Shown: piece after piece, positions 1 through 64,000 of the stretch | How positions within the stretch are numbered: position 1 is the first letter of the stretch | Layout of the letters: each line of letters opens with the position of its first letter | Source of the DNA: an uncultured Methanosarcinales archaeon | Lineage (GTDB): Archaea > Nanobdellota > Nanobdellia > Woesearchaeales > JAHJBD01 | DNA length: 64,000 nucleotides | NCBI GenBank assembly: GCA_964534665.1 | Contig: CAZHRT010000001.1 | Coordinates: forward strand, 76,037 to 140,036 | Direction: 5' to 3' | Position numbers and translations under genes: made by a program | The notes under the pieces: generated by a model | Database searches by the model: none | What the model saw: only the letters and a program-made list of their open reading frames with translations | Told to the model about the DNA's origin: nothing

Positions 1-956
1 ACCTTTTCACCATTCACAGGATTAATAACATATTTTCCAAGGAAACAACCAACCTTATCTTTTCCTTCAGGAGTTGTTCTTTCAATTTCAGATTGTTTTT
101 GAATTTCTTTTATTACTTTTAATGTTTCTTTTTCATATTTTGTTCCTTTAACTAATTCTTTAACCAAAGGATGTTCAGGAGCAATCACAATAAAAGTAAC
201 ACTGTGTATAGTATCGACCCTTGTGGTATAAGCAGGTAAAATTTTATCTGAATCTTCAAGTTTAAAATGAACCTCTACACCTTCACTTTTACCAATCCAA
301 TTCTTCTGCATTGTTCTAACACGTTCTGGCCAACCATCAAGCTTATCAATATCATTTAACAATTCTTCTGCATATTCCTTAATCTTAAAATACCATTGTT
401 CAAGCGGCTTTTGTTCAACTTCTGAATGGCATCGCCAACAAGTTCCATCTTCAACCTGTTCATTAGCAAGAACTGTATTACATTTTTTACACCAATTAAT
501 TATTCCTTCTTTTTTGTAAGCTAAACCTTTATCAAAAAATTTCAAAAAAATCCATTGATTCCATTTATAATATTCAGGTTCACAAGTAGGCATAGTTCTA
601 TCCCAATCATAACTAAAACCTAATGATTTTAACTGATCAACCATAGAAGCCATACATTTCTCAGTCCATTTCTTAGGATCTGATTTATTTTTTATAGCTG
701 CATTCTCAGCAGGTAAACCAAGAGCATCAAACCCAACAGGATACAAAAGATTAAAACCATTCATTCGCTTAAAACGTGCAACAGCATCACCAATAGAATA
801 ATTTCTAACATGACCCATATGAAGTTTCCCAGAAGGATAACTAAACATCTCTAAACAATAGAATTTTGGCTTCTTTTTATCCTGCTTAAACTTAAAAATA
901 CTACTTTCAGCCCATTTCTTCTGCCATTTATTTGATATTTTGTTTAAATCTAACAT
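1..956 (-). CDS. leuS: Leucyl-tRNA synthetase, bacterial-type, N-terminal ~318 aa (partial, runs off window start)
   Basis: Reverse-strand translation MLDLNKISNKWQKKWAES...YPSGKLHMGHVRNYSIGDAVARFKRMNGFNLLYPVGFDALGLPAENAAIKN...INWCKKCNTVLANEQV. HMGH (HIGH) motif and strong resemblance to bacterial LeuRS N-terminus. ATG is revcomp of cat at 954-956. Confidence 0.85.
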   Translation of the reverse strand, partial: MLDLNKISNKWQKKWAESSIFKFKQDKKKPKFYCLEMFSYPSGKLHMGHVRNYSIGDAVARFKRMNGFNLLYPVGFDALGLPAENAAIKNKSDPKKWTEKCMASMVDQLKSLGFSYDWDRTMPTCEPEYYKWNQWIFLKFFDKGLAYKKEGIINWCKKCNTVLANEQVEDGTCWRCHSEVEQKPLEQWYFKIKEYAEELLNDIDKLDGWPERVRTMQKNWIGKSEGVEVHFKLEDSDKILPAYTTRVDTIHSVTFIVIAPEHPLVKELVKGTKYEKETLKVIKEIQKQSEIERTTPEGKDKVGCFLGKYVINPVNGEK

Positions 957-1031
957 GTGTCTTAGAAAATAAGCGTGGCTTTAAATTATTTATGGTACAT
1001 TATATAATAAGAAAAAAAGTATTAAAAATAA

Positions 1032-1229
1032 TTAAAATTTCTTAAACTGAGCTGCAACATCAATCAAATCAACATGACCCATTAGCATAGCTCTGCAGCA
1101 ATACCTTTCTAGACCTAATTCGTCCATTGCTTTCTTTTTATCAGAGCCTTTCTCAACTTTTTTGTTGAAGTCATCCCATAAGTGTCCAATTGGTTTTCCA
1201 CAACTCCAGCATCTTATTGGTATAATCAT
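1032..1229 (-). CDS. rpoN: DNA-directed RNA polymerase subunit N (Rpb10)
   Basis: 65 aa, MIIPIRCWSCGKPIG...YCCRAMLMGHVDLID. Zn-binding CxxC...CC motif typical of RpoN. Position after S9 as in archaeal alpha operon. Confidence 0.85.
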   Translation of the reverse strand: MIIPIRCWSCGKPIGHLWDDFNKKVEKGSDKKKAMDELGLERYCCRAMLMGHVDLIDVAAQFKKF

Positions 1230-1238
1230 TTTTCAGTA

Positions 1239-1640
1239 TCACCTATAACTTTTTTGAACTTTTGCTCTTGCTTTACCATGCCTATTTGGTTTCACTTTTT
1301 CTTTTCTTCTAACATCAGCAACAACTAAAGTCCTATCATATATTGCAAATTGATCTTTTAATTTTGTACCTTTTGAAAGTGAAACTAAAGCTTTAGCAAT
1401 AGCTAAACGAGCAGCATCTGCTTGTGAAGATATTCCACCACCATTAACATTAACATCAATATCATTTCCCTTAATTAAATCCCCAGCAATTAACAAAGGT
1501 TCACGAATCTTCATCCTATACATACTTGGTTGATAAAGATCAATTAAAACATTATTAATTCTAACCTTGCCAGTTCCTTCCTTTAATGTTGCACGAGCTA
1601 TTGCTCTTTTACGTTTTCCTGAAGCATGTATTTGTTTCAT
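1239..1640 (-). CDS. rps9: 30S ribosomal protein S9 (uS9)
   Basis: GGGISSQADAARLAIAKAL and C-terminal KARAKVQKSYR signature. Confidence 0.9.
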   Translation of the reverse strand: MKQIHASGKRKRAIARATLKEGTGKVRINNVLIDLYQPSMYRMKIREPLLIAGDLIKGNDIDVNVNGGGISSQADAARLAIAKALVSLSKGTKLKDQFAIYDRTLVVADVRRKEKVKPNRHGKARAKVQKSYR

Positions 1641-2029
1641 AGTTCTTCACATATCCTCTTTACAGTTACATATTTTGATAATGGTAATTTTGAAACTTTA
1701 GCAGCTTCTATTGTTTCTGCTTTTCCATCTATTGGTTGACCAATATAACATTTAATATTTTTAAAAGCTTCCTTTCCTAATTCTTTCTTATAAGGCAACA
1801 TGCCCCTAATTGCTCGCTTAACAAAAGCATTTGGTTTTCTAAAAAGAAAAGGGCCCTTATAAGTTCCACGATCCCTTTTTTGTTTATATTTTGTTAAAAC
1901 AAACCTTTTATTACCAGAAACTACTGCTTTCTCACAATTAACAATATCCATTTTTTCACCTAATAAAGACTTCTTAGCAACAACTGTTGCCATTCTTCCC
2001 AATATTAAATCTGTTGCGTCTATTATCAT
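1637..2029 (-). CDS. rpl13: 50S ribosomal protein L13 (uL13)
   Basis: MIIDATDLILGRMATVVAKK N-terminus typical of uL13. Operon position. Confidence 0.9.
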   Translation of the reverse strand: MIIDATDLILGRMATVVAKKSLLGEKMDIVNCEKAVVSGNKRFVLTKYKQKRDRGTYKGPFLFRKPNAFVKRAIRGMLPYKKELGKEAFKNIKCYIGQPIDGKAETIEAAKVSKLPLSKYVTVKRICEEL

Positions 2030-2080
2030 TTTAAATTTCTCCTAAATTTAAAGCTTGAAAGTTTCTAATTTTCATTATTT

Positions 2081-2434
2081 TTATCCTAATATCCTAATAT
2101 TTTTACCCTTTGGACTTTCTTTAATAAGATCGTTAATGTCAATTATTTTTGAACCAGCTTCATTAATTTTATCAACAGCTGATTTTGAAAATTGATAAGC
2201 ACTAATTACTACTTTATGATCAAGTGTACCACTACCTAAAACTTTCCCAGGAACTATAATTACTTCGTTCTCTTTTGAATACTTACTGATTCTTGAAAGA
2301 TTAACAATCCTTCTTTGCCTACTTGGTTTTTCTAAATCTTCTGCAATCCTTTTCCAAATAGCAACTTGATGCTCAGAAGCATTCTTCTTCAGTTCCATAA
2401 TCAAGTCTTGTAAGACTTTATTGGTTGTTTTCAT
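2081..2434 (-). CDS. rpl18e: 50S ribosomal protein L18e
   Basis: KTTNKVLQDLIMELKK...IWKRIAEDLEKPSRQRRIVNLSRI...VPGKVLGSG matches L18e family. Confidence 0.85.
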   Translation of the reverse strand: MKTTNKVLQDLIMELKKNASEHQVAIWKRIAEDLEKPSRQRRIVNLSRISKYSKENEVIIVPGKVLGSGTLDHKVVISAYQFSKSAVDKINEAGSKIIDINDLIKESPKGKNIRILG

Positions 2435-2443
2435 TTTTTCTTA

Positions 2444-2569
2444 TGCGGGAGACGAGGTTCGAACTCGCGCATCCACTAAGGAACTAGGCCTTTGATGGCG
2501 AATAAACGCAACGCGTTTACTTTGCTTATATCCTCAACCTAGCGCATTTGACCACTCTGCCACTCCCGC
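2444..2569 (-). tRNA. tRNA-Leu (anticodon GAG) with ~40-nt intron in anticodon loop
   Basis: Revcomp GCGGGAG TG GCA GAGTGGTCAAA TGC G CTAGG TTGAGG[intron ATATAAGC...AAAGG]CCTAG, long variable arm, GCGAG TTCGAAC CTCGT, CTCCCGC A. Perfect 7-bp acceptor, class II variable arm. Confidence 0.75.
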
Positions 2570-2593
2570 AATGTTTAAACATTAACAGAAGGG

Positions 2594-3379
2594 TTACTTG
2601 AGGTCTTTAACAAGTGTAATAAACTCATCACACTTCTCATCAATAGCTTTTGAAGCTTCTTGAACTATTTTCTTAGGTTCAAGTTGACCCCATGACTCAA
2701 CTGTAAAAATATAATCATTATTCTTGTTAACCTTAACTTTGCCTTCTGATGCTTCTTCACATGCACCGCAAAGATGACATTTTAAGAGATTATCTTTATT
2801 AACAATTACTTTATTATCTTTAAGATCAAAAACATCTACTGGACACGATTCAACAACTTTAGCAGCGTCCTTCACATCTCCAATTTCAATTTCTGCTTTT
2901 TGTTTGTAAAAAGCTAAACCAGGACTCCATTTTGAATGTACTTTTCCTTTACCCAAAACTGCAGTAGCCTCAAGTTCAATTTGTTGACCTTTAAGCAATT
3001 TCGCAATAGGCATATTAGGATAAACGGGTTTAACTCCAGAATCTTTTGAATTTATTTCGGATGCTAAAACAACAGCTGGACCTTTAGCTTTCAATGTCAT
3101 ATTTAATTGACATCTAGCACAACCTTTACCTTCACATTTACATTCATCAGGTAAATTATAAGATTTCAGGTCTGTTGTTAAAGGCAACAAACCTAGTCTA
3201 TGTGCGATCATTTCATCGTATAATATTGAACTATTTTTTCGGATTTCAACTTCTTCAACAGCCATAACAGGAACATCTCCAAGGATTGCCCTTCTCAATG
3301 AGTTAACAAAAGCTGGTGTTGATTCTCTTACCAAAAACGAGATCTTATTCTCAGATTTATCTAGAGATCTTATTTCCAT
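2594..3379 (-). CDS. rpoD: DNA-directed RNA polymerase subunit D (Rpb3 homolog) with 4Fe-4S cysteine cluster
   Basis: [46 protein letters not shown]. CxC...CxxC clusters. Operon position between S11 and L18e. Confidence 0.9.
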   Translation of the reverse strand: MEIRSLDKSENKISFLVRESTPAFVNSLRRAILGDVPVMAVEEVEIRKNSSILYDEMIAHRLGLLPLTTDLKSYNLPDECKCEGKGCARCQLNMTLKAKGPAVVLASEINSKDSGVKPVYPNMPIAKLLKGQQIELEATAVLGKGKVHSKWSPGLAFYKQKAEIEIGDVKDAAKVVESCPVDVFDLKDNKVIVNKDNLLKCHLCGACEEASEGKVKVNKNNDYIFTVESWGQLEPKKIVQEASKAIDEKCDEFITLVKDLK

Positions 3380-3843
3380 TATACTCTCCTCCCTCTTTTT
3401 CCACCTTTTTTTCTACAACCATCATGAGGCATAGGTGTAACATCCTCAATTATTCCAATTCTCAAACCCATTCTTGAAAGTGCTCGAATTGCTGCTTGAG
3501 CTCCTGGACCAGGACTTGCAGGACCATTATGTCCACCTGGTGCTTTAATCTTTACATGAATTCCTGTGATTCCATGTTCTTTAGAAGCTTCGCCTGCTTT
3601 TTTTGCTGCAATCATTGCAGCTGTAGGAGAACTTTCCATTCTATCTTGCTTAACAACCATTCCACCTGATGCTAAAGCAATAGTTTCAGTTCCAGTAATA
3701 TCAGTAATATGAATTATTGTATTATTATAACTAGAATAAATATGTGCAACACCCCAAATCAAAGGTTGATTTCTTCTAACCGGCCTACTAATAGGTTTAC
3801 TAACGGGCCTACTAACAGGTTTACTAACAGGTTTATTTTCCAT
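3379..3843 (-). CDS. rps11: 30S ribosomal protein S11 (uS11) with N-terminal KPVS/RPVS tandem peptide repeat
   Basis: [37 protein letters not shown]... classic uS11. N-terminus [19 protein letters not shown] is encoded by a 12-nt tandem DNA repeat. Confidence 0.9.
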
Positions 3844-4615
3844 CTTCTTTTACCTTATCTTTTTTCTTATCATCTTTAGGTGCTTCGTCTTTTTTATCTT
3901 CTTTAGCAACCTTTTCTTCTTTAACAGGAGCATCTTCATTTTTATCAGTAGACTCTTTCTTAGGTTTTGTTTCTTTTTTATCTTTTTTAGGTGCTTTTTC
4001 TTTTTTATCTTCCTTAGCAACCTTTTCTTCTTTAACAGGAGCATCTTCGTTTTTATCAGTAGACTCTTTCTTAGGTTTTGTTTCTTTCTTAACTTCTACT
4101 TCAGGTTGAGCCCTTTCAGGATGATCTAAACTTGATAATTTTGAAGCTGGCCTAAATTTAATTGCTGCTTCTTCTTCAACTGTTACAAGATAAGAAGGGA
4201 TAGTCATTGGTTGTTCACCAATATAAATATGTTTATGTGTAATAAATTGTCTTGCTTGTTTCATTGATCTTGCTAGGTTTTTCTTAAAAACTAATGTTTG
4301 TAATCTTCTACCTAAAATTTCTTTAGTAGTTATTGACAAAATATCTTCGATTTTTCCGCCTTGTTCAAGCAAACCAAGAGAATTTACTTTAATTAGCAAT
4401 TGTTGCCTTTCAATCTCAGACTGTTTTGTTTGTTCTCTAATAACTCTCTTTATCTGAGCAAATAAACTTTTTAAGAAAGACTCCATCTTCCAAATTTCTT
4501 TTTTATTCTTAAGACCATAATCTCTAACAAAGGTCTTTTCAGTATCAATTCTTTCCTTTTGCCAAGGATGTGATGGTGTTGTATACTTCTTTCTTTTTTT
4601 TCTTGGATCGCCCAT
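3833..4615 (-). CDS. rps4: 30S ribosomal protein S4 (uS4) with duplicated K/E-rich C-terminal extension
   Basis: N-terminal [23 protein letters not shown] and S4 RNA-binding domain. C-terminal about 90 aa is low-complexity lysine/glutamate-rich with an exact 37-aa internal duplication. Confidence 0.9.
3862..4085. repeat. Tandem direct repeat, period 111 bp x2, inside rps4 3' end
   Basis: cttttcttctttaacaggagcatcttc... recurs at 3911 and 4022 (offset 111). Encodes [30 protein letters not shown] twice. Confidence 0.8.
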
Positions 4616-4625
4616 ATTAATTCAC

Positions 4626-5084
4626 TTACTTTTTCTTTTTAACTCCTAATGAAAGTTTACCTTTATTTTTTCTAAAATTAGATTTTGTTCTCTGACCCCT
4701 AACAGGTAATTTTGACATATGTCTAACACCTTTATAGGTTCTAATTTTCTTTAATTGTTTAATATCGTTATCACGTACATAAGAAACATCAGCTGAACTT
4801 AAATGCATATCTTCTCCTGTCTCAGGATCATTCCTTCTATTTAGCATCCAAACCGGAGCCCCAAGTTTTTGAGGATCTTTAATAAATTCTTCAATTTTCT
4901 TAACTTCAGCATCTGACAAATCTCCAGATTTTTTACTAACATCAAGACCTAAAGTATTACAAATAAGATTTCCAAACATAAAACCAACACCTTTAACCTT
5001 TTTTAATCCAATACCAATTGGCCTATTTCCATCAAGGTCGGTGCCCATTATACGAACAATGTGTTTAAATTCTGTTTCAACCAT
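4626..5084 (-). CDS. rps13: 30S ribosomal protein S13 (uS13)
   Basis: MVETEFKHIVRIMGTDLDGNRPIGIGLKKVKGVG typical uS13 N-terminus. Confidence 0.9.
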   Translation of the reverse strand: MVETEFKHIVRIMGTDLDGNRPIGIGLKKVKGVGFMFGNLICNTLGLDVSKKSGDLSDAEVKKIEEFIKDPQKLGAPVWMLNRRNDPETGEDMHLSSADVSYVRDNDIKQLKKIRTYKGVRHMSKLPVRGQRTKSNFRKNKGKLSLGVKKKK

Positions 5085-5222
5085 TTTAATTATTAATCCT
5101 AGAATATGAACCCTAGGAACGCCGTTTTGACTCGGGCTAATAGAATTAAGAAACTGAAGTCTGTTTATAAAGGTTGTGGTAAACGATAGATTTATAAGTT
5201 ATTTTTCAACTCTTGAGATTAT

Positions 5223-5350
5223 GGTGGCGATAGTATAACTTGGCTAGTACCCAGGACTGTGGACCAAGCTTTCGGGCAGGATAGATATCCTGGAGTCCGG
5301 GAAGATAGAAAATTTATTCTATCTCGGCAATTCAAATCCCGGTCGCCACC
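5223..5350 (+). tRNA. tRNA-His (anticodon GTG) with two introns (anticodon loop and T-arm)
   Basis: G(-1) GTGGCGA TA GTAT..GTAC C CAGGA CTGTGG[intron]A TCCTG GAGT CCGGG[intron AAGATAG...GGCAA]TTCAAAT CCCGG TCGCCAC C. G-1:C73 pair and GUG anticodon are His hallmarks. TTTATAA box about 25 nt upstream. Confidence 0.7.
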
Positions 5351-6051
5351 CTTCTTTTCATTATGTACCTTTCTAATAATTCTTTTTTATGATTTATAGC
5401 TATATATCGAATAACAAACTCACGAAAAAAGGTAATATTCTTAGAAGATAAACTAAATTCTGTAACACACCCTCTGCTATTGAAAGTATTTCCAACAAAC
5501 ACATTTTGTTTTTCTCTGGTTATGGAACTAACACCACACTTCAAGAAATTCTTAATACTCTCTTCTAATTTAAATAATCTTCTCCTGCTATGTACCCTTA
5601 TACAACATTGAGGATATTTTGGCCTCTTAATCCTCACATCACCGTCTCCATCAATTACTCCTGCCAAATATGAACCAAATAATGCAGAGTTCTTCAAAAT
5701 CCAATCCGGTGGATGAACTTGCTTAAAATCTATTTTTAATTTGCAAAATAATTTTAATAAATTTTTGCATCCAAACTTATAATCATATCTCAAAAATCCT
5801 TTTTTATCAGTTAATTTAAACAAACAGCCTTTTAAACCAAAGATCTTTTGCGTAATATTTCTAAATTTATCCTGCATCGAAAGTGATTTTTTCCCAACTC
5901 CTAAAACAACAAAATATCTTTTTCTATTAATGGACTGCACATGTTGCACTTTGAAATAACCATCACTCTGAACAACACCTACCCAATAAGCAAAATCAGG
6001 GCTATTAACGCATCTTTCATAGATTTCTTGATTTAATATCTTTGAATTCAT
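5332..6051 (-). CDS. LAGLIDADG-family homing endonuclease-like protein (two motifs, single-chain type), free-standing
   Basis: Motif 1 FAYWVGVVQSDGYF and motif 2 YLAGVIDGDGDV both keep the catalytic Asp. 3' end overlaps tRNA-His by 19 nt on the opposite strand. Confidence 0.75.
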   Translation of the reverse strand: MNSKILNQEIYERCVNSPDFAYWVGVVQSDGYFKVQHVQSINRKRYFVVLGVGKKSLSMQDKFRNITQKIFGLKGCLFKLTDKKGFLRYDYKFGCKNLLKLFCKLKIDFKQVHPPDWILKNSALFGSYLAGVIDGDGDVRIKRPKYPQCCIRVHSRRRLFKLEESIKNFLKCGVSSITREKQNVFVGNTFNSRGCVTEFSLSSKNITFFREFVIRYIAINHKKELLERYIMKRRVATGI

Positions 6052-6169
6052 TTTGCATTACAATGATCATCCAGATTAGATCTAAATAAATGATTTTCGC
6101 CTCAGCAAAAATAATAATTAAGTAGTGTAATCAATATTTAATGGTAATGTAAAAAAATTAGAAAATGGT

Positions 6170-6718
6170 TCAAGCGTTTTGAAAGGCTCGGTCCCCATCC
6201 TCTTTTACCCCACCTTTTTTCTCTAAAACTTTACTAACAACATAAGGTATAGTAAAAGCAATAACATAAACCAAACTAACAATAATTGGATTATGACTAA
6301 CTTCATTAATTCTAATTGTTCTATTAAGATGATTAGCAAAATTAACCATAAAATATACATTAACTAAAGCAAGTGAAGGTATAAAAACTCCTGCAACAAT
6401 ATGTTCTTTTCTTTCTAATTCTTTTAAATCATCAATTATTACAATAAACAAAAAACCAAAAGTCAATGCAATTACCGAGATAATCCCATACAAGAAAATA
6501 GCATGAAAAACCAATAAAAATGGAACCAATACAACAGAAACAATCAAATTACCTATAATCGCCACAATCAAAACAAACCAATAAATAAACTCGTCCAATA
6601 ATTTAACCATATGATGTTTTTTTTCTTGTGCAGATTGAAATATATTATTTGCTTTAATTAAATCTTCTCTAGACCAACCTTTTGAGCCTAATTTTGAATA
6701 AATACCTTCATTCATCAT
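6170..6718 (-). CDS. Small integral membrane protein (about 4 TM helices), hypothetical
   Basis: Hydrophobic stretches WFVLIVAIIGNLIVSVVLVPFLLVF, IISVIALTFGFLFIVII, IVSLVYVIAFTIPYVV. Start overlaps upstream gene by 11 nt. Confidence 0.5.
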   Translation of the reverse strand: MMNEGIYSKLGSKGWSREDLIKANNIFQSAQEKKHHMVKLLDEFIYWFVLIVAIIGNLIVSVVLVPFLLVFHAIFLYGIISVIALTFGFLFIVIIDDLKELERKEHIVAGVFIPSLALVNVYFMVNFANHLNRTIRINEVSHNPIIVSLVYVIAFTIPYVVSKVLEKKGGVKEDGDRAFQNA

Positions 6719-7187
6719 TCATTCTTTTATCATCATTCATTAATTCTTTTATATATTTAAAAAAACTTTTTGTATCATCAAAATAAATATTCAACTTATC
6801 AATATCAACTTCAAAGCTATTTCCATCTAAATCAGCAATCAATGTTACATGCCGCCTATATTCTTCCCGTCTAGTATATTCTGCCCTGCTAACTCTACGC
6901 ATTAAAGCATAAAATTCAAGATTTTTATTAATAACTTCATCATCTGCAAAATGTTTAAGTAACAATTCACATCGTAAAGCAGGAACATTTGGAGATTCAT
7001 CAGTCATCTTTTTCTCTTTTGCATAATCTAAAAGTGCAAGAATCATAAAATCATAAGCACTTATTAGTCTCAAAACAACGCTTTTAACAACATCTACTGT
7101 CCTACTATATTTTAAACTAACAAATATCAAATGATCAATTCTCTTCATTTCACCTACTGCATCTTCAAGATTTTCATTCATCGTCAA
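6708..7187 (-). CDS. Hypothetical alpha-helical protein, paralog of 7174..7752
   Basis: 159 aa. N-terminal block RIDHLIFVSLKYSRTVDVVKSVVLRLISAYDFMILALLDY resembles ADHMLTMTYPFVKDPKILLAVLENVFLAMINSMGSIL of the neighbour. No recognisable named domain. Confidence 0.5.
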   Translation of the reverse strand: MTMNENLEDAVGEMKRIDHLIFVSLKYSRTVDVVKSVVLRLISAYDFMILALLDYAKEKKMTDESPNVPALRCELLLKHFADDEVINKNLEFYALMRRVSRAEYTRREEYRRHVTLIADLDGNSFEVDIDKLNIYFDDTKSFFKYIKELMNDDKRMNDE

Positions 7188-7752
7188 TTATCCTCGAATT
7201 TAATTCTACAAATGATTTAGCACTAGAGATATAACCTTTAATCGAATCTAATGTTATTGTTCTAAGATCATATTCATTTGTGCAAATTACAAAACTATCT
7301 TTTCGAGAAAACTCAATTGGGCTTTCCCTATGTTCCTTAATAACTTCCCTAAGTTCCTGTATCGTATTAAGATAATGTCTTTCTATATTAAACTTTGGTG
7401 CACATTTCTGTTTAAATAGATTAAATTTTGATACAAAAGTATCTTGAAAAGGTGGGATTTTCTTATAAGTCCTTTCAAAATGAAGTATTGAACCCATACT
7501 ATTAATCATAGCCAAGAAAACATTCTCAAGAACAGCCAAAAGAATTTTTGGATCCTTAACAAAAGGATAAGTCATTGTTAGCATATGATCTGCAATTTGA
7601 ATTTTCTTTCTGGCTACGTCTCTAAGACCATCATAACGTTCCATAAGATATAATAGGTTATCAAAGTTAATAAAGTTTATTCTTTTACATGTCAAAATTT
7701 CACTATCATTTAGTATAAAAACATAAATTAATGAAATTCTGAGCATGCTCAA
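7174..7752 (-). CDS. Hypothetical alpha-helical protein (possibly HEPN-like fold), paralog of 6708..7187
   Basis: 192 aa, overlapping the downstream paralog by 14 nt. No recognisable catalytic motifs. Confidence 0.5.
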   Translation of the reverse strand: MSMLRISLIYVFILNDSEILTCKRINFINFDNLLYLMERYDGLRDVARKKIQIADHMLTMTYPFVKDPKILLAVLENVFLAMINSMGSILHFERTYKKIPPFQDTFVSKFNLFKQKCAPKFNIERHYLNTIQELREVIKEHRESPIEFSRKDSFVICTNEYDLRTITLDSIKGYISSAKSFVELNSRIIDDE

Positions 7753-7819
7753 AAATCATCTTAAAATCAAGAAATCTCAAATAAGTCACTAATTTTTATA
7801 AGATGATTTTTTACAGACG

Positions 7820-8158
7820 TTATTCCTTCAAAGACATTATTGCAGCTGCAAGATCGCCATTATGTTCAGAAATTGCTTTTTCAGCAGTTTCTTTATCAAC
7901 ACCTGCTTGTTCCATTACAGTATTAATATCATCTTCATTAATATCTGGTTCAGAAGATATTGCTCTTTCTTCAATCTCACCAACAACTTGAAAAGTTTCT
8001 TGACCACCCATATTAACTTTAGAAACATTTGGATTTGTTATAACAATCTCTTTTTCAGGAGTTCTAATTATAACTTCAGTAGCGTCTATCTCTTGTTGTT
8101 GAATACCAAGCCTTTTCATAGCTTGCTTCATCATCCGAGGATTCATTCCAGGTATCAT
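7820..8158 (-). CDS. nac: Nascent polypeptide-associated complex alpha subunit (NAC domain plus C-terminal UBA)
   Basis: MIPGMNPRMMKQAMKRLGIQQQEIDATEVIIRTPEKEIVI...ETFQVVGE and C-terminal TAEKAISEHNGDLAAAIMSL (UBA-like). Confidence 0.85.
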   Translation of the reverse strand: MIPGMNPRMMKQAMKRLGIQQQEIDATEVIIRTPEKEIVITNPNVSKVNMGGQETFQVVGEIEERAISSEPDINEDDINTVMEQAGVDKETAEKAISEHNGDLAAAIMSLKE

Positions 8159-8328
8159 AATCCTAAAAACCCATTGCCAAAAGTATAAAGAACAACCATA
8201 ATAATAATCACAGCTATAGATAATATAATAACTTGTCCAGGAGATAACTCTATTTTACTCTTGTACTCATCAAAGTACCTCATCAATCCGCCCATGCCGC
8301 TTGGCATGTTAACTTTATCTTTTGCCAT
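8155..8328 (-). CDS. secG: Preprotein translocase subunit Sec61-beta (SecG); 57 aa, absent from ORF track
   Basis: Reverse translation MAKDKVNMPSGMGGLMRYFDEYKSKIELSPGQVIILSIAVIIIMVVLYTFGNGFLGL. GLxRYFDE motif plus single C-terminal TM. TGA stop overlaps the NAC ATG (ATGA). Confidence 0.75.
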   Translation of the reverse strand: MAKDKVNMPSGMGGLMRYFDEYKSKIELSPGQVIILSIAVIIIMVVLYTFGNGFLGL

Positions 8329-8391
8329 GTTAAAAACCTCTTGGTTTTTTACACCCCAGAAATCTCTGATTTCTAAGGGTTTTCTTTTTAA

Positions 8392-8776
8392 TTATAAAGT
8401 GAGTAGGTCAGATAAGCCACCTTCTGTTAAGGTCCTTAATGATAGTCATTTTCAGCTATCGATGACCCCCTTAGCATTTAACTTAGCGTCATCCTGACTT
8501 GCACAAACCAGGGCTATCCGTTTCATCGTTTCCTTTGGTTAATGTCAACGGATTACCTCATCCCTGTCACCAGGAACTTCACCGCATCATTCCAAGCCCA
8601 AAGGCCGTGTCGTTTCTGAGATGTTGCCTTGAGTTTCCCCAACTCACTTCCGTGAGTGATTGCTCCACCTCATTTTTGGAGTTTAACCAAAAACAAAGGT
8701 TTCAGTGGGTGGACTTTCCTCAGCAATGCCTAAACATCACCGTCAGCTAAGCCTGACCATACCCAACATATAGGAG
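8392..8776 (-). ncRNA. rnpB: RNase P RNA (archaeal type A-like), approximate ends
   Basis: Minus strand contains P4 5' strand GAGGAAAGUCC (plus 8711-8721) and CR-V ACAGAAGGUGGCUUA (plus 8413-8427). GGUCAG/CUGACC terminal pairing. Region is locally GC-richer and all overlapping ORFs look spurious. Confidence 0.75.
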
Positions 8777-8813
8777 TAATTAGTGGTTTTTAAAGTTATC
8801 GCTTAGATAAGAA

Positions 8814-9875
8814 TTATTTACTAAAAACTAAAACTGCTAATTTCCCCTTACCAACACTAAGCTTTCTTTCCTCTTTTAATTTTAATTTATATTCAGAAGA
8901 AACTTTCTTTAACAAATCTAAGTTACTACCACAAACAACCATTACTCCACCATCTTTCAAGACAAACTCAACTTGATGTAAAAATTCATTATACAGTTTC
9001 TCAATCTGCTTAACATCAGACACCCTATTAACTTCTGGAACTTTTGTAACAATCCTATCAATAGATTTTTCTTTAAATTTAGTATCTAACCATTCTATAT
9101 CAACTTTTGAAAAAGTTATATTTTTATGAACACTTGCAATCTTAGCATTCTTCTTAGAATTGTTTAAATCTAACCATTCAGATGCATAACCATAAACTTC
9201 TAATTTTCCATCTTTGACATCATCTTTGAAATCAAATGAAAATAATTTATTAAAAGCTAATTTATCTTTATTATAATAATTAACACTTAAACCTAAACTA
9301 TAAAGTACTGCTTCAATCGGAATAAGGCCAGACCTACAAAAAGGGTCAACTAAAACATCACCAACTTTAAAACCAGATAATCTAACTAAGCCATAAGCAA
9401 TTGTTCCCCTTATAGAATCTTTATGTCCAAACAACTTATAACTTCTTTTTTGTAAGTCAATCCCAGAAAAATCAATTCCAATATAACATTGATCTTTAAC
9501 AAGATAAGCGAATATAATTGTATCTGGATTATTCAAATCAACCTTTCCCTCGATAAATTCACCAACTTTAGATTCTACTTCATCAAGATCGTTATCAATT
9601 TGAACAGAACTAACCCGAAAAGTACCCGTCAAAGAAAAATCAATATTTTTAACCTGTTTAAAATCATCAAGTGAACTAACTTTAAAATTATCTAATAATA
9701 ACAATACCTTATCTACGCTTTGACATTTATAACTCAACAAACAAAGTTCTTTCTCACTTTTAACATCAAGAATACAAAAACCTTCACCTAAAGAAGCACT
9801 AACACCAATCAATTCTTTAATTTCAAGAGCAGCAACATCTTCAAGGCCTTTAGAAACAATAACTAAACATTTCAT
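8814..9875 (-). CDS. THUMP-domain RNA methyltransferase (Trm11/Trm-G10-like, tRNA guanine-N2 methyltransferase family)
   Basis: N-terminal THUMP-like region, then class I MTase with [15 protein letters not shown] (compare DPMCGSGTIxIEA of UPF0020/PF01170). Confidence 0.7.
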
Positions 9876-12340
9876 TCTGTTACAATCTTAGCAGAAGCAA
9901 CTAACTCATCCCCTTCTGAAAGCCTCATCAACCTAACGCCCTGAGTTGCTCTCCCAATCATTGAAATCCCATTAACAGGAATCCTAATACATATACCTTC
10001 CCTGCTTATCATCATAATGTCATCTTCTTCAGAAACAGATCGAATAGCTCTAACCGGCCCATTCCTATCAGAACAAATAATATTCTTAACACCTACTCCA
10101 CCACGATTAGTTTCACGATATTCAGAAATCTTAGTTCGTTTACCAAAACCATTTTTAGTTACAGTTAACAAAGTTTTATTCTCTGATGCAAACACCATTT
10201 CAATAACTTTATCATCGCCTTTAAGAGTAATTCCCCTCACTCCACCAGCATTCCTACCCATTGCCCTAACCTTACTTTCATTAAATCTTATAGCCATTCC
10301 GTTTTTTGTGGCAATTATAACATCTTTTTTACCATCAGTTAATACAACATTAATTAATTCATCACCTTCGTGTAAAGTACAGGCAATTATCCCAGTGTTT
10401 CTTGGTCTACTAAATTGAGATAGATTAGTTTTCTTAACTACGCCAGTTCTAGTTGCCATAATTAAAAAATGCTCATCATCAAATTCTTTAACAGGAACAT
10501 ATGTACTAATTGTTTCATCATTTTCAAGATTCAATAAATTAACAATTGGTTTACCTTTAGCAATCCTACTGCCTTCAGGAATATTATAAACCTTTAACCA
10601 ATAAACCCTCCCCTTATTTGTAAAAAATAATAAATAAGAATGTGTATTAGCAACAAAAATATCTTCAACAAAATCCTCATCTTTTGTTCCTGCAGCAATA
10701 ACCCCTTTCCCACCACGTTTTTGTTGTTTATATGTTTCAACAGGAACTCTTTTGATATAACCTGAATGACTAATAGTGATTACCATTTCTTCAGGCTTAA
10801 TTAAATCTTCCATATCAATATCCTCATCGCCGTCTTCTGCAATACCTGTCCTTCTTTCATCACCATATTTCTCACGTATTTCAATTAATTCATTTTTTAT
10901 GATATCAAGAATCTTTTGTTCATCAGCTAATATGGTTGTTAATCTTTCAATAAGCTTAACTAATTCATCCAACTCATTTCTAATCTTATCTTGTTCTAAA
11001 GAAGTAATTTTTTGCAATTTCATATCCAAAATAGCATTAGCTTGTTTTTCAGATAATGAAAAATTAGCAATCAATGCTTGCCTAGCTTCTGCAACTGCTT
11101 TACTTTCTTTTAAGATTTTAATTGCTTGATCAATATTATCTAAAGCAATAACAATGCCTTTTAAGATATGCTCTTTATCTTTTGCAGCATTAAGATCAAA
11201 CTCTATCCTTTTCCTAACAACTTCTCTTCTATGATCAATAAAGTGTTGAAGCATCTGTTTTAAATTTAAAACACGTGGCTCATTATCAACCAAAGCAAGC
11301 ATGATAACACCAAAAGTGGTTTGCATTCTACTATGCTTATACAATTGATTCAACAAAACATCTGGATCAGCATTTTGCTTAAGTTCAATCACAACTCGCA
11401 TACCTTCTCTATCAGATTCATCTCTCAAATCAGAAATAGTATCAACTTTCTTATCTCGAACAAGGTTTGCTATTTCCTTTACCATCTCTGATTTATTAAC
11501 CATATAAGGAATTTCTGTAATAATAATTTTCTGCTTATTTTTAACCTCTTCAATATTGGTCTTAGCTCTTAAACGTAATTTACCCCTACCAGAAGTATAT
11601 GCACCAACAATCCCATTTCTACCACAAATTGTTGCACCAGTTGGAAAATCTGGTCCTGTGATACACTCCATTAACTCTCCAACAGTAATCTCAGGATTAT
11701 CCATCTGTTTAATAATACCTTCAACAATTTCATTCATGTTATGTGGAGGTATATTTGTTGCCATACCAACAGCAATACCAGAAGAACCATTTAATAACAA
11801 ATTAGGAAATTTAGCAGGAAGTACAGAAGGTTCTTTAAGACTACTATCAAAATTATCAACCATCTTAACAGTCTTTTTTTCAATGTCATGCAACATTTCC
11901 TCAGACAATTTGTTAAGTTTAGCTTCTGTATACCTCATTGCAGCAGCACGATCACCATCAATACTACCAAAATTACCTTGACCTTGAATTAAAGGATAAC
12001 GAAGAGACCAATTCTGAGCCATCCTAACCATTGAATCATAAACAGCAGAATCTCCATGTGGATGATACTTTCCCAAAACTTCCCCTACAATTCTAGCAGA
12101 CTTTCTAGAAGGCTTATTATGGAACATGCCCATATCATGCATAGCAAACAAAATTCTTCTGTGTACAGGCTTTAAACCGTCTCTAACATCAGGCAAAGCC
12201 CTTCCAACAATAACAGACATAGCATAATCTACATAACTTTGCCTCATTTCATCTTCGATTACACGAGGCACAATATTCTGCTTTTCAGGGGTATTTTCCT
12301 GATTAGATTCTTTGTTATTTTCAACCTGATTTTCATCCAT
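9872..12340 (-). CDS. gyrA: DNA gyrase subunit A
   Basis: [31 protein letters not shown], active-site Tyr region [11 protein letters not shown]-terminal beta-pinwheel repeats. 822 aa. Confidence 0.9.
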
Positions 12341-12492
12341 TTTATCGTCGAGAAAATAGTAATTCCCACATCAATTAGAATAGTGGTTTTCTTTATAAAT
12401 CTTATGGTTATGTTAGAAATAGCATTAGTGATTTCTAAGCATCCTAGAAATCTCTTTGAAATTGTAAAATTCTATAATTTAGAACTAAGAAA

Positions 12493-12624
12493 TTAACCAA
12501 TTATGTTATTTTTAACACTAAAATTCTTACCACAATAAACACATGCTTTTGATTTGCCTTTAATAATACTATTCCTACTTTCATACTTCATTTTATTATG
12601 ACATTTAGGACATCTAAGGATCAT
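12493..12624 (-). CDS. Small zinc-ribbon protein (43 aa), not in ORF track
   Basis: MILRCPKCHNKMKYESRNSIIKGKSKACVYCGKNFSVKNNIIG. CPxC...CxxC. ATG overlaps upstream ScpB TGA stop (ATGA). Confidence 0.4.
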   Translation of the reverse strand: MILRCPKCHNKMKYESRNSIIKGKSKACVYCGKNFSVKNNIIG

Positions 12625-13808
12625 TCTTCCTCTTTATCTATACTTTCAGAATCAGCTTCAAGCAAATCTTTCGCTCCTGGTTGGTCTTTTATAGGGATAC
12701 GATCATCAGGGTTTTCTTCTTTCTTTGGTTCTTGTATTTCTTCAGAAGGTTCTTCTTGGACTTCTTCTTTAACTTCTTCGCTAGATTCTTCTTTTGACTG
12801 TTCTAAACTCTCTTGTGCTTGGTCTTGTTCAGTTTCTTTTTCTGGTGTTTCTTCTACTTGTTCTTCTGGTTCAGGTCCTACTTCTTCTTTACCAGTAACT
12901 TCTTTATTATAATACCCAAAAACATGACTTACTTTATCATCAATCTTTTCTTCAGGTGCTTTAACTTCCGCTACAGCCTCAGTTCCTTCTTCAACTTCAT
13001 CTACATATTCTTCTTGATCAATTTGTTCTTCCTCAGCAACAGGTTTTTTTGGAACATCATAAACATTCATCCCATTAACTTCATCCTTAACAACTTCAGT
13101 ATGTGCTTCAGACTCTTTTGGTTTTTCTTCTTGTTGAATTTCTGACACATTAACAACATCAAGTTCTACTTCATTTCCTTCATTATCAATTAAATCAACT
13201 TCTTTATCATTTTCTTCAATTTCTTTCTTTTTCTTTGCTTCTTCTTTTAGTCTCTTTCGATGTTCTTCACGAATTTTTCTTATATCTTCTTCTTTATCTT
13301 CAATTGTTTTAGCAATAGACTCAAAATCTCTAAATTGGTCCTTTAAATTATCTTCTTTAAGATCAAAATATTCAAAAAATTTATCTGTTAACTTAATCAA
13401 CTTTGATCTACCATGTTTTTGCCTCGATATATAACCAAGTTCTTCAAGCTCCCTAAGATGATCATAAGCCTTATTACTCCTTATCCTAATCAAATCAGCT
13501 TGTTTTATAGGATATTTAAAAGCAATAACCGCTAAAGTCTCCATCAATGTTTTACTTAACTCAGTTTTAGAAACAATTTTCTTTATTAACTCCAAAAAAC
13601 TAGGTTTATTTGTTAATTTCCAATATATCCCATCATTAACAACTGTTAAAGCAGTATTTTCATTTTCAGCATAATCTTTACGTAACTCTTCTAAAGCAGG
13701 TTTTAAAGCATCTTGTTCAACCATTAACAAGTTTCCAAGCTCTTCAATAGACATTCTTCTACCAGAAGAAAACAATAGCGCCTCAACTTTCTTTTTAATC
13801 TCACTCAT
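12621..13808 (-). CDS. scpB: Segregation and condensation protein B (ScpB) with about 200-aa acidic disordered C-terminal tail
   Basis: MSEIKKKVEALLFSSGRRMSIEELGNLL...winged-helix ScpB N-terminus (EALLFaS, IRIRS...YDHLRELEELGYI). C-terminal half is E/K/D-rich low complexity. Confidence 0.75.
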   Translation of the reverse strand: MSEIKKKVEALLFSSGRRMSIEELGNLLMVEQDALKPALEELRKDYAENENTALTVVNDGIYWKLTNKPSFLELIKKIVSKTELSKTLMETLAVIAFKYPIKQADLIRIRSNKAYDHLRELEELGYISRQKHGRSKLIKLTDKFFEYFDLKEDNLKDQFRDFESIAKTIEDKEEDIRKIREEHRKRLKEEAKKKKEIEENDKEVDLIDNEGNEVELDVVNVSEIQQEEKPKESEAHTEVVKDEVNGMNVYDVPKKPVAEEEQIDQEEYVDEVEEGTEAVAEVKAPEEKIDDKVSHVFGYYNKEVTGKEEVGPEPEEQVEETPEKETEQDQAQESLEQSKEESSEEVKEEVQEEPSEEIQEPKKEENPDDRIPIKDQPGAKDLLEADSESIDKEEE

Positions 13809-14377
13809 TTGAGTGAATAGAAATCTTCTTCTTTTTTAATTTTTCCTTCTTTTTCAAGATTATCAAGCAAAGGTTTTAGTTCTTTATCAATAATCCCACT
13901 ATATTTTGAAATATCATCAGATGTACTATCACCTTTAACAGATAAAAGAACTAAAACTAAGTTTAATAGTGTTGTCCGCATATTTCTCTTTAAAAAACCG
14001 TTCTCTGCCCTTAATTGTTTGGCAACAGAATCAAGACCGTGTAATTTAGCTTGAAGATCATTTAACACACCTGCAACATCAAGATTGCTAAATTCCATTT
14101 TTTCTGGTTTTAAAACCTCAATAGATGAAGGCATATAACTAAAACAAAAACCAAACATTTCTTGAACATCCTTAACAACCATTTCTAATTCAACAAAAAC
14201 ACTCCACATCTTACCTTGCTCTTTAACATCTGAATATTCTTCTTTTAAGATAAGATAATCTGGGTTTTCCTTAATATCTTTAACATAATCCTTTATAGCT
14301 TTCTCTACGTGCTCTTTTGGTTTTCCTAAAACCTCAAGAATTGTAATAAATCTTACTTTTTTACCTTCTTCTACCAT
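13805..14377 (-). CDS. Hypothetical protein co-operonic with scpB (possible divergent kleisin/ScpA-like; unverified)
   Basis: 190 aa, 4-nt overlap with scpB start. No recognisable motif. Position suggests ScpA but sequence similarity not evident by eye. Confidence 0.4.
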   Translation of the reverse strand: MVEEGKKVRFITILEVLGKPKEHVEKAIKDYVKDIKENPDYLILKEEYSDVKEQGKMWSVFVELEMVVKDVQEMFGFCFSYMPSSIEVLKPEKMEFSNLDVAGVLNDLQAKLHGLDSVAKQLRAENGFLKRNMRTTLLNLVLVLLSVKGDSTSDDISKYSGIIDKELKPLLDNLEKEGKIKKEEDFYSLK

Positions 14378-14408
14378 TAAGTCATAGAATTAAACAGGAT
14401 TTATAAAA

Positions 14409-16178
14409 TTATTCCTTCTTTAGAATAAGATAAACAACAAACATACCCAATACAATAATTAAAAAACTTGTAATCATCTTTTTAGCTTTAAAATCATTTG
14501 ATTCATACACCAAATAAGGTTCTTTATACTTTACATAATTAGGATATAAAGAAGGTTGTATCTGTTCTTCTTTCAAAGATTCTGAATCCTTAACCTGAAC
14601 AATCTGCTTTTCTTCTTTTGTTTGAATTCCAATTACATTTATATCTTCTATTAACTGTTTATTTGTTTTCTGTTCATCTTTATTAATCAAAACTTTAAGC
14701 TTATAATCTCCTGGATCTGCATCTAAAACAATATTTCCGAGTTCAACTGTTGAAATACTCCCACCTTCCAAATAAAATGCCCTTTTATTATCCTCCCTAT
14801 CACCAGAATATGTTTTTGGTCCCCTATATACATAACTCCAAATTGCAACAGGAAACCCATCATCACCAGTATTTTCAAGCCTAACTTTAGTTACAAATTC
14901 TCTACCAAGATTAATAGATTTATCAATCTCAACAATTCGATAATCTAACTTTCCACTACTTGTTTTTTTCTCAACAACAACCTCTTCACACATTGATTTA
15001 GTGAAACCTGAAATGTCCATCTCCAAGCTATCCTCCAAATCTAACCCTTCCATAAATAATGTATATTGACCATCTTCATAATTCTGATCACAATTAGGTT
15101 TTAATTGAACAGGCAAAGTCAAAGTATAATTAGTATATTCTGAATAAACATTTGTTTTACTCTCTTTACTAACTCTCTCGTCTTCATTAGCAACCCATAA
15201 CGCAATACTATTTTTTGTTGTTTCACCTTTATGAATTTGTGCTTTAACCCTTATTGTTTGTCCAAATTTTGCTTTATTATCATTACCCAAATCATAAATT
15301 TTCTCAATCTTAAGTGAAGATTCAGAATTTCTTGCAGAACTATAAATCGCAAAAAGTTTTGTATCATAATTATTTGTTAAATCAGACTCATTACAACTTA
15401 TTTGTAAAGTTGCATTTATTAAATAAGCCATGCCTTTATCAAGATTAGGTGTATATTTTGAAGATGTCCTTTTTAAGGTAGCAGAACTGTTTGTCCAGGG
15501 TTTATATTCTTTAACAATATTACCGAAAAAATCACTGATATAAATTCTCCCAGTAATATTTGTTTTTTTATCATAAAGATTAGTTGCCCTTACTCTAAAA
15601 TCAAAATCTTCTCTATTAAACAAAGTTTTATTTAAAATAATTTCAATTTTCCAGTCACAAGTTCCATTTTCACGAATCATAAAACCAGAATTATCAAAAC
15701 CAGGGGTTGGATCTGCTAGATACCAACTATTATTCAATAAAGCCAAACTTTTTCCTGTTTCAGAACTTAAGTAACTAACATTATAAATCAACACAGAATC
15801 ATCATACAAATAAATATTTTCACCACTATTTCTTAAACCATTTCCAATTGAAGAATCTTCAACATACAATCTTACAACATCAGAATCCACATTAAAGTTA
15901 TTATAAACTCGTGTTGTATCATCAGTGATAATTGCATAACCTTTTGCAGGGATAACTGTGCCACCACCATTATATAATCCACCCTCAATAACATCTAATT
16001 CAGAATCATCACCAATCAACCAACCACTAACATCAACTTCAGAATCCCCATTATTGTAAAGTTCTATCCATTCATTTAATGATTCATCATACAAAGGATT
16101 AGGCATAATTTCATTTATTACAATATCTGCAGAAACAACTGGAATTAAGATTATAAACAATATCAAAGATATTTTCAA
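14409..16178 (-). CDS. Cell-surface protein: signal peptide, lamin-tail domain (LTD), large unknown region, C-terminal TM anchor
   Basis: N-terminal MKISLILFIILIPVVSA then DIVINEIMPNPLYDESLNEWIELYNNGDSEVDVSGWLIGDDS (LTD consensus INEim.NP...NEwIELyN.g...vdLsGW.l.D). C-terminal ITSFLIIVLGMFVVYLILKKE. Confidence 0.75.
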   Translation of the reverse strand: MKISLILFIILIPVVSADIVINEIMPNPLYDESLNEWIELYNNGDSEVDVSGWLIGDDSELDVIEGGLYNGGGTVIPAKGYAIITDDTTRVYNNFNVDSDVVRLYVEDSSIGNGLRNSGENIYLYDDSVLIYNVSYLSSETGKSLALLNNSWYLADPTPGFDNSGFMIRENGTCDWKIEIILNKTLFNREDFDFRVRATNLYDKKTNITGRIYISDFFGNIVKEYKPWTNSSATLKRTSSKYTPNLDKGMAYLINATLQISCNESDLTNNYDTKLFAIYSSARNSESSLKIEKIYDLGNDNKAKFGQTIRVKAQIHKGETTKNSIALWVANEDERVSKESKTNVYSEYTNYTLTLPVQLKPNCDQNYEDGQYTLFMEGLDLEDSLEMDISGFTKSMCEEVVVEKKTSSGKLDYRIVEIDKSINLGREFVTKVRLENTGDDGFPVAIWSYVYRGPKTYSGDREDNKRAFYLEGGSISTVELGNIVLDADPGDYKLKVLINKDEQKTNKQLIEDINVIGIQTKEEKQIVQVKDSESLKEEQIQPSLYPNYVKYKEPYLVYESNDFKAKKMITSFLIIVLGMFVVYLILKKE

Positions 16179-16248
16179 TATTACCCCTAAGAAAGCGAAT
16201 GAAAAAAACTATATAAAATTATTTATTAATTAGCTCATTAGAATTCAT

Positions 16249-16890
16249 CTAAAAATGTAGTAATATGTGTCTAAAAAGAGCTGTTCTAGCTCTCAATACT
16301 TTCTTTTTCACAACAGCTACATCAACTCTTTCAAAAAGTCTTGGACTATCTCTACGCATTCCAATTCGAGAAAATGCTGTTAATGCTTTTACATCATTAG
16401 AAAACGCAGGATTTTTATCCCTAAAAGCAATCAAAATATCCTTAAATGGTCTTGTGGGGATTTTTAATTTCTTAAGATAATTACCAATTCTAATTATACT
16501 AAAACCAAGCGAAGGATCTAATAAAAATAAGTAAAATACATCGGCATTAGCTGTACCAATGCCAAATTCAATACAAGCAACAAACTTTGAAAAAGCAAGA
16601 GCAAGTGCATGATCCCTTGTTTTAGGGGTAGTTATTTTATATCTTTCAGGTTCAAGTTCATATCCAATTAATCCAACACATTCTTCAATTGTTTTACCAA
16701 GAAAATTTCTATACGCATTCCTATTTTTAGGAAAATTTAATTGGCTAGAAAGCGTTTTAAACTGTGCAGCTATCTGTTGATAATCAGTAGCAATCAACTC
16801 ATCAAAATTATCTTCAATTTCTTCTTCTCTTTTTTCAATACTTTTTCTAGCTTTTGCAGCAAAATCCTGAACAAGACTTAAATGTTTCAT
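16249..16890 (-). CDS. Hypothetical protein
   Basis: 213 aa, no recognised motif. Good coding-like composition. Confidence 0.4.
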   Translation of the reverse strand: MKHLSLVQDFAAKARKSIEKREEEIEDNFDELIATDYQQIAAQFKTLSSQLNFPKNRNAYRNFLGKTIEECVGLIGYELEPERYKITTPKTRDHALALAFSKFVACIEFGIGTANADVFYLFLLDPSLGFSIIRIGNYLKKLKIPTRPFKDILIAFRDKNPAFSNDVKALTAFSRIGMRRDSPRLFERVDVAVVKKKVLRARTALFRHILLHF

Positions 16891-16927
16891 TTATAATGCT
16901 TAATAATCCCTTAATTTATATTATTTT

Positions 16928-17656
16928 CTATTCTATAAACTCCCATAAAACCGTAGCAATTGTATAATCTGGATCAGGTATAGAATCTACAAGCTCTAAC
17001 CTGATTGTCTGTTCATCCCCACTAAAATCAATAAGTACAGATTCGCTTTTCCTAATACCATCATTCTTAACTAAAATATCATCAGTTGTAAAAGTTCTAA
17101 CTGGTAAAGCGTCCTTAACTGATTGTGTCCACTCGTCATAAACCTTAACACCTACTTTAGGTTTAATAGCATGATCCCCCTGATTAATTATTGTATAATC
17201 AATTTTATCAATCCTTCCTTCGCCATCAAAATAAGAATAATCAACATCATCAATTGAAATTGTAATCCCATTTTCAGCACTCATATAAGTGGAAGTAATT
17301 TCTAACAATACGTCATCACATTGTATACTTTCATTAACAATTCTTCCATCTTCACAACGATAATAATAAGCAACAATTTCTTCAGTAATGTTACATGCAG
17401 GACATTTAACAGAAGGACACTCAATTTCTTCAAACTCTTCACAAATTTCACATTCAGTAGAATTAACATTTGGACATGGTTCAAATACAGGATCATTAAG
17501 GTTAGCAATATAAATTGCACCAAAAACAAAAGCACTCAACAAAACTAACAATCCAAACAAATTCATTCCAAATTTCTTAAAAAAAAGCCACTTTAAAATT
17601 TCACCAAAAGTAGGGTCCTTTTTCTCTTCATGTTGTAATGCTGAATCAGGGTCCAT
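16928..17656 (-). CDS. Membrane-anchored extracytoplasmic cysteine-rich protein, hypothetical
   Basis: N-terminal TM LFGLLVLLSAFVFGAIYIANL followed by CPNVNSTECEICEEFEEIECPSVKCPACN cluster (10 Cys). Confidence 0.5.
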   Translation of the reverse strand: MDPDSALQHEEKKDPTFGEILKWLFFKKFGMNLFGLLVLLSAFVFGAIYIANLNDPVFEPCPNVNSTECEICEEFEEIECPSVKCPACNITEEIVAYYYRCEDGRIVNESIQCDDVLLEITSTYMSAENGITISIDDVDYSYFDGEGRIDKIDYTIINQGDHAIKPKVGVKVYDEWTQSVKDALPVRTFTTDDILVKNDGIRKSESVLIDFSGDEQTIRLELVDSIPDPDYTIATVLWEFIE

Positions 17657-17712
17657 ATTAAAAAGTAAGATTTACTTATTTATATTTATGTCGGAAATTC
17701 AGTATATAATCT

Positions 17713-18708
17713 TTATTTCCATACACCAACAATCTTTTCTTTATTTAACATGCCTTGCTTAATATTATTTTTAACAATATTAAACCTGCCTCTTTCAATA
17801 GCAACCTTTTTACCTTTAGGAGAATATGTATTACTTGCTTCATTTGCCAAAACATTTCCAACATAGACATAATTTAAACCAGATTTTAAAGCAATTTCTC
17901 TTGACATCATTAAAGTAGAAGCAGGAGTAGGAATCTTATCTAACATTTTATTACAAGGATAAAATGCACTAAAATGAAGTGGAACATCTTTTCCAACATT
18001 CTCTTTGATCCATTCACACATTTCTTTAATTTGTTCTATATTATCATTTAATTTAGGGATTATCAAATTTGTAAGTTCTAACCAAACTCCTGCTTTCTTG
18101 ATAGTTTTTATTGATTCCAAAATAGGTTCAAGCCAAGCTGTTGTATATTTTCTATAAAATCTATCATCAAAACTCTTTAAATCAATATTTGCTGCATCAA
18201 TATATTTACACCATTCTTTAAGCGGTTCTTGATTAATAAATCCATTACATACAATAATATTCTTAATTCCTTCTTTTTTAGCAATTTTCATAATATCCAA
18301 AGCATATTCATAAAATACAATTGGATCATTATAGGTATAAGCAATTGATTTACAACCAGCTTGTTTAGCTTTTTCAACAACAGCTTTAGGAGAAATAAAC
18401 TCACAATCAAAATCATTTGCTTGAGAAATTTCCCAGTTCTGACAAAAATCACAATGTAAATTACATCCAATAGTACCAAAAGAAAAAACTTTTGATCCAG
18501 GTAAAAAATGATACAAAGGTTTTTTTTCAATAGGATCAACAGCTAAAGAACAAGGTTTACCATAAACTTTTGAATATAATTTACCTTTAACATTCTCCCT
18601 AACTCTACATTGTCCAACAGCCCCTTCTTTAATTACACATAATTTAGGACACAAAATACATTGTACAACAGATTTATTCTTACTATTCCAATACTTTGCT
18701 TGTTCCAT
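17713..18708 (-). CDS. amrS: AmmeMemoRadiSam-system radical SAM enzyme (AmrS-like)
   Basis: QCILCPKLCVIKEGAVGQCRVRENVKGKLYSKVYGKPCSLAVDPIEKKPLYHFLPGS...GCNLHCDFCQNW closely matches AmrS family (CxxxCxxC plus N-terminal Cys cluster). Confidence 0.8.
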   Translation of the reverse strand: MEQAKYWNSKNKSVVQCILCPKLCVIKEGAVGQCRVRENVKGKLYSKVYGKPCSLAVDPIEKKPLYHFLPGSKVFSFGTIGCNLHCDFCQNWEISQANDFDCEFISPKAVVEKAKQAGCKSIAYTYNDPIVFYEYALDIMKIAKKEGIKNIIVCNGFINQEPLKEWCKYIDAANIDLKSFDDRFYRKYTTAWLEPILESIKTIKKAGVWLELTNLIIPKLNDNIEQIKEMCEWIKENVGKDVPLHFSAFYPCNKMLDKIPTPASTLMMSREIALKSGLNYVYVGNVLANEASNTYSPKGKKVAIERGRFNIVKNNIKQGMLNKEKIVGVWK

Positions 18709-18767
18709 ATTATTAATATTCCAAATCCATTATATTAAAGTTTCCACAAATTAGTTACCATTATTTA

Positions 18768-19538
18768 ATGAACCTAAATATTTTTAAATGTACACTACAT
18801 AAAAAAATAAAAGGGGTGAATTTATTGAAATTATTCGAGAAGAAGAAGAAAGATTTCTCAACTGAAAAACTAGACGTTCCGCCAGCTCCGCCTCCAATGT
18901 ATGAACCTATTCCTGCTCCAAATGAGCTTCCAGTTGAACCAGCACCATTACCAGAATTACCTAAATTTGAAATGCCAGAAGCACCTAATTTATCACAATC
19001 ACTTAATCCTCCAAATATTCCTGAAAAAAAGAAGTTTAGTTTTTTCAAGAAAAAAGCACCAGCTTTACAACAACCATTGCCACATAATTTACCAGAACAA
19101 ACATTACCACCAATCGAAGAACTAAATGCTCCTAAAATACAACAACCAATATTACCACAAATTAACACACCAACTTTTCCAGAAATGCCTGAAGCACCAG
19201 CTATCGAACCAATTTTTCCTGAAATTCCTCAAGCTCCTATTGAACCAGCTTTACCACAAATGCCACAAGAACCTATTGTACAACAACCAGTTCCTCAAGC
19301 ACCAATTGCTCCTAAGATAGAATCAAAAGAAAAATACCTTGGAATTGAAAGTTTTAGAAGAATAATGGACAATGTAAAAGGAATAAAAAATACAGTTAAA
19401 TTAGTTGTTGGTATGCCTGTTGAAGTAGAACAAGAAGAAAAACAACTTAACAAAAATTTCGAATCATGGAAAGCTAGTATGAAAGACATACAAAAACAGC
19501 TTTCTTTCATTGATAAAATATTATTTGAAGGTGATTAA
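18768..19538 (+). CDS. Proline-rich protein with C-terminal coiled-coil domain homologous to the next two genes
   Basis: PEAP/PQAP-type repeats (EMPEAPNLS...PEMPEAPAIEPIFPEIPQAPIEPALPQMPQEP). C-terminus ...FESWKASMKDIQKQLSFIDKILFEGD aligns with ...IDWKTTIDEIEQRLEGIDNILFEPEA of 19539..19760. Likely true start TTG 18825 after GGGGTG RBS. Confidence 0.55.
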   Translation: MNLNIFKCTLHKKIKGVNLLKLFEKKKKDFSTEKLDVPPAPPPMYEPIPAPNELPVEPAPLPELPKFEMPEAPNLSQSLNPPNIPEKKKFSFFKKKAPALQQPLPHNLPEQTLPPIEELNAPKIQQPILPQINTPTFPEMPEAPAIEPIFPEIPQAPIEPALPQMPQEPIVQQPVPQAPIAPKIESKEKYLGIESFRRIMDNVKGIKNTVKLVVGMPVEVEQEEKQLNKNFESWKASMKDIQKQLSFIDKILFEGD

Positions 19539-19760
19539 ATGGAAGCTCCAGTATTTGTAAAAATTGATGAATATAAAGACGTGCTAGACACAATACAACT
19601 AGCTAAAGAAAAACTAGAAGATGCTAAGTCAACATTACAACAAATTGAAAGCATCAAACAAAAAGAAGACAACGAACTTATCGATTGGAAAACAACAATT
19701 GATGAAATTGAACAGCGGCTTGAAGGTATTGACAACATCTTATTTGAACCAGAAGCATAA
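19539..19760 (+). CDS. Small coiled-coil protein (73 aa), paralog family member
   Basis: VFVKIDEYKDVLDTIQLAKEKLEDAKSTL...IDNILFE. Immediately follows previous stop. Confidence 0.55.
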   Translation: MEAPVFVKIDEYKDVLDTIQLAKEKLEDAKSTLQQIESIKQKEDNELIDWKTTIDEIEQRLEGIDNILFEPEA

Positions 19761-19766
19761 ATAAAT

Positions 19767-20147
19767 ATGGCACAAACAAAAAAAGAATCATTATTTGTAA
19801 AGGTACCAGAACCTAAGAGTCTAAGAATTAATATTCTAGAAAGCTCTAAAGATATACTAGGTGCTCTAACAAAATATGAAGTTTATAAAAAAACTCGTGA
19901 AGAAAAAAAAGTATTGTTAGAAAAAGTAAGACATACATTAAAAGAAGTCTCAAAAACAATCACAGTATTAAGAAACTCATTACCTAAAATTAATATTAAA
20001 GAAGTTAAACCAATCAAACAAAAATTGCCAGCTATAAAACCTCAAGCACAAGCACCAATGGTAATTAAACCAAGAAAAAAATCAGAACTAGAAAGACTAG
20101 AATCTGAACTTGCTGCAATTGAAAGCAAAATCAATTCAATTGCTTAA
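19767..20147 (+). CDS. Coiled-coil protein (126 aa), third paralog with K/P-rich C-terminal extension
   Basis: LFVKVPEPKSLRINILESSKDILGALTKYEVYKK... shares the FVK[IV].E...I pattern. C-terminal KPIKQKLPAIKPQAQAPMVIKPRKK. Confidence 0.55.
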   Translation: MAQTKKESLFVKVPEPKSLRINILESSKDILGALTKYEVYKKTREEKKVLLEKVRHTLKEVSKTITVLRNSLPKINIKEVKPIKQKLPAIKPQAQAPMVIKPRKKSELERLESELAAIESKINSIA

Positions 20148-20213
20148 TTCTTTTGATTAAATTTAAATAATATGGTTTAATTCTATTTCTTATCCTATTG
20201 GCCATATTACAAT

Positions 20214-20352
20214 GCGGGGATGCCGGAGTGGCCAATCGGGGTAGACTCAAGGCAATTGAGTGCTGAGTGTTGCTTAGCAATGCGATGAAGAAACTATTTG
20301 TAAGTCATCTACTGGCTTAGTGCCTACGTGGGTTCGAATCCTACTCTCCGCA
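20214..20352 (+). tRNA. tRNA-Leu (anticodon CAA) with ~52-nt intron
   Basis: GCGGGGA TG CCG GAGTGGCCAAT CGG G GTAGA CTCAAG[intron GCAATTG...AAGTC]A TCTAC, class II variable arm TGGCTTAGTGCCTA, GTGGG TTCGAAT CCTAC, TCTCCGC A. Confidence 0.75.
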
Positions 20353-20453
20353 TTTTTTATTTTTCTCGGACTATTGTAATGTTGCACAATTCACCACTTA
20401 GGAGTAATAAATAACCCAAAGATTTATATACTAGTTATTCTTAATTTAAACAT

Positions 20454-20819
20454 ATGACTGAATATAAACCATTAAACCATGATACAATTGCAGAAGCAGT
20501 TAACGTTTACTATACTGCAGCTTTTGATTTGGATATTAATGAATCGCGAAGAAATCAAGATACTAGGGAGATTATCGCTAGCCTTGCAAAATCTCATGAA
20601 GCTGAACCGCGTTGTGGAATTCAAGAAGATCCACAAACAAAAATGACTTGGACCAAGGGACGTTCTTCAAACTTTCCAGGTGCAGATTATAGCATACAAG
20701 TTTGGAGCCCAACATATTATACACCGGGAACTAATGAAAAGTTAAAAGAAAGGATTGAACAAAGAATATGTAAAGTAGTAGAAAAATTAACTGAAGCTAA
20801 CTTTCCTGCCACTTCTTAA
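20454..20819 (+). CDS. Hypothetical protein (121 aa), atypical composition, directly downstream of tRNA-Leu
   Basis: MTEYKPLNHDTIAEAVNVYYTAAFDL... lower Lys/Ile content and locally higher GC than neighbours. Confidence 0.45.
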   Translation: MTEYKPLNHDTIAEAVNVYYTAAFDLDINESRRNQDTREIIASLAKSHEAEPRCGIQEDPQTKMTWTKGRSSNFPGADYSIQVWSPTYYTPGTNEKLKERIEQRICKVVEKLTEANFPATS

Positions 20820-20918
20820 AATAATTAATAAAGACAATAACATTTTTAAATCTCAAACTTTGTTTGAGTATTATAAAAACACAGTTTTTATATACATTCT
20901 TCACAATTTCTAATTAAA

Positions 20919-22244
20919 ATGATACAAATAACAGCAATCGGCGGTTACAATGAAGTTGGCAAGAATATGACTGCTGTAAAAATAGATGATGAAATAATTG
21001 TACTAGATATGGGCCTACACCTAGAATCCTATATTAAATTCAGTGATGAAGGTGGCGAAGACCTAATTAAAGTTTCAAGAAAACAACTTAGAACTATTGG
21101 AGCAATACCAGATGATACTGTTCTTAAAGATAAAAACAAAGTTAAAGCAATAATTCCAACTCACGCACATTTAGACCATGTTGGCGCCCTAATATTTATG
21201 GCTAAGAAATACAAAGCACCGATTATATGTACACCTTTTACTCATGAAGTTGTAAGACAAATCTCAGATGATGAAAAAATAAAAATCAATAACCAGTTTA
21301 AAATTCTAAATGTAAATTCCAAAATAAAACTCTCAAATAACATCACTATAGAATTCATCAACATGACCCACTCTACTCCACAAACAGTCATGGTAGCTAT
21401 CCATACAAAATATGGAATAATTATCTATGCAAATGATTTCAAATTTGACAATAATCCAATAATTGGTAAAAAACCTAATTACAAAAGATTAGAAGAACTC
21501 GGTGAAATTGGTGTTAAAGCACTAATATGCGATTCTACAAGGGCAAGAAGGATGGGAAAAACACCCTCAGAATTAATTGCAAGAGAAATGTTAAGAGATG
21601 TTATGTTGGGTGTAAATTCTGAAGGTAAATCAGTTATTGTAACAACTTTCTCATCACATATTGCAAGGCTCAAATCAATTGTAGAATTTGGCAAAAAAAT
21701 GAAACGGGAAGTTATCTTTCTTGGAAGATCATTAGCAAAATATTCAGAAGCTGCTGAAAACGTAGGAATTATTAATTTTTCAAAAGAAGTAGAAATTGTA
21801 AAATATGGTAATAAAATAAGAAAAAAACTAAAACAAATCAGTAAACAGCCTGACAAATATTTACTTGTCGTAACTGGACACCAAGGTGAACCTAAAGCTG
21901 CTTTATCAAAGATGGCAAAAAACCAAATGGATTTCAAATTTAAACCTGAAGATCACGTAATATTTTCATGTACAGTTATTCCATCAAAAACAAACTTGGA
22001 TAACAGAAAATTATTAGAAAAAGAACTTGAAAACAAAGGGATTAGAATATTCAAAGACATCCACGCATCAGGCCATGCTAGTAGAGAAGATCTAAGAGAC
22101 CTATTAAACCTTGTAAAACCAGAACATATCATCCCAGCTCATGGAGATGATAGCATGAAAGAAGCCTTAATCTCACTAGCAAAAGAAAAAGGAAATAGAA
22201 AAATCCACAAACTCCATAATGGAGACACAATAACTATAGAATAA
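20919..22244 (+). CDS. rnj: Beta-CASP ribonuclease (archaeal RNase J)
   Basis: Metallo-beta-lactamase motifs IPTHAHLDHVGAL, beta-CASP region, C-terminal HASGHAS. Confidence 0.85.
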   Translation: MIQITAIGGYNEVGKNMTAVKIDDEIIVLDMGLHLESYIKFSDEGGEDLIKVSRKQLRTIGAIPDDTVLKDKNKVKAIIPTHAHLDHVGALIFMAKKYKAPIICTPFTHEVVRQISDDEKIKINNQFKILNVNSKIKLSNNITIEFINMTHSTPQTVMVAIHTKYGIIIYANDFKFDNNPIIGKKPNYKRLEELGEIGVKALICDSTRARRMGKTPSELIAREMLRDVMLGVNSEGKSVIVTTFSSHIARLKSIVEFGKKMKREVIFLGRSLAKYSEAAENVGIINFSKEVEIVKYGNKIRKKLKQISKQPDKYLLVVTGHQGEPKAALSKMAKNQMDFKFKPEDHVIFSCTVIPSKTNLDNRKLLEKELENKGIRIFKDIHASGHASREDLRDLLNLVKPEHIIPAHGDDSMKEALISLAKEKGNRKIHKLHNGDTITIE

Positions 22245-22284
22245 TAAATTATTTAAATAGACTAATCATACCTATTTTGGGGGG

Positions 22285-23037
22285 ATGTACATGAAACTTA
22301 CTTTGGCAGAGCCAACTTATCTAAAAGAAAGCATATCAATCATTTCTGAATTAGTAAACGAAGCAAGATTTAAAGTTAGTAAAGAAGCAATTGAACTAGT
22401 TGCAATGGACCCAGCCAATGTGGCCATGGTTATATTTAAACTATTAAGCAGCTGCTTTACAGAATACAATGTTGAAGAAACAACAGAATTAGCAATAAAC
22501 CTTAACAATCTAAAACAGATATTAAGAAGAGCTAGTTCAAACGACATGGTTACTCTAGAACTTAGTGGAGACAACCAACTAAAAATTCAATTGAAAGGTA
22601 ACACAACTAGAACATTTAATCTACCTATAATTGAACTTGAAGATAAAGAACAAAAAATACCTGATTTATCTTTTCCAACAACAATTATGCTTGCATCAAC
22701 AATATTAAACAGCGCTATAGAAGATGCAGACATTGTTGGTGAATCTGTTTCTTTTGAGTCAGAACCTAAAAAGTTTACAATAAAAGCAGAAGGTGAATTA
22801 TCAGCTGCTAAGATAGAAATTGATGAAAGTGAAGATGTCAAAATCAGTGTTGAAGGAGATTCTAAGATAAAATCAAAATACAGTATTGAATATCTTAAAA
22901 AAATGATGAACGGCTCAAAATTATCTGAAAACGTTTCAATCTACTTTAACAAAGACTACCCATTAAAACTAGAATATAAAGCAATAGACAAAGTTATGTT
23001 AAGTTTTATTTTAGCACCAAGGGTAGAAAACGACTAG
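22285..23037 (+). CDS. pcn: DNA polymerase sliding clamp PCNA
   Basis: LKESISIISELVNEARFKVSKEAIELVAMDPANVAMV...NLNNLKQILRR matches archaeal PCNA N-terminus. 250 aa. Confidence 0.85.
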   Translation: MYMKLTLAEPTYLKESISIISELVNEARFKVSKEAIELVAMDPANVAMVIFKLLSSCFTEYNVEETTELAINLNNLKQILRRASSNDMVTLELSGDNQLKIQLKGNTTRTFNLPIIELEDKEQKIPDLSFPTTIMLASTILNSAIEDADIVGESVSFESEPKKFTIKAEGELSAAKIEIDESEDVKISVEGDSKIKSKYSIEYLKKMMNGSKLSENVSIYFNKDYPLKLEYKAIDKVMLSFILAPRVEND

Positions 23038-24407
23038 ATGGCTGTAAATTTTTCTAATTTTTTCTTTGTTTCTTCTAAATCTTTAGGCATCTTATCAGCA
23101 TAATACAAAGCTAATTGGGCAGCATCCTTATTATTAATTTTCCCTTCATTAACAAACCCCTTATTTTTTGCATAACTCAATATTCTATCAGACATAGACT
23201 TTTTATTATCAATCATATCATAAACTGGCCTTATAATTGGGGCGTATCTTTTAGGTGTAACAGACCTAGCAAAGTTAAAAAAACGTTTAACATAATTATA
23301 CATCTCTTTCTTAGAATAACCATCATAAGCACCCCAATATTGAAGTTTGTTTCTTACATAAGAATGTGGTGGTATGTATAAAACATCATTTTCAAGTTTA
23401 AACGCATCTTCTATTCCAAAATCAACAGGCATTACTTCAATAAATTCTCGTTGAATTTTTTTCAAACAAAATTTAAGAAGTACACCAACACCAATAAGAA
23501 TTGAAACAAAATTAACATCCATACCCCTTTGCTCTAACGTACCATGTTTATTAATTTTAATTGGATTCCACCCAATATCTAAATTATAAGGATATAGTTT
23601 AGAGAAATTAACATTAGGTGCTACTTTTTTTACTTCCCTTTTCCATCTATCCCATCTTTTATTTAAACTAGTAAGAATATCTGTTGCTGTTTGTTTATAT
23701 GGGGGTAAGCCACCAAGCTGTTGTAAATTCGCATACACCCCATCCATATACTTTAATTTCTTACCACCACGATAAACTAACATCCTTGTATCTTTTGCAA
23801 AATTTCTACCTTGATAAAATGGTGAAGATTGTGTGAATAATGTTAAAGCCGGGTCTGCCGCAATCTCAAAATTATAAGAAGAAACCATTGTTCGCTTTAA
23901 TTTGCTTTTTTTGTAAAACCTTAATTCTTTCTTTTTCTCATCAAAAACACTTTTAGGTAAAGTATAATGATTATGATACCCAGTAACCCTACAAGTTGTT
24001 TTTGTTTTTTCATCACCAAATATCTTTTGTTTTATCCTATATGTTTGACCATCTTGAATAATGGGATCAAACTTACCTGGATAAGTAGAAAAAGGAAACA
24101 AAGTTAATCCTTTTGATTCACAAATTTCTTGCGCTTTTTGAATGGAATCTATAATATTTAATGCAGGATTATAAGTTTTAATATCAGGATAACATCCAAA
24201 TTCAATCATATTCAAACCTATTTCTTTAGTAACAGGAATATCTGGATACTTTAATTTAAGTTCTGAAATAACTTCTAAAGCCTTATTAGACATTGTACCA
24301 TTAGAATTCAAAATATGAAACTCTGCTTCCTGTCCAGTTTTAGAACGTTTAAGCACTTTTTTCTTATCGCTAAACGATTTATTCACTAATTTCATCTTCA
24401 ATATCAA
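23034..24407 (-). CDS. Carboxylate-amine ligase, glutamate-cysteine ligase family 2 (GCS2/YbdK-like)
   Basis: QEAEFHILNSNG (compare GIELEMQVVN of YbdK), CRVTGYHNHYTL (compare FGQHVHVGC), SSPFYQGRNFAKDTRMLVYRG (compare [20 protein letters not shown]). Confidence 0.75.
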   Translation of the reverse strand: MILKMKLVNKSFSDKKKVLKRSKTGQEAEFHILNSNGTMSNKALEVISELKLKYPDIPVTKEIGLNMIEFGCYPDIKTYNPALNIIDSIQKAQEICESKGLTLFPFSTYPGKFDPIIQDGQTYRIKQKIFGDEKTKTTCRVTGYHNHYTLPKSVFDEKKKELRFYKKSKLKRTMVSSYNFEIAADPALTLFTQSSPFYQGRNFAKDTRMLVYRGGKKLKYMDGVYANLQQLGGLPPYKQTATDILTSLNKRWDRWKREVKKVAPNVNFSKLYPYNLDIGWNPIKINKHGTLEQRGMDVNFVSILIGVGVLLKFCLKKIQREFIEVMPVDFGIEDAFKLENDVLYIPPHSYVRNKLQYWGAYDGYSKKEMYNYVKRFFNFARSVTPKRYAPIIRPVYDMIDNKKSMSDRILSYAKNKGFVNEGKINNKDAAQLALYYADKMPKDLEETKKKLEKFTAI

Positions 24408-25479
24408 ATATTTGGGTTAAATCAGAAGATATCTTCTTTATAGACGTCTTTCTAGACCTTTTTGTCTTCTCAAACATATAAAGTTTCTTGTTAACTTCCA
24501 TAGAAAAAATAAATATATTTGGAAACTTTTGATTCAACCATTTAAGAATATATCCACCATGATAAGGTGTATCAAACATAACAGGAGAGTAACCCATAGA
24601 AACCATCTTAGTCTTCATACCCTTTACAATTGGTTTATAGAACTTAGGAATATACCTAGTTCCAAAACTAATGTTAGGTCGTCCTTTAAGATTTTTCATA
24701 GAATGCCCATCAAAAATAATATTAAAATTATAAGAATCAATTAATTTGGATAATGTAAAATAAAATTCTCTATAGCTCTTATACACATCTTCAGATTCAT
24801 GTTTTGTCAAATTTTCTTTCCAAACTATATCTAACCACTCCTCAGAATTATCAGCATATATTGCTCTATCTAACCCACGATTAAAATCAATAACAAACCT
24901 TGATTGTTTACTATCAATCCATATTCCACTTTTTTCTAACACAATTTTACTATAAATCTTATGAGTGTCAAGATCTTCTTCACCATGCCTTTTATTATCA
25001 GGTATACTAAGCTTTTTCTCAATAGATTTAGGAACCCATGTTCCTGAATGAACTGTTAACAATAAGGTATTAAACGAATTCTTTTTGTAATTATCATAAA
25101 TAATAACGCCCCTTTTTGTAATAGTCATCTTAATATCCTTATAATCAGGATAAAGAAACTCAAGATCTTCTTTAACAATAGAATACAACTTTCTATCTAC
25201 AAAGAAATTTTTAAAATACATTTTATTTCTATCACGATAGAATTCATATAATGTTCCTTGTAAAAATTTACCCAAAACCTTATAGCTCTTAAGCAACGCA
25301 ACAAAATTTAAGTAAGGATCTTCTTCAATAAGATTAACAATCCTATTCATCATCCTAAACAAAAAAAATCTTTTAGATAAACCTACAGTAATTGAAGAAT
25401 TTCCTGGCCTAATCAATATAGGACTTATATTCTCAATAACCTCTCTAATTTTATCCATTTTTCTTAAATATATTAGCAA
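24379..25479 (-). CDS. N-formylglutamate amidohydrolase (FGase)-family zinc hydrolase with about 100-aa N-terminal extension
   Basis: LTVHSGTWVP (compare cEHgg..vP) and IIFDGHSMKNLKGRPNISFGT (compare vDlHSM...dislGt). 29-nt overlap with GCS2 gene. Confidence 0.6.
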   Translation of the reverse strand: MLIYLRKMDKIREVIENISPILIRPGNSSITVGLSKRFFLFRMMNRIVNLIEEDPYLNFVALLKSYKVLGKFLQGTLYEFYRDRNKMYFKNFFVDRKLYSIVKEDLEFLYPDYKDIKMTITKRGVIIYDNYKKNSFNTLLLTVHSGTWVPKSIEKKLSIPDNKRHGEEDLDTHKIYSKIVLEKSGIWIDSKQSRFVIDFNRGLDRAIYADNSEEWLDIVWKENLTKHESEDVYKSYREFYFTLSKLIDSYNFNIIFDGHSMKNLKGRPNISFGTRYIPKFYKPIVKGMKTKMVSMGYSPVMFDTPYHGGYILKWLNQKFPNIFIFSMEVNKKLYMFEKTKRSRKTSIKKISSDLTQIFDIEDEISE

Positions 25480-27232
25480 AAAAACTTAGAATTTTCTTAA
25501 AAAACCCTTGCTTTTCTTGATTATCATCTAATTCAACATTATCTTCTATAACTTCTTCAGTTTCTAATTCTTCTGGTTTAGAATCATCAATATCACCAAC
25601 ATCTTCACCACCAATAGTAAGCGTCTTAACATCTTGAATCTTATATTCATCCCCTTCAAACTCAAAATTAACTAGTGTCTTTAACTCAAACTCATTCCCA
25701 TTATAATCTTCAGGAATAGTTATTGTGTAAGAATATGCTTTTTCTTCTCCAGCAGTATTAAGTGATAACTCAGCAATAAATTCCCCTTCCATCCCATGCC
25801 TTATTTCTGGAGGAATAACTTCAATAACATCAGTATCCACTTGTAAAGATTTAAGATTATTAACAAACACATCTACAGAAAGTTTACTTCCTTTTGATAC
25901 AACACCACTAACTTCTTTTCTAACTTCAAGAACTTTAGGAATAGGAATAACATTAATGGTTTTAACAGCATCAAAATTATACTCAATCTCACCATATATG
26001 TAAGACCCAAACACTTTAACTTCTAATTCCGTTTCAACATCCACTTGAACTGCAACAATGTTCTTAACAACATTATGATTGCTTCCAGGCTTTAATGACT
26101 TACCTTTAGTAATCTCAGACTCATAATTATCACTAACAATCGAAGAATCTATACCAGATATATGTTTATTACCCTTATTTTCTAATTCAATTTCAACATC
26201 AAATGAGTCCCCGCCTTTAATTTTCTCAGGCATTGTAATCTTCGCCCAAACTTCAGATATGCCCACACCAAATGATTCATAAACCTCCCCAGTAAAATCA
26301 CTTTTAAGAATTGTTAAATCAATATTAGAATTTATTTTATGCTCCCCTGCCTTTACAGATTTAATATTCACTATAAACTCTTTTATAGATTCTGAATTCA
26401 TAGTACCAGAATATACATAAGTTTTATCATCTTCTTTTGTAATATCTTGCGACCAACTAATACCTCGAACAAAACTAGGTAACTTAATCTCAAGTCGGTT
26501 AATTTTCATAACAGCAGTTTCTTTATTTTCAACAAAAACGGAATATTTAATCTCTTCACCTGGCGCAGGTGTATTAGTAGATAAGTTATTAGTTATTTCA
26601 TAAGGTACAAAAACAGAAATGGTCTCTAATTCAGATTTTTTTACTATTTTCTCACCTTCGTCCTTATAAGAAATTTCTGCTTTAGATTCAAATTCTGTTA
26701 AAATTAATGGTTTTATTACATAAGTGATTGTTTTTGTATCACCAGCAGTCAAAAAACCTTCAACAAAAATTTTATTACTTTTAGTATTACCCCTAACTAT
26801 CTTAAATTCACTTGGAAAAACATCTTCATAAACAAAATCTCTTGCTGTTGCATCACCTTCATTAGTTAATAAAACCTCTACAGTAACCTCTTCATTTATA
26901 GATGGACTAGTCTTACTAAAAGACCTTTCAATTAAAATATCCGGAGCTTTTGTTCTAACAATAACTTCAACCCCTTCGTCACTATATCCTAAAAAACAAG
27001 ATTTAATCTGACCATACATCTGACATTCATCTATTGCAAGATACCCTCCTGAATTATCTACTGTAACTAAAGCTTCTTCCCTACCAGAATCATATCTTAC
27101 ACCAATTGTAATTCCCTCAACTGTAACTTCATCTTTATTTTCAATTACCCCACTATAGAAAGTTTTTGCACTAACTGTTGATATCAACAATAAAAAAACA
27201 ATAAACAAAATCACCCTTTTCATAATAATCAT
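25451..27232 (-). CDS. Secreted protein with signal peptide and repeated CARDB/DUF11-like Ig-fold domains
   Basis: MKRVILFIVFLLLISTVSA signal. EEVTVEVLLTNEGDATARDFVYEDVF and similar beta-rich repeats. 29-nt overlap with FGase-like gene. Confidence 0.55.
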   Translation of the reverse strand: MIIMKRVILFIVFLLLISTVSAKTFYSGVIENKDEVTVEGITIGVRYDSGREEALVTVDNSGGYLAIDECQMYGQIKSCFLGYSDEGVEVIVRTKAPDILIERSFSKTSPSINEEVTVEVLLTNEGDATARDFVYEDVFPSEFKIVRGNTKSNKIFVEGFLTAGDTKTITYVIKPLILTEFESKAEISYKDEGEKIVKKSELETISVFVPYEITNNLSTNTPAPGEEIKYSVFVENKETAVMKINRLEIKLPSFVRGISWSQDITKEDDKTYVYSGTMNSESIKEFIVNIKSVKAGEHKINSNIDLTILKSDFTGEVYESFGVGISEVWAKITMPEKIKGGDSFDVEIELENKGNKHISGIDSSIVSDNYESEITKGKSLKPGSNHNVVKNIVAVQVDVETELEVKVFGSYIYGEIEYNFDAVKTINVIPIPKVLEVRKEVSGVVSKGSKLSVDVFVNNLKSLQVDTDVIEVIPPEIRHGMEGEFIAELSLNTAGEEKAYSYTITIPEDYNGNEFELKTLVNFEFEGDEYKIQDVKTLTIGGEDVGDIDDSKPEELETEEVIEDNVELDDNQEKQGFFKKILSFFANIFKKNG

Positions 27233-27268
27233 CCTGAATAAAAAAGTATATAAATATATTGATTAAAA

Positions 27269-27697
27269 ATGAGTGTATTGACAGATATAAATATTTTAAA
27301 GGAATGGGCATACAATTACATAAAAAATAAAGATGCTTTTCTAAAAAACATTATTTCAATAGATAATGCACCTACTGGACTACTTGTTAAATACAAAAAT
27401 AAAGACCAAATAATTATAACATCTGAGAAATTAGACATTAAATTATTAAAAAAGAAAAAAGAAAGTGATAATCTATTTATATTTACATACAATACTAAAA
27501 ACAATTTAGAATCATTAATTTCTATGTGGGATTCAATAATTAAATATAAGTCACTTTCAATTTGTTTTGTAAATCAAGAATCAAAACTTGAAAAAAGATG
27601 GATTATCCATCCATATACACATAATAAGATAAGTGAAAGATCAGCATTAAAACAAGGCCTAATGTCATTATTTCAAACAGTCGAAACAAAACATTAA
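27269..27697 (+). CDS. Hypothetical protein
   Basis: 142 aa, no recognised motif. Confidence 0.4.
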   Translation: MSVLTDINILKEWAYNYIKNKDAFLKNIISIDNAPTGLLVKYKNKDQIIITSEKLDIKLLKKKKESDNLFIFTYNTKNNLESLISMWDSIIKYKSLSICFVNQESKLEKRWIIHPYTHNKISERSALKQGLMSLFQTVETKH

Positions 27698-27838
27698 AAA
27701 ACCCTGTACTATCCCTTATCAAAGGCCGTACAGTATAAAGGTCTTGAAGGGAGCCCAAACTTTATAATAATGCGCTATGCGCACTTTGATTTTTAGTCTC
27801 CTGTGATCTTTATGTAAACAGGCCTAATCGTCAAGAAA

Positions 27839-28417
27839 TCAGAGTATTAAAAAAAGTACATGTCCAATTGCCCCAGAAAATAAGGGTACCAATAAATTAT
27901 CATCTAATTCTTCAGCAAAAACTTCAACAATAGTTGCAACAAAAGCCATCGCTAAGATTATATAAATATTATTTAAGATAATAAAACCAACAACCAAATT
28001 AATTATAAGTTCTGCTAATCCACCACTAAAAGTTTTATTTTTAAAAATAATTGTCTTACCATACCTTTTACCAATTAACGCTGCACCCATATCACCAAAC
28101 GTTGTCATTAATAAGGCTGCCAACGCAATATGAAACTCAAAAACTGCTAAAGCAATAATTGTACCAGAAATAAAATAAATAACACCATAAGGTCTATTCC
28201 TCTCTTTAGGTCTGATAAATTGTTCAAAAAACGGCGGACAAATTTCAAGCTCTAACCTAAAAAACTCAAATATTAAAAATATGATTAATAAAAAAACTAA
28301 TGCAAGTAACGCAGTAGACTTACCATAAGTTTGCTCAATAAAGAAATATCCAAACAATACAAATAAGATTAACAGATGTACTGCTTTTCTTCCAACTTCA
28401 TGAGCAAATGTCCACAT
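27839..28417 (-). CDS. CTP-dependent polyprenol/dolichol kinase-like or CdsA/CarS-superfamily membrane protein
   Basis: Multi-TM. Motif FGDMGAALIGKRYGKTIIFKNKTFSGG resembles GDxxAxxxGxxxGxxK...KTxEG of dolichol kinase/DUF92/cytidylyltransferase family. Confidence 0.55.
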   Translation of the reverse strand: MWTFAHEVGRKAVHLLILFVLFGYFFIEQTYGKSTALLALVFLLIIFLIFEFFRLELEICPPFFEQFIRPKERNRPYGVIYFISGTIIALAVFEFHIALAALLMTTFGDMGAALIGKRYGKTIIFKNKTFSGGLAELIINLVVGFIILNNIYIILAMAFVATIVEVFAEELDDNLLVPLFSGAIGHVLFLIL

Positions 28418-28472
28418 TCTAAAGAATAAGATTGCCCCTCTTTGTTTAAAAATGTTTTGAATTAAATAGATA

Positions 28473-28666
28473 TACGGCAGCCGGGACTTTCGACAGTTGG
28501 ATATACAACGTATATCCTAGCTTAGAATCTCTTGCAAGATTTTTGGGCTGTTCTGATTTGAACCCGGGTCCCAAGCTCTTTCCACGAAAGTGGAAAGCCC
28601 AAAAGCTTTGCTTCTCGTGTGGGAAGCTCAGATCATAGCCACTAGACCACTGCCGTATAAATAATT
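28473..28666 (-). tRNA. tRNA with two introns (anticodon-loop and T-loop); tentatively Gly(CCC), identity uncertain
   Basis: Minus strand ACGGCAG TG GTC TAGTGGCTAT GAT C TGAGC TTCCCA[intron about 42 nt]GCTTG GGAC CCGGG TTCAAAT[intron about 70 nt]CCCGG CTGCCGT A. 7-bp acceptor and 5-bp T-stem are perfect only if the about 70-nt insert is removed. Confidence 0.55.
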
Positions 28667-28723
28667 AATTATATTCACTTATATATTAAGTTTTATAAAA
28701 GCAAAATCATTATTGAGAATAAA

Positions 28724-30052
28724 ATGCCTAAAAAAGGAATTGTACCGTTATATTATGTTGTAATGGCACACCCAAATGATGGAACTGTTGTTCCAATGCC
28801 TCCATCACAGTTTGCTATTGCTGAAGTAGCTTCACGTACAAGACAAGAATTAACAGATTTATTAGCACAAATTAACACAAGATTCTTAGATGGTTCAAAC
28901 GATTTACCATTTCTAAAACAAGCATGGGAACAAGATTTCAGAGGTCAAAAAGCAGAAAGCGCTTTTACTATTGCAGACCTAGAACATGCAGTAAAATGTG
29001 AATTAAGACCTGCTGCAAGACATGTTGTTTATAGCGGAGAGAGTATTCCGTCTTATAATTTAGTTAGACAAGAAGCATTTGGTAATGGGGAATTAGAAAC
29101 AAGAAAAGGTATGATGAAATCAGCATCACATCACGACCAAGCATCATTATCTATAAAAGCAATTCAAAGTGGTGTAGGAAAAGAAGCAGGAAAGTATAGG
29201 GATGTTACATTTAGGGCACCATTCCTAATAGAAGATGGTGGTGAAGTATTCATTAATCCTGCATACCTTGCAGATTGCACTTGTAGGGCACACAGTAAAC
29301 AAGTTGCTAGAGATTTAAGAACACCACAAAGAAATACCTATTTAGTATGCCACCACATTGCTGCTGGAATAAGAGAATTATATCTAGAAAAAGAAAGAAT
29401 TGTTCCGATAAGAATTAAAGGGTTAAGCAATAGAAGTTTAAGAGGACAAAGAGGAGCAGTTCTTAACCCATATAACTTACATGAAAATCCAGAACTTGCT
29501 TTAGAAGCAGTTGTAAGAAGATTTGTATTTGGCCATAAACTTAGCGATATAGACAGATCATTAATGGATGAAGACATTTTCTCAACCCAATATCAAGATT
29601 TAAGAAATTCTAAACCTGGACAATTAAGAAGAGAAGTTGTTCAATCTACACAAAACTTTCCAGGAGTATATGGCAAAATTAAAGAAGAAATGATCTCTGC
29701 ACTTACAGAACATGGATATGAATATTTAGGAAATGCAATTTCATTTAGAGACACAGAATATGAAACAGTCTCAAAAGTATTCGGAAATAGGCATAGTGGC
29801 AAAATGATACATATACTATATGATCCTTCAGTTGGTATAAACAGCCCTCATTTCTTATTAAAACTCAGACCAGGACAAGTAGACACCCAATATGGTGATC
29901 CTTTAAATCAACTGCCAGACAACCCAGTAGCGTGTGTAAACAGGCCCTTTTTAGAAACAGATGATATGACTGGTGTTGATAGAGTATCTTTAGTAAAAAC
30001 ACCAGTTAGCATACTAACAGTAAATGCCAGAAAACAATTATATACAGAATAA
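28724..30052 (+). CDS. Hypothetical protein (442 aa), compositionally atypical (R/Q/H/A-rich, locally higher GC)
   Basis: MPKKGIVPLYYVVMAHPNDGTVVPMPPSQF... no recognised motif. Directly adjacent to a tRNA gene. Confidence 0.5.
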   Translation: MPKKGIVPLYYVVMAHPNDGTVVPMPPSQFAIAEVASRTRQELTDLLAQINTRFLDGSNDLPFLKQAWEQDFRGQKAESAFTIADLEHAVKCELRPAARHVVYSGESIPSYNLVRQEAFGNGELETRKGMMKSASHHDQASLSIKAIQSGVGKEAGKYRDVTFRAPFLIEDGGEVFINPAYLADCTCRAHSKQVARDLRTPQRNTYLVCHHIAAGIRELYLEKERIVPIRIKGLSNRSLRGQRGAVLNPYNLHENPELALEAVVRRFVFGHKLSDIDRSLMDEDIFSTQYQDLRNSKPGQLRREVVQSTQNFPGVYGKIKEEMISALTEHGYEYLGNAISFRDTEYETVSKVFGNRHSGKMIHILYDPSVGINSPHFLLKLRPGQVDTQYGDPLNQLPDNPVACVNRPFLETDDMTGVDRVSLVKTPVSILTVNARKQLYTE

Positions 30053-30057
30053 AAAAA

Positions 30058-30342
30058 TTATTCAGCAGCTTCTTCTTCAGAACTATGACTTGGTATAGCT
30101 GCTTTGCTAATAATCATTATATCACCAATACTCTTAACTAATTGATGAGGAACAATTACTCCTTTAGCAGAACCCAATACTTGTGATAAGAACGAATTCT
30201 TTGTTGCACGCACTCTCCACCCGAATACTTTTGTTTGTGTTAATATTGATTCTTCAATATCTCCAAAATATTCGCCTTGATCTGTAAATACGCGCATATC
30301 ATAAGTTCCGGAAATTCTTTTCATCTTTAGCATGCAAACCAC
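30058..30342 (-). CDS. PRC-barrel domain protein
   Basis: 94 aa, KRISGTYDMRVFTDQGEYFGDIEESIL...VKSIGDIMIISK pattern of small archaeal PRC-barrel proteins. Confidence 0.55.
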   Translation of the reverse strand: MVCMLKMKRISGTYDMRVFTDQGEYFGDIEESILTQTKVFGWRVRATKNSFLSQVLGSAKGVIVPHQLVKSIGDIMIISKAAIPSHSSEEEAAE

Positions 30343-30408
30343 CTTTTAAATTTATAATATGATAGTAAACGTTTAGATTTATATATCTTTTGATTTTCTA
30401 GTCTATAT

Positions 30409-31107
30409 ATGCAATACCAAAACTTAACTTTGATTGGAACAAGCCATATCGCAAAACAAAGCTTAAAAGACGTCAAAGACGCTATAGAACTTGGTAAACC
30501 AGACATTGTTTGCTTAGAATTAGATCCAAAAAGATATTATGCACTTTTACATAACAAAAAAGGTAAAATCAGAATATATGATATCAAAAGAATAGGCATA
30601 AAAGGGTTTATTTTTTCATTAATTGGTGCATGGGCAGAAAAAAAGTTAGGTGAAGCAGTGGGTGTTACCCCTGGTTCTGAGATGATAAAAGCTATTAAAT
30701 TATCTAAAAAGTACAAAATAAGGGTATCTTTAATAGATCAAGATATTGAACTTACACTTAAAAAATTAAACAAATCTATAACTTGGAAAGAAAGATGGAA
30801 TTTTGTTAAAGATATATTAAAAGCTATTATTTTCAGAAAAAAAGAAATTGAATTTGATCTTACAAAAGTTCCTGAGAAAAAGATAATTGATAAACTAATA
30901 AAAGAAGTTAAACAAAAATATCCTAACATATACAGGGTTTTGGTAAAAGAAAGAAACGAATTCATGGCTAAAAATCTAGCAAACCTACTAAATAATAACC
31001 CAGATAAAAAGATATTAGCAATAGTTGGTGCAGGACATGAAGAAGAAATGATTAAGATTATTAAAAAAACTAAACAAGATATAACATACTCTTATAGTCT
31101 TGGCTAA
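30409..31107 (+). CDS. TraB/GumN family protein
   Basis: LIGTSHIAKQSLKDVKDAIELGKPDIVCLELDPKRY and C-terminal VGAGHEE match TraB family (PF01963). Confidence 0.7.
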   Translation: MQYQNLTLIGTSHIAKQSLKDVKDAIELGKPDIVCLELDPKRYYALLHNKKGKIRIYDIKRIGIKGFIFSLIGAWAEKKLGEAVGVTPGSEMIKAIKLSKKYKIRVSLIDQDIELTLKKLNKSITWKERWNFVKDILKAIIFRKKEIEFDLTKVPEKKIIDKLIKEVKQKYPNIYRVLVKERNEFMAKNLANLLNNNPDKKILAIVGAGHEEEMIKIIKKTKQDITYSYSLG

Positions 31108-31154
31108 ACTAAAAAACAAAATTCTTATATATCTGAATAGCAAATAAAACTAAT

Positions 31155-31922
31155 ATGGGCGAATTCATAGATATGGGAGCTAAACTTAAGAAATATTACA
31201 AGTTTACTCCTTCAGAACTTAGAGGAATTATTGTATCAATAATAGTATTAGCATTTATAGTATCTTTTGCAAAATGGGGTCCTGGAAATGAAATTGATGT
31301 AGGGTTTGGTTTATTCAATCTAATAAATGCAACATTAATATTTACTCTTGCTTTCATTATACATTATAGTGCACAAAAGGTTGCAGCTTTAAGCGTAGGT
31401 TATAACATTGAATACAAAGTTTGGAGTTATGGTTTATTAATAGCTTTATTACTTGCTTTCTTAACAAAAGGTTTTATTTGGTTTTTAATCCCAGGTGGAA
31501 TAATACACCACCATCTTGCAGGACACAAATTAGGTTTTTTTAGATATGGGTTAAATTATTTCGCTGTTGGCGTTACATCATTAATGGGGGCAGTTGCAAA
31601 CATATTATTTGCAATTATGCTAAGAATAATAAATATAGCCTTAAACAGTACAATTATTGATTACGCAATTATCATAAATCTTTGGTATGCTGTATGGAGT
31701 GTTTTACCAATTCCTCCAGCAGATGGAAGCAGAATGTTCTTTGGTAGTAGAATGGTTTATATATTTGGACTTGTAGCAATAGTAGCAGGCGCAGGATTGC
31801 TTCATCCAGCATTTAATATACCAATCTGGTTTGCAGTTATTGGATCGCTGTTAATAGCTTTAATTGCCTGGCTATTATATTATATATTTTGGGAAAAAGG
31901 CTTTTGGAAAGGACCATACTAA
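31155..31922 (+). CDS. Site-2 protease (M50)-like membrane protein with degenerate HExxH
   Basis: VLPIPPADGSRMF matches M50 NxxPxxPxDGG motif. Expected HExxH position reads IIHYSAQKV (E to Y, H to Q), plus an unusual HHHLAGH stretch. Confidence 0.55.
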   Translation: MGEFIDMGAKLKKYYKFTPSELRGIIVSIIVLAFIVSFAKWGPGNEIDVGFGLFNLINATLIFTLAFIIHYSAQKVAALSVGYNIEYKVWSYGLLIALLLAFLTKGFIWFLIPGGIIHHHLAGHKLGFFRYGLNYFAVGVTSLMGAVANILFAIMLRIINIALNSTIIDYAIIINLWYAVWSVLPIPPADGSRMFFGSRMVYIFGLVAIVAGAGLLHPAFNIPIWFAVIGSLLIALIAWLLYYIFWEKGFWKGPY

Positions 31923-31923
31923 A

Positions 31924-32244
31924 ATGAGTTACCAAAAAAAGTGGGCTGAAGTTTTATTTTTCACATTGTTAGTTATAGGTTTTATCATATCATTATTTTC
32001 AGGTAGCGCAGTAATCAGTTATTTAATCATTTTTATAACTGGTATGATGGCTGGCCGCCTAATATTCGAAAGAAAAGGTAAATTAAAGTTTGCTTATTAT
32101 TTAATCATTATAGGTTTTCTTATTGGATACATCCTTGGAGCTTTTTACGGTAACAGAAACATTACAATTATATTATTTATATTGGGCGCTTTATTAAGTT
32201 ATTATTTACATGATAGGAAAATAATAAAAACAACCCAATATTAG
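31924..32244 (+). CDS. Small membrane protein (106 aa, 3 TM)
   Basis: ATG at 31924 directly after upstream stop. Hydrophobic helices. Confidence 0.45.
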   Translation: MSYQKKWAEVLFFTLLVIGFIISLFSGSAVISYLIIFITGMMAGRLIFERKGKLKFAYYLIIIGFLIGYILGAFYGNRNITIILFILGALLSYYLHDRKIIKTTQY

Positions 32245-32252
32245 TTATTTCT

Positions 32253-32813
32253 ATGAAAATTGCTGAAAATGTATGGAAAGTGAATGTTGACAGTAATATC
32301 TATTTCATTGATGAAGATGAAAAGATAATCATTGATGCTGGACCTAAAACACATAGAGAAGATGTAATCAGTGAATTAAGTAAATTTGTTGACGTAAACA
32401 AAATTGATAAAGTTATCTTCACTCATTTACACTATGATCATATGGGCAATTTTGATTTATTCCCTAATGCAAGATTCTTTGCATCTGAACAAGAAATTAA
32501 AGATTTTGAAGAAAACGCTCTAGGCGCAACCGTAGGTCTAGACCCATTACTACTTTCTAAATTTAAAAAAATCAAATTAGAACCTCTAGAAGACATGAAT
32601 GGTCTAAAAATAATCCCTACACCAGGCCATACAAAAGGTTCAATTTGTTTATACTACGAAAAAGAAAAGGTCTTATTTACAGGGGACACAAAATTTGAGA
32701 ACGGTATGGGTAGAATTGACTTGCCTACATCCTCTCCAGAAGAAATGCAAAACTCTCTGAATAAAATTGAAGAAATTGATTATGTTGTTCTAGCACCAGG
32801 CCATGATTATTAA
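32253..32813 (+). CDS. Metallo-beta-lactamase fold hydrolase
   Basis: THLHYDHMGN (HxHxDH), PTPGHTKGS, GDT. Confidence 0.75.
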   Translation: MKIAENVWKVNVDSNIYFIDEDEKIIIDAGPKTHREDVISELSKFVDVNKIDKVIFTHLHYDHMGNFDLFPNARFFASEQEIKDFEENALGATVGLDPLLLSKFKKIKLEPLEDMNGLKIIPTPGHTKGSICLYYEKEKVLFTGDTKFENGMGRIDLPTSSPEEMQNSLNKIEEIDYVVLAPGHDY

Positions 32814-32855
32814 GAAAATATATAAACAAACTTAGCTTCCTTCTAAAGTGATTAA

Positions 32856-35063
32856 ATGATAAAATTTCAGCCTAGGCTTTACCAACAAACAATATTTAAT
32901 TCTTGTACCTCGAAAAACACCTTAGTTGTACTTCCAACAGGCATGGGCAAAACAAACATTTTCTTAATGTTAGCAGCACATAGAATTAAACTTTACCCAA
33001 ATTCAAAGATTCTATTCATTGGTCCAACTAGGCCTTTAATCGACCAATACCTAGAAAGTTTCAAAAAAGACTTTGAAATTAAAGAAGAAGAAATGGCAGT
33101 ATTTACTGGTCATGTTAAACCAGAAAAACGTGAAGAACTTTGGAAATCCTCAAAAATCATATTCTCAACTCCACAAGGACTTGAAAATGACATTATCTCA
33201 AGAAGAATTAAATTAGAAGAGGTTTCACTTTTAGGAGTTGATGAAGCACATAGGGCTGTTGGAGACTATGCTTATGTTTTTGTTGCAAAACAATATCAAC
33301 AAAAAGCACAATACCCAAGAATATTAGCGTTAACAGCATCTCCAGGTTCAGACATAGAAAAAATTTCAGAAGTTTGTCAAAATCTTTATATTGAAGATAT
33401 AGAAGTTAGAACTGATGAAGATCCAGATGTAAAACCATACGTCCAAGAAGTAAATATTAGTTGGGTTAAAGTGACACTTTCTCAAGATCTTCTAGAGGTT
33501 CATAAATATCTAAAAGATTTCTTAAAAAGTCGACTTGAAAAACTTAAACAGCAAGGAGTTTTACATAGAGCAGACGTAAAATATGTTAGTAAATCAGATT
33601 TGTTACAATTACAAGGTCAATTAAGAGGTCGAGCTACAGCCGAACAAGATTTCACAATATGGGCTGCAATATCTGTATTAGCAGAAATTATGAAAATGCA
33701 ACATGCACTTGAATTATTAGAAACTCAAGGTGTTACTTCCCTACATAATTATCTACAAAAACTTAACCAAGAAGGATTTAAAGGAAAAACCAAAGCAATC
33801 AAAAATATTGTAAAAGATCTAAATTTCAGAACTGCTTTAATCAAAGCAGAAAGGATGTATGAAGAAAAAATAGAACATCCTAAACTTATCGAACTCCAAA
33901 AGATTATTAGTACAGAAGTTAAAAAAAATCCTAATTTAAAATTAATAGTTTTTAATCAATACAGGGACAACGCAGCAGATATTGCTGAAAAATTAAACAA
34001 TTTAGAGAACCTAAAAGCGCAATTATTTGTTGGTCAAACAAAAAAAGGCGAAACAGGCATGACTCAAAAAAAACAAAAAGAAGTTCTAGATGATTTTAGA
34101 GCAGGAGGATTTAATGTTTTAGTTGCAACTTCTGTTGCTGAAGAAGGTCTTGATATTCCCAGTGTAGATTTAGTAATATTTTACGAGCCAATACCTTCTG
34201 CAATAAGGCATATTCAACGTCGTGGAAGAACAGGACGTCAAGAAAAAGGTAAATGTATTATTTTAATGACAAAAGACACGCGAGATGAAGGTTACAGATG
34301 GAGTGCACACCACAAAGAAAAAAGAATGCATCGAACATTAAAGGATCTAAAAAGTAATTTATCAAAAGTCATCTCACCAAAATCAAATGGGTTAAACAAA
34401 TACATAGAAAAATCAACAGAAACAGTTATATTTGCTGACCACCGTGAAAAAGCCTCAGGAGTTATTAAAGAATTAATTAATAATGGAATTAAATTAAACC
34501 TAGAAAAACTAGATTCTGCAGATTATCTTCTTTCTTCAAGAGTAGGTGTTGAATTTAAAACAAATGAAGACTTTGTTAATTCTATTATCGACGGAAGATT
34601 ATTAATGCAAGTTAAACAACTAAAAAGAAACTTTGAAAGGCCATTAATCATTATTGAAGGTACAGAAGACATATACTCAATAAGAAATATTCATTCAAAC
34701 GCAATCATGGGAATGTTATCTATGATTGCTATAAGCTATGGTATCCCAATAATATCAACAAAAAATCACAAAGAAACAGCCTCTTTAATGCAAATCATTG
34801 CTAAAAGAGAACAAGAAGAAACAGGTAAGAACTTTACACCACATTCAGAAAAACGAGTTTCAACATTAAAAGAACAACAAGAATATTTTGTTTCTTCCTT
34901 ACCAGGCATTGGCATGACACTAGCTAAACCATTACTTAAAGAATTCAAGTCTGTTAAGAATCTTATTAACGCTAAAAAAGAAGATTTAGAAAAAGTTGAA
35001 AAGATAGGACCAAAAAAAGCCGAAGAATTAAAAAAAGTCTTCGACGGTGAATATTTACCTTAA
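32856..35063 (+). CDS. hef: Hef (helicase-associated endonuclease for fork-structured DNA): SF2 helicase plus ERCC4 nuclease plus HhH2
   Basis: LVVLPTGMGKT (Walker A), DEAH (VDEAHRA), helicase C motifs (QRRGRTGR), ERCC4-like ADHRE...DYLLS region, C-terminal HhH (LPGIGMTLAKPLL). Confidence 0.85.
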   Translation: MIKFQPRLYQQTIFNSCTSKNTLVVLPTGMGKTNIFLMLAAHRIKLYPNSKILFIGPTRPLIDQYLESFKKDFEIKEEEMAVFTGHVKPEKREELWKSSKIIFSTPQGLENDIISRRIKLEEVSLLGVDEAHRAVGDYAYVFVAKQYQQKAQYPRILALTASPGSDIEKISEVCQNLYIEDIEVRTDEDPDVKPYVQEVNISWVKVTLSQDLLEVHKYLKDFLKSRLEKLKQQGVLHRADVKYVSKSDLLQLQGQLRGRATAEQDFTIWAAISVLAEIMKMQHALELLETQGVTSLHNYLQKLNQEGFKGKTKAIKNIVKDLNFRTALIKAERMYEEKIEHPKLIELQKIISTEVKKNPNLKLIVFNQYRDNAADIAEKLNNLENLKAQLFVGQTKKGETGMTQKKQKEVLDDFRAGGFNVLVATSVAEEGLDIPSVDLVIFYEPIPSAIRHIQRRGRTGRQEKGKCIILMTKDTRDEGYRWSAHHKEKRMHRTLKDLKSNLSKVISPKSNGLNKYIEKSTETVIFADHREKASGVIKELINNGIKLNLEKLDSADYLLSSRVGVEFKTNEDFVNSIIDGRLLMQVKQLKRNFERPLIIIEGTEDIYSIRNIHSNAIMGMLSMIAISYGIPIISTKNHKETASLMQIIAKREQEETGKNFTPHSEKRVSTLKEQQEYFVSSLPGIGMTLAKPLLKEFKSVKNLINAKKEDLEKVEKIGPKKAEELKKVFDGEYLP

Positions 35064-35378
35064 CCCTTCAATACAACTAATCTTAGTATTCCTTTGCAAC
35101 CACTCTCTAAACTTATGATCTACTTTTACTCCAACATTTTGCAACCCAGAATTTAACTTACCATACAATTCCTTACCCTTTTTATCAAAATCAGTTAAAA
35201 TTACAACTTCCATTCCAGATAATTCTTCAACAACCTCAAATATGGCCATTCTTGAAAGAGAAACAATATCATTCTTAACACCAATTCTTCGCAAAGCCCG
35301 AATATCATTAATACCTTCAACAAGTATCACTTTACCAGATTCATTAATATCCTCAACCCACTCGTCTAAAGAACTCAT
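35055..35378 (-). CDS. Small Toprim-domain protein
   Basis: ILVEGINDIRAL ... VVILTDFDKKGKEL (conserved E and DxD of Toprim). Confidence 0.7.
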   Translation of the reverse strand: MSSLDEWVEDINESGKVILVEGINDIRALRRIGVKNDIVSLSRMAIFEVVEELSGMEVVILTDFDKKGKELYGKLNSGLQNVGVKVDHKFREWLQRNTKISCIEGLR

Positions 35379-35578
35379 TTTTTCTTTTTTCTCTTAAGAT
35401 ATTTCTTTAATTTATCTAATGTTTTCTTTTCTTTATGCCTTTCTAATATTGCAATCCCACCCAAAATCATAAATATACCCTGTAATATAGGTAAAAATAA
35501 TCCAAGAATACCTAATCCAATCAAACTCCAGCCTGCAAAATCCTTAAGCAGTTCCTTAAACTTACCTTCTTTTACCAT
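35375..35578 (-). CDS. Small membrane protein (67 aa)
   Basis: WSLIGLGILGLFLPILQGIFMILGGIAIL hydrophobic hairpin. Overlaps neighbours at both ends. Confidence 0.35.
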   Translation of the reverse strand: MVKEGKFKELLKDFAGWSLIGLGILGLFLPILQGIFMILGGIAILERHKEKKTLDKLKKYLKRKKKK

Positions 35579-35957
35579 TAAAATAATCCTCTAAAATTTT
35601 TTTATGATCAAATGCAAGTTCAGGTAAATTGTCTTTATTAAATACTTTAGCTTGCTTAGCATCATCTAAACCTTTCAGTTCTCCAAAACCTTTAGCAGTA
35701 AATACAATAGACACTGTATGTCCCCTAGGATCCCGAGAAGCTTCTGAATAAGTATGAAACTGCTTTAAATCAGATACATCAAGATTAGTTTCTTCTTTAG
35801 CTTCCCGAGTTGCGGCATCTTCAACACTTTCACCAATATCAACAAACCCTCCAGGTATAGCCCAACCCAATGGTTCAAACTTTCTTTCAACTAATACAAT
35901 CCCGCCTTCAAACTCAATAATAGTATCTGCAGCTATTGAGGGTGTTTTTGGTCTCAT
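35562..35957 (-). CDS. NUDIX hydrolase
   Basis: Nudix box GGFVDIGESVEDAATREAKEETNL. Confidence 0.8.
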   Translation of the reverse strand: MRPKTPSIAADTIIEFEGGIVLVERKFEPLGWAIPGGFVDIGESVEDAATREAKEETNLDVSDLKQFHTYSEASRDPRGHTVSIVFTAKGFGELKGLDDAKQAKVFNKDNLPELAFDHKKILEDYFNGKRR

Positions 35958-36036
35958 AATTAATAAAGTAATCTAGAAATATATAAATCTGTAGGAAAAC
36001 AATATAAACTTCATTAACATACTTCTTCAGGGGGAA

Positions 36037-37521
36037 ATGCTAGATAAAGAGACTGCTTTAAAATATTATGGAAGAGAAGATGTTCAAAAAGCAATAGTTA
36101 AACATGCAAAAAATAAAGAAATTGCTGTTAGATTTAACGATTTCTTTGGAAAAAGACCAGACACCCTCAAATACCCTCGTGATGTATTAGAATTAGCAAA
36201 ACAAGGTGCAACTTCTTTTCACTGTTCAGAAGAATTATGGGAAAATCCATTACATATTACCTCAAGTATGAAAAAAAAAGATGTAGAGGAACTCAGAATT
36301 GGTTGGGACATTGTTCTCGACATTGACTGCCCATATTGGAACCTTGCTAAAATTACAACTTGGTTATTAATAAAAACATTAAAAGACCTCCATGTTAATT
36401 CAATTGCAGTTAAATTTTCAGGTAACAAAGGATTCCATATTGGGGTTCCATTCGAAGCATTACCTCAAACAATAGGAGAAATAAAAACAAAAGATATGTT
36501 TCCTGAAGCTGCAAGAAACATTGCAAGTTATTTATTAGACTACATTAAAAATAAACAAATACAAGTTAAAGATGACGGCAACATAATTTTCGGAAACAAA
36601 TTTAAAATTTCTTTTCAAAAATTAAAAGAATCCACAGGTAAAGATATCGACGAACTAACTGAAAAATTCTGTTCTGATTGTAACAACAAAGTAAAAGGCA
36701 ACATAACTGACTCTTCAACAGAATTTGTATGTAAACATTGCGAATCAAGAATAAGTAGCAAAGAAGATTATGTAAAATGTCCAAAATGTAATATTTTTAT
36801 GGAAAAGTTTCAAGAAAAAAAATCATTATGTAAATGTGGCTCAAATTCATATTACAGAACATTTAATCCTTTATCAATAATCGAAGTGGATACCATACTA
36901 ATTTCAAGTAGACACCTTTATAGAATGCCATTTTCTTTACATGAAAAGTCTGGTTTAGCGTCAATACCAATAGATCCAGACAAGATCTTAACTTTTGATA
37001 AAAAATTAGCAAAACCAGAATATGTAATAACAAATAAAGAATTTATTGATAGAAATATTGAATCTTCAAATGCATTGGAGGCTGCAATCGCTTATCAACA
37101 AGAAAAACCAAAAGAAGAAGCAACTAAGAACTTTGAAGCACCAGAAGAAGCTGTTCCTGAAGATTTATTTCCACCTTGTATAAAAAAAGTGTTAGGTGGA
37201 GTAGAAGACGGAAGAAAACGTGCAGTGTTTATTTTAACTAATTTCTTAGTAAGTGTTGGATGGAGTTATGATATGATTGACACTCGACTAAAAGAATGGA
37301 ATGAAAATAATTCCGAGCCTTTAAGAGAAGTATACATTAATGGTCAAACAAGATATCACAAACAAAATCAAAAAAAGATTCTTCCACCAAACTGTGCTAA
37401 CCAAATGTATTACAAAGACCTTTTGATATGCCTACCTGATAATTTATGTAAAAGTATCAAGAATCCTGTAAATTATGCTATTAGAAAAGCAAGATATCTA
37501 AACAAAAAGGCAAAATCATGA
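36037..37521 (+). CDS. priS: DNA primase, catalytic small subunit PriS with C-terminal Cys-rich extension (probable PriS-PriL-CTD fusion)
   Basis: Archaeo-eukaryotic primase motifs: IVLDIDC (DxD), SGNKGFHIG, Zn knuckle CSDCNNK...CKHC. C-terminal about 130 aa has 4 spaced Cys (CIKK...CANQ...C..C) like the PriL Fe-S domain. Confidence 0.75.
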   Translation: MLDKETALKYYGREDVQKAIVKHAKNKEIAVRFNDFFGKRPDTLKYPRDVLELAKQGATSFHCSEELWENPLHITSSMKKKDVEELRIGWDIVLDIDCPYWNLAKITTWLLIKTLKDLHVNSIAVKFSGNKGFHIGVPFEALPQTIGEIKTKDMFPEAARNIASYLLDYIKNKQIQVKDDGNIIFGNKFKISFQKLKESTGKDIDELTEKFCSDCNNKVKGNITDSSTEFVCKHCESRISSKEDYVKCPKCNIFMEKFQEKKSLCKCGSNSYYRTFNPLSIIEVDTILISSRHLYRMPFSLHEKSGLASIPIDPDKILTFDKKLAKPEYVITNKEFIDRNIESSNALEAAIAYQQEKPKEEATKNFEAPEEAVPEDLFPPCIKKVLGGVEDGRKRAVFILTNFLVSVGWSYDMIDTRLKEWNENNSEPLREVYINGQTRYHKQNQKKILPPNCANQMYYKDLLICLPDNLCKSIKNPVNYAIRKARYLNKKAKS

Positions 37522-37690
37522 CTGTCTAATAGCAATGTTTATAAATAAACCAGAGTTTCTTTTATAAGTGTTTAAATAACGGTTTTAAACATTGTACACT
37601 GCCTGGGAAGAAACTTCTACAGTACAACTTTATTCTAGAAGAAATTATCTAACAGCGCATTGTTATAAACGAGGTTTTTAAAGCAAACAA

Positions 37691-38656
37691 ATGCCAAATA
37701 TTCGAAATCCAAGAAGTGGAAGTATGCAGTTTTGGCCTAGAAAAAGGTCAAAGAGAGTTTATGCTAGAGTTAAATCTTGGGCTAAAGTCAAAGATGCAAA
37801 ACTACTTGGTTTTGCAGGCTACAAAGTTGGCATGACACATGCAATAATCATTGATAATAAACAAAAATCAATCACAAAAGGTCAAGAAATTTCTTGTCCA
37901 ATAACAGTGATTGAATGTCCACCTTTAAAATCTGCTTCTATTCGTTTCTACAAAAAAACAATTGATGGCTTAAAAGTCGTTTCTGAAATCTTTGCTGAAA
38001 ATCTTGATAAAGAACTTAAAAGAAAAATTATTATGCCAAAAAGTGTTAAGAAAAAGATTGAAGATATTAAAGAATATGATGACATTACCCTTCTTGTTTA
38101 CACTCAACCAAAACTTACAGGTATTGGAAGGAAAAAACCTGAAATTTTTGAAATAGGTTTAGGCGGAAACAAAGAAGATAAACTAAAATTTGCTCAAGAA
38201 AAACTGGGTAAAGAAATCCCTATTACAGAAGTATTCGAACCAGGTCAACAAATGGATATCCATGCAGTTACTACAGGAAAAGGTTTTCAAGGTCCTGTTA
38301 AACGATTTGGTATTTCTTTAAGACAAAAAAAGTCTGAAAAATCTGTTAGAAACCCAGGTTCATTAGGTGGCTGGAGTGCACAAGGTCATGTTATGTATCG
38401 AGTAGCTCACGCAGGAAAAATGGGTTATCATAAAAGAACTGATTATAATAAGATCCTTCTTCAAATTAATGATAAACCTGAGGAAGTTAATAGAAAAGGT
38501 GGCTTTGGTAAATACGGCCTTGTTAAAAATACATATATATTAGTAAGTGGAAGTGTTGCAGGACCTAAAAAAAGAATAATTAGATTTAATACTGCAATTA
38601 GACCAAATAAAAATATGCCAAATGAGGCACCAACAATATCATACTTAAGCAAATGA
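37691..38656 (+). CDS. rpl3: 50S ribosomal protein L3 (uL3)
   Basis: GYKVGMTHAI..., W...QGHVMYR. Confidence 0.9.
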   Translation: MPNIRNPRSGSMQFWPRKRSKRVYARVKSWAKVKDAKLLGFAGYKVGMTHAIIIDNKQKSITKGQEISCPITVIECPPLKSASIRFYKKTIDGLKVVSEIFAENLDKELKRKIIMPKSVKKKIEDIKEYDDITLLVYTQPKLTGIGRKKPEIFEIGLGGNKEDKLKFAQEKLGKEIPITEVFEPGQQMDIHAVTTGKGFQGPVKRFGISLRQKKSEKSVRNPGSLGGWSAQGHVMYRVAHAGKMGYHKRTDYNKILLQINDKPEEVNRKGGFGKYGLVKNTYILVSGSVAGPKKRIIRFNTAIRPNKNMPNEAPTISYLSK

Positions 38657-39456
38657 AACTAAAAATAGTTGATCAAACAAAAAAAGAAATTGGAGAAAAA
38701 GAATTACCTAACCAATTTAAAGAACCAATTAGAAAAGATATCATAAAAAGGTCTGTACTAGCAATCCAAAGTCATGATAGACAACCTTACGGTGCATCTA
38801 AAAGGGCAGGTATGAGAGCTTCAGCAGAATTATCAAGGAGACGTAATAATTATAGGGGCTCATACGGTCACGGAATCTCAAGAGTTCCTAGAAAAATCAT
38901 GTCAAGTTCTGGAACAAGATTCAATTGGGTTGGAGCAGTAGCACCAGGAACAGTTGGAGGAAGAAGAGCACACCCACCTAAAGCATCTAAAATTTGGGAT
39001 CAAAAAGTCAATATAAAAGAAAACAGAAAAGCTATAAGGAGTGCTATGGCAGCAACATTATCAAAAGAAACTGTTAAAGAACGGGGACATGAAGCACCAG
39101 AAAATTATCCATTTATAATCACATCAGATATTGAAAAAATATCAAAAACTAAAGAAGTAAAACAAATGCTTGAATCAATTGGATTAAAAAACGAACTTCA
39201 AAGATTAACTAAAAAAGTTAGGGCTGGAAAAGGTAAAACCAGAGGAAGAAAGTATAAAATTACAAAAGGTCCACTAATTGTTGTTTCAAGCGACTGTAAA
39301 CTAAAGAAATCAGCATGTAACATCTCAGGAATTGATATTATTGAAGCAAAAAAACTTAACGCTCAATTACTTGCTCCAGGAGCACATCCAGGAAGGCTAA
39401 CATTATGGACTGATAAAGCAATTGATATAATCACAAAGGAGAATTTATTTAAGTAA
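38653..39456 (+). CDS. rpl4: 50S ribosomal protein L4 (uL4)
   Basis: QPYGASKRAGMRASAE, GGRRAHPPK. Confidence 0.9.
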   Translation: MKLKIVDQTKKEIGEKELPNQFKEPIRKDIIKRSVLAIQSHDRQPYGASKRAGMRASAELSRRRNNYRGSYGHGISRVPRKIMSSSGTRFNWVGAVAPGTVGGRRAHPPKASKIWDQKVNIKENRKAIRSAMAATLSKETVKERGHEAPENYPFIITSDIEKISKTKEVKQMLESIGLKNELQRLTKKVRAGKGKTRGRKYKITKGPLIVVSSDCKLKKSACNISGIDIIEAKKLNAQLLAPGAHPGRLTLWTDKAIDIITKENLFK

Positions 39457-39457
39457 A

Positions 39458-39718
39458 ATGGAACCACTAAACATAATCAAATATCCATTATCAACAGAAA
39501 AAAGCATTCGATTAATGGAAGCAGAAAACAAATTAGAATTTGTTGTAGATAAAAAAGCAACAAAAAGTGACATTAAAAAAGCAATTGAAACTGCATTTAA
39601 CGTCAAAATCATAAAAGTTCAAACTTTAATATCACAAACAGGAGAAAAAAGAGCATATGTTCGATTTTCAGATGAAACTCCTGCAATTGATGTAGCAACT
39701 AAATTAGGGTTAATGTAA
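39458..39718 (+). CDS. rpl23: 50S ribosomal protein L23 (uL23)
   Basis: IKYPLSTEKSIRLMEAENKLEFVVD. Confidence 0.9.
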   Translation: MEPLNIIKYPLSTEKSIRLMEAENKLEFVVDKKATKSDIKKAIETAFNVKIIKVQTLISQTGEKRAYVRFSDETPAIDVATKLGLM

Positions 39719-39722
39719 TAAA

Positions 39723-40430
39723 ATGGGAAAAAATCTAGTTCAACAAGCAAGAGGAAAAGGATCACCAAGGTATAAGGCACCTAGCTTTAGATATAAAGGC
39801 GATGCAAGATTTGGTAAATTAAAAGAAGGCGTTGGTAAAATTACAGACATTTTCACAAGTCAAGGCCATTCACCCTTAATGAAGATTATTTGTAAAGACG
39901 GAGAAGAAATACTAATTCAAGCTCCAGAAGGAATTCATGTAGGTCAAGAAATTGCAATTGGTAAAAATGCTGAACCAAAAACTGGCAATATCATACCTCT
40001 TAAAGATATTCCAGAAGGTAGCTTAATATTTAATATTGAAATGAAACCAGGAGATGGTGGCAAACTAGTTAGAAGTTGCGGTACTTCTGCAAGAATTGTT
40101 AGCAAAACAAAAGACAAAGTTTCTGTCTTATTACCTTCAAACAAAACTAAAGTTTTCCATATAAACTGTAGAGCCATGATCGGAACTGTTGCTGCTGGTG
40201 GAATTAAAGAAAAACCTTTCCTTAAAGCAGGTAACAAATTTCACGCAATGAAAGCTAAAAATAAACTTTATCCTCACGTTTGTGGAGTTAGCATGAATTC
40301 AGTAGACCATCCATTCGGTGGAAAATCATCTAACACAAAAGGTAGACCTACACAATCATCAAGAAATGCACCTCCTGGAAGAAAAGTTGGAAAGATAGCT
40401 CCAAAAAGAACAGGTAGGAAAAAGAGGTAA
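39723..40430 (+). CDS. rpl2: 50S ribosomal protein L2 (uL2)
   Basis: GGKLVRSCGTSARIV, HPFGGKSS. Confidence 0.9.
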   Translation: MGKNLVQQARGKGSPRYKAPSFRYKGDARFGKLKEGVGKITDIFTSQGHSPLMKIICKDGEEILIQAPEGIHVGQEIAIGKNAEPKTGNIIPLKDIPEGSLIFNIEMKPGDGGKLVRSCGTSARIVSKTKDKVSVLLPSNKTKVFHINCRAMIGTVAAGGIKEKPFLKAGNKFHAMKAKNKLYPHVCGVSMNSVDHPFGGKSSNTKGRPTQSSRNAPPGRKVGKIAPKRTGRKKR

Positions 40431-40432
40431 AA

Positions 40433-40816
40433 ATGGCAAGAAAAGAATATTCATATAGGGGAAAAAGTCTTGAAGAACTTAAAAATATGGACCTTAAAGA
40501 ATTTGCAGAACTTTTACCATCAAGATTAAGAAGAACAATCAAAAGAGGATTTACAGAACAACAAAAAATCCTTTTAAAAAAGATAAAAAATCAAGAAAAA
40601 GATCTTAAAACACATTGTAGAACAATGATTATCCTACCAGAAATGATTGGTATACAAATCAAAATATATAATGGTAAATCCTTCGAAAACTTAGCTATCG
40701 AAGAAGAAATGATAGGACATGTTTTTGGAGAATTCGTATCAACAAGAAAAAGATTAGCACATTCAGCACCAGGAGTAGGTGCAACTAAATCAAGTTCAAA
40801 TTTATCAGTGAAATAA
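40433..40816 (+). CDS. rps19: 30S ribosomal protein S19 (uS19)
   Basis: YRGKSLEEL..., CRTMIILPEMIGIQIKIYNGK, GEFVSTRK. Confidence 0.9.
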   Translation: MARKEYSYRGKSLEELKNMDLKEFAELLPSRLRRTIKRGFTEQQKILLKKIKNQEKDLKTHCRTMIILPEMIGIQIKIYNGKSFENLAIEEEMIGHVFGEFVSTRKRLAHSAPGVGATKSSSNLSVK

Positions 40817-40817
40817 A

Positions 40818-41399
40818 ATGGATGAATATAATAAAGAACATATGGCAAAAGTCACTGGCAGGTCACTGTCAATCTCAACAAAAATATCTATTGAGATATG
40901 TAATTTTATTAGAAATAAAAAGCTTAGTTGGGCAAAAGCTGAATTAGAAAAAATATCTAAAAAAGAAAAGCCATTGAGACTTACAAGATTTAACAATGAT
41001 AGGGGTCATAAAAAAGGTATGATGGCTGGAGCATATCCAATAAAAGCATCAACCGAAATTTTATCATTATTAAACTCTGTTGAAGCAAACGCACAATTTT
41101 TAGGACTTAACACATCAAACTTAATAATCAAAAAAATTATTGCAACTCAAGGAGCTGGGCAATGGCATTACGGCCGACAAAGAAGAAGAAGAATGAAACG
41201 TACAAACATAGAACTTGTCGTTGAAGAAACTGCTGCAAAAAAAGAAACAAAAATTACAAATAAAAAAGAAACAGTAAAACCTAAAGTTGAAAATAAACCA
41301 GCAATAAAGAAAAAGCTTGATGTTACTGATAATCCTACCAAAGACGTTAAAAAAGTAATTACAGAAGAAAAAATTGTCAAAGAGGAACCTAAAAAATGA
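40818..41399 (+). CDS. rpl22: 50S ribosomal protein L22 (uL22) with K-rich C-terminal extension
   Basis: AKVTGRSLSISTKISIEICNFIRNKKL... L22 fold plus about 60-aa K/E-rich tail. Confidence 0.85.
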   Translation: MDEYNKEHMAKVTGRSLSISTKISIEICNFIRNKKLSWAKAELEKISKKEKPLRLTRFNNDRGHKKGMMAGAYPIKASTEILSLLNSVEANAQFLGLNTSNLIIKKIIATQGAGQWHYGRQRRRRMKRTNIELVVEETAAKKETKITNKKETVKPKVENKPAIKKKLDVTDNPTKDVKKVITEEKIVKEEPKK

Positions 41400-42178
41400 T
41401 TGAAAGAAAATTCGTTGCTCAAAAAATTCAAGAACTTCAAATTCAAGAATATATTACAAATAAAATGAGAAATATTGGTCATAGTAATACTAAACTACAA
41501 AAAACCCCTCTTGGAGAAAAAATTATTGTATATGCATCAAGGCCTGGATTAATCGTAGGTAAAAAAGGGGCAAATATAAGGTCACTTACTAAAAGTCTAA
41601 AAGCAAAATTTAATCTTGAAAATCCAACAATCGAAATTTCAGAAGTTGAAAATATTAATTTAGATGCTAATATTGTCGCTGAAAAAATTGCTGATTCAAT
41701 AGAAAGATTTGGAACATCAAAATTCAAAGCAATAGGTCACAAAGTAATGCAAAACGTAATGGACTCTGGAGCATTAGGTATTGAAATACTAATTGGTGGA
41801 AAAATCCCTAGTAGTAGAGCAAGAACATGGAGATTTTACACAGGTTACCTTAAAAAATGTGGAGACATTGCATTAACAGGTGTTAAATCTGCACAAAGAA
41901 AAGCAAACATAAAAACTGGTACAGTTGGAATAAAAGTTAAAATAATGCCACCAGATATTGAATTGCCTGATAGAATCCAATTAAAAGAAGAAAAAGAAGA
42001 AGTTATTGAAGAAATTCCTGTAGATCAGAAAAAAGAAGAAACTGCTTCAGAAAAGAAAACAGAAAAAGAAGAAGCTAAAGAACAAAAATCTTCCGAAGAA
42101 AAAACTAAAGAAGACGTAAAAGAAAAACCAAAGGAAGAAATTAAAGATCAACCTGAAGAAAAGAAAAAAGATGAGTAA
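41396..42178 (+). CDS. rps3: 30S ribosomal protein S3 (uS3) with K/E-rich C-terminal extension
   Basis: KH domain LIVGKKGANIRSLTKSLKAKF. C-terminal KKEETASEKKTEKEEAKEQKSSEEK. Confidence 0.9.
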   Translation: MIERKFVAQKIQELQIQEYITNKMRNIGHSNTKLQKTPLGEKIIVYASRPGLIVGKKGANIRSLTKSLKAKFNLENPTIEISEVENINLDANIVAEKIADSIERFGTSKFKAIGHKVMQNVMDSGALGIEILIGGKIPSSRARTWRFYTGYLKKCGDIALTGVKSAQRKANIKTGTVGIKVKIMPPDIELPDRIQLKEEKEEVIEEIPVDQKKEETASEKKTEKEEAKEQKSSEEKTKEDVKEKPKEEIKDQPEEKKKDE

Positions 42179-42386
42179 AACAAAAGAACTTAGAGGAATG
42201 CCAAAAGAAGAACTTGAGAAAAGGTTAGATGAGTTACGAAAAGATTTACTAAAAGATAATTCACAAATTGCAACTGGAACAGCACCAAAAAATCCAGGAA
42301 ATCTTAAAAAAAACAAAAAAAGTATTGCTAGAATATTAACCATAATCAATGAAAAAAATAAAGAGGTAAAGAAAAAGGATGAGTGA
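42171..42386 (+). CDS. rpl29: 50S ribosomal protein L29 (uL29)
   Basis: ELRGMPKEELEKRLDELRKDLLK. Confidence 0.85.
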   Translation: MSKTKELRGMPKEELEKRLDELRKDLLKDNSQIATGTAPKNPGNLKKNKKSIARILTIINEKNKEVKKKDE

Positions 42387-42687
42387 AGTATGCCCAACAT
42401 GTGGTCTCCAAAAAGAACTATGTGTTTGTGAAACAATAGCCAAAGAAAGCCAAAAGATAACTATTAAGCTCGATAAAAAAAAGTTTGGTAAGGTATATAC
42501 CATTATCGAAGGTATCGACACAAAAGAGATTGACATAAAAGGTCTTGCAAAAAAATTAAAGAACAAATTCGCTTGTGGAGGAACATACAAAAATGGAAGA
42601 ATCGAACTCCAAGGTGGCCACATGCAAAAAGTCAAAGAAATATTATTAGAAATGGGATTTCCTCCTGAAACAATCGAAACCAAATGA
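42379..42687 (+). CDS. sui1: Translation initiation factor SUI1 (aSUI1/eIF1 homolog)
   Basis: CPTCGLQKELCVCE...KITIKLDKKKFGKVYTIIEGI...CGGT. Confidence 0.85.
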   Translation: MSEVCPTCGLQKELCVCETIAKESQKITIKLDKKKFGKVYTIIEGIDTKEIDIKGLAKKLKNKFACGGTYKNGRIELQGGHMQKVKEILLEMGFPPETIETK

Positions 42688-42920
42688 ACAAACAAAGGAA
42701 ACTAATTCGTGGCGAATTAATCGGCCTCGTAATAGAAGTTCCAAGTGATGGTCTCAAAGGAAAAATCATTGATGAAACAAAAAACACAATAATCATTGAC
42801 GTAAATGGTAAGAAAAAAACCATAATAAAAAACAAAGAAATCAAATTCAAAGATCAAAAAATAACAATAAACAGTGAAAAACTAAGAGTAAAACCAGAAG
42901 AGAGGATAAAATTAAGATGA
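42684..42920 (+). CDS. rnp1: RNase P protein component 1 (Rpp29/Pop4)
   Basis: ELIGLVIEVPSDGLKGKIIDETKNTIII and position between sui1 and rps17 typical for archaea. Confidence 0.8.
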   Translation: MNKQRKLIRGELIGLVIEVPSDGLKGKIIDETKNTIIIDVNGKKKTIIKNKEIKFKDQKITINSEKLRVKPEERIKLR

Positions 42921-43297
42921 CTAACAAAATCAATTTACGGGGAAGGTCCTTTGTATGTGTAGTAGTATCAACAAAAATGCATAAAACTGCAGTAGTTGAA
43001 TGGGAAAGAAGATACTACATGCCAAAATATGAAAGATACGAAAAGAGAAGAACCAGAATAAAAGTTCATATCCCAGATTCAATCAAAATTAAAGACGGAG
43101 ACATAGTTAAAATATCAGAATGTCGACCATTAAGTAAAACTAAAAACTTTACAATTATATGCAAAGTCGGAAAAGAAGAAGGCTTCAAAGAACGTATGGA
43201 AGCTGAAGAAGAAGGCAAAGTAAAAGATAAAGAAATATTAAAAGAAAAGCCAACAGAAAAAGAAGAAAATGAAAGCGATAAAAGCGAAAGTAACTAG
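42917..43297 (+). CDS. rps17: 30S ribosomal protein S17 (uS17) with K/E-rich tail
   Basis: RGRSFVCVVVSTKMHKTAVVEWERRYYMPKYERYEKR. Confidence 0.9.
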   Translation: MTNKINLRGRSFVCVVVSTKMHKTAVVEWERRYYMPKYERYEKRRTRIKVHIPDSIKIKDGDIVKISECRPLSKTKNFTIICKVGKEEGFKERMEAEEEGKVKDKEILKEKPTEKEENESDKSESN

Positions 43298-43670
43298 GGG
43301 ACTTCCAGTAGGTAGTGTTGTTGATACTTGTGACAATTCAGGTGCAAGAGTAGTTAGAATATTTGGAGTAATCCAAAAAAAGACAGTAAAAGGTAGAAGA
43401 TCTGCTGCCGGAGTTGGGGATTTAGTAATGGTTGCAGTAAAAAAAGGTAGACCTGACATGAGAAAACAAACAACTTTTGCTATTGTAGTAAGACAAAAAA
43501 AAGAATACCGAAGAAGAAACGGAATGAGAATCAAATTTGAAGATAATGCTGTTGTTGTACTTAAGGACGAAAAAGGAAATCCAAAAGGAACAATTTTCAA
43601 AGGCCCAATTGCTAAAGAAGCAACTGAAAGATGGCCAGGAATTGCAAAAGTTGCAAAAATAGTTGTATAA
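43269..43670 (+). CDS. rpl14: 50S ribosomal protein L14 (uL14)
   Basis: VDTCDNSGARVVRIFGV..., GDLVMVAVKKGRPDMRK. Confidence 0.9.
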   Translation: MKAIKAKVTRGLPVGSVVDTCDNSGARVVRIFGVIQKKTVKGRRSAAGVGDLVMVAVKKGRPDMRKQTTFAIVVRQKKEYRRRNGMRIKFEDNAVVVLKDEKGNPKGTIFKGPIAKEATERWPGIAKVAKIVV

Positions 43671-43671
43671 A

Positions 43672-44046
43672 ATGAAAAAAATCGTAAAAAGTTGGAAGAG
43701 TAGTATTCAGCCAAGAAAGCAAAGAAAATATAGGTATAACTCTCCACTACACAAAAAACAAAAACTTGTTTCATCACACTTATCAAAAGAACTAAAACAA
43801 AAATACAATAAAAGAAGCATTGGAATAAAACTTGGTGATAAAGTAATAATCGCAAGAGGACAATTTAAAAATAAAACAGGAAAAATCGAAAAAGTTGACC
43901 TAAAGAAATCAAAAGTTATTGTATCAGGAATTGAAATCGAAAGAAAAGATGGAACAAAAACTAAACCATTAATTGAACCATCAAATTTAATTATCACTGA
44001 ACTTATAATTGAAGACAAAAAAAGAAAGAAAATACTCGACAGGTGA
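43672..44046 (+). CDS. rpl24: 50S ribosomal protein L24 (uL24)
   Basis: KOW motif IKLGDKVIIARGQFKNKTGKIEKV. ATG at 43672 just after rpl14 stop (track start 43663 is a TTG). Confidence 0.85.
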   Translation: MKKIVKSWKSSIQPRKQRKYRYNSPLHKKQKLVSSHLSKELKQKYNKRSIGIKLGDKVIIARGQFKNKTGKIEKVDLKKSKVIVSGIEIERKDGTKTKPLIEPSNLIITELIIEDKKRKKILDR

Positions 44047-44050
44047 AAAA

Positions 44051-44728
44051 ATGCATCATTTAAGAAGACTAAACGCACCAAAAAGCTGGCCAATAAAAAG
44101 AAAAAGTAACAAATATCTTAAAAGGCCAAATCCCGGAGCACACCCCATTAAATTAGGTATACCAATAACTATTTTACTAAGGGACGTTATACAAGTTGCA
44201 AAATCAAATAAAGAAGTTAAAAAAATTCTTTATAACAAAGAAGTCTTAGTAGATCAAAAAAGAGTAAAAGATCCAAAATTTATTGTAGGATTATTCGACA
44301 CAATCACCTTACTAAAAGATAATTATAGAATTATAATTGGTAAAAACAAAAAAATCTCTGTAATTGAAATAAAAAATGAAGAATCAAAATTAAAACTATT
44401 AAAAGTAATTGGAAAAACTAAAATTAAAGGAAAAACTCAATTAAATCTTTTCGATTCAAGAAATATTTTGATAGATAAAGACGATTACAAAACAGCAGAT
44501 AGTATATTAATTGATTTACCAAAACAAACAATCAAAGAACATATCAAATTTGATAAGGGTGTCTCAATAATTCTTACTGGTGGAAAACATATGGGTGACC
44601 AAGGTACAATTGAAGATATTTCATCAAATAAAATTATTTACAAAAATAAAGAAAGCGAAAAAATTGAAACATTGAAAAAATACGCTTTTGTTATAGGAAA
44701 ACAAAAACCTTTGATTAAGATAGAATGA
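44051..44728 (+). CDS. rps4e: 30S ribosomal protein S4e
   Basis: MHHLRRLNAPKSWPIKRKSNKYLKRPNPGAH. Confidence 0.85.
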   Translation: MHHLRRLNAPKSWPIKRKSNKYLKRPNPGAHPIKLGIPITILLRDVIQVAKSNKEVKKILYNKEVLVDQKRVKDPKFIVGLFDTITLLKDNYRIIIGKNKKISVIEIKNEESKLKLLKVIGKTKIKGKTQLNLFDSRNILIDKDDYKTADSILIDLPKQTIKEHIKFDKGVSIILTGGKHMGDQGTIEDISSNKIIYKNKESEKIETLKKYAFVIGKQKPLIKIE

Positions 44729-45237
44729 ATAAAATGAGAAATGTTCGGATTGAGAAAATCACACTAAATATTGGTGCAGGTAAAGAACAGGCTAAACTTG
44801 AAAAAGGCCTTCAATTATTAAAAAATATAGTTGGACTTACCCCAGTAAAAACATTCACTAGTAAAAGAATTCCTACATGGGGCATTAGGCCAGGATTACC
44901 AATTGGTTGTAAAATTACCCTTAGAAAAGAAAAAGCTAAAGATATTTTAAAAAGATTACTTGCTGCTAAAGAAAACAGATTAAAACCAAAACAATTTGAT
45001 AAAGGTGGAAATCTTGCTTTTGGAATTCATGAATACATTGACATACCAGAAGTAAAATACGATCCAAAAATTGGTATTATGGGTCTTGAAGTTTGTGTTA
45101 CACTTGAAAGAGCAGGTTTTAGAATCAAAAAAAGATCAATACAACAAAAGAAACTTCCAAAAAGGCAAACTATCTCACAAGAAGAAGCAATGGAATTTTT
45201 CAAAAAAGAATTTAACATTCAAATAGGTGAAGAATAA
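44725..45237 (+). CDS. rpl5: 50S ribosomal protein L5 (uL5)
   Basis: [11 protein letters not shown]..., [24 protein letters not shown]. Confidence 0.9.
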
Positions 45238-45467
45238 TGACTTATAGTAATTATGAAAAAGCGTTTAAACAATTAAATGCAAAAGGTGCAATAAAAAAGA
45301 AATATATCAAACATAATGCACCAAAAGAAAGATCATGTGGTAAAGCAACAAAACGTTGTATAAGATGTGGCAGAATTGGTGCACATATTTCAAAATATGG
45401 CCTACATGTATGCAGACAATGCTTTAGAGAAATTGGACCAAAAATAGGGTTCAAAAAATTCGGGTGA
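45237..45467 (+). CDS. rps14: 30S ribosomal protein S14 type Z (uS14, zinc-binding)
   Basis: [25 protein letters not shown]. Confidence 0.85.
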
Positions 45468-45471
45468 TAAA

Positions 45472-45864
45472 ATGTCTTTAAACGATCCATTATCAAATGC
45501 ACTCTCATTAATATTAAATGCTGAGAGGGTAGGGAAAAAGGAATGCACTATTAGGCCTGTATCTAAGGTTATAGAACAAGTACTTAATGTTATGAAAGAC
45601 AACCTCTTTTTAGGCGAAGTAAACAGAGTAAAAGACGAACGAGGAGATTATATCAAATTAAGTTTACTTGGTAAGATAAACAAATGTGGTACAATCAAAC
45701 CAAGATACCCTATGAAAAAAACAGAGTATGAAAAATTCGAAAAAAGGTTTTTACCTGCAAAAGATTTTGGAATAATCATAATCTCAACACCATTAGGAAT
45801 TACTATCCATACAGAAGCTAAGAAAAAAGCAATTGGTGGAAGACTATTAGCTTATTGTTATTAA
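45472..45864 (+). CDS. rps8: 30S ribosomal protein S8 (uS8)
   Basis: [28 protein letters not shown]. Confidence 0.9.
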
Positions 45865-45865
45865 T

Positions 45866-46417
45866 ATGGAAAAAACAAAAAAAATTATCGGAGAAATAGA
45901 AATTCCTGAAGGAATAACCCTTGAAGTAAAGGGTAATTTAGTATCAGCAAAAGGTCCAAAAGGGGAGACATCTTTAACAACAAATGAAAAAGCTGCAGAA
46001 GTTAAAGTAGATGGTAATAAAATTATTGTAACGTCAAAAAATATTGGTAAAAAATATAAAAAACAAGTTAATACAATTATTGCAAACATAAAGAACATAA
46101 TCTTGGGTGTAAATGAAGGTTTCGCATACAAACTAAAAGTGTGCTCAGGCCACTTTCCAATGAATGTTTCAATTGGAAACGGCGAATTAGTTGTGAAAAA
46201 TTATTTTGGTGAAAAAATTCCTAGAAATTTAAAATTAAAACCTGGCGTTGAAGTCAAACTTGAAGGAGATATCATAAATGTTACAGGCACAAACAAAAAC
46301 TTATGTGGACAAGTAGCTGCAGATATTGAAAAATTAGCTAGTAGAAGAAGCTTTGACAGAAGAATATTTCAAGATGGCATATACATAATTGAGAAAGCAG
46401 GTAAAAAGATACAATGA
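45866..46417 (+). CDS. rpl6: 50S ribosomal protein L6 (uL6)
   Basis: Two-domain L6 pattern GNLVSAKGPKGE... and GHFPMNVSIGNGELVVKNYFGEK. Confidence 0.85.
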   Translation: MEKTKKIIGEIEIPEGITLEVKGNLVSAKGPKGETSLTTNEKAAEVKVDGNKIIVTSKNIGKKYKKQVNTIIANIKNIILGVNEGFAYKLKVCSGHFPMNVSIGNGELVVKNYFGEKIPRNLKLKPGVEVKLEGDIINVTGTNKNLCGQVAADIEKLASRRSFDRRIFQDGIYIIEKAGKKIQ

Positions 46418-46983
46418 AAAAACTATTAGAATTACGTAAGAAAATCAAACAAAGAAAACCTGAATTCATTAGACAGGATGCTCATAAAAAAGCTAAACTT
46501 AAAAGAAAATGGGTACGTCCAAGAGGAATTGATTCAAAGATTCGTTTAGGACTAAAAGGGTATGGTAAAAAACCAAGTACTGGTTGGAGTTCACCAAAAG
46601 GAACAAAAGGCCTAACAGCTGAAGGACTTATCCCAAAAGTAATCTGTACAGTTAAAGATATACAAAATTTAAATCCTGAAAAAGAAGGTTTAATTATTTC
46701 AAAAACAGTAGGAAAAAAGAAAAAACTTGAAATAATAAAATCAGCTAAAGAAAAATCAATTAAGATTTTAAATATTAAAGATACAGAAAAATATGTAAAA
46801 TCTGTTGAAGAATCACTTGCTTCAAGAAAAGCTAAGAAAAAAGCTATTGAAAAAGCTAAACAAGAAAAGAAAATAGAAAAAGCTAAGAAAGAAGAAAAAA
46901 AGACTGAAGAAAAAGTTGATGAAGACAAAAAAGATTCTGAAAAAAAAGAAAAAGATAAGTTACTAACAAAAAAAGAGATATAA
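46414..46983 (+). CDS. rpl32e: 50S ribosomal protein L32e with K/E-rich C-terminal extension
   Basis: KPEFIRQDAHKKAKLKRKWVRPRGIDSKIRLGLKGYG. Confidence 0.85.
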   Translation: MKKLLELRKKIKQRKPEFIRQDAHKKAKLKRKWVRPRGIDSKIRLGLKGYGKKPSTGWSSPKGTKGLTAEGLIPKVICTVKDIQNLNPEKEGLIISKTVGKKKKLEIIKSAKEKSIKILNIKDTEKYVKSVEESLASRKAKKKAIEKAKQEKKIEKAKKEEKKTEEKVDEDKKDSEKKEKDKLLTKKEI

Positions 46984-46984
46984 A

Positions 46985-47446
46985 ATGAAAGATTTGACTA
47001 CACAAAAAAGATTGGCGGCTAGAATCCTGAAATGTTCAAAAAAGAAGATTTGGTTAGATCCAGAACAATCAGATGATATAAAAGAAGCAATCACTAATAT
47101 AGATGTTAAATCTTTAATCAAAAAGAAAACAATAAAGAAAAAAGGTTCAAACGAAAGTTCAAGAGTTAGAGCAAGAGCAATAAAAATTCAAAAAAGTAAA
47201 GGAAGAAGAAAAGGTCAAGGCTCAAGAAAAGGAAAGAAAAAAGCAAGAACTCCAAAAAAAGAAAAATGGATAAATCATATAAGATCACAAAGAAATTTAC
47301 TAAAACAATTAAAAGAAAATAATAAAATTGAAAATAAAACCTACCGTGACCTTTACTTAAAAGCTAAAGGTGGATTTTTCAGAAGTAAAAGACACTTAAA
47401 ATTATACATAGAAGAACATAACCTAATAAAAAATGAGAATAAATAA
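46985..47446 (+). CDS. rpl19e: 50S ribosomal protein L19e
   Basis: QKRLAARILKCSKKKIWLDPEQSDDIKEAIT. Confidence 0.85.
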   Translation: MKDLTTQKRLAARILKCSKKKIWLDPEQSDDIKEAITNIDVKSLIKKKTIKKKGSNESSRVRARAIKIQKSKGRRKGQGSRKGKKKARTPKKEKWINHIRSQRNLLKQLKENNKIENKTYRDLYLKAKGGFFRSKRHLKLYIEEHNLIKNENK

Positions 47447-47948
47447 AAGAACCTCGGTGCCTTACAAAAGAAAAAGGCAAGGAAAAACAAATTATAAGAA
47501 AAGGTTAAAGCTATTAATGGCAAAAAGACCTAGACTTTGTGTGAGAATCTCACTTAATAGTGTTAAAGCTCAAATAATTGAATATTCACCTGATGGAGAC
47601 AAAATTATTTGTGCAGCAGATTCAAAAACAATACAAAAATTAGGCTCAAAACTTAGCCCATCAAACACTTCAACAGCATATCTTGTTGGTTTAATGGCAG
47701 CTAAATTAGCACAAGAAAAAGGTGTAAAAAGATTAATACTTGATATTGGATTCAAAAAGCCAGTTAAAGGCTCAAAAGTTTATGCAGCATTAAAAGGTGC
47801 TGTTGATGCTGGAATAGAAATTCCTCATAGTGAAGAAGTTCTTCCAACTGAAGACAGAATCAATGGAAAACACATAAAGGGTTTACCTGAAAATCATGTT
47901 AATGAAATCAAAAATAAAATTTTAGGTGCAAAAGATGAAAAAGAATAA
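47433..47948 (+). CDS. rpl18: 50S ribosomal protein L18 (uL18)
   Basis: KRKRQGKTNYKKRLKLLMAKRPRLCVRISLNSVKAQII. Confidence 0.85.
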   Translation: MRINKRTSVPYKRKRQGKTNYKKRLKLLMAKRPRLCVRISLNSVKAQIIEYSPDGDKIICAADSKTIQKLGSKLSPSNTSTAYLVGLMAAKLAQEKGVKRLILDIGFKKPVKGSKVYAALKGAVDAGIEIPHSEEVLPTEDRINGKHIKGLPENHVNEIKNKILGAKDEKE

Positions 47949-48711
47949 TAGAAGGCCGCCAAGGAAACCACAAAAACCTGAAGAAAAAGTTCCTAAAGAT
48001 TGGAAACCTAAAACAGAAATAGGTAGAAAAGTCTTAAGTGGTGAAATTAACAAAATTGATCAAATACTAGATAACGGTTTAAAGATATTAGAACCTGAAG
48101 TTGTAGATCTTCTTATTCCAGAACTAGAAACAGACCTTATGCTTATAGGACAATCAAAAGGTAAATTTGGTGGCGGACAAAGAAGAGTTTTTAAACAAAC
48201 TCAGAAAAAAACTCAAGAAGGTAATAAACCAAAATTCGCAACATTTGCAGTTAGCGGAAACAGAAATGGCTTTGTTGGTGTTGGTTATGGTAAAGCTAAA
48301 GAAACAGTCCCTGCAAGAGAAAAAGCTATAAGAAATTCAAAACTTGATATTATTAAGATTGTAAGAGGAAATGGTTCATGGGAAGATACAGGCAAAGAAC
48401 CAAACACAATCCCTTTTGCAGTTGAAGGCAAATGCGGTTCAGTTAGAATCAAACTTATGCCTGCTCCTCGTGGAACAAGATTATGTGTTGAACCAGAATG
48501 TCAAAGAATCCTAAAATTAGCAGGAATTAAAGATATATGGTCAAAAACACAAGGCCAAACAAAAAGCAAGATAAACCTAATCAAGGCTTGTATAGAAGCA
48601 CTAAAACAGCTTTCAACAATGAAAATCAATCCTAATTATAAAGAAACATTAGGAATAGTTGAAGGTAAAATTGCAAAGGTTGAAGAAAATGTCGAAAATA
48701 GCGATAATTAG
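47926..48711 (+). CDS. rps5: 30S ribosomal protein S5 (uS5)
   Basis: ATFAVSGNRNGFVGVGYGKAKETVPA. dsRBD-like N-domain. Confidence 0.9.
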   Translation: MQKMKKNNRRPPRKPQKPEEKVPKDWKPKTEIGRKVLSGEINKIDQILDNGLKILEPEVVDLLIPELETDLMLIGQSKGKFGGGQRRVFKQTQKKTQEGNKPKFATFAVSGNRNGFVGVGYGKAKETVPAREKAIRNSKLDIIKIVRGNGSWEDTGKEPNTIPFAVEGKCGSVRIKLMPAPRGTRLCVEPECQRILKLAGIKDIWSKTQGQTKSKINLIKACIEALKQLSTMKINPNYKETLGIVEGKIAKVEENVENSDN

Positions 48712-49096
48712 AATTAGAGGAAGTGTAAAACTCAAGAAGGAAATTAAGGATACTTTAAGTATGCTTAAATTATATAGAAAACATTACTGTACAGTCTATG
48801 AATCAACACCTTCAATAATCGGCATGATAAAAAGAGTACATGATTACGTTACTTATGGTGAAATTGATGATAATACTGCAAAAGAACTTATCGAAAAAAG
48901 AGGGGAAGAATATACTGGCCCTGACAATGAAAGAACAAAAAGAAAATTTATTGTTATAGGAGATAAGAAATATAAAGCATATTTTAGATTAAGTCCTCCA
49001 AAAGGTGGTTTGGGTAGCATTAAGAAATCAGTTAATGTTGGTGGTGCTCTTGGTCTTAGAAAAGACATAACGGAATTAATTAAGAGGATGTTATAA
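48689..49096 (+). CDS. rpl30: 50S ribosomal protein L30 (uL30)
   Basis: MSKIAIIRIRGSVKLKKEIKDTLSMLKL. ATG 48689 preferred over track start. Confidence 0.85.
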   Translation: MSKIAIIRIRGSVKLKKEIKDTLSMLKLYRKHYCTVYESTPSIIGMIKRVHDYVTYGEIDDNTAKELIEKRGEEYTGPDNERTKRKFIVIGDKKYKAYFRLSPPKGGLGSIKKSVNVGGALGLRKDITELIKRML

Positions 49097-49512
49097 TGGT
49101 TACAAATATTCGTAAAAAAAATAGCAGGCAAAAAGGAACCCATACACATGGTTGGGGCTCTAAAAAGAAACACCGTGGCGCAGGTAATCGTGGTGGTAGA
49201 GGTCTTGCTGGTAGTGGTAAAAGGTGTGGTGCAAATGCACCAACACATTGGAAAGAAAGATATTTTGGTAAACACGGATTCAAGAAAAAAGGTCAAAAAA
49301 TCAATTTTATAACTTTCAATGTAGGCGACATTGAAAAACTATCAAAAACAGAAATTAATCTTTCAGATTTAAAATTTAATAAACTGCTAGGCAACGGAAA
49401 AATTAACACAAAAGTTAAAATTACTGTTGATTATGCTTCTAAAAAAGCTATAGAAAAAGTAACCGCAGCTGGCGGAGAAATAATATTAAATAAAGAAGAA
49501 TCTAAAGGTTAA
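49096..49512 (+). CDS. rpl15: 50S ribosomal protein L15 (uL15)
   Basis: HTHGWGSKKKHRGAGNRGGRGLAGSGKR. Confidence 0.9.
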   Translation: MVTNIRKKNSRQKGTHTHGWGSKKKHRGAGNRGGRGLAGSGKRCGANAPTHWKERYFGKHGFKKKGQKINFITFNVGDIEKLSKTEINLSDLKFNKLLGNGKINTKVKITVDYASKKAIEKVTAAGGEIILNKEESKG

Positions 49513-49514
49513 CT

Positions 49515-50933
49515 ATGGGTCTATGGCAAAACATTTTATCAAATTTACCAGAAGTCGCGTCTCCTACTCAGAAACGTCTTGCGTTTAAAGAAAAACTGAA
49601 ATGGACGCTAATTACACTATTAATTTACTTTGTATTGGGTCTTTTACCATTATTTGGTCTTGGGGACAATGCATTACAAAGATTCGAATATTTATCAATT
49701 ATTCTTGGAGCAAAATTTGGTTCAATTATCTCTTTAGGTATAGGGCCTTTAGTTACATCATCAATTGTATTACAACTTTTAAATGGGTCAGGTATTGTTA
49801 AATTTGATCTAAATTCACACGAAGGTAAAAGAAATTTTCAAGGTGTCCAAAAATTATTAAGTATCTTCTTCATTATATTTGAAGCTGCTATTTATGTATT
49901 TATGGGTGGACTTGCACCAGCAGCTGCTTTGAAAGGTACACCAATCTTCTTCCAACTACAATTAATCTTAATATTTCAATTAATATTGGGTGGTATCCTA
50001 ATCATGTTTATGGATGAAGTTGTCTCAAAATGGGGCTTTGGTTCAGGAATATCCTTATTTATTGCAGCTGGTGTTTCACAAGGAATATTTGTTCAAGCAT
50101 TTAATTGGTTACCTGGTCCAAGTGGAATAGGTGGCATCACATATTCTTCAGGAGCAATACCTGCTATGTTTCAAGCTTTAGCATCAAGTGATCCAACAAC
50201 TGCTGGAATCAAACTTGGAGCGATATTGTCAACCTTAATTGTCTTTGCAGTAGTTGTTTATGTACAAGCAATGAAAGTTGAAATTCCATTAAGCTTTGGC
50301 AGAATACGTGGACACGGTATTAGATGGCCCTTAAGTTTTATGTATACTTCAAACATACCAGTTATTCTAGTTGCTGCTTTACTTGCAAACTTTCAATTAT
50401 GGGGAAGACTCCTCCAAAATTGGGGATTACCTATTTTAGGAGTATTTAGTGAACAAACAGGTGCACCAATTTCTGGATTAATCTACTGGGTTCAAGCACC
50501 AAACATTGTTAAAACAATTATTGAACAACAAACTTTCTCTATTGGTGGTGCAATTTATTTACAAGCAGCAGTCTATGCCCTATTCATGATGCTTGGTTCT
50601 GTTATTTTTGCTTTATTTTGGGTACAAACTTCTGGTATGGATGCCAGGTCACAAGCAAAACAAATGATGTCTTCTGGACTTCAAATTCCTGGATTTAGAA
50701 AAGATGAAAGAGTATTAGAAAGACTATTAAACAGATATATTTGGCCTTTAACAGTAATGGGTGGATTATCAGTTGGTTTCTTAGCTGCGCTTGCAGATCT
50801 AACTGGTGCTTTATCAAGAGGTACAGGTATATTATTAGCTGTTATGATTATTTACAAACTATATGAAGAAATTGCAAAACAACATATGATGGATATGAAT
50901 CCAATGATGCGTAAGTTCATGGGGGGCTTTTAA
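49515..50933 (+). CDS. secY: Preprotein translocase subunit SecY (Sec61 alpha)
   Basis: 10 TM, 472 aa. KRLAFKEKLKWTLITLLIYFVL, plug and hinge regions. Follows rpl15. Confidence 0.9.
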   Translation: MGLWQNILSNLPEVASPTQKRLAFKEKLKWTLITLLIYFVLGLLPLFGLGDNALQRFEYLSIILGAKFGSIISLGIGPLVTSSIVLQLLNGSGIVKFDLNSHEGKRNFQGVQKLLSIFFIIFEAAIYVFMGGLAPAAALKGTPIFFQLQLILIFQLILGGILIMFMDEVVSKWGFGSGISLFIAAGVSQGIFVQAFNWLPGPSGIGGITYSSGAIPAMFQALASSDPTTAGIKLGAILSTLIVFAVVVYVQAMKVEIPLSFGRIRGHGIRWPLSFMYTSNIPVILVAALLANFQLWGRLLQNWGLPILGVFSEQTGAPISGLIYWVQAPNIVKTIIEQQTFSIGGAIYLQAAVYALFMMLGSVIFALFWVQTSGMDARSQAKQMMSSGLQIPGFRKDERVLERLLNRYIWPLTVMGGLSVGFLAALADLTGALSRGTGILLAVMIIYKLYEEIAKQHMMDMNPMMRKFMGGF

Positions 50934-51695
50934 ATGGTATTTGGTAATCTTTTAAATCCAGTATTTTCACCACTATTAGCACTACATCCTGCATGGATAG
51001 TGTTCATCATTTCTGCTATTGTATCCATATTAATCACAGTAATCTATAAGCTAACAACAAACCAAAGTCTTATGAAAGATCTTAAATCTGAATTAAAAGA
51101 ATTTCAAAAAGAGATGAAAGAACTTAGAGACAATCCTAAAGAAATGATGGCTGTTCAGAAAAAAGCTATGCAAACAAATATGAAATATATGAGCCATTCA
51201 ATGAAATCTACATTATTCACTTTTATACCAGTTATCTTAATCTTTGGGTGGATGAATGCAAATGTTGCATTTGAACCAGTATTTCCTGGACAAGAATTTA
51301 GTATAACTGCTCAATTTGATAAAGATACTGCTGGAACAATAGACTTAATATTCCCAGAAGGTATTGATATTATTGGTAATAATCTTAAAGATATAGAAAA
51401 TAATCAAGCAACCTGGACATTAAAAGGTCAAAAAGGAGATTATTTAGATGGAAATTCTCTACAATTAGTCTATAAAGATGATACATATTACAAAGATTTA
51501 ATAATAGACAATAAACAACGTTATTCAGAACCAATTAAATCAATTAAAAACAGTGACTTAAAATCCATTAAAATAAACAACAAAGAAATGAAGATTCTAA
51601 AAGTCTTCGGCCTAGAAATTGGGTGGCTCTGGTCATACATTATATTTTCAATTATATTCAGTATGACTTTAAGAAAATGGATGAAAGTTTACTAG
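50934..51695 (+). CDS. DUF106-family membrane protein (archaeal YidC/Oxa1/EMC3-like insertase) with C-terminal extension
   Basis: TM1, coiled-coil MKDLKSELKEFQKEMKELRDNPKEMMAVQKKAMQTNMKYM, TM2/TM3 LFTFIPVILIFGWM. Occupies post-secY slot. Confidence 0.7.
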   Translation: MVFGNLLNPVFSPLLALHPAWIVFIISAIVSILITVIYKLTTNQSLMKDLKSELKEFQKEMKELRDNPKEMMAVQKKAMQTNMKYMSHSMKSTLFTFIPVILIFGWMNANVAFEPVFPGQEFSITAQFDKDTAGTIDLIFPEGIDIIGNNLKDIENNQATWTLKGQKGDYLDGNSLQLVYKDDTYYKDLIIDNKQRYSEPIKSIKNSDLKSIKINNKEMKILKVFGLEIGWLWSYIIFSIIFSMTLRKWMKVY

Positions 51696-51704
51696 GAGGC
51701 AAAA

Positions 51705-51968
51705 ATGAAAGTTCCAAAATCCAAATCAAAAAGAAAAGTGTTTGTAAAAACCCCTGGTGGAAAGACCATAGTACATTATAAACCTAAAAAACCAAAAGTA
51801 GCACATTGTAGTAATTGTGGTGATAGTTTAAAAGGTGTTATAAGGGGAACATCAGCACAAATTAAGAATGCAACAAAGACACAAAAAAGGCCAACAAGAC
51901 CATATGGTGGCGTTCTTTGTAGTAAATGCACACGTGAAACAATCAAAAACAAAGCAAGATCTCAATAG
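51705..51968 (+). CDS. rpl34e: 50S ribosomal protein L34e
   Basis: KRKVFVKTPGGKTIVHYKPKKPKVAHCSNCGDSLKGV. Confidence 0.85.
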   Translation: MKVPKSKSKRKVFVKTPGGKTIVHYKPKKPKVAHCSNCGDSLKGVIRGTSAQIKNATKTQKRPTRPYGGVLCSKCTRETIKNKARSQ

Positions 51969-52001
51969 GTATGTGGTGACAATACCTGATTAAATCTGAG
52001 G

Positions 52002-52475
52002 TTGGAGGAAAAAATGATAGAAGTAGGAAGAAAATGTATAAAACTTGCTGGTAGAGACGCAGGTAAAAAAGCAATTATAGTAGAAATCCAAGATGATACT
52101 TATGTTCTAATTGATGGTGAAGTTAGAAGAAAAAAATGTAATATTAACCATCTAGAATTATTAAATGAAGTAGTTAAGATATCAAAAGGCGCATCTTCAG
52201 AAGAAGTTGCTAAAGCATTAGGCATAGACTTAAAGAAAACAAAACCTAAACCAAAAGTAGAAAGACCAAAAAAAGTTAGGGGAAAGAAAAAATTATTAGA
52301 AGAAAAGTCTAAAGAAAAACCTAAGAAAAAAGCAGAAACTAAGACTAAACCTACTCAAAAAGAAGAAACTTTAGAAACTTTAGCAGATGAAGGTAAAGAA
52401 ACAAAAGAAGGGCAAAGCTCTTCTGAGTCTCAAAAATCTCCAATTTCAGATAAGCCTAAACCTAAAAAAGAATAA
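52002..52475 (+). CDS. rpl14e: 50S ribosomal protein L14e with K/E-rich tail
   Basis: KOW-like IEVGRKCIKLAGRDAGKKAIIVEIQDDTYVLIDGEVRRKKCNINHLE. Confidence 0.8.
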   Translation: MEEKMIEVGRKCIKLAGRDAGKKAIIVEIQDDTYVLIDGEVRRKKCNINHLELLNEVVKISKGASSEEVAKALGIDLKKTKPKPKVERPKKVRGKKKLLEEKSKEKPKKKAETKTKPTQKEETLETLADEGKETKEGQSSSESQKSPISDKPKPKKE

Positions 52476-52484
52476 TTTTATTTC

Positions 52485-52637
52485 TTATCTTTCTTTTATT
52501 ATTAAATACACCCCAGCAGCTACAGCAGCCAAAGACAATAAAGATCTACTTATATAAATAAAAGGTATTTGTATATATTGCAATACTGCTAAAATTAATA
52601 AAATTACACCTAACCAAAAACCAATTCCTCTTTTCAT
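52485..52637 (-). CDS. Small membrane protein (50 aa), not in ORF track
   Basis: MKRGIGFWLGVILLILAVLQYIQIPFIYISRSLLSLAAVAAGVYLIIKER. ATG overlaps pheT TGA (ATGA). Confidence 0.35.
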   Translation of the reverse strand: MKRGIGFWLGVILLILAVLQYIQIPFIYISRSLLSLAAVAAGVYLIIKER

Positions 52638-54286
52638 TGTATCACCTTATATATTTCTGTTAAATTAATCTCAAATGCAACCGCAGGCATTTCTAATCCA
52701 CAATTGTCCAAAACAATTGGTATAATTTCACCAATAAAACCTACTTTTTTTCCATCAACAATAACTCTTCCAACCCTACCAGGAATAAATGTATCATGAT
52801 CTACTTCTTCAATTTCATATTGAACATTTAACATTCTCAATAAATAATCAAGTGCTTGTTTAGCTTCAGTATAATCTGCTTTTTCATTAGCAGAAACATA
52901 TGCCAATCTTTCATAATCAATAACCCATTCACCCTTCTTAACAGTAACAAGTCCTTGCTCAAATATTTTCTGAGGATATTCAACATGCTTATTCTTAGAT
53001 AAACAATCCATTAATATAGGAATTAACCATGTTCGAACAACAGAATAGCTTTCTGACATATATGCTTTAATTTCAACAGTTCCAAAATCTTTAAGATTCA
53101 TTTTGTTATACAATACCTCTTTGCTAGATAATATTGGGCTCATTATCTCTTGACAGCCAAGACCTGCCATTACATCCCTTGCTTTATCAATAAGTTTCAC
53201 AATAGGTAAACTGTTACCAATAGTAAAACTAGTCAATGGTTTTTCATCAATATTATCATACCCATACATTATTCCAATATCTTCAATAACGTCAACTTGA
53301 TGTAAAATATCTTTTCTATAATGTGGGATAGAAACCTTCCCATTTGTATAATTATAACCTGCTTTTTCAACTAGCTTCTTCATATCAGATTCTTTTAATT
53401 CTAAACCTAACAAAGACTTAATCTTAGAATTATCAACTTTAATAGTCTCATTAAACATATGAGGTGTAGTTATTTTTTTATCTGGATAATTTATATCAAC
53501 AGATTCTATTTTAAATCCTCTTTCAAAAAAGGCTTGTGCAAATATATTAGTTGCTAAATTTAATGAATCTGAATCAAGACCAGTTGCTTCAAAGAATAAA
53601 TCTTCTTCACCTTCATCAACCCTACCAGTATTATTTGAATTAATAACTGGTGGAAAACTTAAAACTTCACCATTGTCATCAATTAATATTGGATATTTCT
53701 TAAAGCCTTCAAGAATCCAAGCATATTCCTTACCCTTAGGATGACTTTCTAAAATCTCTCCAGGAGTCATTTCACGTTTAAAATCTAAAGGTGTAAAAGA
53801 AATAGATTCTGGATCTATAGCCTTATAATATACTGGAAACTTAATTTTCTTGTATGAATATATCCCAATTGCAACCTTCTGTCTTTTTCTGCCATAATTA
53901 TCACAAAGTTTTTCTTGTAATTGTATTAATTGTTTTATTAAATAATCGTCAATCTTCTTACCTTTAGCAATAAACGCAGAGATGTATGGCCTAACCTTAC
54001 TAACAGAACTATCAACCTTAACACTATATCCTGATTTCTTAAAATCAAGTTTTGCAATACCTTTATCTAAACCAAGTATCCTTCTAAATAACCTTGCAAC
54101 CCCTTCAATACTCCAAAGATAAGGTAAATTAGTATCACCAAAATCAATCTTAATTTCATCTGTTTTTTCATTATAACCTTCATAGTCACCCTTACCATAA
54201 GCTGCTAATTCTTCTACTTGCTCTAGTTTAAGCTTCTTTCCAACTAGCTTTTCTAAATCCTTTAATGCAAATGTTATTGTTGGCAT
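52634..54286 (-). CDS. pheT: Phenylalanyl-tRNA synthetase beta subunit (archaeal type)
   Basis: MPTITFALKDLEKLVGKKL...B3/4 and B5 domains. Adjacent to pheS. Confidence 0.85.
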   Translation of the reverse strand: MPTITFALKDLEKLVGKKLKLEQVEELAAYGKGDYEGYNEKTDEIKIDFGDTNLPYLWSIEGVARLFRRILGLDKGIAKLDFKKSGYSVKVDSSVSKVRPYISAFIAKGKKIDDYLIKQLIQLQEKLCDNYGRKRQKVAIGIYSYKKIKFPVYYKAIDPESISFTPLDFKREMTPGEILESHPKGKEYAWILEGFKKYPILIDDNGEVLSFPPVINSNNTGRVDEGEEDLFFEATGLDSDSLNLATNIFAQAFFERGFKIESVDINYPDKKITTPHMFNETIKVDNSKIKSLLGLELKESDMKKLVEKAGYNYTNGKVSIPHYRKDILHQVDVIEDIGIMYGYDNIDEKPLTSFTIGNSLPIVKLIDKARDVMAGLGCQEIMSPILSSKEVLYNKMNLKDFGTVEIKAYMSESYSVVRTWLIPILMDCLSKNKHVEYPQKIFEQGLVTVKKGEWVIDYERLAYVSANEKADYTEAKQALDYLLRMLNVQYEIEEVDHDTFIPGRVGRVIVDGKKVGFIGEIIPIVLDNCGLEMPAVAFEINLTEIYKVIQ

Positions 54287-55812
54287 TATATTATCCTCAC
54301 ATTTCTCATAAAATCAAGATCATGACTAAACAATTTTCTAATATCTTTAATTCCTAATTTAAACATACCCAATCTATCAATACCAAGTCCCCAAGCCAAA
54401 ACTGATACATCTTTTCCAAGCAAAGGTTTAACAAGTTCTGGCCTAAATATCCCTGAACCACCAAGTTCAATCCACCCTAAATCTGGATGTTTAGCAAATA
54501 ACTCAGCAGATGGTTCTGTAAACGGAAAATAAGCTGGCTTAATCTTAATTTGCTCTGTTTCTGCAAATTCTTCTGCAAACATTTTAAGTAACCCTTTCAA
54601 ATGCCTAAAATCTAACCCTTCTTCAACTACAATACCTTCTGTTTGATAAAAATCACAATTATGTGTGGCGTCAATTACATCAGATCTAAAACATCTAGTA
54701 ACACCAAAATATTTACCAGGAATTTTTAGATCAGGTGAACTTAACATTCTTGCAGAACATGCAGTCCCTTGCGTCCTTAACAAAGTATTGTGTGTTCTTT
54801 TAACATCAAATTCATATTGCCACCCTTTTGATCCGGTTCCAAATCCTTTTTCATGTGCTTCTTTAACATTCTTAACCAACTTAGGATCAAGTTTCAAACT
54901 TGCCGGATCTTTAACATAATAAGCATCATGAATATCTCGTGCACTATGAAATTGTGGCATAAACAAAGAATCCATATTCCAAAATTCTGTTTCTACTATT
55001 GGACCAGTCATCTCACTAAACCCCATTGAAATAAATTTTTGTCTAACTTGATCCAAAAACCTTCTATAATGTTGTTTTTTACCTGCCCAAATCTTAGGCA
55101 CATTAATTTTAACATCATATCTTCTAAACTTAGTTTTTTTCCAACTTCCTTTAGAAATCATTTCTTTTGTTAATCTATCAAGAACATTCCCTATCTTAAT
55201 TCCTGATTCAATTATTTCCTTACCAAGATCTGTTAATTCTGCTTCCTTTTCTTTATCAATAACAATCTTAACAATATCTTTTCTTTTCCTAAGATTATCT
55301 AAACAAAACTTTTCTTCATCTTTTAAAGATTCAAGTTCAATAGGAAAATCCTTTGCAAGAAAATCTTCTTCTAAGAAACCTTTTTCTAAAAGTTTCTTTC
55401 CTTGGTCTAATATTTTAACTTTAATATCTCCACGTTCTTTAGATATTAAAACAGCAGCCTTACTTCGAAGTACACCCAAACAAATACTTAATTCATCTTT
55501 AGCAAGACCAGACTTCTTCATTATTTCACTAAAACCTAATGTTTTAATCTTAACCGATTCAAGAAATCTCTTCTCAGGTAACCCAATTTTAGCATATTTA
55601 ATTCCGTTATCTCCCAATTCTATTAATTCTTTAACTTCCTCAGATAACTTAATTATTTCTTTATTTTGTAGCCATTGTAAAGCGCGCATAACTTCAACTT
55701 CTTTTAACCCAGATGCTTTAACAATATCTGCAAAAACAGAACATTTGTCTAATACTGGAAGAACCTTTTGTTCTAACGGATGTAATCCATCAATAATCTT
55801 ATTTAAGTCCAT
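54286..55812 (-). CDS. pheS: Phenylalanyl-tRNA synthetase alpha subunit
   Basis: Class II core: FRPELVKPLLG, GLGIDRLGM, N-terminal winged-helix repeats. Confidence 0.85.
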   Translation of the reverse strand: MDLNKIIDGLHPLEQKVLPVLDKCSVFADIVKASGLKEVEVMRALQWLQNKEIIKLSEEVKELIELGDNGIKYAKIGLPEKRFLESVKIKTLGFSEIMKKSGLAKDELSICLGVLRSKAAVLISKERGDIKVKILDQGKKLLEKGFLEEDFLAKDFPIELESLKDEEKFCLDNLRKRKDIVKIVIDKEKEAELTDLGKEIIESGIKIGNVLDRLTKEMISKGSWKKTKFRRYDVKINVPKIWAGKKQHYRRFLDQVRQKFISMGFSEMTGPIVETEFWNMDSLFMPQFHSARDIHDAYYVKDPASLKLDPKLVKNVKEAHEKGFGTGSKGWQYEFDVKRTHNTLLRTQGTACSARMLSSPDLKIPGKYFGVTRCFRSDVIDATHNCDFYQTEGIVVEEGLDFRHLKGLLKMFAEEFAETEQIKIKPAYFPFTEPSAELFAKHPDLGWIELGGSGIFRPELVKPLLGKDVSVLAWGLGIDRLGMFKLGIKDIRKLFSHDLDFMRNVRII

Positions 55813-55855
55813 TTTTATTATTCAATAAATCAATTATAACATTTATATATTTTTC

Positions 55856-56665
55856 TTAATAAACTCTAGGATAAGACCCTAAAATCCTCAAATATGCGAC
55901 TTTCTTAATTTTTTCAAATGATTCCTTAACAGATTCGTCTTCTTCGTGCCCTTCAAAATCTATATAGAATACATAATCACCTAATTTTCCTTTTGATGGC
56001 CTTGATTCTATCTTTGTAAGATTGATCTTATTATTTGCAAATTCTCCAAGCAAACTATACAATAGTCCTGGTTTATCAGATTGTGGATAAATTGTAACAC
56101 TTGTCCTATCTTTCCCAGTTTTTTTAGCCTTACCCCTACTTATAACAATAAACCTAGTTACATTATGACTACTATCTTGGATATTCTTTTTTATTATATC
56201 CAAAGAATATATCTTCGCAGCTGCGTTTGGTATTATTGCAGCTCTTGTAGGGTCATTTTTCCTAGATACAGTCTCTGCAGACTTTGAATTTGAACTTGTT
56301 CTAGATATGTCTGCGTTCGGAAAATATTTTCTAATGAACTTTTCACATTGTGACAAGGTTTGTGGATGAGCATATATCTTCCGTATTTGGTCAACTTTTC
56401 CAATTCCTGCAAGATTATGTTTAATTGGTAGCAAAAGCTCAGCAATAATATTAAAATCAAATTCCATTAAGGAATCTAATGTCGAACTTACTGGTCCAGA
56501 TACTGAATTCTCAATAGGTACAATACCAATATCAGCTTCCAAATTCTTAATTGCATCAAAAACATACCAAATAGTTTTCTTAAAAACTAATTCAGCATCT
56601 TTATCATACTTTAATGCAGCTTCGTTACTAAAAGAACCTTTTGGACCTAAAACTGCAACCTTCAT
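55856..56665 (-). CDS. pheA: Prephenate dehydratase (PDT plus ACT domains)
   Basis: MKVAVLGPKGSFSNEAA... PDT fold with TRF (TRFIVI) ligand-binding region and ACT domain. Confidence 0.8.
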   Translation of the reverse strand: MKVAVLGPKGSFSNEAALKYDKDAELVFKKTIWYVFDAIKNLEADIGIVPIENSVSGPVSSTLDSLMEFDFNIIAELLLPIKHNLAGIGKVDQIRKIYAHPQTLSQCEKFIRKYFPNADISRTSSNSKSAETVSRKNDPTRAAIIPNAAAKIYSLDIIKKNIQDSSHNVTRFIVISRGKAKKTGKDRTSVTIYPQSDKPGLLYSLLGEFANNKINLTKIESRPSKGKLGDYVFYIDFEGHEEDESVKESFEKIKKVAYLRILGSYPRVY

Positions 56666-57498
56666 TTCTTCACCATTTTCTCTATTAAATAATCCGATTC
56701 TTTCTCAGCTTCTTTTTTAAAATCTCCAAGATAATCAGCTGACTCTTTAAAATAATTAATAAAACCTTCTCTATCCTTTTTAACAATTGTTTTTAACAAT
56801 TTCTCAGAAGAATCTAAATATGCTTTAATCGCATTCTTAACTTCAGGATTTAATATTTCTATATCTGCATAAAGCTCAGGATCTTGATTAAGAATTCTTC
56901 CTAACATATCTAACCTTAATTTATAGATTGGCGATGCGTAATCAAGACTATCCTTAATATCTATTTCCATCTCTTTTAATGCATGTGAAACAGTAATCGT
57001 ACTAAAATGTACCAAGCCTTGAATAACAGCCATCATCTTATCATGTTTTTCAGGTGTAGCAACCTTAATCTTGGCTCCATTTTTATCTAATAAGTCCTTT
57101 AACCAGGGCAACCATTTTTTTCCTCTAGCAGGACACAATACTATAGACTGCCCTTTAATTGAACCAACACCTGGCCCAAAAACAGGGTGTGTTCCAATAA
57201 CTTCACACTTAGAATGATTTAACATTGCTTCAACAGGCGCAATCTTAATTGAAGTAAGATCTATTAACAAAGATTCTTCTTTAACTAGGGGACCTATTTT
57301 CTTTATTACATCAACAGTAGATTTAATTGGAACTGTAATAACAACAACATCTGATTGTGAAACACAATCCTCAACAGAAAGTTCTGTTGATCTGCTAGCT
57401 ATCAAAACCTTACAATTATTTTGTTCAAATAATCTCTTGAAGAACTGGCCCATTCCGCCAGTACCTCCAATGATTCCAATAGTTACTTTATTTTTCAT
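56662..57498 (-). CDS. tyrA: Prephenate dehydrogenase
   Basis: Rossmann IGIIGGTGGMGQFF, PDH C-domain. Confidence 0.75.
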   Translation of the reverse strand: MKNKVTIGIIGGTGGMGQFFKRLFEQNNCKVLIASRSTELSVEDCVSQSDVVVITVPIKSTVDVIKKIGPLVKEESLLIDLTSIKIAPVEAMLNHSKCEVIGTHPVFGPGVGSIKGQSIVLCPARGKKWLPWLKDLLDKNGAKIKVATPEKHDKMMAVIQGLVHFSTITVSHALKEMEIDIKDSLDYASPIYKLRLDMLGRILNQDPELYADIEILNPEVKNAIKAYLDSSEKLLKTIVKKDREGFINYFKESADYLGDFKKEAEKESDYLIEKMVKK

Positions 57499-57546
57499 TT
57501 TCCTTTAATTTCTTTGAAAATCAAAGATTTTTAAAGCCTTCAAAAT

Positions 57547-58707
57547 CTAATCATTAGATTTCAAAGACGTCCATTTATCATCTAACTTTACAATGCCATC
57601 ATAAGCCCTTGACATATATAATGAATCAAGAACTGCACAAGCAGCCATTGCTTCAGCTACAACATATATCCTTGCAAGTAATGTAGGATCTCTTCTTGTA
57701 ACTGGATCAAGTTCTTCTTCTTTCATTTTTTTCATATTAACTGTAGTCTGTTTAACAGATACTGTTGGTGTTGGTTTAATTGCAATACGCATTACAATAT
57801 CTTCACCTATTGTCATGCCACCAAGTGTTCCACCACAATTATTTGTCTTAAACCTTATTTTACCATCTTCTCTTAAATAAGGTTGATCATTAAATTCTGA
57901 GCCTTTCATATTTCCGCATTTGAAACCTACACCAAATTCAATGCCTTTAACAGCACCAATTCCCATTATTGCTGAACTTAAGGTTGCTGAAATCTTATCA
58001 AAAACAGGTTCACCTAATCCGCCTGGAAGATTATGAATCCTTAATTCAATTATTCCTCCTGCTGTATCCCCTTCTTTTTTTATTTCTAAGACTCTTTCTT
58101 CCATTTTTTCTGCAGCTTCTAGGTCTGGACAGTTAATTTCTGTCTTTCTATAGTTTTTCTTTGCTTCTTCATACGTAATATTTTCTTTAGCCTTAATATC
58201 CATACATTGAACTGTATATGCTAAGACATCTATTCCTTCATTAGCAAGTATATGTTTTGCAACTGCACCTGCTGCTACTCTTGTTACTGTTTCTCTTCCA
58301 GATGCTCTTCCTGCTCCGCACCAATCTTGAGATTCACCATACTTATAGAAGAATGGTAATGTTGCGTGTCCTGGTCTAAAAAGGTCTTTATATTGTCCAT
58401 ATTGGTCAATATGTACTTTTTGAGTATCAACATTATAAATCATTATTCCTAAGGGTGCACCAGTTGTAACACCATCTTGCCCATATCCTGCAAATATTTC
58501 ACATTGGTCAAGTTCTTTTCTTGGACTGTTTAATTTCCCAACACCAGGTTTTCTTTTATCTAACTCTGCTTGAATATCCTCTCTTGTTATTTTTAATCCA
58601 GCTGGAACACCATCAACAATTACTGAAAGTCCAGATCCTTTGCCTTTCCCGTAAGATTCACCACAAGTAGTAATTCTAAATAGTCTTCCAAATGTATTTC
58701 CCATCAT
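57547..58707 (-). CDS. aroC: Chorismate synthase
   Basis: MMGNTFGRLFRITTCGESYGKGKG..., GRASGRETV. Confidence 0.9.
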   Translation of the reverse strand: MMGNTFGRLFRITTCGESYGKGKGSGLSVIVDGVPAGLKITREDIQAELDKRKPGVGKLNSPRKELDQCEIFAGYGQDGVTTGAPLGIMIYNVDTQKVHIDQYGQYKDLFRPGHATLPFFYKYGESQDWCGAGRASGRETVTRVAAGAVAKHILANEGIDVLAYTVQCMDIKAKENITYEEAKKNYRKTEINCPDLEAAEKMEERVLEIKKEGDTAGGIIELRIHNLPGGLGEPVFDKISATLSSAIMGIGAVKGIEFGVGFKCGNMKGSEFNDQPYLREDGKIRFKTNNCGGTLGGMTIGEDIVMRIAIKPTPTVSVKQTTVNMKKMKEEELDPVTRRDPTLLARIYVVAEAMAACAVLDSLYMSRAYDGIVKLDDKWTSLKSND

Positions 58708-60080
58708 TTTTTTTCTTCCTCCATATTTGCTCCTATACTCTTCATAAATTCCAAGTAATTAGGAAATGTAACACTTACAGCCTCGGCTGTTGTCACCTCT
58801 GTTTTTCCTTCTGCAATTAGCCCTGCTAAACTTAGTGCCATTACAACTCTATGATCATGATGGCCCTGAACTTTTGCCCCTTTAAGTTGGCTTTGCATTA
58901 TTTGTAAACCATCGTGCAATTCTAAAACATCTACACCCATTTTAGATAGTTCCTTAGCCATAACTTTAATCCTATCTGTTTCCTTAATTCTTGCATGCGC
59001 AACATTCTTTATAATAGTTTTCCCTTTAGCAAAACAGCCTAATATTGATACTGCAGGTAATGCATCAGGGGTTTGATTTAAATCTAATTCACAACCCACT
59101 AATTCTTTCCCTTTAATTCTAATACCTTGTTCTTCAATAGTAATATCTGCGCCCATCTTTCTCAAATATTCAATAATTTGCTTATCACCTTGGATATCTT
59201 CTAAATCTAAACCCTTAAGCAATACATTTGATTTTGTAATTGCTGCAGCAACTAATGGAAAAGCAGCTGAACTCCAATCAGACGGAATTATAATTTCCAT
59301 TGGCTTGTACTTTTGTCCCCCCTTTATTTTAAAATGTCTTAACCCATCTGCTTCATAATTAATTTCTTGTTGATTAAGATATTTAAGAGTCATTTCAACA
59401 TAAGGTTCCTCACATAAATTGAGCACAATAATCTCAGTATCATTCTCAACTAACGGACAACTTATCAATAAACTAGACAGATATTGTGAAGACCTACAAT
59501 CTATTTCAGTCTTACCACCTTTCATTGGACCAGTTACTTCTATTGGTGGACACCCATCATTATTTTGTGATAAAACACTTGCCCCTAAATTATTTAATGC
59601 ATTTAGTAAAGGTTGTACTGGCCTAGTCCTTAATGAATCATCCCCATCTAAAATAACTTGAAAATCTCCTAAAGCAACAACTGAAGTTAACAAATTAATT
59701 GATGTTCCACTATTTAACATGTCAAGAACTATCTGATTAGGAGGGTCTTGAGCATTCTCAGAAATCAGCTCGTCAGATTCAGATGAAACAGGTGTTTTGT
59801 TAGTGCCGATTTCAGATGTGTTAAGTGGTTCTTCTGGTTTTTTGGGTTTACTTCCAAAACCTTCAATAATTAACTTCCCATCAAGTTCTTCTATCTTTGC
59901 TCCAAGTGCTTTACACCCTTCAATTGCAGCTTTTGTATCTGCAGACATTAAAGGATTCTCTAAAACAGATTTTCCTTCAGCAAGTGAAGCAATTATCACA
60001 GATCTAATTGTATGAGACTTAGAACTAGGTATAACAACTTCCCCGTTCAATTCTTCTGTTTTTTTAATTACTAATTTCAT
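58704..60080 (-). CDS. aroA: 3-phosphoshikimate 1-carboxyvinyltransferase (EPSP synthase) with low-complexity insertion
   Basis: VIPSSKSHTIR, LRTRPV, C-terminal RIKETDR. About 45-aa S/E/P-rich insert (SKPKKPEEPLNTSEIGTNKTPVSSESDE...). Confidence 0.85.
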   Translation of the reverse strand: MKLVIKKTEELNGEVVIPSSKSHTIRSVIIASLAEGKSVLENPLMSADTKAAIEGCKALGAKIEELDGKLIIEGFGSKPKKPEEPLNTSEIGTNKTPVSSESDELISENAQDPPNQIVLDMLNSGTSINLLTSVVALGDFQVILDGDDSLRTRPVQPLLNALNNLGASVLSQNNDGCPPIEVTGPMKGGKTEIDCRSSQYLSSLLISCPLVENDTEIIVLNLCEEPYVEMTLKYLNQQEINYEADGLRHFKIKGGQKYKPMEIIIPSDWSSAAFPLVAAAITKSNVLLKGLDLEDIQGDKQIIEYLRKMGADITIEEQGIRIKGKELVGCELDLNQTPDALPAVSILGCFAKGKTIIKNVAHARIKETDRIKVMAKELSKMGVDVLELHDGLQIMQSQLKGAKVQGHHDHRVVMALSLAGLIAEGKTEVTTAEAVSVTFPNYLEFMKSIGANMEEEKK

Positions 60081-61471
60081 TTTAACCAGATATTAAATTG
60101 TTCCATAGCTTGATTAACAAACATTTCTTCTCCTGAAATTACTTTACACCTATTGGCCTGTGCGTCCTTTAATAATTTTGTATACTTTGGATTATATATC
60201 ACATCCATAACAACCATACCTTTCAATAATTTCTTATCAATAGGTGATTTACTTGTTTTCGGTGCCATCCCAACTGATGTTGTATTGATTAAACAATCAA
60301 CATTAAGATGTGTAATATTTAATCCATCATATGCACAATGCAGTTGTTTAGCTAAAAGTCTAGCTTTTTCTAAGGTCCTATTTAAGATTATTAAACTTCC
60401 ACCTTTTTTCTTAATCCCAAAAGCAATAGCTTTAGCTGCACCACCTGCACCAATTATTACAAAATCTTTATTCTTAATTTTGATACGTTTTTCAATTGCT
60501 TTTACAGCGCCAACCGAATCTGTATTGTAACCAATCAACTGATTACCTTTTTTAACAACTGTATTAACAGCATCAATCTGCTTTGCAGTACTTGAAACTT
60601 TATCAAGTTGTTTCATGATCGTTTTTTTATGTGGCATAGTTATACTCAACCCATTAATAATTGATTTAAACCCATTAACAAAACCGCCAACATCATCTAC
60701 TAAAAAATTAACATAAACTGCATTAATTCTTCTCTTATCAAACATATTATTATGAATCAAATAACCTTTAGATTTTGAAACAGGATTTCCAACTAACCCA
60801 AAGATTTTTGTTTTACTATTAAGTTTATCAACTTTGTAAACATTTTTTAATTTATCAACTGTTATTTGACCAGAGGCTGATTCTTTCCCTTCTTCCAAAC
60901 TACCAAAAGTAAGTAAAGCACCTAAAGCAGGAGATAAAATTCTACTAATTTCACCTTTTTCACCCATACACAACCCTATTATCTTTTTCTTATCTTTTAC
61001 AGCTTTTTTAATAAGGTCAAATATAATCAAGTTATCATTAATTGTGTTTGCAAAAGCTACAATCTTAATAATATCTGGATTTAATCTCTTAATTTTCTTA
61101 TAAGTCTCTTGAATCTGTTTCTTATCTGTTCTCTTAAAATTATGCCATGAAACAATAATCTTAGATTTCCCTTTAATCAAACTTTTAATTACATTCTCAT
61201 TAGTTCTTGCCTCAACATCAACATACTCAACACCTAAATCAACAGCTTTTCTTAACAATTCAATCCTTTTCTTTTCATCAAGCTTATACTTACCACCTTC
61301 ATCTTTTCTTCTAATGGTAATAATTTTTTTATTTGGAATTGCAATCAACTGTTCTAACTTTTTTTCATTTAAATTTTGAATGTAATCCAGTCTTAACTCT
61401 ATTAAACCTGCTTTTCGCGCTTGTTTTTTCGCTTCTTCAACACTTGAAGCAATTATTGGTACTGCTATCAT
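60077..61471 (-). CDS. aroDE: Bifunctional 3-dehydroquinate dehydratase (type I) / shikimate 5-dehydrogenase fusion
   Basis: N-terminal AroD-I (IAVPIIASSVEEA...ELRLDY). C-terminal AroE (IIGAGGAAKAIAF Rossmann). Confidence 0.8.
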   Translation of the reverse strand: MIAVPIIASSVEEAKKQARKAGLIELRLDYIQNLNEKKLEQLIAIPNKKIITIRRKDEGGKYKLDEKKRIELLRKAVDLGVEYVDVEARTNENVIKSLIKGKSKIIVSWHNFKRTDKKQIQETYKKIKRLNPDIIKIVAFANTINDNLIIFDLIKKAVKDKKKIIGLCMGEKGEISRILSPALGALLTFGSLEEGKESASGQITVDKLKNVYKVDKLNSKTKIFGLVGNPVSKSKGYLIHNNMFDKRRINAVYVNFLVDDVGGFVNGFKSIINGLSITMPHKKTIMKQLDKVSSTAKQIDAVNTVVKKGNQLIGYNTDSVGAVKAIEKRIKIKNKDFVIIGAGGAAKAIAFGIKKKGGSLIILNRTLEKARLLAKQLHCAYDGLNITHLNVDCLINTTSVGMAPKTSKSPIDKKLLKGMVVMDVIYNPKYTKLLKDAQANRCKVISGEEMFVNQAMEQFNIWLK

Positions 61472-61473
61472 AT

Positions 61474-62547
61474 TTATTCCAATACTTTTAATACCATTTT
61501 TTCATCAACTTTCTTATTGTAAACTGCTTTTCCAATTCCGTCCAAAAGCACATATTCAGCAACTCCATCTCTAGCTTTTTTATCTAAAGTAGTTGCTTTA
61601 ATTATTTCTTGAGCCAAAATTCCTTTAGGAACATCAATTGGAAGTTTAGCACTTTTAATCACTGATTTAATCATATCTAAATCATCTTGACTTAACATAC
61701 CTAATTCTAATGATATCTCAGCCTCAGCAACCATACCAATCGCAACCGCCTCACCATGATTTAATTTAAAATTGCTTAAATTTTCAACTGCGTGCCCAAT
61801 TGTATGTCCAAAATTAACTATTTTTCTTAATCCACCTTCTTTTTCATCAAGCTCAACAATTTTTCCTTTGATTTCACAATTTCTTTTAATCAATTCTGAT
61901 AAAACTGTTTCATCTTTACTATAAATCCTATCAACATTTTTTTTAATAAAATCTAACAAATCTTTATCCCTAATTAAAGCGTGCTTAATTATTTCAGCCA
62001 TTCCATTTGCCATTTGTCTTTCTGGTAAAGATTTCAATACAGAAACATCTATCAAAACTAACTTTGGTTGATGAAAAGCACCAATTAAATTCTTTCCAAG
62101 TGAATGATCAATTGCTGTTTTTCCACCAACAGAGCTATCTACATCAGCTAACAAAGTTGTAGGCACTTGAACATAAGGAATTCCCCTAAATAATGTAGCT
62201 GCAACAAAACCGGCAATATCTCCAACAACACCCCCACCTAAAGCGATTATTGCTGAATCTCTACCTGCACCAAGTGAAATGAGTTTGTCTTCAAGTTCTG
62301 CTTTAACCTTTCTGGATTTACTTTTCTCACCAGCTATAAAACTAATTAATTCTGCTTGTAATCCTGACTTTCTTAAATCTTTTAATAAGCCTTCACCAAA
62401 AAGTTTTCTAGTAGTTTCATCAGTAATCACAAAATACTTTTCAGCAATTTTTCTCTTAACTAATTCATCAGCCAAACTTAGTTTACTACCTATCAAAATA
62501 TCATACGAGTTATCAATCTGTTTTTTTAGATTAACCTTAACTTTCAT
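61474..62547 (-). CDS. aroB: 3-dehydroquinate synthase (bacterial-type AroB)
   Basis: [46 protein letters not shown]. Confidence 0.85.
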
Positions 62548-63557
62548 AGTTTCCTCCCAACAGCTTCTGCTATAGGTTTTAATTCTTTCATTAATTTATC
62601 AAATTCTTCAGTTGACAATGTTTGATCTGCATCTGAGACTGCTTTATCTGGGTGTGGGTGAACTTCAATTATAATCCCATCTGCTCCAGCAGCAACTGAT
62701 GCTTTTGTAACCGGTCCAACAAGACTCTTTTTTCCTGTTGCATGGCTTGGGTCAACAATAACTGGAAGATGTGTTAATTCTTTTAATACGGGAATTGCAT
62801 TAATATCCAAAGTATTTCTAGTGTAAGTCTCAAATGTTCTTATTCCTCGTTCACATAACATTACTTCCCTATTGCCTTCTGACATAATATATTCAGCAGC
62901 AAGCAAAAGTTCCTTGTAAGTTGCCCACATGCCTCTTTTAAGCAAAACAGGTTTTTTTACTTTTCCTACTTCTTTTAATAAAGGATAATTTTGCATATTT
63001 CTAGTTCCAATCTGTAAAATATCTGCATATTTTGCAACTAATTCTACATCTCTAACATCCATTACTTCTGTTGCAATCTTTAACCCTGTTGCATCTCTTG
63101 CTTTTGCAAGCAACTTAAGACCTTTTTCACCGAGACCTTGGAATGAATATGGTCCTGTCCTTGGTTTAAATGCTCCACCCCTCAATATTTGAGCACCAGA
63201 TTTTTTAACAGCTTTTGCAGTTGCCATTATTTGTTCTTCATCTTCAACAGCACAAGGTCCAGCCATAACAATAACCTTATCTCCACCAATAATCAAATCT
63301 CCAACCCTAACTTTACTTGGTTTCTCCTTAGCCTCTTTACTAACTAATTTGTAAGGTTGTAAGACTTCCATAACTTTCTCAACACTATCCATTGCCTTAA
63401 GAGAAGCAATAGGTAATACCCTTTCATCTCCAATAATCGCTATAACTGTTCTTTCTGTACCATGCAATGGAACAGGCTTTAATTTAGCACCTTCTATTTT
63501 TTTCAATACATCATCAATTTCTTGTTTTTTTGCGTTTTTCTTCATTACAACTATCAT
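62544..63557 (-). CDS. aroF: DAHP synthase (class I-beta, KDO8PS-like TIM barrel) with N-terminal regulatory domain
   Basis: N-terminal about 80-aa ferredoxin-like domain ([17 protein letters not shown]...) then [33 protein letters not shown]. Confidence 0.8.
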
Positions 63558-63871
63558 TTTATCCCTCGCTTTTTCTGATTTTTTATCTTTTTAGATTTTT
63601 CTTATATTTTCTCTTTTTATGTAGAGATTTGTCTCTATTATTTTTAAACTTAGTGGTCTCCCCTGTATTAAAACCGGGAGACTAACAAAAATAAAAGAAA
63701 CTTACATCTAGAAAAAACTCTTTTAACATAACTATATTTGTTCTTTCTAATGCTATCATAATAATATAGTAATGGGCTTTAATATTTAAAGTTTTTGTGT
63801 TTTTTACAGTAAATAATCTATTTTTTAAGAGAAAAGTATATAAATGTCTAGCCGCCTCATTAATCGTGCAA

Positions 63872-64000
63872 ATGATATCAAAATTTCCAATAGACATAAG
63901 CGGTTATAAACCACTAAAATTTAATATTTCTAAAGAATCATATGATAAAAAACAATTAGAAACAAATATCCAGATAGTTAGAGATGTAATTGTATTCTTT
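63872..64000 (+). CDS. Hypothetical protein, N-terminal fragment (runs off window)
   Basis: MISKFPIDISGYKPLKFNISKESYDKKQLETNIQIVRDVIVFF... open to window end. Confidence 0.3.
   Translation, partial: MISKFPIDISGYKPLKFNISKESYDKKQLETNIQIVRDVIVFF

Follow-up and report, generated by a model that had tools for sequence, protein, structure and literature searches.

The window, i.e., the whole 64-kb stretch of DNA that was analyzed, contains a tRNA-His gene (5223–5350, forward strand) interrupted at positions 37/38 and 53/54 by two bulge-helix-bulge (BHB) introns of predicted splicing, and next to it a gene (5332–6051, reverse strand) for an intact, monomeric, two-domain LAGLIDADG enzyme with putative cleavage activity. 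The preferred reading of the locus, to which a probability of about 0.55 is given, is that of a homing-endonuclease cassette aimed at the tRNA T-arm and travelling with a protective intron, both cleavage and mobility being predictions. The enzyme belongs to a DPANN-wide family of free-standing genes that abut, with their 3′ end, a tRNA or 5S rRNA gene, with one partner RNA per clade. The location of these DPANN endonuclease genes beside tRNA and 5S rRNA genes hints at the origin of odd tRNA introns.

The tRNA-His gene and its introns

The tRNA-His(GUG) gene, which includes G-1, is contiguous only once two inserts are removed, and it was missed by default ARAGORN and by Rfam. ARAGORN in bacterial mode gave no tRNA in the 64-kb window, while Rfam gave one tRNA and the RNase P RNA only, with no match in 5100–6200. 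Because the standard detectors missed the gene, a custom scan was written that was anchored on the T-arm and the acceptor and enumerated 53/54 and T-loop inserts, the candidates being validated with ARAGORN -i. In-silico deletion of 5263–5286 (24 nt) and 5302–5330 (29 nt) yielded a 75-nt sequence called tRNA-His(GTG) by ARAGORN, with a perfect 7-bp acceptor stem plus the G-1:C73 pair. With only the second insert deleted, ARAGORN gave a tRNA-His with a 24-nt intron in the anticodon loop, and any tRNA call at the locus required the removal of 5302–5330.

The gene is preceded, 24 nt before G-1, by a TATA box (TTTATAAG, 5191–5198, forward strand) that is conserved in L089, a locus without the endonuclease gene (loci are cited by L numbers). 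L089 belongs to the closest relative found, with an S13 80% identical to that of the window. All the segments of the tRNA gene lie on the forward strand. Exon 1 (5223–5262), delimited by in-silico splicing and ARAGORN and aligned to the intron-less L089, runs from G-1 to G37 and contains the acceptor 5′ strand, the D-arm, the anticodon stem 5′ strand and the anticodon GTG. Intron 1 (5263–5286), recognized by ARAGORN and coincident with a gap in L089, separates it from exon 2 (5287–5301; A38 to G53), which holds the anticodon stem 3′ strand, the variable region and the T-stem 5′ strand. Intron 2 (5302–5330) occupies the non-canonical position 53/54, between the T-stem 5′ strand and the T-loop, and is also a gap in L089. 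Exon 3 (5331–5350), a functional ‘replacement’ 3′ segment 20/20 identical to L089, contributes the T-loop, the T-stem 3′ strand, the acceptor 3′ strand and C73, and completes the acceptor stem. The trailer (CTTCTTTT, 5351–5359) is conserved with L089 and marks the right edge of homology before the sequence specific to endonuclease-bearing loci, since the homology to L089 runs about 8 nt beyond C73 and then ends.

In both inserts, the exon/intron junctions fall after nt 2 of 3-nt bulges around a 4-bp helix, i.e., a BHB arrangement. That of intron 1 is canonical (hBHBh′), with CUGU:AUAG pairing 4/4, bulges GG|A and AU|A, and a 6-bp outer helix. That of intron 2 is relaxed (HBh′-like), with UCCG:CGGC pairing 3/4, bulges GG|A and AA|U, and an inner hairpin helix of 8 bp; across loci, its H helix covaries with exon nt 48–51 (UCCG:CGGA, CCCG:CGGG, CUCG:CGAG). 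The L089 ortholog could be aligned through promoter, exons and trailer, leaving exactly the two inserts of the window as clean gaps. So, the tRNA-His with inserts of 24 nt at 37/38 and 29 nt between T-stem and T-loop, proposed in a preliminary description of this DNA, is corroborated by the ARAGORN call after splicing, the BHB geometry and the L089 gaps. The 37/38 intron is probably independent of the cassette, its presence or absence being unrelated to the enzyme gene.

The LAGLIDADG endonuclease gene

The free-standing gene at 5332–6051 (reverse strand) encodes a two-domain LAGLIDADG endonuclease of 239 amino acids, as judged from profile, motif and model evidence. Its overlap of 19 nt with the tRNA 3′ end on the other strand, as initially described, was confirmed at 5332–5350. 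The final ~8 codons of the gene, together with its TGA stop, are read from the strand opposite to the tRNA trailer and exon 3, and the stop itself is antisense of the T-loop TTCAAAT. A putative BRE/TATA (CGAAAAT-CATTTATTTAG, 6083–6099, reverse strand), recognized from the sequence, lies 32–48 nt upstream of the ATG.

In profile search, which the preliminary description had named as a possible source of refutation, the protein scored 23.9 bits with Pfam LAGLIDADG_1 (PF00961; cut-off 23.1), and among 45 family members LAGLIDADG_3 (PF14528) matched 37 and LAGLIDADG_1 matched 30. Motif 1 is AYWVGVVQSDG (D30, G31) and motif 2 is YLAGVIDGDGD (D134, D136, G137). The claim of two intact motifs with the catalytic Asp residues kept holds, as D30/G31 and D134/D136/G137 are invariant across the 45 sequences. 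The AF2 model (pLDDT 95.6, pTM 0.92) consists of two repeats of helix plus four strands, i.e., tandem alpha-beta-beta-alpha-beta-beta-alpha domains with a beta-saddle. Foldseek matched it with probability 1.0 to I-DmoI (E-DreI), PI-PfuI, I-OnuI, I-SceI and bI3 maturase, the last being the top match by a slight margin. The family profile matches I-DmoI (E-DreI) at 5e-6, and also I-AniI and PI-PfuI.

That the endonuclease ORF is surrounded by a group I intron or some other ribozyme was considered and ruled out, as there was no match to Intron_gpI or any other ribozyme in 5100–6200 at E ≤ 10, nor window-wide at the gathering score.

The probable inserted block and the empty sites

Beyond the endonuclease ORF, local alignment revealed a non-functional relic of the original tRNA-His 3′ segment (TTCAA..GCTCGG TCCCCAT C CTCTTTT; 6169–6207, forward strand), with 16/19 identities to 5339–5357 and a score reached by 0/200 shuffles. 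The relic occupies the position of the tRNA 3′ end of L089 and abuts the stop codon of the neighbour gene (6170–6718, reverse strand), which encodes a 182-aa membrane protein. The homology of this protein to its L089 counterpart stops at residue 163, its last 19 residues and TGA derive from the relic antisense, and the stop (6170–6172) is antisense of the relic T-loop TTCAA. A decayed 3′ copy thus lies beyond the enzyme gene, and therefore a block of ~867 nt (5302–6168, no strand assigned) would have been inserted precisely at the junction of nt 53 with the original nt 54. The block would comprise, from its left end, the mini-intron, the replacement 3′ exon, the trailer, the antisense endonuclease gene and its promoter region. 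The LAGLIDADG gene is the only ORF of at least 60 aa wholly within it, and no integrase is present.

Similar relic 3′ segments occur in L001, L004 and L062. They start at T54 in the window, L001 and L062, coinciding with the intron site, and at A58 in L004. An ungapped search had given only L004 and L025; the window, L001 and L062 emerged when local alignment allowed gaps and scores were compared with those of shuffles, the other 21 convergent loci showing no significant relic. Among co-directional loci, 5′ relics were found only in L008 (a foreign-allele fragment) and L025 (a full duplicate). L008 is a mirror case, as its 5′ tRNA-His fragment ends in the D-loop, at the site of the L015 intron. 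In L062 the flanking duplication is present and the intron is absent. Two-sided homing does not classically leave flanking duplications, and this counts against the homing reading.

Empty sites, i.e., syntenic or S13-adjacent tRNA-His loci without the enzyme gene, were found at L089/L091, L081-83, L097 and L098, from all of which the block is absent. Such alleles, which the preliminary description had recommended looking for, are as predicted for a mobile homing endonuclease. L089/L091 have neither the introns nor the enzyme gene; syntenic relatives without the gene lack the 53/54 intron too, and in four syntenic lineages intron and gene are jointly present or jointly absent. The distribution of the enzyme is patchy, because L081-83 are nearer to the window than the enzyme-bearing L001. 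In the species of the window, whose S13 occurs on 23 contigs from ENA, JGI and Logan samples, the gene is fixed in all 23 contigs and no filled/empty polymorphism was seen. Between the window and L001, the endonuclease is 56% identical and S13 53%. The co-conversion of whole tRNA genes, suggested by a special ‘type A’ T-arm (CCGGG-TTCAAAT-CCCGG) in enzyme-bearing alleles, was rejected because L089, without the enzyme gene, has the same T-arm and an exon 3 identical in 20/20 positions.

A different history of the block would start from a single BHB intron of ~870 nt at 53/54 that contained the endonuclease gene and was followed, from 6169, by the 3′ exon; a later internal duplication of this exon would have produced the short intron and left the gene ‘free-standing’. 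This develops a suggestion of the preliminary description, that the locus is a remnant of a larger intron. What stands of it is the relic 3′ exon beyond the ORF, as the model predicts, and the location of the block within the original tRNA gene at 53/54; besides, archaeal LAGLIDADG genes are classically intron-borne (PMC6125680). However, instead of lying inside its own intron on the sense strand, the ORF is downstream of exon 3 and antisense to the tRNA, no BHB pairing was found at the distal junction of the block, and L062 shows the duplication without any intron. Moreover, in none of 71 loci does a family gene lie in a tRNA intron with nothing but exons on either side, and an extra precise duplication would be needed in every lineage. 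Such an origin is thus considered quite improbable.

The endonuclease family and its partner RNA genes

The homologs form a sharply bounded family of free-standing proteins of ~230 aa from DPANN-type archaeal MAGs, with at least 126 clusters (126 at E ≤ 1e-30, 179 at E ≤ 1e-10). A stable-RNA gene (tRNA or 5S rRNA) lies within 60 nt in 48/71 genome loci, when ~1.5% would be expected by chance, and within 300 nt in 60/71; in 43 of the 48 adjacent loci, it is at the 3′ end of the ORF. Enzyme clades track the partner RNA (His, Arg-TCG, 5S, others), and several MAGs have two paralogs at different RNA genes. The gene is intact in nearly all of 73 loci, with disrupted copies in L039 and L066. Concerning the view of the preliminary description that this was a free-standing gene, odd beside an intron-rich tRNA, the first part is upheld, with the gene tied to tRNA genes, but the oddity dissolves, as this is the normal state of a large DPANN family. 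The related endonucleases that it had recommended looking for inside rRNA introns were not found in the relatives; the one case in an rRNA operon, L078, is a distantly related bacterial homolog located between the 23S and 5S genes. Only one weak match was obtained in IMG/VR, so viral contigs are practically devoid of the family, a point against the homing reading; a viral or plasmid vector was considered and rejected. L096, with a 362-aa LAGLIDADG-like ORF beside S13, was left uncounted, being distant (hhalign probability 92%) and with no tRNA detected.

Upstream of the promoter, a CACTGGACA motif is conserved in at least 19 family loci. The BRE/TATA orientation suggests that a TGTCCAGTG motif, absent from the window, is located upstream of the endonuclease promoter. 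As to the nature of TGTCCAGTG, a tRNA D-arm relic, a split-tRNA leader and a micro-ORF were considered, and none fits.

The 53/54 architecture of the window recurs in 12 further tRNAs adjacent to a family gene, and the 53/54 inserts span six tRNA species with one common architecture. They occur in 13/58 tRNAs within 300 nt of a family member versus 0/36 others (p = 0.001, uncorrected; this and the other association statistics ignore shared ancestry). In the subclade formed by the window, L001, L004, L005, L006, L007, L011 and L016, all eight loci are convergent and have the 53/54 intron. When only tRNA-His was considered, the intron was present in 8/22 genes with the enzyme gene and 0/5 without it, a difference that is not significant (p = 0.14). 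Eight tRNA-His genes adjacent to a family gene have no T-arm intron (L008, L012, L014, L018, L054, L059, L060/61), and because of these and L062 the 53/54 intron is not obligatory for coexistence. Introns in the T-loop at 59/60 are found away from any family member in L100, the tRNA-Gly of the window and the tRNA-Ser of L007.

These data bear on a second alternative, in which a selfish gene would simply land in spacers beside genes for stable RNAs and would have its target within or close to the end of the RNA gene, the T-arm introns being unrelated and without co-mobility. It would account for the many family members abutting intron-less tRNA or 5S rRNA genes, for the T-loop introns with no family member nearby and for the lack of significance of the tRNA-His-only test, and disrupted tRNA genes are typical of DPANN lineages (PMC5829648). 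It would not account for the joint presence or absence of 53/54 intron and gene in the four syntenic lineages, the 8/8 score of the subclade, the 13/58 versus 0/36 distribution of the inserts, or the relic 3′ segments beginning at nt 54, exactly the intron site. On balance, it is regarded as rather unlikely.

A third alternative concerns the enzyme itself. Maturases often lose the catalytic Asp residues. In the present family both are invariant, and this argues against a domesticated LAGLIDADG protein, inherited vertically, with a host function on stable-RNA genes, which could be a maturase- or chaperone-like role on pre-tRNA, or that of a regulator or a recombination or gene-conversion factor. 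The same can be said of the absence of the gene from the closest relatives, where nothing visible takes its place, of the insertion scars and partial gene duplications, of the disrupted copies in L039 and L066, and of the intron-less tRNA and 5S rRNA partners, which imply no common RNA substrate. On the other hand, conservation equals that of S13 across a deep split, the gene is fixed in the species of the window and kept mostly intact over several DPANN phyla with ~1-Mb genomes, the marginally best Foldseek match is a maturase (bI3), and the CACTGGACA motif is conserved. Domestication is, on the whole, unlikely. Mobile and domesticated enzymes had both been contemplated in the preliminary description: the empty sites and the paralogs at other tRNA and 5S rRNA genes favor the former, while the patchy distribution speaks against the latter, the S13-like conservation notwithstanding.

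A proposed homing cassette aimed at the T-arm

According to the homing-cassette reading, the enzyme acts as a homing endonuclease, or did so until recently, and would target the T-arm DNA of an uninterrupted tRNA-His gene near 53/54, the candidate site being CTGGAGCCCGGG|TTCAAATCCCGGTC, as in L089. A cut at 53/54 would be repaired from the donor allele, copying one block with the 29-nt mini-intron, a fresh 3′ exon plus trailer and, in antisense, the endonuclease gene and its promoter. The original 3′ exon would be displaced downstream, where it would decay and be absorbed into the reading frame of the neighbour. Because the intron would split the recognition site, the carrier would be immune, and because the host splicing endonuclease (EndA) would remove the intron, the tRNA would still be functional. 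The locus could be the equivalent, for BHB introns, of ‘collaborative/trans homing’, where an intron that has no ORF and an endonuclease whose gene is free-standing use a single site. A free-standing endonuclease gene beside a gene with an ORF-less intron is indeed what is observed here and in 12 further loci. The intron-less tRNA-His gene of L089 type carries ATCCTGGAGCCCGGGTTCAAATCCCGGTCGCCACCCTACTTTTT. Nowhere in the 64-kb window is there an uninterrupted CCGGGTTCAAATCCCGG; apart from tRNA-His, this T-arm occurs there only in Gly-CCC, which is interrupted at 59/60. The S13-like conservation, the fixation in the species and the intactness of the gene also fit long vertical inheritance under selection.

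A wider proposal is put forward tentatively, as a possibility well short of an even chance: that this free-standing LAGLIDADG family is responsible for the origin and spread of the BHB introns located at non-canonical positions of archaeal tRNA genes, and perhaps also for tRNA genes that are partial or split. Each lineage would cut one stable-RNA gene in a structural arm (T-arm at 53/54 or 59/60, D-loop at 16/17), repair would bring a mini-intron and a replacement exon, and the intron would confer immunity. If true, this would provide a mechanism for the ‘transposition’ of tRNA introns and direct support for tRNA disruption as an arms race with mobile DNA.

The literature searched, with most subscription journals outside its scope, contained no report of free-standing LAGLIDADG genes beside archaeal tRNA genes. 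The locus bears on how non-canonical archaeal tRNA introns are acquired and on the richness of DPANN and Thermoproteales in disrupted tRNA genes. It offers a candidate agent, i.e., an intact and widespread endonuclease family anchored to tRNA and 5S rRNA genes, filled and empty alleles differing by one definable block, and a specific candidate target of 24 bp. Cleavage of the intron-less T-arm by the enzyme, if it occurs, would make this the first example of collaborative homing in which the intron is protein-spliced, and would provide LAGLIDADG scaffolds that are new, compact and specific for tRNA genes. Otherwise, a conserved DPANN protein linked to stable-RNA genes would still be worth knowing.

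Comparison with known systems

The archaeal intron-encoded LAGLIDADG endonucleases of the I-DmoI and I-PorI type, borne by BHB introns of rRNA genes, share with the window protein the fold and the two-motif monomer (identity to I-DmoI ~17%), the archaeal stable-RNA host gene, and a BHB intron whose removal by EndA renders the insertion harmless. They differ in that the window ORF is not contained in the intron but lies beyond the 3′ exon and is encoded on the other strand, the intron has only 29 nt, and the host is a tRNA gene (or 5S rRNA in the family) rather than 16S or 23S rRNA. A group I intron with a LAGLIDADG ORF has also been reported in archaea (PMC6125680).

The tRNA genes of Thermoproteales and DPANN contain multiple, non-canonical BHB introns, including ‘transposing’ ones (PMC5829648; PMC10714607). 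The resemblance lies in the introns outside 37/38, several per gene, that require an EndA of broad specificity, and in the similar introns found at the same position of different tRNAs. In the literature searched, no mobility agent or endonuclease is linked to them. What distinguishes the present case so far is that a specific protein family co-localizes with the introns.

The duplication around the block recalls the integrases, in that a tRNA 3′ segment is directly duplicated around the insert and the gene stays functional thanks to the proximal copy. Integrases insert at attB in the tRNA 3′ half, and the element supplies a replacement 3′ end. Unlike integrative elements, the ~867-nt insert has no integrase, only the LAGLIDADG ORF, and is far smaller than any of them.

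Free-standing homing endonuclease genes that target conserved tRNA DNA are present in phage tRNA clusters (T4 SegB, T5-like F-Tfl). These are GIY-YIG or HNH enzymes of phage genomes, and are not known to show tRNA overlap, associated introns or exon duplication. Phage collaborative or trans homing also offers a free-standing endonuclease gene beside a gene with an ORF-less intron, with the intron at the inferred cleavage site, and intron and endonuclease gene co-present or co-absent. It involves group I self-splicing introns and EndoVII-like or HNH enzymes, with cleavage shown experimentally, whereas the present case would involve an archaeal chromosome, a protein-spliced BHB intron, a LAGLIDADG enzyme of predicted cleavage and a replacement 3′ exon carried along.

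The tRNA-His(GUG) gene and its introns

The locus belongs to a low-GC, DPANN-type archaeon, and the closest named relatives of its neighbouring genes are 'Nanoarchaeota' and 'Woesearchaeota' MAGs. Its neighbours include the genes of ribosomal proteins S4 and S13 (3833-5084, minus strand), the archaeal RNase P RNA (8403-8762, minus strand) and another intron-containing tRNA.

With default ARAGORN, no tRNA was called in the whole window, and there were no Rfam matches in 5100-6200. In-silico excision of 5263-5286 (24 nt) and 5302-5330 (29 nt) left 75 nt that ARAGORN recognized as tRNA-His(GTG), with a 7-bp acceptor stem, C73 opposite G-1, normal D- and T-arms and the loop CUGUGGA; excision of the second insert alone gave a tRNA-His with a 24-nt anticodon-loop intron. 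Both inserts, on the plus strand, obey the archaeal bulge-helix-bulge (BHB) rule: a 4-bp helix, a 3-nt bulge on each side and the junction after bulge nucleotide 2. Intron 1 (5263-5286), at position 37/38, forms a canonical BHB (CUGU:AUAG) with a 6-bp outer helix. Intron 2 (5302-5330), at 53/54, forms a relaxed one (UCCG:CGGC, one U·C mismatch) with an 8-bp inner hairpin, also present in the unconstrained fold. Exon nucleotides 48-51 and the central helix of the 53/54 intron covary from relative to relative (UCCG:CGGA, CCCG:CGGG, CUCG:CGAG).

The strongest evidence pointing to two introns comes from comparison with L089, the closest relative found (S13 80% identical). This locus shares promoter and trailer with the window, its exons are identical at 71/75 positions, and exactly the two window inserts appear as clean gaps in the alignment; its intron-less tRNA-His scores 56.9 bits in Rfam. 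The preliminary description, which placed inserts of ~24 nt at 37/38 and ~29 nt in the T-arm, was thus borne out by the call after splicing, the BHB geometry of both inserts and the gaps against L089.

A second multi-intron tRNA of the window, tRNA-Gly(CCC) (28473-28657, minus strand), has an anticodon-region insert and a ~70-nt intron at 59/60 ending ..CGAAAG|T. It has exactly the T-arm of tRNA-His, CCGGG-TTCAAAT-CCCGG, and no LAGLIDADG gene lies near it. Two tRNA-His genes of other genomes (L006, 2925-3090; L007, 3677-3868) have three introns each (37/38, 53/54 and 59/60); the outer helix of their 59/60 intron is the T-stem and the central helix UUCA:UGAA, mirroring the geometry of the 37/38 intron.

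The endonuclease and its family

The ORF at 5332-6051 (minus strand) encodes 239 aa and overlaps the 3' end of the tRNA gene (5223-5350, plus strand) by 19 nt, the T-loop TTCAAAT in antisense supplying its TGA stop. Its product is above the Pfam LAGLIDADG_1 cut-off, and D30 and D136, the acidic residues of the two motifs, are invariant with their neighbouring residues in an alignment of 45 homologs. The AlphaFold model (pLDDT 95.6) matched I-DmoI/E-DreI, PI-PfuI, I-OnuI, I-SceI and the bI3 maturase in Foldseek, the same solved proteins being matched by the family profile. Taken together, these results identify the product as an intact monomeric two-domain LAGLIDADG enzyme. They agree with what had been read from the sequence at first, namely the opposite-strand 19-nt overlap and two motifs with both Asp retained, and structure modelling returned the LAGLIDADG fold.

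A profile search of 1.84 billion cluster representatives delimited a family of 126 clusters at E ≤ 1e-30 and 179 at E ≤ 1e-10, beyond which the matches were generic LAGLIDADG only. Nearly all members have 200-250 aa, so they are not inteins. Species-representative genomes contained 73 family loci (71 distinct), in MAGs of the Woese-, Nano-, Aenigmat-, Micr- and Iainarchaeota types plus a few bins of other kinds; IMG/VR gave a single weak match.

Two distant homologs were also recorded. One (L078, 3001-3351, Parcubacteria MAG; 27% identity) lies in a CPR bacterium, in the spacer between the 23S and 5S rRNA genes. The other, a 362-aa ORF (L096, 1306-2394; hhalign probability 92%), is beside S13 at the expected place of tRNA-His, and no tRNA was detected at that locus.

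Stable-RNA genes beside family members

Genomic contexts were mapped with our own intron-tolerant tRNA scan plus Rfam. A tRNA or 5S rRNA gene was found within 60 nt of the ORF in 48/71 loci and within 300 nt in 60/71, the chance expectation for such adjacency being ~1.5%. In 43 of the 48, the RNA gene was at the 3' end of the ORF, either convergent (28, usually overlapping) or co-directional (15). In a neighbour-joining tree the enzyme clades track the partner RNA, with a large tRNA-His clade, a tRNA-Arg(TCG) clade and smaller groups for Gly, Pro, Trp and 5S rRNA, and several MAGs have paralog pairs at different RNA genes (e.g., His+Arg, His+5S). The 5S rRNA genes (L021 3647-3762, L032 767-884, L033 3653-3771, L053 714-829 and L066 3570-3706) are convergent with the ORF and 0-5 nt away; the family copy of L066 has an internal stop.

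A conserved motif, CACTGGACA, often in tandem, occurs on the endonuclease strand in 19 or more loci, from the His clade and the Arg clade alike (L001 3837-3846; L062 2894-2903; L005-L007, L009-L016, L052, L055, L063-L065 and L069) and is absent from the window. It lies 50-240 nt upstream of the endonuclease start and ~13 nt upstream of a BRE/TATA-like box, directly followed by relic tRNA 3' segments in L001, L062, L064 and L065. It might serve as an operator or mark the end of the cassette.

Relic tRNA ends

In L089, the tRNA 3' end abuts the stop codon of the neighbour gene. At the same place in the window, past the endonuclease gene, the tRNA 3' segment is present a second time in degenerate form (6169-6207), reading TTCAA..GCTCGGTCCCCATCCTCTTTT, to be compared with TTCAAATCCCGGTCGCCACCCTTCTTTT in the functional segment (5331-5359). 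Their cores are identical at 16/19 positions, a score reached by 0/200 shuffles. The neighbour's reading frame runs through the relic for 19 extra residues and ends where the relic T-loop, in antisense, provides the stop.

Equivalent relics lie past the gene in L001, L004 (one mismatch, otherwise identical) and L062 (tRNA-Arg); T54 is the first nucleotide of the L001 and L062 relics, A58 that of the L004 relic. A mirror image is seen in the co-directional L008, with a perfect 16-17-nt tRNA-His 5' fragment upstream of the gene (~2900-2916). It spans G-1 to the D-loop and matches the tRNA-His 5' end of L015, not that of L008 itself; the L015 gene has a 26-nt D-loop intron directly after the point where the fragment ends. 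In L025, complete tRNA-Pro(GGG) genes are found on both sides of the endonuclease gene (2844-2932 and 3705-3810), one with a 13-nt anticodon-loop intron and the other with a 17-nt T-loop intron.

The relic and the comparison with L089 point to a block of ~867 nt (5302-6168) placed exactly between nucleotide 53 and the original nucleotide 54. Its apparent contents are a mini-intron, a replacement 3' exon followed by the trailer, and, in antisense, the endonuclease gene and promoter. As an alternative, the block could be a degraded large intron.

Three details are recorded aside. Ahead of the T-stem 3' strand (6169-6186) the relic has TTCAA followed by GCGTTTTGAAAG, and the ..TGAAAG| ending is the signature of 59/60 introns (L006, L007, window tRNA-Gly), so the original allele may have had a tiny T-loop intron. 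In L004, an archaeal SRP RNA gene (3439-3713, minus strand) is directly past the relic, which places the endonuclease gene between two stable-RNA genes. In L090 (1-190, MAG GCA_018823065.1), S13 and the tRNA-His 5' part are as in L089, and past ~position 67 the tRNA is continued by unrelated, GC-rich DNA that contains a 9-bp hairpin (CCGGCCCCATCCTCATCCTATGAGGATGG) and has CGGTCCC..CCATCCTC in common with the window relic; either a misassembly or a further insertion at the 3' end of tRNA-His might explain this.

Association of the 53/54 intron with the endonuclease gene

All eight members of the window's subclade of the tRNA-His clade are convergent and have the 53/54 intron. Inserts at this position and of this architecture (A, hairpin, complement of exon nucleotides 48-51, AA; bulges GG|A and AA|U) were also found in tRNA-Pro, Gly, Cys, Leu and Arg genes that adjoin a family member. 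With shared ancestry ignored, 53/54 inserts were present in 13/58 tRNAs with a family member no more than 300 nt away versus 0/36 others from the same or gene-free loci (p=0.001), any T-arm insert in 24/58 versus 3/25 (p=0.007), and, when tRNA-His was taken alone, 53/54 inserts in 8/22 versus 0/5 (p=0.14). There are, however, counter-examples: eight tRNA-His genes adjacent to the endonuclease gene have no T-arm intron, and T-loop introns occur with no family member nearby in L100, the window tRNA-Gly(CCC) (28473-28657) and the tRNA-Ser of L007. One alternative reading is that the endonuclease gene landed beside the tRNA independently.

The search for empty sites was successful. The gene is present in the syntenic L001, whose endonuclease is 56% identical to that of the window, its S13 53% and its other neighbours 37-47%. 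It is missing from L081-83, syntenic and nearer to the window (S13 56-60%), where the sole tRNA-His intron is one of 14-15 nt at 37/38; L089 and L091 (S13 80%) have neither the gene nor either intron, and the gene-free L097 and L098 have an intron-less tRNA-His. So, comparing the window and L001 with L089 and L081-83, gene and 53/54 intron are present together and absent together, while the 37/38 intron is independent of the gene. Within the window's own species the gene is in all sampled contigs, and this fixation and the gene's conservation are also compatible with another alternative, that of a domesticated LAGLIDADG protein.

Proposed mechanism and comparison with known systems

We infer break and repair of the T-arm as the simplest mechanism. 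An uninterrupted tRNA-His gene would suffer a double-strand break in its T-arm and be repaired from a donor with mainly 5'-sided homology; intron, endonuclease gene and a new 3' exon would be copied in, leaving the old 3' exon stranded. The intron would break up the presumed recognition sequence, and the splicing endonuclease EndA would take it out of the RNA. The window contains no uninterrupted copy of the 17-nt T-arm, the sole other tRNA with it, tRNA-Gly(CCC), being also interrupted inside the T-arm, which slightly favours this mechanism. The first interpretation, of a possibly mobile endonuclease, is supported in part and considerably extended by the empty sites and the stable-RNA adjacency; the degraded intron and domestication, which it also raised, stand as alternatives. 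The finding makes the origin of non-canonical tRNA introns directly testable.

Multi-intron tRNAs and tRNAs with non-canonical introns are known in DPANN and Thermoproteales and depend on a broad-specificity EndA (PMC5829648); the description of 'transposing' tRNA introns names no agent (PMC10714607), and LAGLIDADG genes of archaea have been found in rRNA introns, inteins and group I introns (PMC6125680). Within an incomplete coverage of the literature, no description was found of a family of free-standing LAGLIDADG genes that flank tRNA or 5S genes of archaea. The mechanism proposed for tRNA-His would correspond to the collaborative or trans homing of phage group I introns (PMC3984707), with the difference that a protein-spliced BHB intron and a LAGLIDADG enzyme are involved here.

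Follow-up and report, generated by a model that had tools for sequence, protein, structure and literature searches.

Three co-directional, overlapping ORFs on the minus strand of the window (the 64-kb stretch of DNA analysed here), termed A, B and C, are real, and profile comparison indicates that A and B are true paralogues over their full length, ancient duplicates within one unnamed family of single-domain proteins of about 155 aa, for which a HEPN-type fold is predicted. In the reading that we favor, to which we give about even chances, A and B form a lineage-specific, chromosomally encoded HEPN-like dimer that would be directed at RNA, linked to the membrane through C and engaged in a housekeeping task, a biochemical function that we infer. 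In the tiny genomes of DPANN archaea, a considerable part of the conserved genes lacks an assigned function. The present analysis turns three 'hypothetical proteins' into a defined family with a predicted HEPN-like fold, a candidate active site with specific residues as targets for mutation, a history of duplication and loss, and a constant location next to the genes for RNase P RNA, sec61β and nac. Prokaryotic HEPN domains have been described almost exclusively in conflict systems; a HEPN-like pair that is vertically inherited and not mobile would exemplify domestication for core cell biology and would open a way into RNA processing or membrane organisation in a lineage that has not been cultured.

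Gene models and the relationship between A and B

The cluster comprises the following features:

Gene A, 7174..7644, minus strand: 156 aa, predicted HEPN fold, the less constrained paralogue (ORF, with the start from the homologue set)
Gene B, 6708..7181, minus strand: 157 aa, predicted HEPN fold, the strongly constrained paralogue (ORF and 138 homologues)
Gene C, 6170..6718, minus strand: 182-aa membrane protein with about four predicted TM segments (ORF and 15 homologues)
TATA-like element CTTTATTAAC, 7666..7675, minus strand: read from the sequence, its center about 26 nt upstream of the A ATG
T4 and T7 runs, 6151..6165, minus strand: read from the sequence, directly after the C stop

The overlaps of 14 nt (A/B) and 11 nt (B/C) given in the initial annotation are reproduced with its TTG starts. 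The TTG at 7752 lies too far upstream to be the start of A, as judged from the starts of homologues, which place it at the ATG at 7644; the protein then begins MERYDGLRD, its relatives begin MEK[YF]xELR, and a 99%-identical sequence (P0001) is also 156 aa long. For B, the ATG at 7181 is the most likely start, from which the gene overlaps the A stop by 8 nt (ATGAATGA), and C starts at 6718 or 6715. The TATA-like element CTTTATTAAC is a candidate archaeal promoter, from which a leaderless A-B-C transcript would arise, and the T4 and T7 runs 3' of C may represent the corresponding archaeal oligo-T terminator. A scan for bacterial sigma-70 promoters and hairpin terminators, which is not applicable to archaea, returned fewer matches than shuffled sequence.

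The relationship between A and B is invisible to pairwise BLASTP, in which their match is not significant (E 2.8), and profiles are therefore needed to detect it. Aligned profile to profile with hhalign, the two families are collinear over 155 columns (probability 92.5%, E 4.7e-7). In a reciprocal HMM test against a database of 3116 sequences, with a threshold of E<=1e-3, the B-HMM matched 139 of the 267 A members and the A-HMM 155 of the 261 B members, and neither matched any unrelated ORF; among 55 A and 86 B sequences, the two families form reciprocally monophyletic groups. The profile comparison and the reciprocal monophyly support the ancient tandem duplication that had been proposed from a shared N-terminal block, although the similarity, genuine as it is, spans the full length of the proteins rather than being confined to that block. 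Distance matrices correlate at r 0.82 for B and C, and at r 0.41 for A and B and r 0.57 for B and NAC, the last two values being only moderate and for this reason not used as proof of vertical descent.

The description of the proteins as uncharacterised is accurate: no family of Pfam, NCBIfam or PADLOC matches A, B or C, with Pfam and NCBIfam run on the three proteins, on 56 members each of the A and B families and on consensus sequences. The only profile-level likeness to a described HEPN family was to HEPN_AbiU2, in 3 of the 56 A members (best E 0.0025), and weak, scattered matches, for instance to MCM_N in 11 B members (best E 0.005), were treated as noise. Profile searches of the PDB with A and B returned no HEPN entry up to E 10, and the phmmer and profile matches found among PDB sequences (for example glycogen phosphorylase, the TAF1 bromodomain and portal proteins) are at chance level.

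Predicted fold and conserved residues

Structure prediction of both paralogues, proposed earlier as a check, gave confident AF2 models with a pLDDT of about 90 (A, pLDDT 90.9 and pTM 0.85; B, pLDDT 90.4 and pTM 0.85) and an identical α4-β3-α topology, H1-H2-(short H3)-H4-beta3-H5. Contrary to the initial annotation, neither model is all-helical, each having a beta element of three strands that separates helix 4 from the final helix; the HEPN-like guess of that annotation is upheld, with HEPN proteins (2hsb, 1wol and the HepT entries 5yep, 6m6w and 7bxo) ranking first among the Foldseek PDB matches for A and B independently (probability 0.96-1.00). The top match of A is 2hsb (TMq 0.66, TMt 0.81, rmsd 3.1), and those of B are HepT (5yep, 6m6w, 7bxo; TMq 0.50-0.55, probability 0.97-1.00) and 2hsb; 1wwp, of the nucleotidyltransferase-associated HEPN-T type, is also among the best structural matches. 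The Foldseek E-values are nevertheless modest (4e-3 to 0.1), and bundles of four helices are a fold on which unrelated proteins can converge. The PhoU, DUF47 and KaiA-like alternatives can be set aside, all three being absent from the top 50 Foldseek PDB matches of both models and PhoU/DUF47 also from the Pfam matches. Prefoldin-like or GINS-like paralogue pairs were likewise considered, and neither occurs among the structural matches of A and B.

The HEPN superfamily is characterized by a four-helix up-down bundle, built from two alpha-hairpins, in which an insert separates core helices 2 and 3 (PMC3710099). The AF2 models of A and B also show this topology, and HEPN entries fill their top Foldseek ranks. 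The models suggest a four-helix fold of the HEPN type in which one more helix stands between the second and third core helices, and they place the three-stranded beta insert directly behind the site of the catalytic motif. The conserved residues fall into two blocks in each family:

B residues 104-113, R-R-E-E-Y-R-R-H-V-T, 6843..6872, minus strand: basic/His motif just after helix 4 (frequencies over 252 members)
B residues 11-30, E-x2-R-x-D-H...V-S-L-K-Y-x-R-T-x-D, 7092..7151, minus strand: end of helix 1 and loop to helix 2, the second invariant block
A residues 18-33, A-D-H-M-L-T-M-T-Y-P-x-V-K-D-P-K, 7546..7593, minus strand: counterpart of the first conserved block of B
A residues 105-116, H-x2-S-P-V-E-F-x-R-K-D, 7297..7332, minus strand: counterpart of the B motif (hhalign columns, merged alignment, frequencies)

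In HEPN proteins, the Rx4-6H motif, whose Arg is followed by a polar residue, lies at the end of core helix 3 or where the loop to helix 4 begins, and in Csx1 it is followed immediately by a beta-hairpin (PMC3710099). The earlier statement that no such motif is evident holds for A, in which P109 and K115 align with B R105 and H111, but not for B, in which R105-EEYRR-H111 is in the window a formal Rx5H, just behind the helix equivalent to core helix 3 of HEPN proteins. Across the family the B motif reads [KR]-R-E-E-Y-R-R-H-V-T, and among 252 unique members E107 is found in 251, R109 in 250, R110 in 244 (with Lys in a further 8), H111 in 230 and V112 in all 252. The canonical Arg of the motif, R105, is not invariant (175/252); an Arg at 104 or 105 together with H111, a formal Rx5-6H, is present in 192/252 members (76%). 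In the second block of B, E11, H17 and Y25 occur in 252/252 members, and R14, K24, R27, T28 and D30 in at least 250. The second conserved acidic residue of HEPN proteins, in helix 2 and typically part of Ex3[KR], has no counterpart in either family, neither of which has Ex3[KR] in helix 2; B has instead an invariant E11-x2-R14 in helix 1, together with D30 and R38. The residues conserved in A (261 unique members) are A18-D19-H20, T25-Y26-P27, D31, K33, H105, S108, E111-F112 and R114, and the best-conserved signature common to A and B, a His in helix 1 together with E-[FY]-x-R, does not figure among the signatures described for HEPN proteins. Direct coupling analysis (DCA) of B links the two blocks: 11 of the top 45 pairs join residues 14-38 to residues 99-131, compared with about 3.4 expected, and these inter-block pairs include S22-R110, V29-R104 and S34-Y108. 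Fold topology and these couplings would together place about twelve invariant residues of B (Arg, Lys, His, Tyr, Glu and Asp) at the pole of the bundle that carries the HEPN RNase site. B is the more constrained of the two and probably the functional subunit.

Among known systems, the best structural matches include the HEPN-T group (AF_0298, PDB 2hsb; ST0689, PDB 1wol; PF05168), whose members are, like A and B, small archaeal proteins of a single domain. Those of the AF0298 type have lost the motif His but retain a basic residue with an alternative His N-terminal to it (PMC3710099), a pattern that resembles H105...R114 of A. Unlike this group, A and B have no match to Pfam PF05168 and no adjacent minimal nucleotidyltransferase, carry the extra three-stranded beta insert, and form a paralogous pair in a fixed chromosomal context rather than a single gene at scattered, TA-like loci. 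Similarly, HepT of HepT-MntA shares with B a basic/His motif after the third core helix (RX4HXY compared with [KR]-R-E-E-Y-R-R-H-V-T), but B has no MntA partner and is not mobile. Csx1/Csm6-type HEPN proteins carry a beta-hairpin directly behind the Rx4-6H site (PMC3710099) and resemble A and B in this; A and B differ in having no CARF domain, no CRISPR context and no detected sequence similarity to them.

The structural kinship with the nucleotidyltransferase-associated HEPN-T proteins 2hsb, 1wol and 1wwp also bears on a different function for the dimer, that of a small-molecule or nucleotide-binding sensor that signals to C, in the original 'nucleotide-binding' sense of HEPN and by the example of nucleotidyltransferase substrate-binding subunits. 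The invariant basic cluster would suit phosphate binding, but no nucleotidyltransferase Pfam family adjoins A/B in the window or in the gene-called loci, in which the neighbors (85 loci) are nac upstream and C or minD downstream, and we consider a sensor decidedly improbable.

Genomic address, inheritance and function

Upstream of A lie three genes of a block that recurs with A and B:

nac (nascent polypeptide-associated complex alpha), 7820..8158, minus strand: Pfam NAC 2.7e-14, conserved upstream neighbor of A/B
sec61beta, 8155..8328, minus strand: Pfam Sec61_beta 9.6e-12, part of the syntenic block
Archaeal RNase P RNA gene, 8403..8762, minus strand: Rfam RF00373, 107.8 bits, head of the syntenic block

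The arrangement RNase P RNA – sec61β – nac – (A) – B – (archaeal minD) – C is for the most part preserved across 85 related loci; nac lies directly upstream in 72 of them, and in 77 an RNase P RNA gene is found upstream in the same orientation. This contradicts the earlier impression that the module is not obviously related to its flanking genes. B is found in every one of these loci, and A is missing from 31, about a third, although it may sit elsewhere in B-only genomes. Overlaps predominate at the A-B junctions (with -20, -8 or +1 nt as typical values), and also at the B-C and B-minD junctions; overlapping genes are, however, common in compact DPANN genomes, and synteny is for that reason weak evidence of function. 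At least 585 species-level genomes contain relatives of B, and every one of them bears a label such as Woesearchaeota or Nanoarchaeota, so that the phyletic check suggested at the outset yields a broad distribution with a conserved neighborhood, and in hundreds of species the position of A/B is fixed between nac and the S13-S4-S11-rpoD operon. The family amounts to 1364 cluster representatives, the best 150 of which are all single-domain proteins of 134-201 aa; ten of the representatives were looked up and carry no informative names.

Since most prokaryotic HEPN proteins act in conflict systems (PMC3710099), and the three genes overlap tightly, a toxin-antitoxin or anti-virus module has to be weighed, with B as a HEPN toxin, A as a pseudo-HEPN antitoxin and C as a membrane effector. 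The evidence speaks against it on several counts: PADLOC has no match for A, B, C or the consensus sequences, no minimal nucleotidyltransferase is a neighbor, the window holds only one A and one B, and A is dispensable in 31/85 loci in which the supposed toxin stays. A scan of viral contigs and a tblastn search of plasmids found no relative of B in any virus or plasmid record, nor did a Foldseek comparison of the B model with the BFVD viral library return anything meaningful. Together with the chromosomal position fixed in hundreds of species, these results leave the 'defence unit' of the initial annotation highly improbable, and we disfavor it. A and B are apparently chromosomal, vertically inherited and not mobile, and A-B-C is best read not as a toxin–antitoxin or defence unit but as what looks like a housekeeping module.

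In the favored reading of an RNA-directed dimer, A and B would pair where both genes exist, and B with itself where A has been lost, as translational coupling and the analogy with other HEPN proteins suggest, whose dimers bring the two motif poles together into one composite site. The dimer would present a basic/His cleft that binds RNA or cleaves it in a metal-free manner, in a housekeeping role related to RNA or to translation/biogenesis rather than defence. In Cas13, two non-identical HEPN domains of one polypeptide, each with its R and H, form one composite RNase site. The proposed A-B heterodimer would similarly unite two diverged HEPN units in one site, with the difference that A lacks the motif. 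Eukaryotic HEPN nucleases recruited to core or membrane-associated RNA work, outside conflict, include Las1 (pre-rRNA ITS2 processing), the KEN domains of Ire1 and RNase L, and the membrane-anchored C6orf70 (PMC3710099). A and B resemble them in sitting in a core-gene context (RNase P RNA, sec61beta, nac, a membrane protein), but the analogy is one of function only, those proteins being eukaryotic and retaining the canonical motif.

Going further, B, with A where present, might be the first HEPN-type RNA-binding or RNA-cleaving factor known to be widely conserved as a chromosomal gene in an archaeal lineage, a housekeeping recruit in the manner of Las1 and Ire1 for which the syntenic block marks a real functional link. 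We regard this as a long shot; if true, the options would include a lineage-specific cofactor of RNase P or of tRNA/rRNA maturation, and membrane-tethered RNA quality control at the translocon. Literature searches found nothing relevant on HEPN proteins in Woesearchaeota, on HEPN together with NAC, or on RNase P in Woesearchaeota.

Gene C, MinD and the membrane

In the favored reading, the presumably co-transcribed C, joined in some lineages by an archaeal MinD ATPase encoded between B and C, would tie the HEPN-like dimer to the membrane. In about 68/83 loci, C and B have stayed together. In 19 loci, a MinD gene of the archaeal type stands between them, overlapping or abutting; it scores as TIGR01969 (257.7 bits, compared with a cut-off of 201.75), and a Get3-like ATPase was rejected in view of the weak Get3 match. 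In about 12 loci neither C nor MinD is nearby.

These neighbors are also what gives substance to a rival account, in which A and B have no catalytic role. As HEPN-like adaptors or regulators within a membrane or positioning system, they would bind C and/or archaeal MinD, for instance partnering MinD in cell-division or envelope positioning, and their conserved charged residues would serve as a protein or nucleotide interface rather than an RNase site. The retention of C and the MinD genes agree with such a role, as do the findings that archaeal MinD proteins position cellular machinery (PMC11588486; bioRxiv 10.1101/2020.04.03.021790) and that many HEPN domains are non-catalytic (PMC3710099). 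Against it stand the absence of minD from the window and from most loci, the loci that have neither C nor MinD nearby, and the dozen invariant residues (Arg, His, Tyr, Lys and Glu) at the pole of the HEPN active site, which resemble a catalytic or phosphate-binding site more than a protein interface. In its favor, archaeal MinD is not known to have a MinE-like partner. We hold the adaptor account to be unlikely.

A-B-C may form a membrane-associated regulatory unit, the other suggestion of the initial annotation. The description of C as a small 4-TM membrane protein fits its hydropathy, with the addition of a soluble N-terminal region. C itself matches no known Pfam family. Its soluble N-terminal region of about 42 aa, which contains the segment K-G-W-x3-E-I-x-K-A, is followed by hydrophobic stretches at 43-95, 107-125 and 143-163, the first of which is long enough for two TM segments, making C consistent with four. 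The residues invariant in the alignment of C are W47, N57, S61, P66-F-L-L, F87-G88, P114, Y151 and P158.

Paralogy and predicted fold of A and B

The first two genes of the overlapping minus-strand cluster, A and B, are real, constrained and paralogous, and both have a predicted fold of the HEPN type. BLASTP detects no significant similarity between A and B; hhalign comparison of the 56-sequence alignments of the A family (A1) and the B family (A2) is collinear over 155 columns (probability 92.5%, E 4.7e-7), a joint MAFFT alignment of the two families contains few gaps, and each family HMM, searched against a database of 3116 sequences at E ≤ 1e-3, recovers over half the members of the other family and nothing else. 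In the joint alignment, H20 of A (H17 of B) and E111 (E107) are invariant, with R114 (R110) and L54 nearly so. A neighbor-joining tree cleanly splits 55 A from 86 B sequences, and the duplication is therefore older than the sampled diversity. These results support the ancient duplication proposed in the initial annotation, and sequence comparison makes it highly probable that A and B are true paralogues.

AF2 models computed on the family alignments (pLDDT 90.9 for A and 90.4 for B; pTM 0.85 for both) share one order of elements: four helices, three short strands and a long C-terminal helix. The proteins had been described as all-helical, which the three predicted strands contradict. Foldseek searches of the PDB rank HEPN proteins first for each model independently, with matches to 2hsb/AF_0298 (E 4e-3, TMq 0.66, TMt 0.81), 1wol/ST0689, HepT (5yep, 6m6w, 7bxo) and 4nqf for A, and to HepT, 2hsb, 3mfn and 1wwp for B, at modest E-values and identities of 10-16%. 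This ranking favors the HEPN-like guess made earlier, and no PhoU, DUF47 or KaiA entry, the alternatives then suggested, is found among these matches.

By definition, the HEPN domain has four helices in an up-down bundle, core helices 2 and 3 being separated by an insert; its Rx4-6H motif is found where helix 3 ends or where the loop behind it begins, and helix 2 often carries Ex3[KR] (PMC3710099). In Csx1 a β-hairpin sits right behind the motif, while members of the AF0298 type are without the motif His and have an alternative His upstream (PMC3710099). In the A and B models, H1, H2, H4 and H5 would correspond to core helices h1 to h4, with the short H3 and the β element as inserts. Affiliation with the HEPN superfamily is likely, and the family can best be regarded as a novel, non-canonical variant inside this fold class, differing from described HEPN families in its paralogous pair, its β insert, its signature of a helix-1 His plus E-[FY]-x-R and its core-gene context. 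Pfam, NCBIfam and PADLOC do not contain it, and a literature search found no publication on it, in keeping with its original description as uncharacterised.

Conserved residues and a candidate site

The invariant basic and histidine residues are grouped in two blocks. Across 252 unique B sequences, E11, H17, Y25 and V112 are invariant and R14, K24, R27, T28, D30, R38, E107 and R109 occur in at least 249, followed by R110 (244, with K in 8) and H111 (230); R109, R110 and H111 are present in 100% of the 83 GTDB-derived loci. In the AF2 model, the B segment [KR]104-R105-E-E-Y-R-R-H111-V-T lies directly past H4. The initial annotation saw no R-x4-6-H in either protein, which is wrong for B, because 192 of the 252 members combine H111 with an Arg at 104 or 105, a formal Rx5-6H, but the canonical Arg is not the best-conserved residue. 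For A the statement holds, with P and K at the aligned positions; A retains D19-H20, Y26, D31, K33, H105, S108, E111-F112 and R114 at 88-99% and is thus the less constrained of the two paralogues.

Helices h1 and h3 of an up-down bundle end at one and the same pole. Mean-field DCA of the aligned B sequences, noisy at a Meff of 175, joins residues 14-38 to residues 99-131 in 11 of the top 45 couplings (about 3.4 expected), including S22-R110, V29-R104, S34-Y108 and K33-A100; R110-D128 and H111-D128 are also within the top 45. Since bundle geometry places the block ends together and the couplings agree, the two blocks of B probably constitute a single site at the pole that canonically holds the HEPN active site. 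The fold, the position of this site and its residue types would suit an activity on RNA, which might be bound or be cleaved without metal, with RNA as the substrate a tentative proposal of somewhat less than even likelihood; a nucleotide sensor is a rival reading. By analogy with HEPN proteins, and given translational coupling, A and B may form a heterodimer, or B a homodimer where A is missing.

Genomic context of the cluster

The window is AT-rich (GC ~31%), with archaeal informational genes on its minus strand:

9872..12340, minus: gyrA
8814..9875, minus: 353-aa ORF, where syntenic locus L002 has a THUMP-domain methyltransferase
8403..8762, minus: archaeal RNase P RNA, rnpB (Rfam RF00373, 107.8 bits), directly upstream of sec61β
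8155..8328, minus: sec61β
7820..8158, minus: nac
7666..7675: TATA-like CTTTATTAAC, read from sequence, centered ~26 nt upstream of the ATG of A
7174..7644, minus: A, 156 aa, ATG start set by homologues
6708..7181, minus: B, 157 aa, ATG within the ATGAATGA overlap with the stop of A
6170..6718 (or 6715), minus: C, a membrane protein; its 100%-identical relative P0241 has 181 aa
6151..6165: T4 and T7 runs, read from sequence, directly after the stop of C
5332..6051, minus: free-standing LAGLIDADG homing-endonuclease-like ORF, 239 aa (PF00961, E 8e-5), between C and the S13 gene
2594..5084, minus: S13-S4-S11-rpoD operon

The three reading frames and their overlaps are as first described, but the former upper boundary of 7752 overshoots by 108 nt because homologues place the start of A at 7644; the A-family N-terminus is MEK[YF]xELR, and the database relative P0001, 99% identical to A, has 156 aa. 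The TATA-like element and T runs, if functional as signals, would fit a leaderless transcript that covers A-B-C separately.

Among 85 related loci the gene orders are NAC-B-C (26), NAC-A-B (23), NAC-A-B-C (20), x-A-B (8), NAC-B (3), x-A-B-C (3) and x-B (2). The cluster had been thought not obviously related to its flanking genes, yet nac is immediately upstream in 72 of the 85 and rnpB upstream on the same strand in 77 (order rnpB-sec61β-nac; median 1041 nt to the B start); of 14 loci examined with Rfam, 11 are confirmed to carry this RNA gene. A is missing in 31 of the 85 (L009-L034 and others, about 4650..5470), where nac abuts B; these B-only sequences fall inside the B clade, mainly in a single large derived group with others scattered, so that A appears to have been lost or moved secondarily, after the duplication.

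C is a conserved membrane protein outside all known families; K-G-W-x3-E-I-x-K-A marks its N-terminal part, and its first hydrophobic stretch includes two invariant polar residues, N57 and S61. It adjoins B in 48 of 83 loci (family HMM). In 19 loci an archaeal-type MinD (TIGR01969, 257.7 bits; cut-off 201.75) directly follows B, with C further downstream in 17 of them, usually right behind MinD. In L007, L014, L019, L020, L028, L029, L032, L037, L044, L054, L057, L059, L064, L069 and L076 (about 5450..6700 in most) MinD sits between B and C, and the stop and start codons overlap or abut; about 12 loci have neither C nor MinD, and no MinD occurs anywhere in the 64-kb window. Most junctions in the A/B/C/MinD cluster overlap or abut. 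A and B may associate with the membrane via C; a rival reading makes them a non-catalytic adaptor of C/MinD.

At E ≤ 1e-3, a joint A+B profile matches 1364 representatives of clusters at the 50% identity level; the 150 top-scoring ones are all single-domain proteins of 134-201 aa. B relatives occur in at least 585 genomes (one per GTDB species). All named relatives of A, B and C come from Woesearchaeota or Nanoarchaeota metagenome bins, which makes the source of the window a DPANN archaeon of this group, and the 80 B loci listed carry these labels, save a few generic or apparently wrong ones. The titles of many GTDB bins with the locus read 'uncultured Methanosarcinales archaeon', and one reads 'Aminicenantes bacterium' (L007, L009, L015, L016, L030, L033, L076 and others); these are probably placeholders or taxonomic mislabelings in the source records. 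Neither IMG/VR viral contigs nor PLSDB plasmids contained a relative of A or B; both genes are chromosomal and not mobile, in a fixed context with lasting linkage to C. This context and the wide spread over species genomes would fit a housekeeping role. The defence unit suggested initially, or a toxin-antitoxin module, is disfavored because PADLOC gives no match, no nucleotidyltransferase partner is present, synteny is fixed, and A, the putative antitoxin, is lost while B stays. The family is moderately interesting rather than startling, its most intriguing point being a possible functional connection with RNase P RNA, NAC and Sec61β, although frozen synteny would look alike.

Several minor features of the window may be added. 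The LAGLIDADG ORF looks like a recent insertion, since at this site L006, the closest relative in GTDB, has just a 217-nt spacer and L002 has S17e and a tRNA. The nac-A spacer (7645..7819) measures 175 nt, versus 32 nt in L006, and holds the spurious N-terminal extension of the ORF as first drawn plus several T-runs; it matches no Rfam family. An Rfam tRNA match (2444..2569, minus; 45.9 bits) spans 126 nt, implying an intron or insertion, and ARAGORN reports no tRNA anywhere across the 64 kb. S4 (3833..4615, minus) ends in a long tail rich in Lys and Glu, within which a direct repeat occurs twice, and S11 (3379..3843, minus) begins with a repeated KPVS/RPVS peptide.

Follow-up and report, generated by a model that had tools for sequence, protein, structure and literature searches.

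Three consecutive ORFs on the plus strand of the 64-kb stretch of DNA analysed here (the window), at 18768-19538, 19539-19760 and 19767-20147, raise the question of whether they encode related proteins and what such small coiled-coil products might do for the cell. The first-pass annotation had read them as genes for 256, 73 and 126 aa forming a triplet of paralogs, and all three are present with every peptide it quoted, the 256 aa being counted from the first ATG. On the signals in the DNA, the most likely start of gene 1 is TTG 18825, giving 237 aa, and not ATG 18768, because a Shine-Dalgarno-like GGGGTGA lies upstream of the TTG and a TATA-like box, TTTTTAAA, falls inside the 5' extension, ~37 nt 5' of TTG 18825 and within the first 19 codons of the 256-aa ORF. 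The shorter model opens with MKLFEKKKK, which fits both the N-terminal motif of the family and NCBI gene call P0021. The ATG of gene 2 directly adjoins the stop of gene 1, with GGTGAT upstream of gene 2, and 6 nt separate gene 2 from gene 3; Shine-Dalgarno-like boxes are present. This spacing is best explained by a tightly packed, translationally coupled operon. A dN/dS of ~0.04 was obtained for gene 2 against its relative in locus L005, and on the sequence evidence the three ORFs are demonstrably real genes under purifying selection. The features of the locus are as follows.

18781 to 18788, plus strand: TATA-like box TTTTTAAA, read from the sequence, a candidate archaeal promoter for the operon
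18813 to 18819, plus strand: Shine-Dalgarno-like GGGGTGA, 5 nt 5' of TTG 18825, favouring the 237-aa model
18825 to 19538, plus strand: gene 1, 237 aa from TTG (longest ORF from ATG 18768), with an N-terminal peptide, an acidic Pro-rich linker and a C-terminal coiled-coil module
18825 to 18851, plus strand: gene 1 residues 1-9, MKLFEKKKK, hydrophobic and polybasic, a putative membrane-binding motif
18870 to 18896, plus strand: gene 1 residues 16-24, LDVPPAPPP, a conserved polyproline motif (family form LDxPPxPP)
19026 to 19055, plus strand: gene 1 residues 68-77, KKKFSFFKKK, a second, internal hydrophobic and polybasic motif
19169 to 19278, plus strand: tandem repeat of 36 nt x3 found by TRF, encoding the 12-aa Pro-rich units TFPEMPEAPAIE, PIFPEIPQAPIE and PALPQMPQEPIV
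19332 to 19535, plus strand: gene 1 residues 170-237, the C-terminal module, a heptad coiled-coil helix paralogous to gene 2
19539 to 19760, plus strand: gene 2, 73 aa, the module on its own; it starts with VFVKIDEYKDVL, has a polar core layer K..ED.E and an invariant Trp50, and ends in LFEP
19767 to 20147, plus strand: gene 3, 126 aa, the invariant operon partner
19788 to 19985, plus strand: gene 3 residues 8-73, an LFVKV start and a 56-residue helix with invariant Pro73 at its end, a probable distant copy of the module
19986 to 20081, plus strand: gene 3 residues 74-105, a disordered basic K/P-rich linker (pLDDT <50 for residues 89-101)
20082 to 20144, plus strand: gene 3 residues 106-126, a C-terminal amphipathic helix, ELEKLE.EL..IE.KL..L, with near-invariant columns and a heptad pattern (AF2 helix 107-125)

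The C-terminal ~68 aa of gene 1 match gene 2 in BLASTP with E = 1e-6 and 22% identity over 65 aa. The gene-2 family HMM matches gene 1 at residues 190-254 with 1.6e-8, and it finds the gene-1-like ORF in 79 of 80 related loci with values from 1e-8 to 1e-20. By these statistics the C-terminus of gene 1 and gene 2 are true paralogs, beyond chance. When modules from many loci were compared, the nearest neighbour belonged to the same class (gene 1 module or gene 2) in 160 of 163 cases, so the duplication that separates them is ancient. Gene 3 stands much further away. Its pairwise BLASTP comparison with genes 1 and 2 gave nothing significant, and small alignments compared with the module gave hhalign P = 0.013, with HMM scores of reversed sequences as high as those of the real ones. 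Enlarged profiles of 225 module and 122 gene-3 sequences, the latter cut at their hydrophobic start motif, a choice that anchors the alignment, yielded P = 2e-5 and a probability of 77% over 60 columns, against P ~0.01 for controls with one side reversed. These profiles indicate that the N-terminal helix of gene 3 is probably a very distant copy of the module. The proposed triplet of paralogs is thus clear for genes 1 and 2, but under formal statistics the similarity is half lost for gene 3, which is at chance level pairwise and joins the other two only as a probable profile-profile relative.

Hydrophobic periodicity showed a spectral peak at 3.45-3.5 residues in gene 2, in the C-terminus of gene 1 and in the N- and C-terminal helices of gene 3 (3.45 for the N-terminal one). 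The register is continuous over ~8 heptads, where one a/d layer holds a polar K/E and the next d position a Trp. AF2, run on monomers only, predicted long single helices at residues 9-69 of gene 2 (pLDDT 87) and 16-71 of gene 3 (pLDDT >95). The coiled-coil character seen in the first-pass annotation is supported, and periodicity and models together place the predicted helices among canonical left-handed coiled coils, which is a structural class and not a family. A heuristic count of g-e' ionic pairs ranked a gene 1:gene 2 pair above the gene 2 homodimer, with the gene 1 homodimer scoring equally well. Members of the module family share a VFVKI-type start (VFVKIDEYK), the K..ED.E polar layer, an invariant Trp and an LF(E)(P) end; gene-3 homologs share a FFVGI..P.E.RR..LES.K helix, a basic linker and the ELEKLE.EL..IE.KL..L terminus. 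The genes of the window match both descriptions.

In 79 of 80 GTDB loci a gene 2 of ~75 aa is immediately preceded by a gene-1-like ORF with the C-terminal module, and a gene-3-like ORF follows gene 2 directly wherever the contig continues, so that the triplet is indeed conserved in related genomes, a point that the first-pass annotation had proposed to check. The same trio is also present in a lineage of 37% GC. A two-gene form, consisting of one module protein and a gene-3 homolog, was found at 67 of 78 loci on unclassified metagenome contigs, where the neighbours are different; the only invariant link is therefore that between a module protein and gene 3. Across ~160 loci all three families are kept in position and motif. 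The module family comprises 2863 clusters at E ≤ 1e-3 and 598 at E ≤ 1e-10, and beside the unclassified two-gene contigs it is seen only in Woesearchaeota/Nanoarchaeota-type MAGs. Conserved neighbours, each in 33-47 loci, are ScpB, the MJ0538 family, an LTD protein, RNase J and PCNA. Woesearchaeota-type genomes place the operon in one block with GyrA, ScpB, RNase J and PCNA, and in locus L088 the operon lies next to RFC. A tRNA gene also adjoins the trio. The two-gene lineage does not keep this chromosome-biology block, its neighbours being a TFE-like protein, AlaRS and an M50 peptidase, and for that reason we gave the neighbourhood less weight as a functional clue; judged from gene order, it may reflect plain synteny.

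The statement in the first-pass annotation that no named family is recognisable agrees with our searches. In Pfam and NCBIfam the best matches were scattered coiled-coil families, all below the curated gathering cut-off, and no family of either database recurred among 47 gene-2 or 31 gene-3 homologs. Searches of PDB sequences with single sequences and profiles, Foldseek against the PDB, PHROGs, PADLOC and phage tblastn gave no match for the operon genes. All database names of the homologs read 'hypothetical protein', and literature searches returned no description of the module or the gene-3 family. The best explanation of these results is that the operon encodes an undescribed, lineage-restricted coiled-coil family of Woesearchaeota/Nanoarchaeota-type DPANN archaea.

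In gene 1 a conserved hydrophobic and polybasic N-terminal peptide is followed by a disordered linker, a layout comparable to that of SepF. The motif M-G-[FL]-[FL]-x-[FL]-[FL]-K-K opens 79 of 81 gene-1 homologs, and in 69 of the 81 a polyproline motif lies no more than 45 aa from the start. We take the form MGFLKFLKR to resemble the membrane-targeting helix KGFLKRLFGG of E. coli MinD. The helical hydrophobic moment of the N-terminal 11-mers of gene 1 was no higher than that of shuffled sequences. Internal motifs of the KKKFSFFKKK type were found in the window and in four relatives (L001, L005, L008 and L029). Across the family the linker is acidic and Pro-rich, ranges from 51 to 341 aa and carries a net negative charge in 92% of homologs. 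In the window it includes the 36-nt repeat (3.0 copies, TRF score 88, 72% matches) and the peptides MPEAP (twice), IPQAP and MPQEP, confirming the PEAP/PQAP-type extension described earlier. The K/P-rich tail ascribed to gene 3 also holds, and family-wide its linker is basic, with 30% K/R and a net positive charge in 96% of 76 homologs; some gene 3 homologs carry long N-terminal S/T/K-rich, H1-like extensions. Read from the sequences, all three proteins have neither a signal peptide nor a hydrophobic transmembrane stretch, which places them in the cytoplasm or, at most, peripherally on the inner face of the membrane. This disfavours the cell-cell attachment function that had been suggested.

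Taken together, sequence and models lead us to favour, with a confidence somewhat short of even, a heteromeric coiled-coil scaffold built by the three products on the cytoplasmic face of the membrane. Gene 1 would bind the membrane peripherally through its MGFLKFLKK-type N-terminal peptide, with the internal KKKFSFFKKK possibly adding to this binding in the subclade of the window, and its acidic Pro-rich linker would serve as a flexible or PPII-like spacer. Its C-terminal helix could zip up with two partners, gene 2 and the long N-terminal helix of gene 3. Gene 3 would form the effector end, its basic linker and terminal helix binding either a polyanion, such as nucleic acid or acidic lipid, or another protein. 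Coiled coils that carry disordered tails serve many different functions, which counts against the scaffold reading. As to the process served, our leading guess, drawn by analogy, is division-site or nucleoid tethering that would organise the membrane-proximal cytoplasm; it is based on the architectural likeness to SepF, ZipA, DivIVA and ZapB and on the neighbourhood of ScpB, GyrA, RNase J and PCNA. A role in the cytoskeleton, which the first-pass annotation also considered, would be equally conjectural. That the operon encodes a DPANN-specific, membrane-anchored coiled-coil filament or tether for division or for a nucleoid-membrane link in ultra-small archaea, with no homolog in model organisms, is a narrower proposal, possible but rather doubtful.

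Several other explanations have to be weighed against the scaffold. If the complex were a tether or regulator of the FtsZ ring, gene 1 would be a SepF- or ZipA-like anchor, and the coiled coils would serve, like bacterial ZapA/ZapB or EzrA, to cross-link the divisome or to position it. Gene 1 does follow the plan of archaeal SepF (PMC8178401), with a putative membrane peptide linked flexibly to a C-terminal interaction domain, and its linker recalls the P/Q linker of ZipA. Gene 2 has about the size of ZapB and a single coiled-coil helix in the AF2 model, and in L088 a PRC-barrel gene, of the domain class that includes the CdpB family, lies 5 kb downstream. However, no SepF, ZapA/B, DivIVA or EzrA model matches, and linkage to ftsZ or sepF was not seen in ~160 loci. 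Moreover, SepF already accompanies FtsZ across archaea, genomes with FtsZ carrying SepF and those without FtsZ lacking it (Pende et al. 2021, PMC8178401), and we regard a function at the FtsZ ring as unlikely. A motif scan bears out the earlier remark that FtsZ- or Cdv-type genes are missing from the 64 kb, but the remark is uninformative, since the contig to which the window belongs measures 262 kb or more. Improbable to a similar degree is a nucleoid-membrane tether or chromatin scaffold, in which the Lys-rich linker of gene 3 binds DNA or RNA and gene 1 fixes the complex to the membrane. The charge of the gene 3 linkers, the H1-like extensions of some homologs and the block with GyrA, ScpB, RNase J, PCNA and, in L088, RFC would suit such a role, but the two-gene lineage does not keep this synteny, and basic tails suit acidic lipids or acidic protein tails equally, so that the partner could be the acidic linker of gene 1 itself.

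Far less probable is a divergent ESCRT-III/PspA-like remodelling system with an MGLF...KK amphipathic insert, polymerising helices and a MIM-like helix in gene 3 that recruits an AAA ATPase. The N-termini MGLFSKKKK and MGLFGKKKK of family homologs, which we take to resemble those of CHMP3 and PspA, and the conserved terminal amphipathic helix of gene 3 after a flexible linker would agree with it. Yet Snf7 and PspA_IM30 gave no match even at E ≤ 1, AF2 shows one helix of 55-60 residues per protein in place of an alpha1-alpha2 hairpin with an alpha3-alpha5 core, and no Vps4, MIT or AAA gene occurs at any examined locus. The charges of the gene 3 helix also misfit the MIM1 consensus (D/E)xxLxxRLxxL(K/R), whose Arg/Lys positions are missing, and both fold and motif led us to reject the ESCRT-III/MIM reading. 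A more trivial explanation, that the resemblance is mere low-complexity similarity among coiled coils or that the ORFs are not genes, could draw on the chance-level BLASTP result for gene 3 and on the first HMM test, in which reversed sequences matched real ones. It is nevertheless highly improbable, as both pairwise and profile statistics establish the homology of genes 1 and 2, the three families are fixed in position and motif over ~160 loci with dN/dS ~0.04, and enlarged profiles split real from reversed comparisons for gene 3; statistics, conservation and dN/dS refute both chance similarity of genes 1 and 2 and non-gene ORFs. The genes are small, unannotated, fast-evolving and located beside a tRNA gene, as might be expected of mobile-element, viral or defence cargo, but PHROGs, PADLOC and phage tblastn were negative and the chromosomal position between housekeeping genes is fixed in many species, which makes a cargo set the least credible of these explanations.

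The membrane scaffold remains our preferred reading, and the architecture of the operon points to the membrane-cytoplasm interface, the least-understood part of archaeal cell biology. Woesearchaeota-type DPANN archaea are abundant and uncultivated and have tiny genomes. Strong purifying selection keeps the operon in hundreds of species, in genomes that shed nearly all dispensable genes, and it likely performs a basic task. New here are the family definitions with their conserved motifs, the corrected start of gene 1 and the minimal two-gene form of the operon.

Among known systems, SepF (PF04472), the FtsZ membrane anchor of archaea and bacteria, resembles gene 1 in layout: it is small and cytoplasmic, and a flexible linker joins its N-terminal membrane-binding peptide of ~12 residues to a C-terminal part that oligomerises and binds partners (PMC8178401). 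The SepF core is alpha/beta, whereas the operon proteins have a single heptad helix and purely helical AF2 models, and PF04472 gave no match at E ≤ 1. The linker of gene 1 is also much longer, acidic and Pro-rich, and the operon itself encodes its partner proteins. ZipA, the FtsZ tether of gamma-proteobacteria, joins a membrane anchor to a C-terminal binding module through a long unstructured spacer rich in P and Q. It differs in its true transmembrane helix, its globular C-domain and its restriction to bacteria, and homology with the operon proteins was not detected. ZapB, DivIVA and GpsB are short proteins of essentially one coiled-coil helix that form oligomeric scaffolds at the membrane or Z-ring, and gene 2 is about as long as ZapB. 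None of the three was found at E ≤ 1 for the window proteins or among the top families shown in the family-wide scans, and the VFVKIDEYK start, K..ED.E layer, Trp and LFEP end are specific to this archaeal, DPANN-restricted family. ESCRT-III, PspA and Vipp1 have an MGLF-type peptide that inserts into the membrane, helices that polymerise and, behind a flexible linker, a terminal helix, to which parts of the operon proteins would correspond, but the multi-helix core, Snf7/PspA matches, Vps4 neighbour and MIM1 charge pattern are all absent here.

The divisome-positioning Dip system of Haloferax (DipA/B/C) is likewise a three-gene archaeal operon near replication genes, with one component whose conserved termini enclose a variable disordered region (PMC13228585). 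It consists of the GTPase DipA, the DUF2073 (SepF-like) protein DipB and the Zn-ribbon protein DipC, and within DPANN it is reported from Nanohaloarchaeota only (PMC13228585). Identity with Dip was rejected, as the three proteins are without P-loop, DUF2073 or Zn-ribbon. A wider frame is given by passages of Castelle et al. 2021 (PMC8204110), according to which the distinctness of Woesearchaeota-type DPANN archaea from other archaea lies largely in unnamed protein families. The same passages, which describe no coiled-coil operon, report a module 98 of 51 families specific to Pacearchaeota and Woesearchaeota, mostly of unknown function. In taxonomic restriction and in lack of annotation, the families of the operon are just like those of module 98 as these passages portray it (PMC8204110).

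All three open reading frames quoted in the first-pass annotation were found in the window, which is AT-rich (~31% GC) and archaeal. They lie among the following features:

Upstream of the radical-SAM gene, minus strand: LTD-domain protein, ScpB, GyrA and THUMP methyltransferase
17713-18708, minus strand: radical-SAM protein
18768-19538, plus strand: gene 1
19539-19760, plus strand: gene 2
19767-20147, plus strand: gene 3
20919-22244: RNase J
22285-23037: PCNA

The ATG of gene 2 abuts the TAA stop of gene 1, with GGTGAT immediately 5' of the ATG, and 6 nt separate the gene 2 stop from the gene 3 start; read from the DNA, the three genes form a compact operon, bounded downstream by a tRNA gene. 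This tRNA-Leu(CAA) (20213-20353, plus strand), directly 3' of gene 3, carries a 55-nt anticodon-loop intron and was found by ARAGORN in intron mode; default ARAGORN and Rfam at the gathering threshold missed it, and Rfam at a relaxed threshold gave only a weak partial tRNA-Sec-like match at the site. A 135-aa Gly-rich antisense ORF (18761-19168) was rejected as a gene and mirrors the proline codons of gene 1. ORFs of 121 aa (20454-20819, plus), 457 aa (23034-24407, minus) and 442 aa (28724-30052, plus) have no Pfam match. GC skew is strongly negative, at -0.2 to -0.36, across the first ~28 kb and becomes positive at ~30-50 kb, a pattern that probably tracks gene orientation.

Public calls differ in the start of gene 1: 256 aa from an ATG (JGI) or 237 aa from a TTG (NCBI model P0021). 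The TTG at 18825 is favoured because SD-like and TATA-like boxes in the 18768-18824 region fit it, with GGGGTGA 5 nt 5' of the TTG and TTTTTAAA at 18781-18788. Translation from this codon begins MKLFEKKKKDFSTEKLDVPPAPPP..., reproducing the N-terminal motif found family-wide; judging from these signals, translation probably does not start at the ATG at 18768.

The predicted products share a modular anatomy. Gene 1 proteins open with a peptide M-G-[FL]-[FL]-x-[FL]-[FL] and a lysine run (79/81 homologs), and a polyproline motif, LD[LIM]PPxPP, occurs in 69 of the 81. Their linker spans 51-341 aa (median 123), is 20% Pro and is net negative in 92% of homologs. The proline repeats noted in the first-pass annotation are borne out in the window copy, whose linker carries a 36-nt x3 tandem repeat encoding 12-aa Pro units; a second hydrophobic/polybasic motif in this linker, KKKFSFFKKK, is common to four relatives (loci L001, L005, L008 and L029). 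The module, a heptad coiled-coil helix, forms the C-terminal part. It starts with hydrophobic PVFVKI(D/E)xYK, keeps an unbroken register over ~8 heptads with a single polar layer conserved in its core (K at a, E at d; LK..ED.E motif) and an invariant Trp at the next d position, and ends in LFEP. AF2 models gene 2 as a single helix (residues 9-69, pLDDT 87). Gene 3 proteins begin FFVGI..P.E.RR..LES.K and comprise a long helix of 56 residues (pLDDT >95) with an invariant Pro at its end, a disordered linker of 23-74 aa (30% K/R, net positive in 96% of homologs) and a nearly invariant terminal helix, ELEKLE.EL..IE.KL..L.

The operon had been described as a triplet of paralogs. This holds for genes 1 and 2: the gene 1 C-terminus matches gene 2 by BLASTP (E=1e-6), an HMM of gene 2 homologs hits gene 1 at 1.6e-8, and this same HMM picks up the C-terminal end of the ORF lying upstream in 79 of 80 species-level GTDB genomes (E=1e-5 to 1e-20). 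The two copies fall into distinct classes, with the nearest neighbour in the same class for 160/163 sequences, so the duplication is an old one and neither copy has been lost. Gene 2 is the better conserved (mean identity 51% vs 30% for the gene 1 copy), and against its ortholog in related locus L005 it gives dN=0.087 and dS ~2. For gene 3 the claim is probable only. BLASTP against genes 1 and 2 stayed at chance level, an initial profile-profile comparison with the module gave P=0.013, and real gene 3 helices scored the same as reversed sequences in HMM searches, so that HMM signal reflects generic heptad periodicity. Once a second lineage had been added to both alignments, bringing them to 225 module and 122 gene 3 sequences, hhalign gave a probability of 77% (P=2e-5, 60 columns), with FFVGI aligned to VFVKI; reversing one side as a control gave P ~0.01. 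Judged by these profile alignments, gene 3 probably represents a module copy, though a very distant one.

Word-indexed searches returned few relatives; an exhaustive profile search returned 2863 clusters at E<=1e-3 and 598 at E<=1e-10, either as ~75-aa stand-alone proteins or at the C-terminus of 100-290-aa proteins starting MGLFSKKKK or MGFLNFLKKK. All GTDB loci (80/80) come from Woesearchaeota, Nanoarchaeota or Nanobdellota MAGs, and the gene order is essentially invariant across them. The trio is a real, strongly conserved and undescribed family and operon confined to one DPANN branch. The same Woesearchaeota-type operon and synteny occur in several GTDB records titled 'uncultured Methanosarcinales archaeon (binchicken...)' (L017, L022, L025, L030, L034, L048 and others), titles that look like taxonomic mislabels.

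A wider block is frequent (33-47 loci), with ScpB, an MJ0538-family protein and the lamin-tail-domain (LTD) protein on one strand and the trio, RNase J and PCNA on the other. The minus-strand part, 5' of the operon (9872-16178 in the window; loci L001, L003, L005-L084), recurs in 38-47 loci. Its MJ0538-family protein (~190 aa) matches PF27325 in relatives, the window copy having no Pfam match at E<=0.001; the LTD protein is ~590 aa, and only in the window does GyrA adjoin the block. In a lineage of 37% GC the trio stands with RNase J and PCNA, after which come a PRC-barrel gene and RFC; in locus L088 of this lineage an 87-aa PRC-barrel protein (14305-14568, plus) lies ~5 kb 3' of the trio, beside the RFC small subunit. 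The archaeal division proteins CdpB1/2 belong to the PRC-barrel domain class. As a pointer to the cellular process served, which may be division, nucleoid tethering or another one, the chromosome-biology neighbourhood of the trio is suggestive within one lineage only.

Scanning metagenomes with the short 'MGLFSKKK' subfamily as query yielded 80 loci, with the module detected in 78. A gene 3 homolog directly follows a single module protein (117-204 aa) in 67 of these 78, and none has a separate gene 2; the minimal conserved unit is therefore the module protein with gene 3, relative to which the window's lineage has an additional stand-alone module copy. The neighbours differ (TFE-like protein, AlaRS, M50 peptidase). 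The divergent gene upstream (L085 7008-7871, minus, and 47 other loci) has a very long lysine/valine-rich tail with KKKVVKKKV repeats and looks TFE/TFIIE-alpha-like by eye.

We propose that the trio forms a peripheral-membrane heteromeric coiled-coil scaffold. The gene 1 product would anchor the putatively membrane-bound complex and supply its spacer. Gene 2 would zip onto the C-terminal helix of gene 1, as would the helix of gene 3, whose basic linker, together with its terminal helix, would make up the presumptive effector end. The hydrophobic moment of the gene 1 N-terminal peptide is not above that of shuffles; ionic g-e' scoring ranks gene 1:gene 2 above gene 2:gene 2, but not above gene 1:gene 1. 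No signal peptide or transmembrane stretch was read in the three products, and cell-cell attachment, a role floated in the first-pass annotation, is unlikely because the proteins lack an export signal. For multimer prediction and simple biochemical work the operon offers a good, clearly delimited target.

In line with the by-eye reading of the first-pass annotation, no named family emerged among curated families, solved structures, or phage or defence families, and source databases name all trio homologs 'hypothetical protein'. In layout, gene 1 resembles SepF (PMC8178401), with a putative membrane peptide, flexible linker and C-terminal interaction part, and more loosely ZipA; gene 2 is like ZapB in size and form; and the gene 1 MGLF...KK peptide and the gene 3 terminal helix are reminiscent of ESCRT-III/PspA. 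Tested case by case, the defining domains of these systems were absent from the trio. The recently described archaeal Dip trio, in which a GTPase is joined by DUF2073 and Zn-ribbon proteins (PMC13228585), was rejected as unrelated. Castelle et al. 2021 (PMC8204110) count 51 families, mostly unannotated, specific to Pacearchaeota and Woesearchaeota, among which the trio plausibly belongs. Judged by its architecture, the trio would rank among coiled-coil scaffolds tethered to the membrane, but it shows no detectable homology to any of these.
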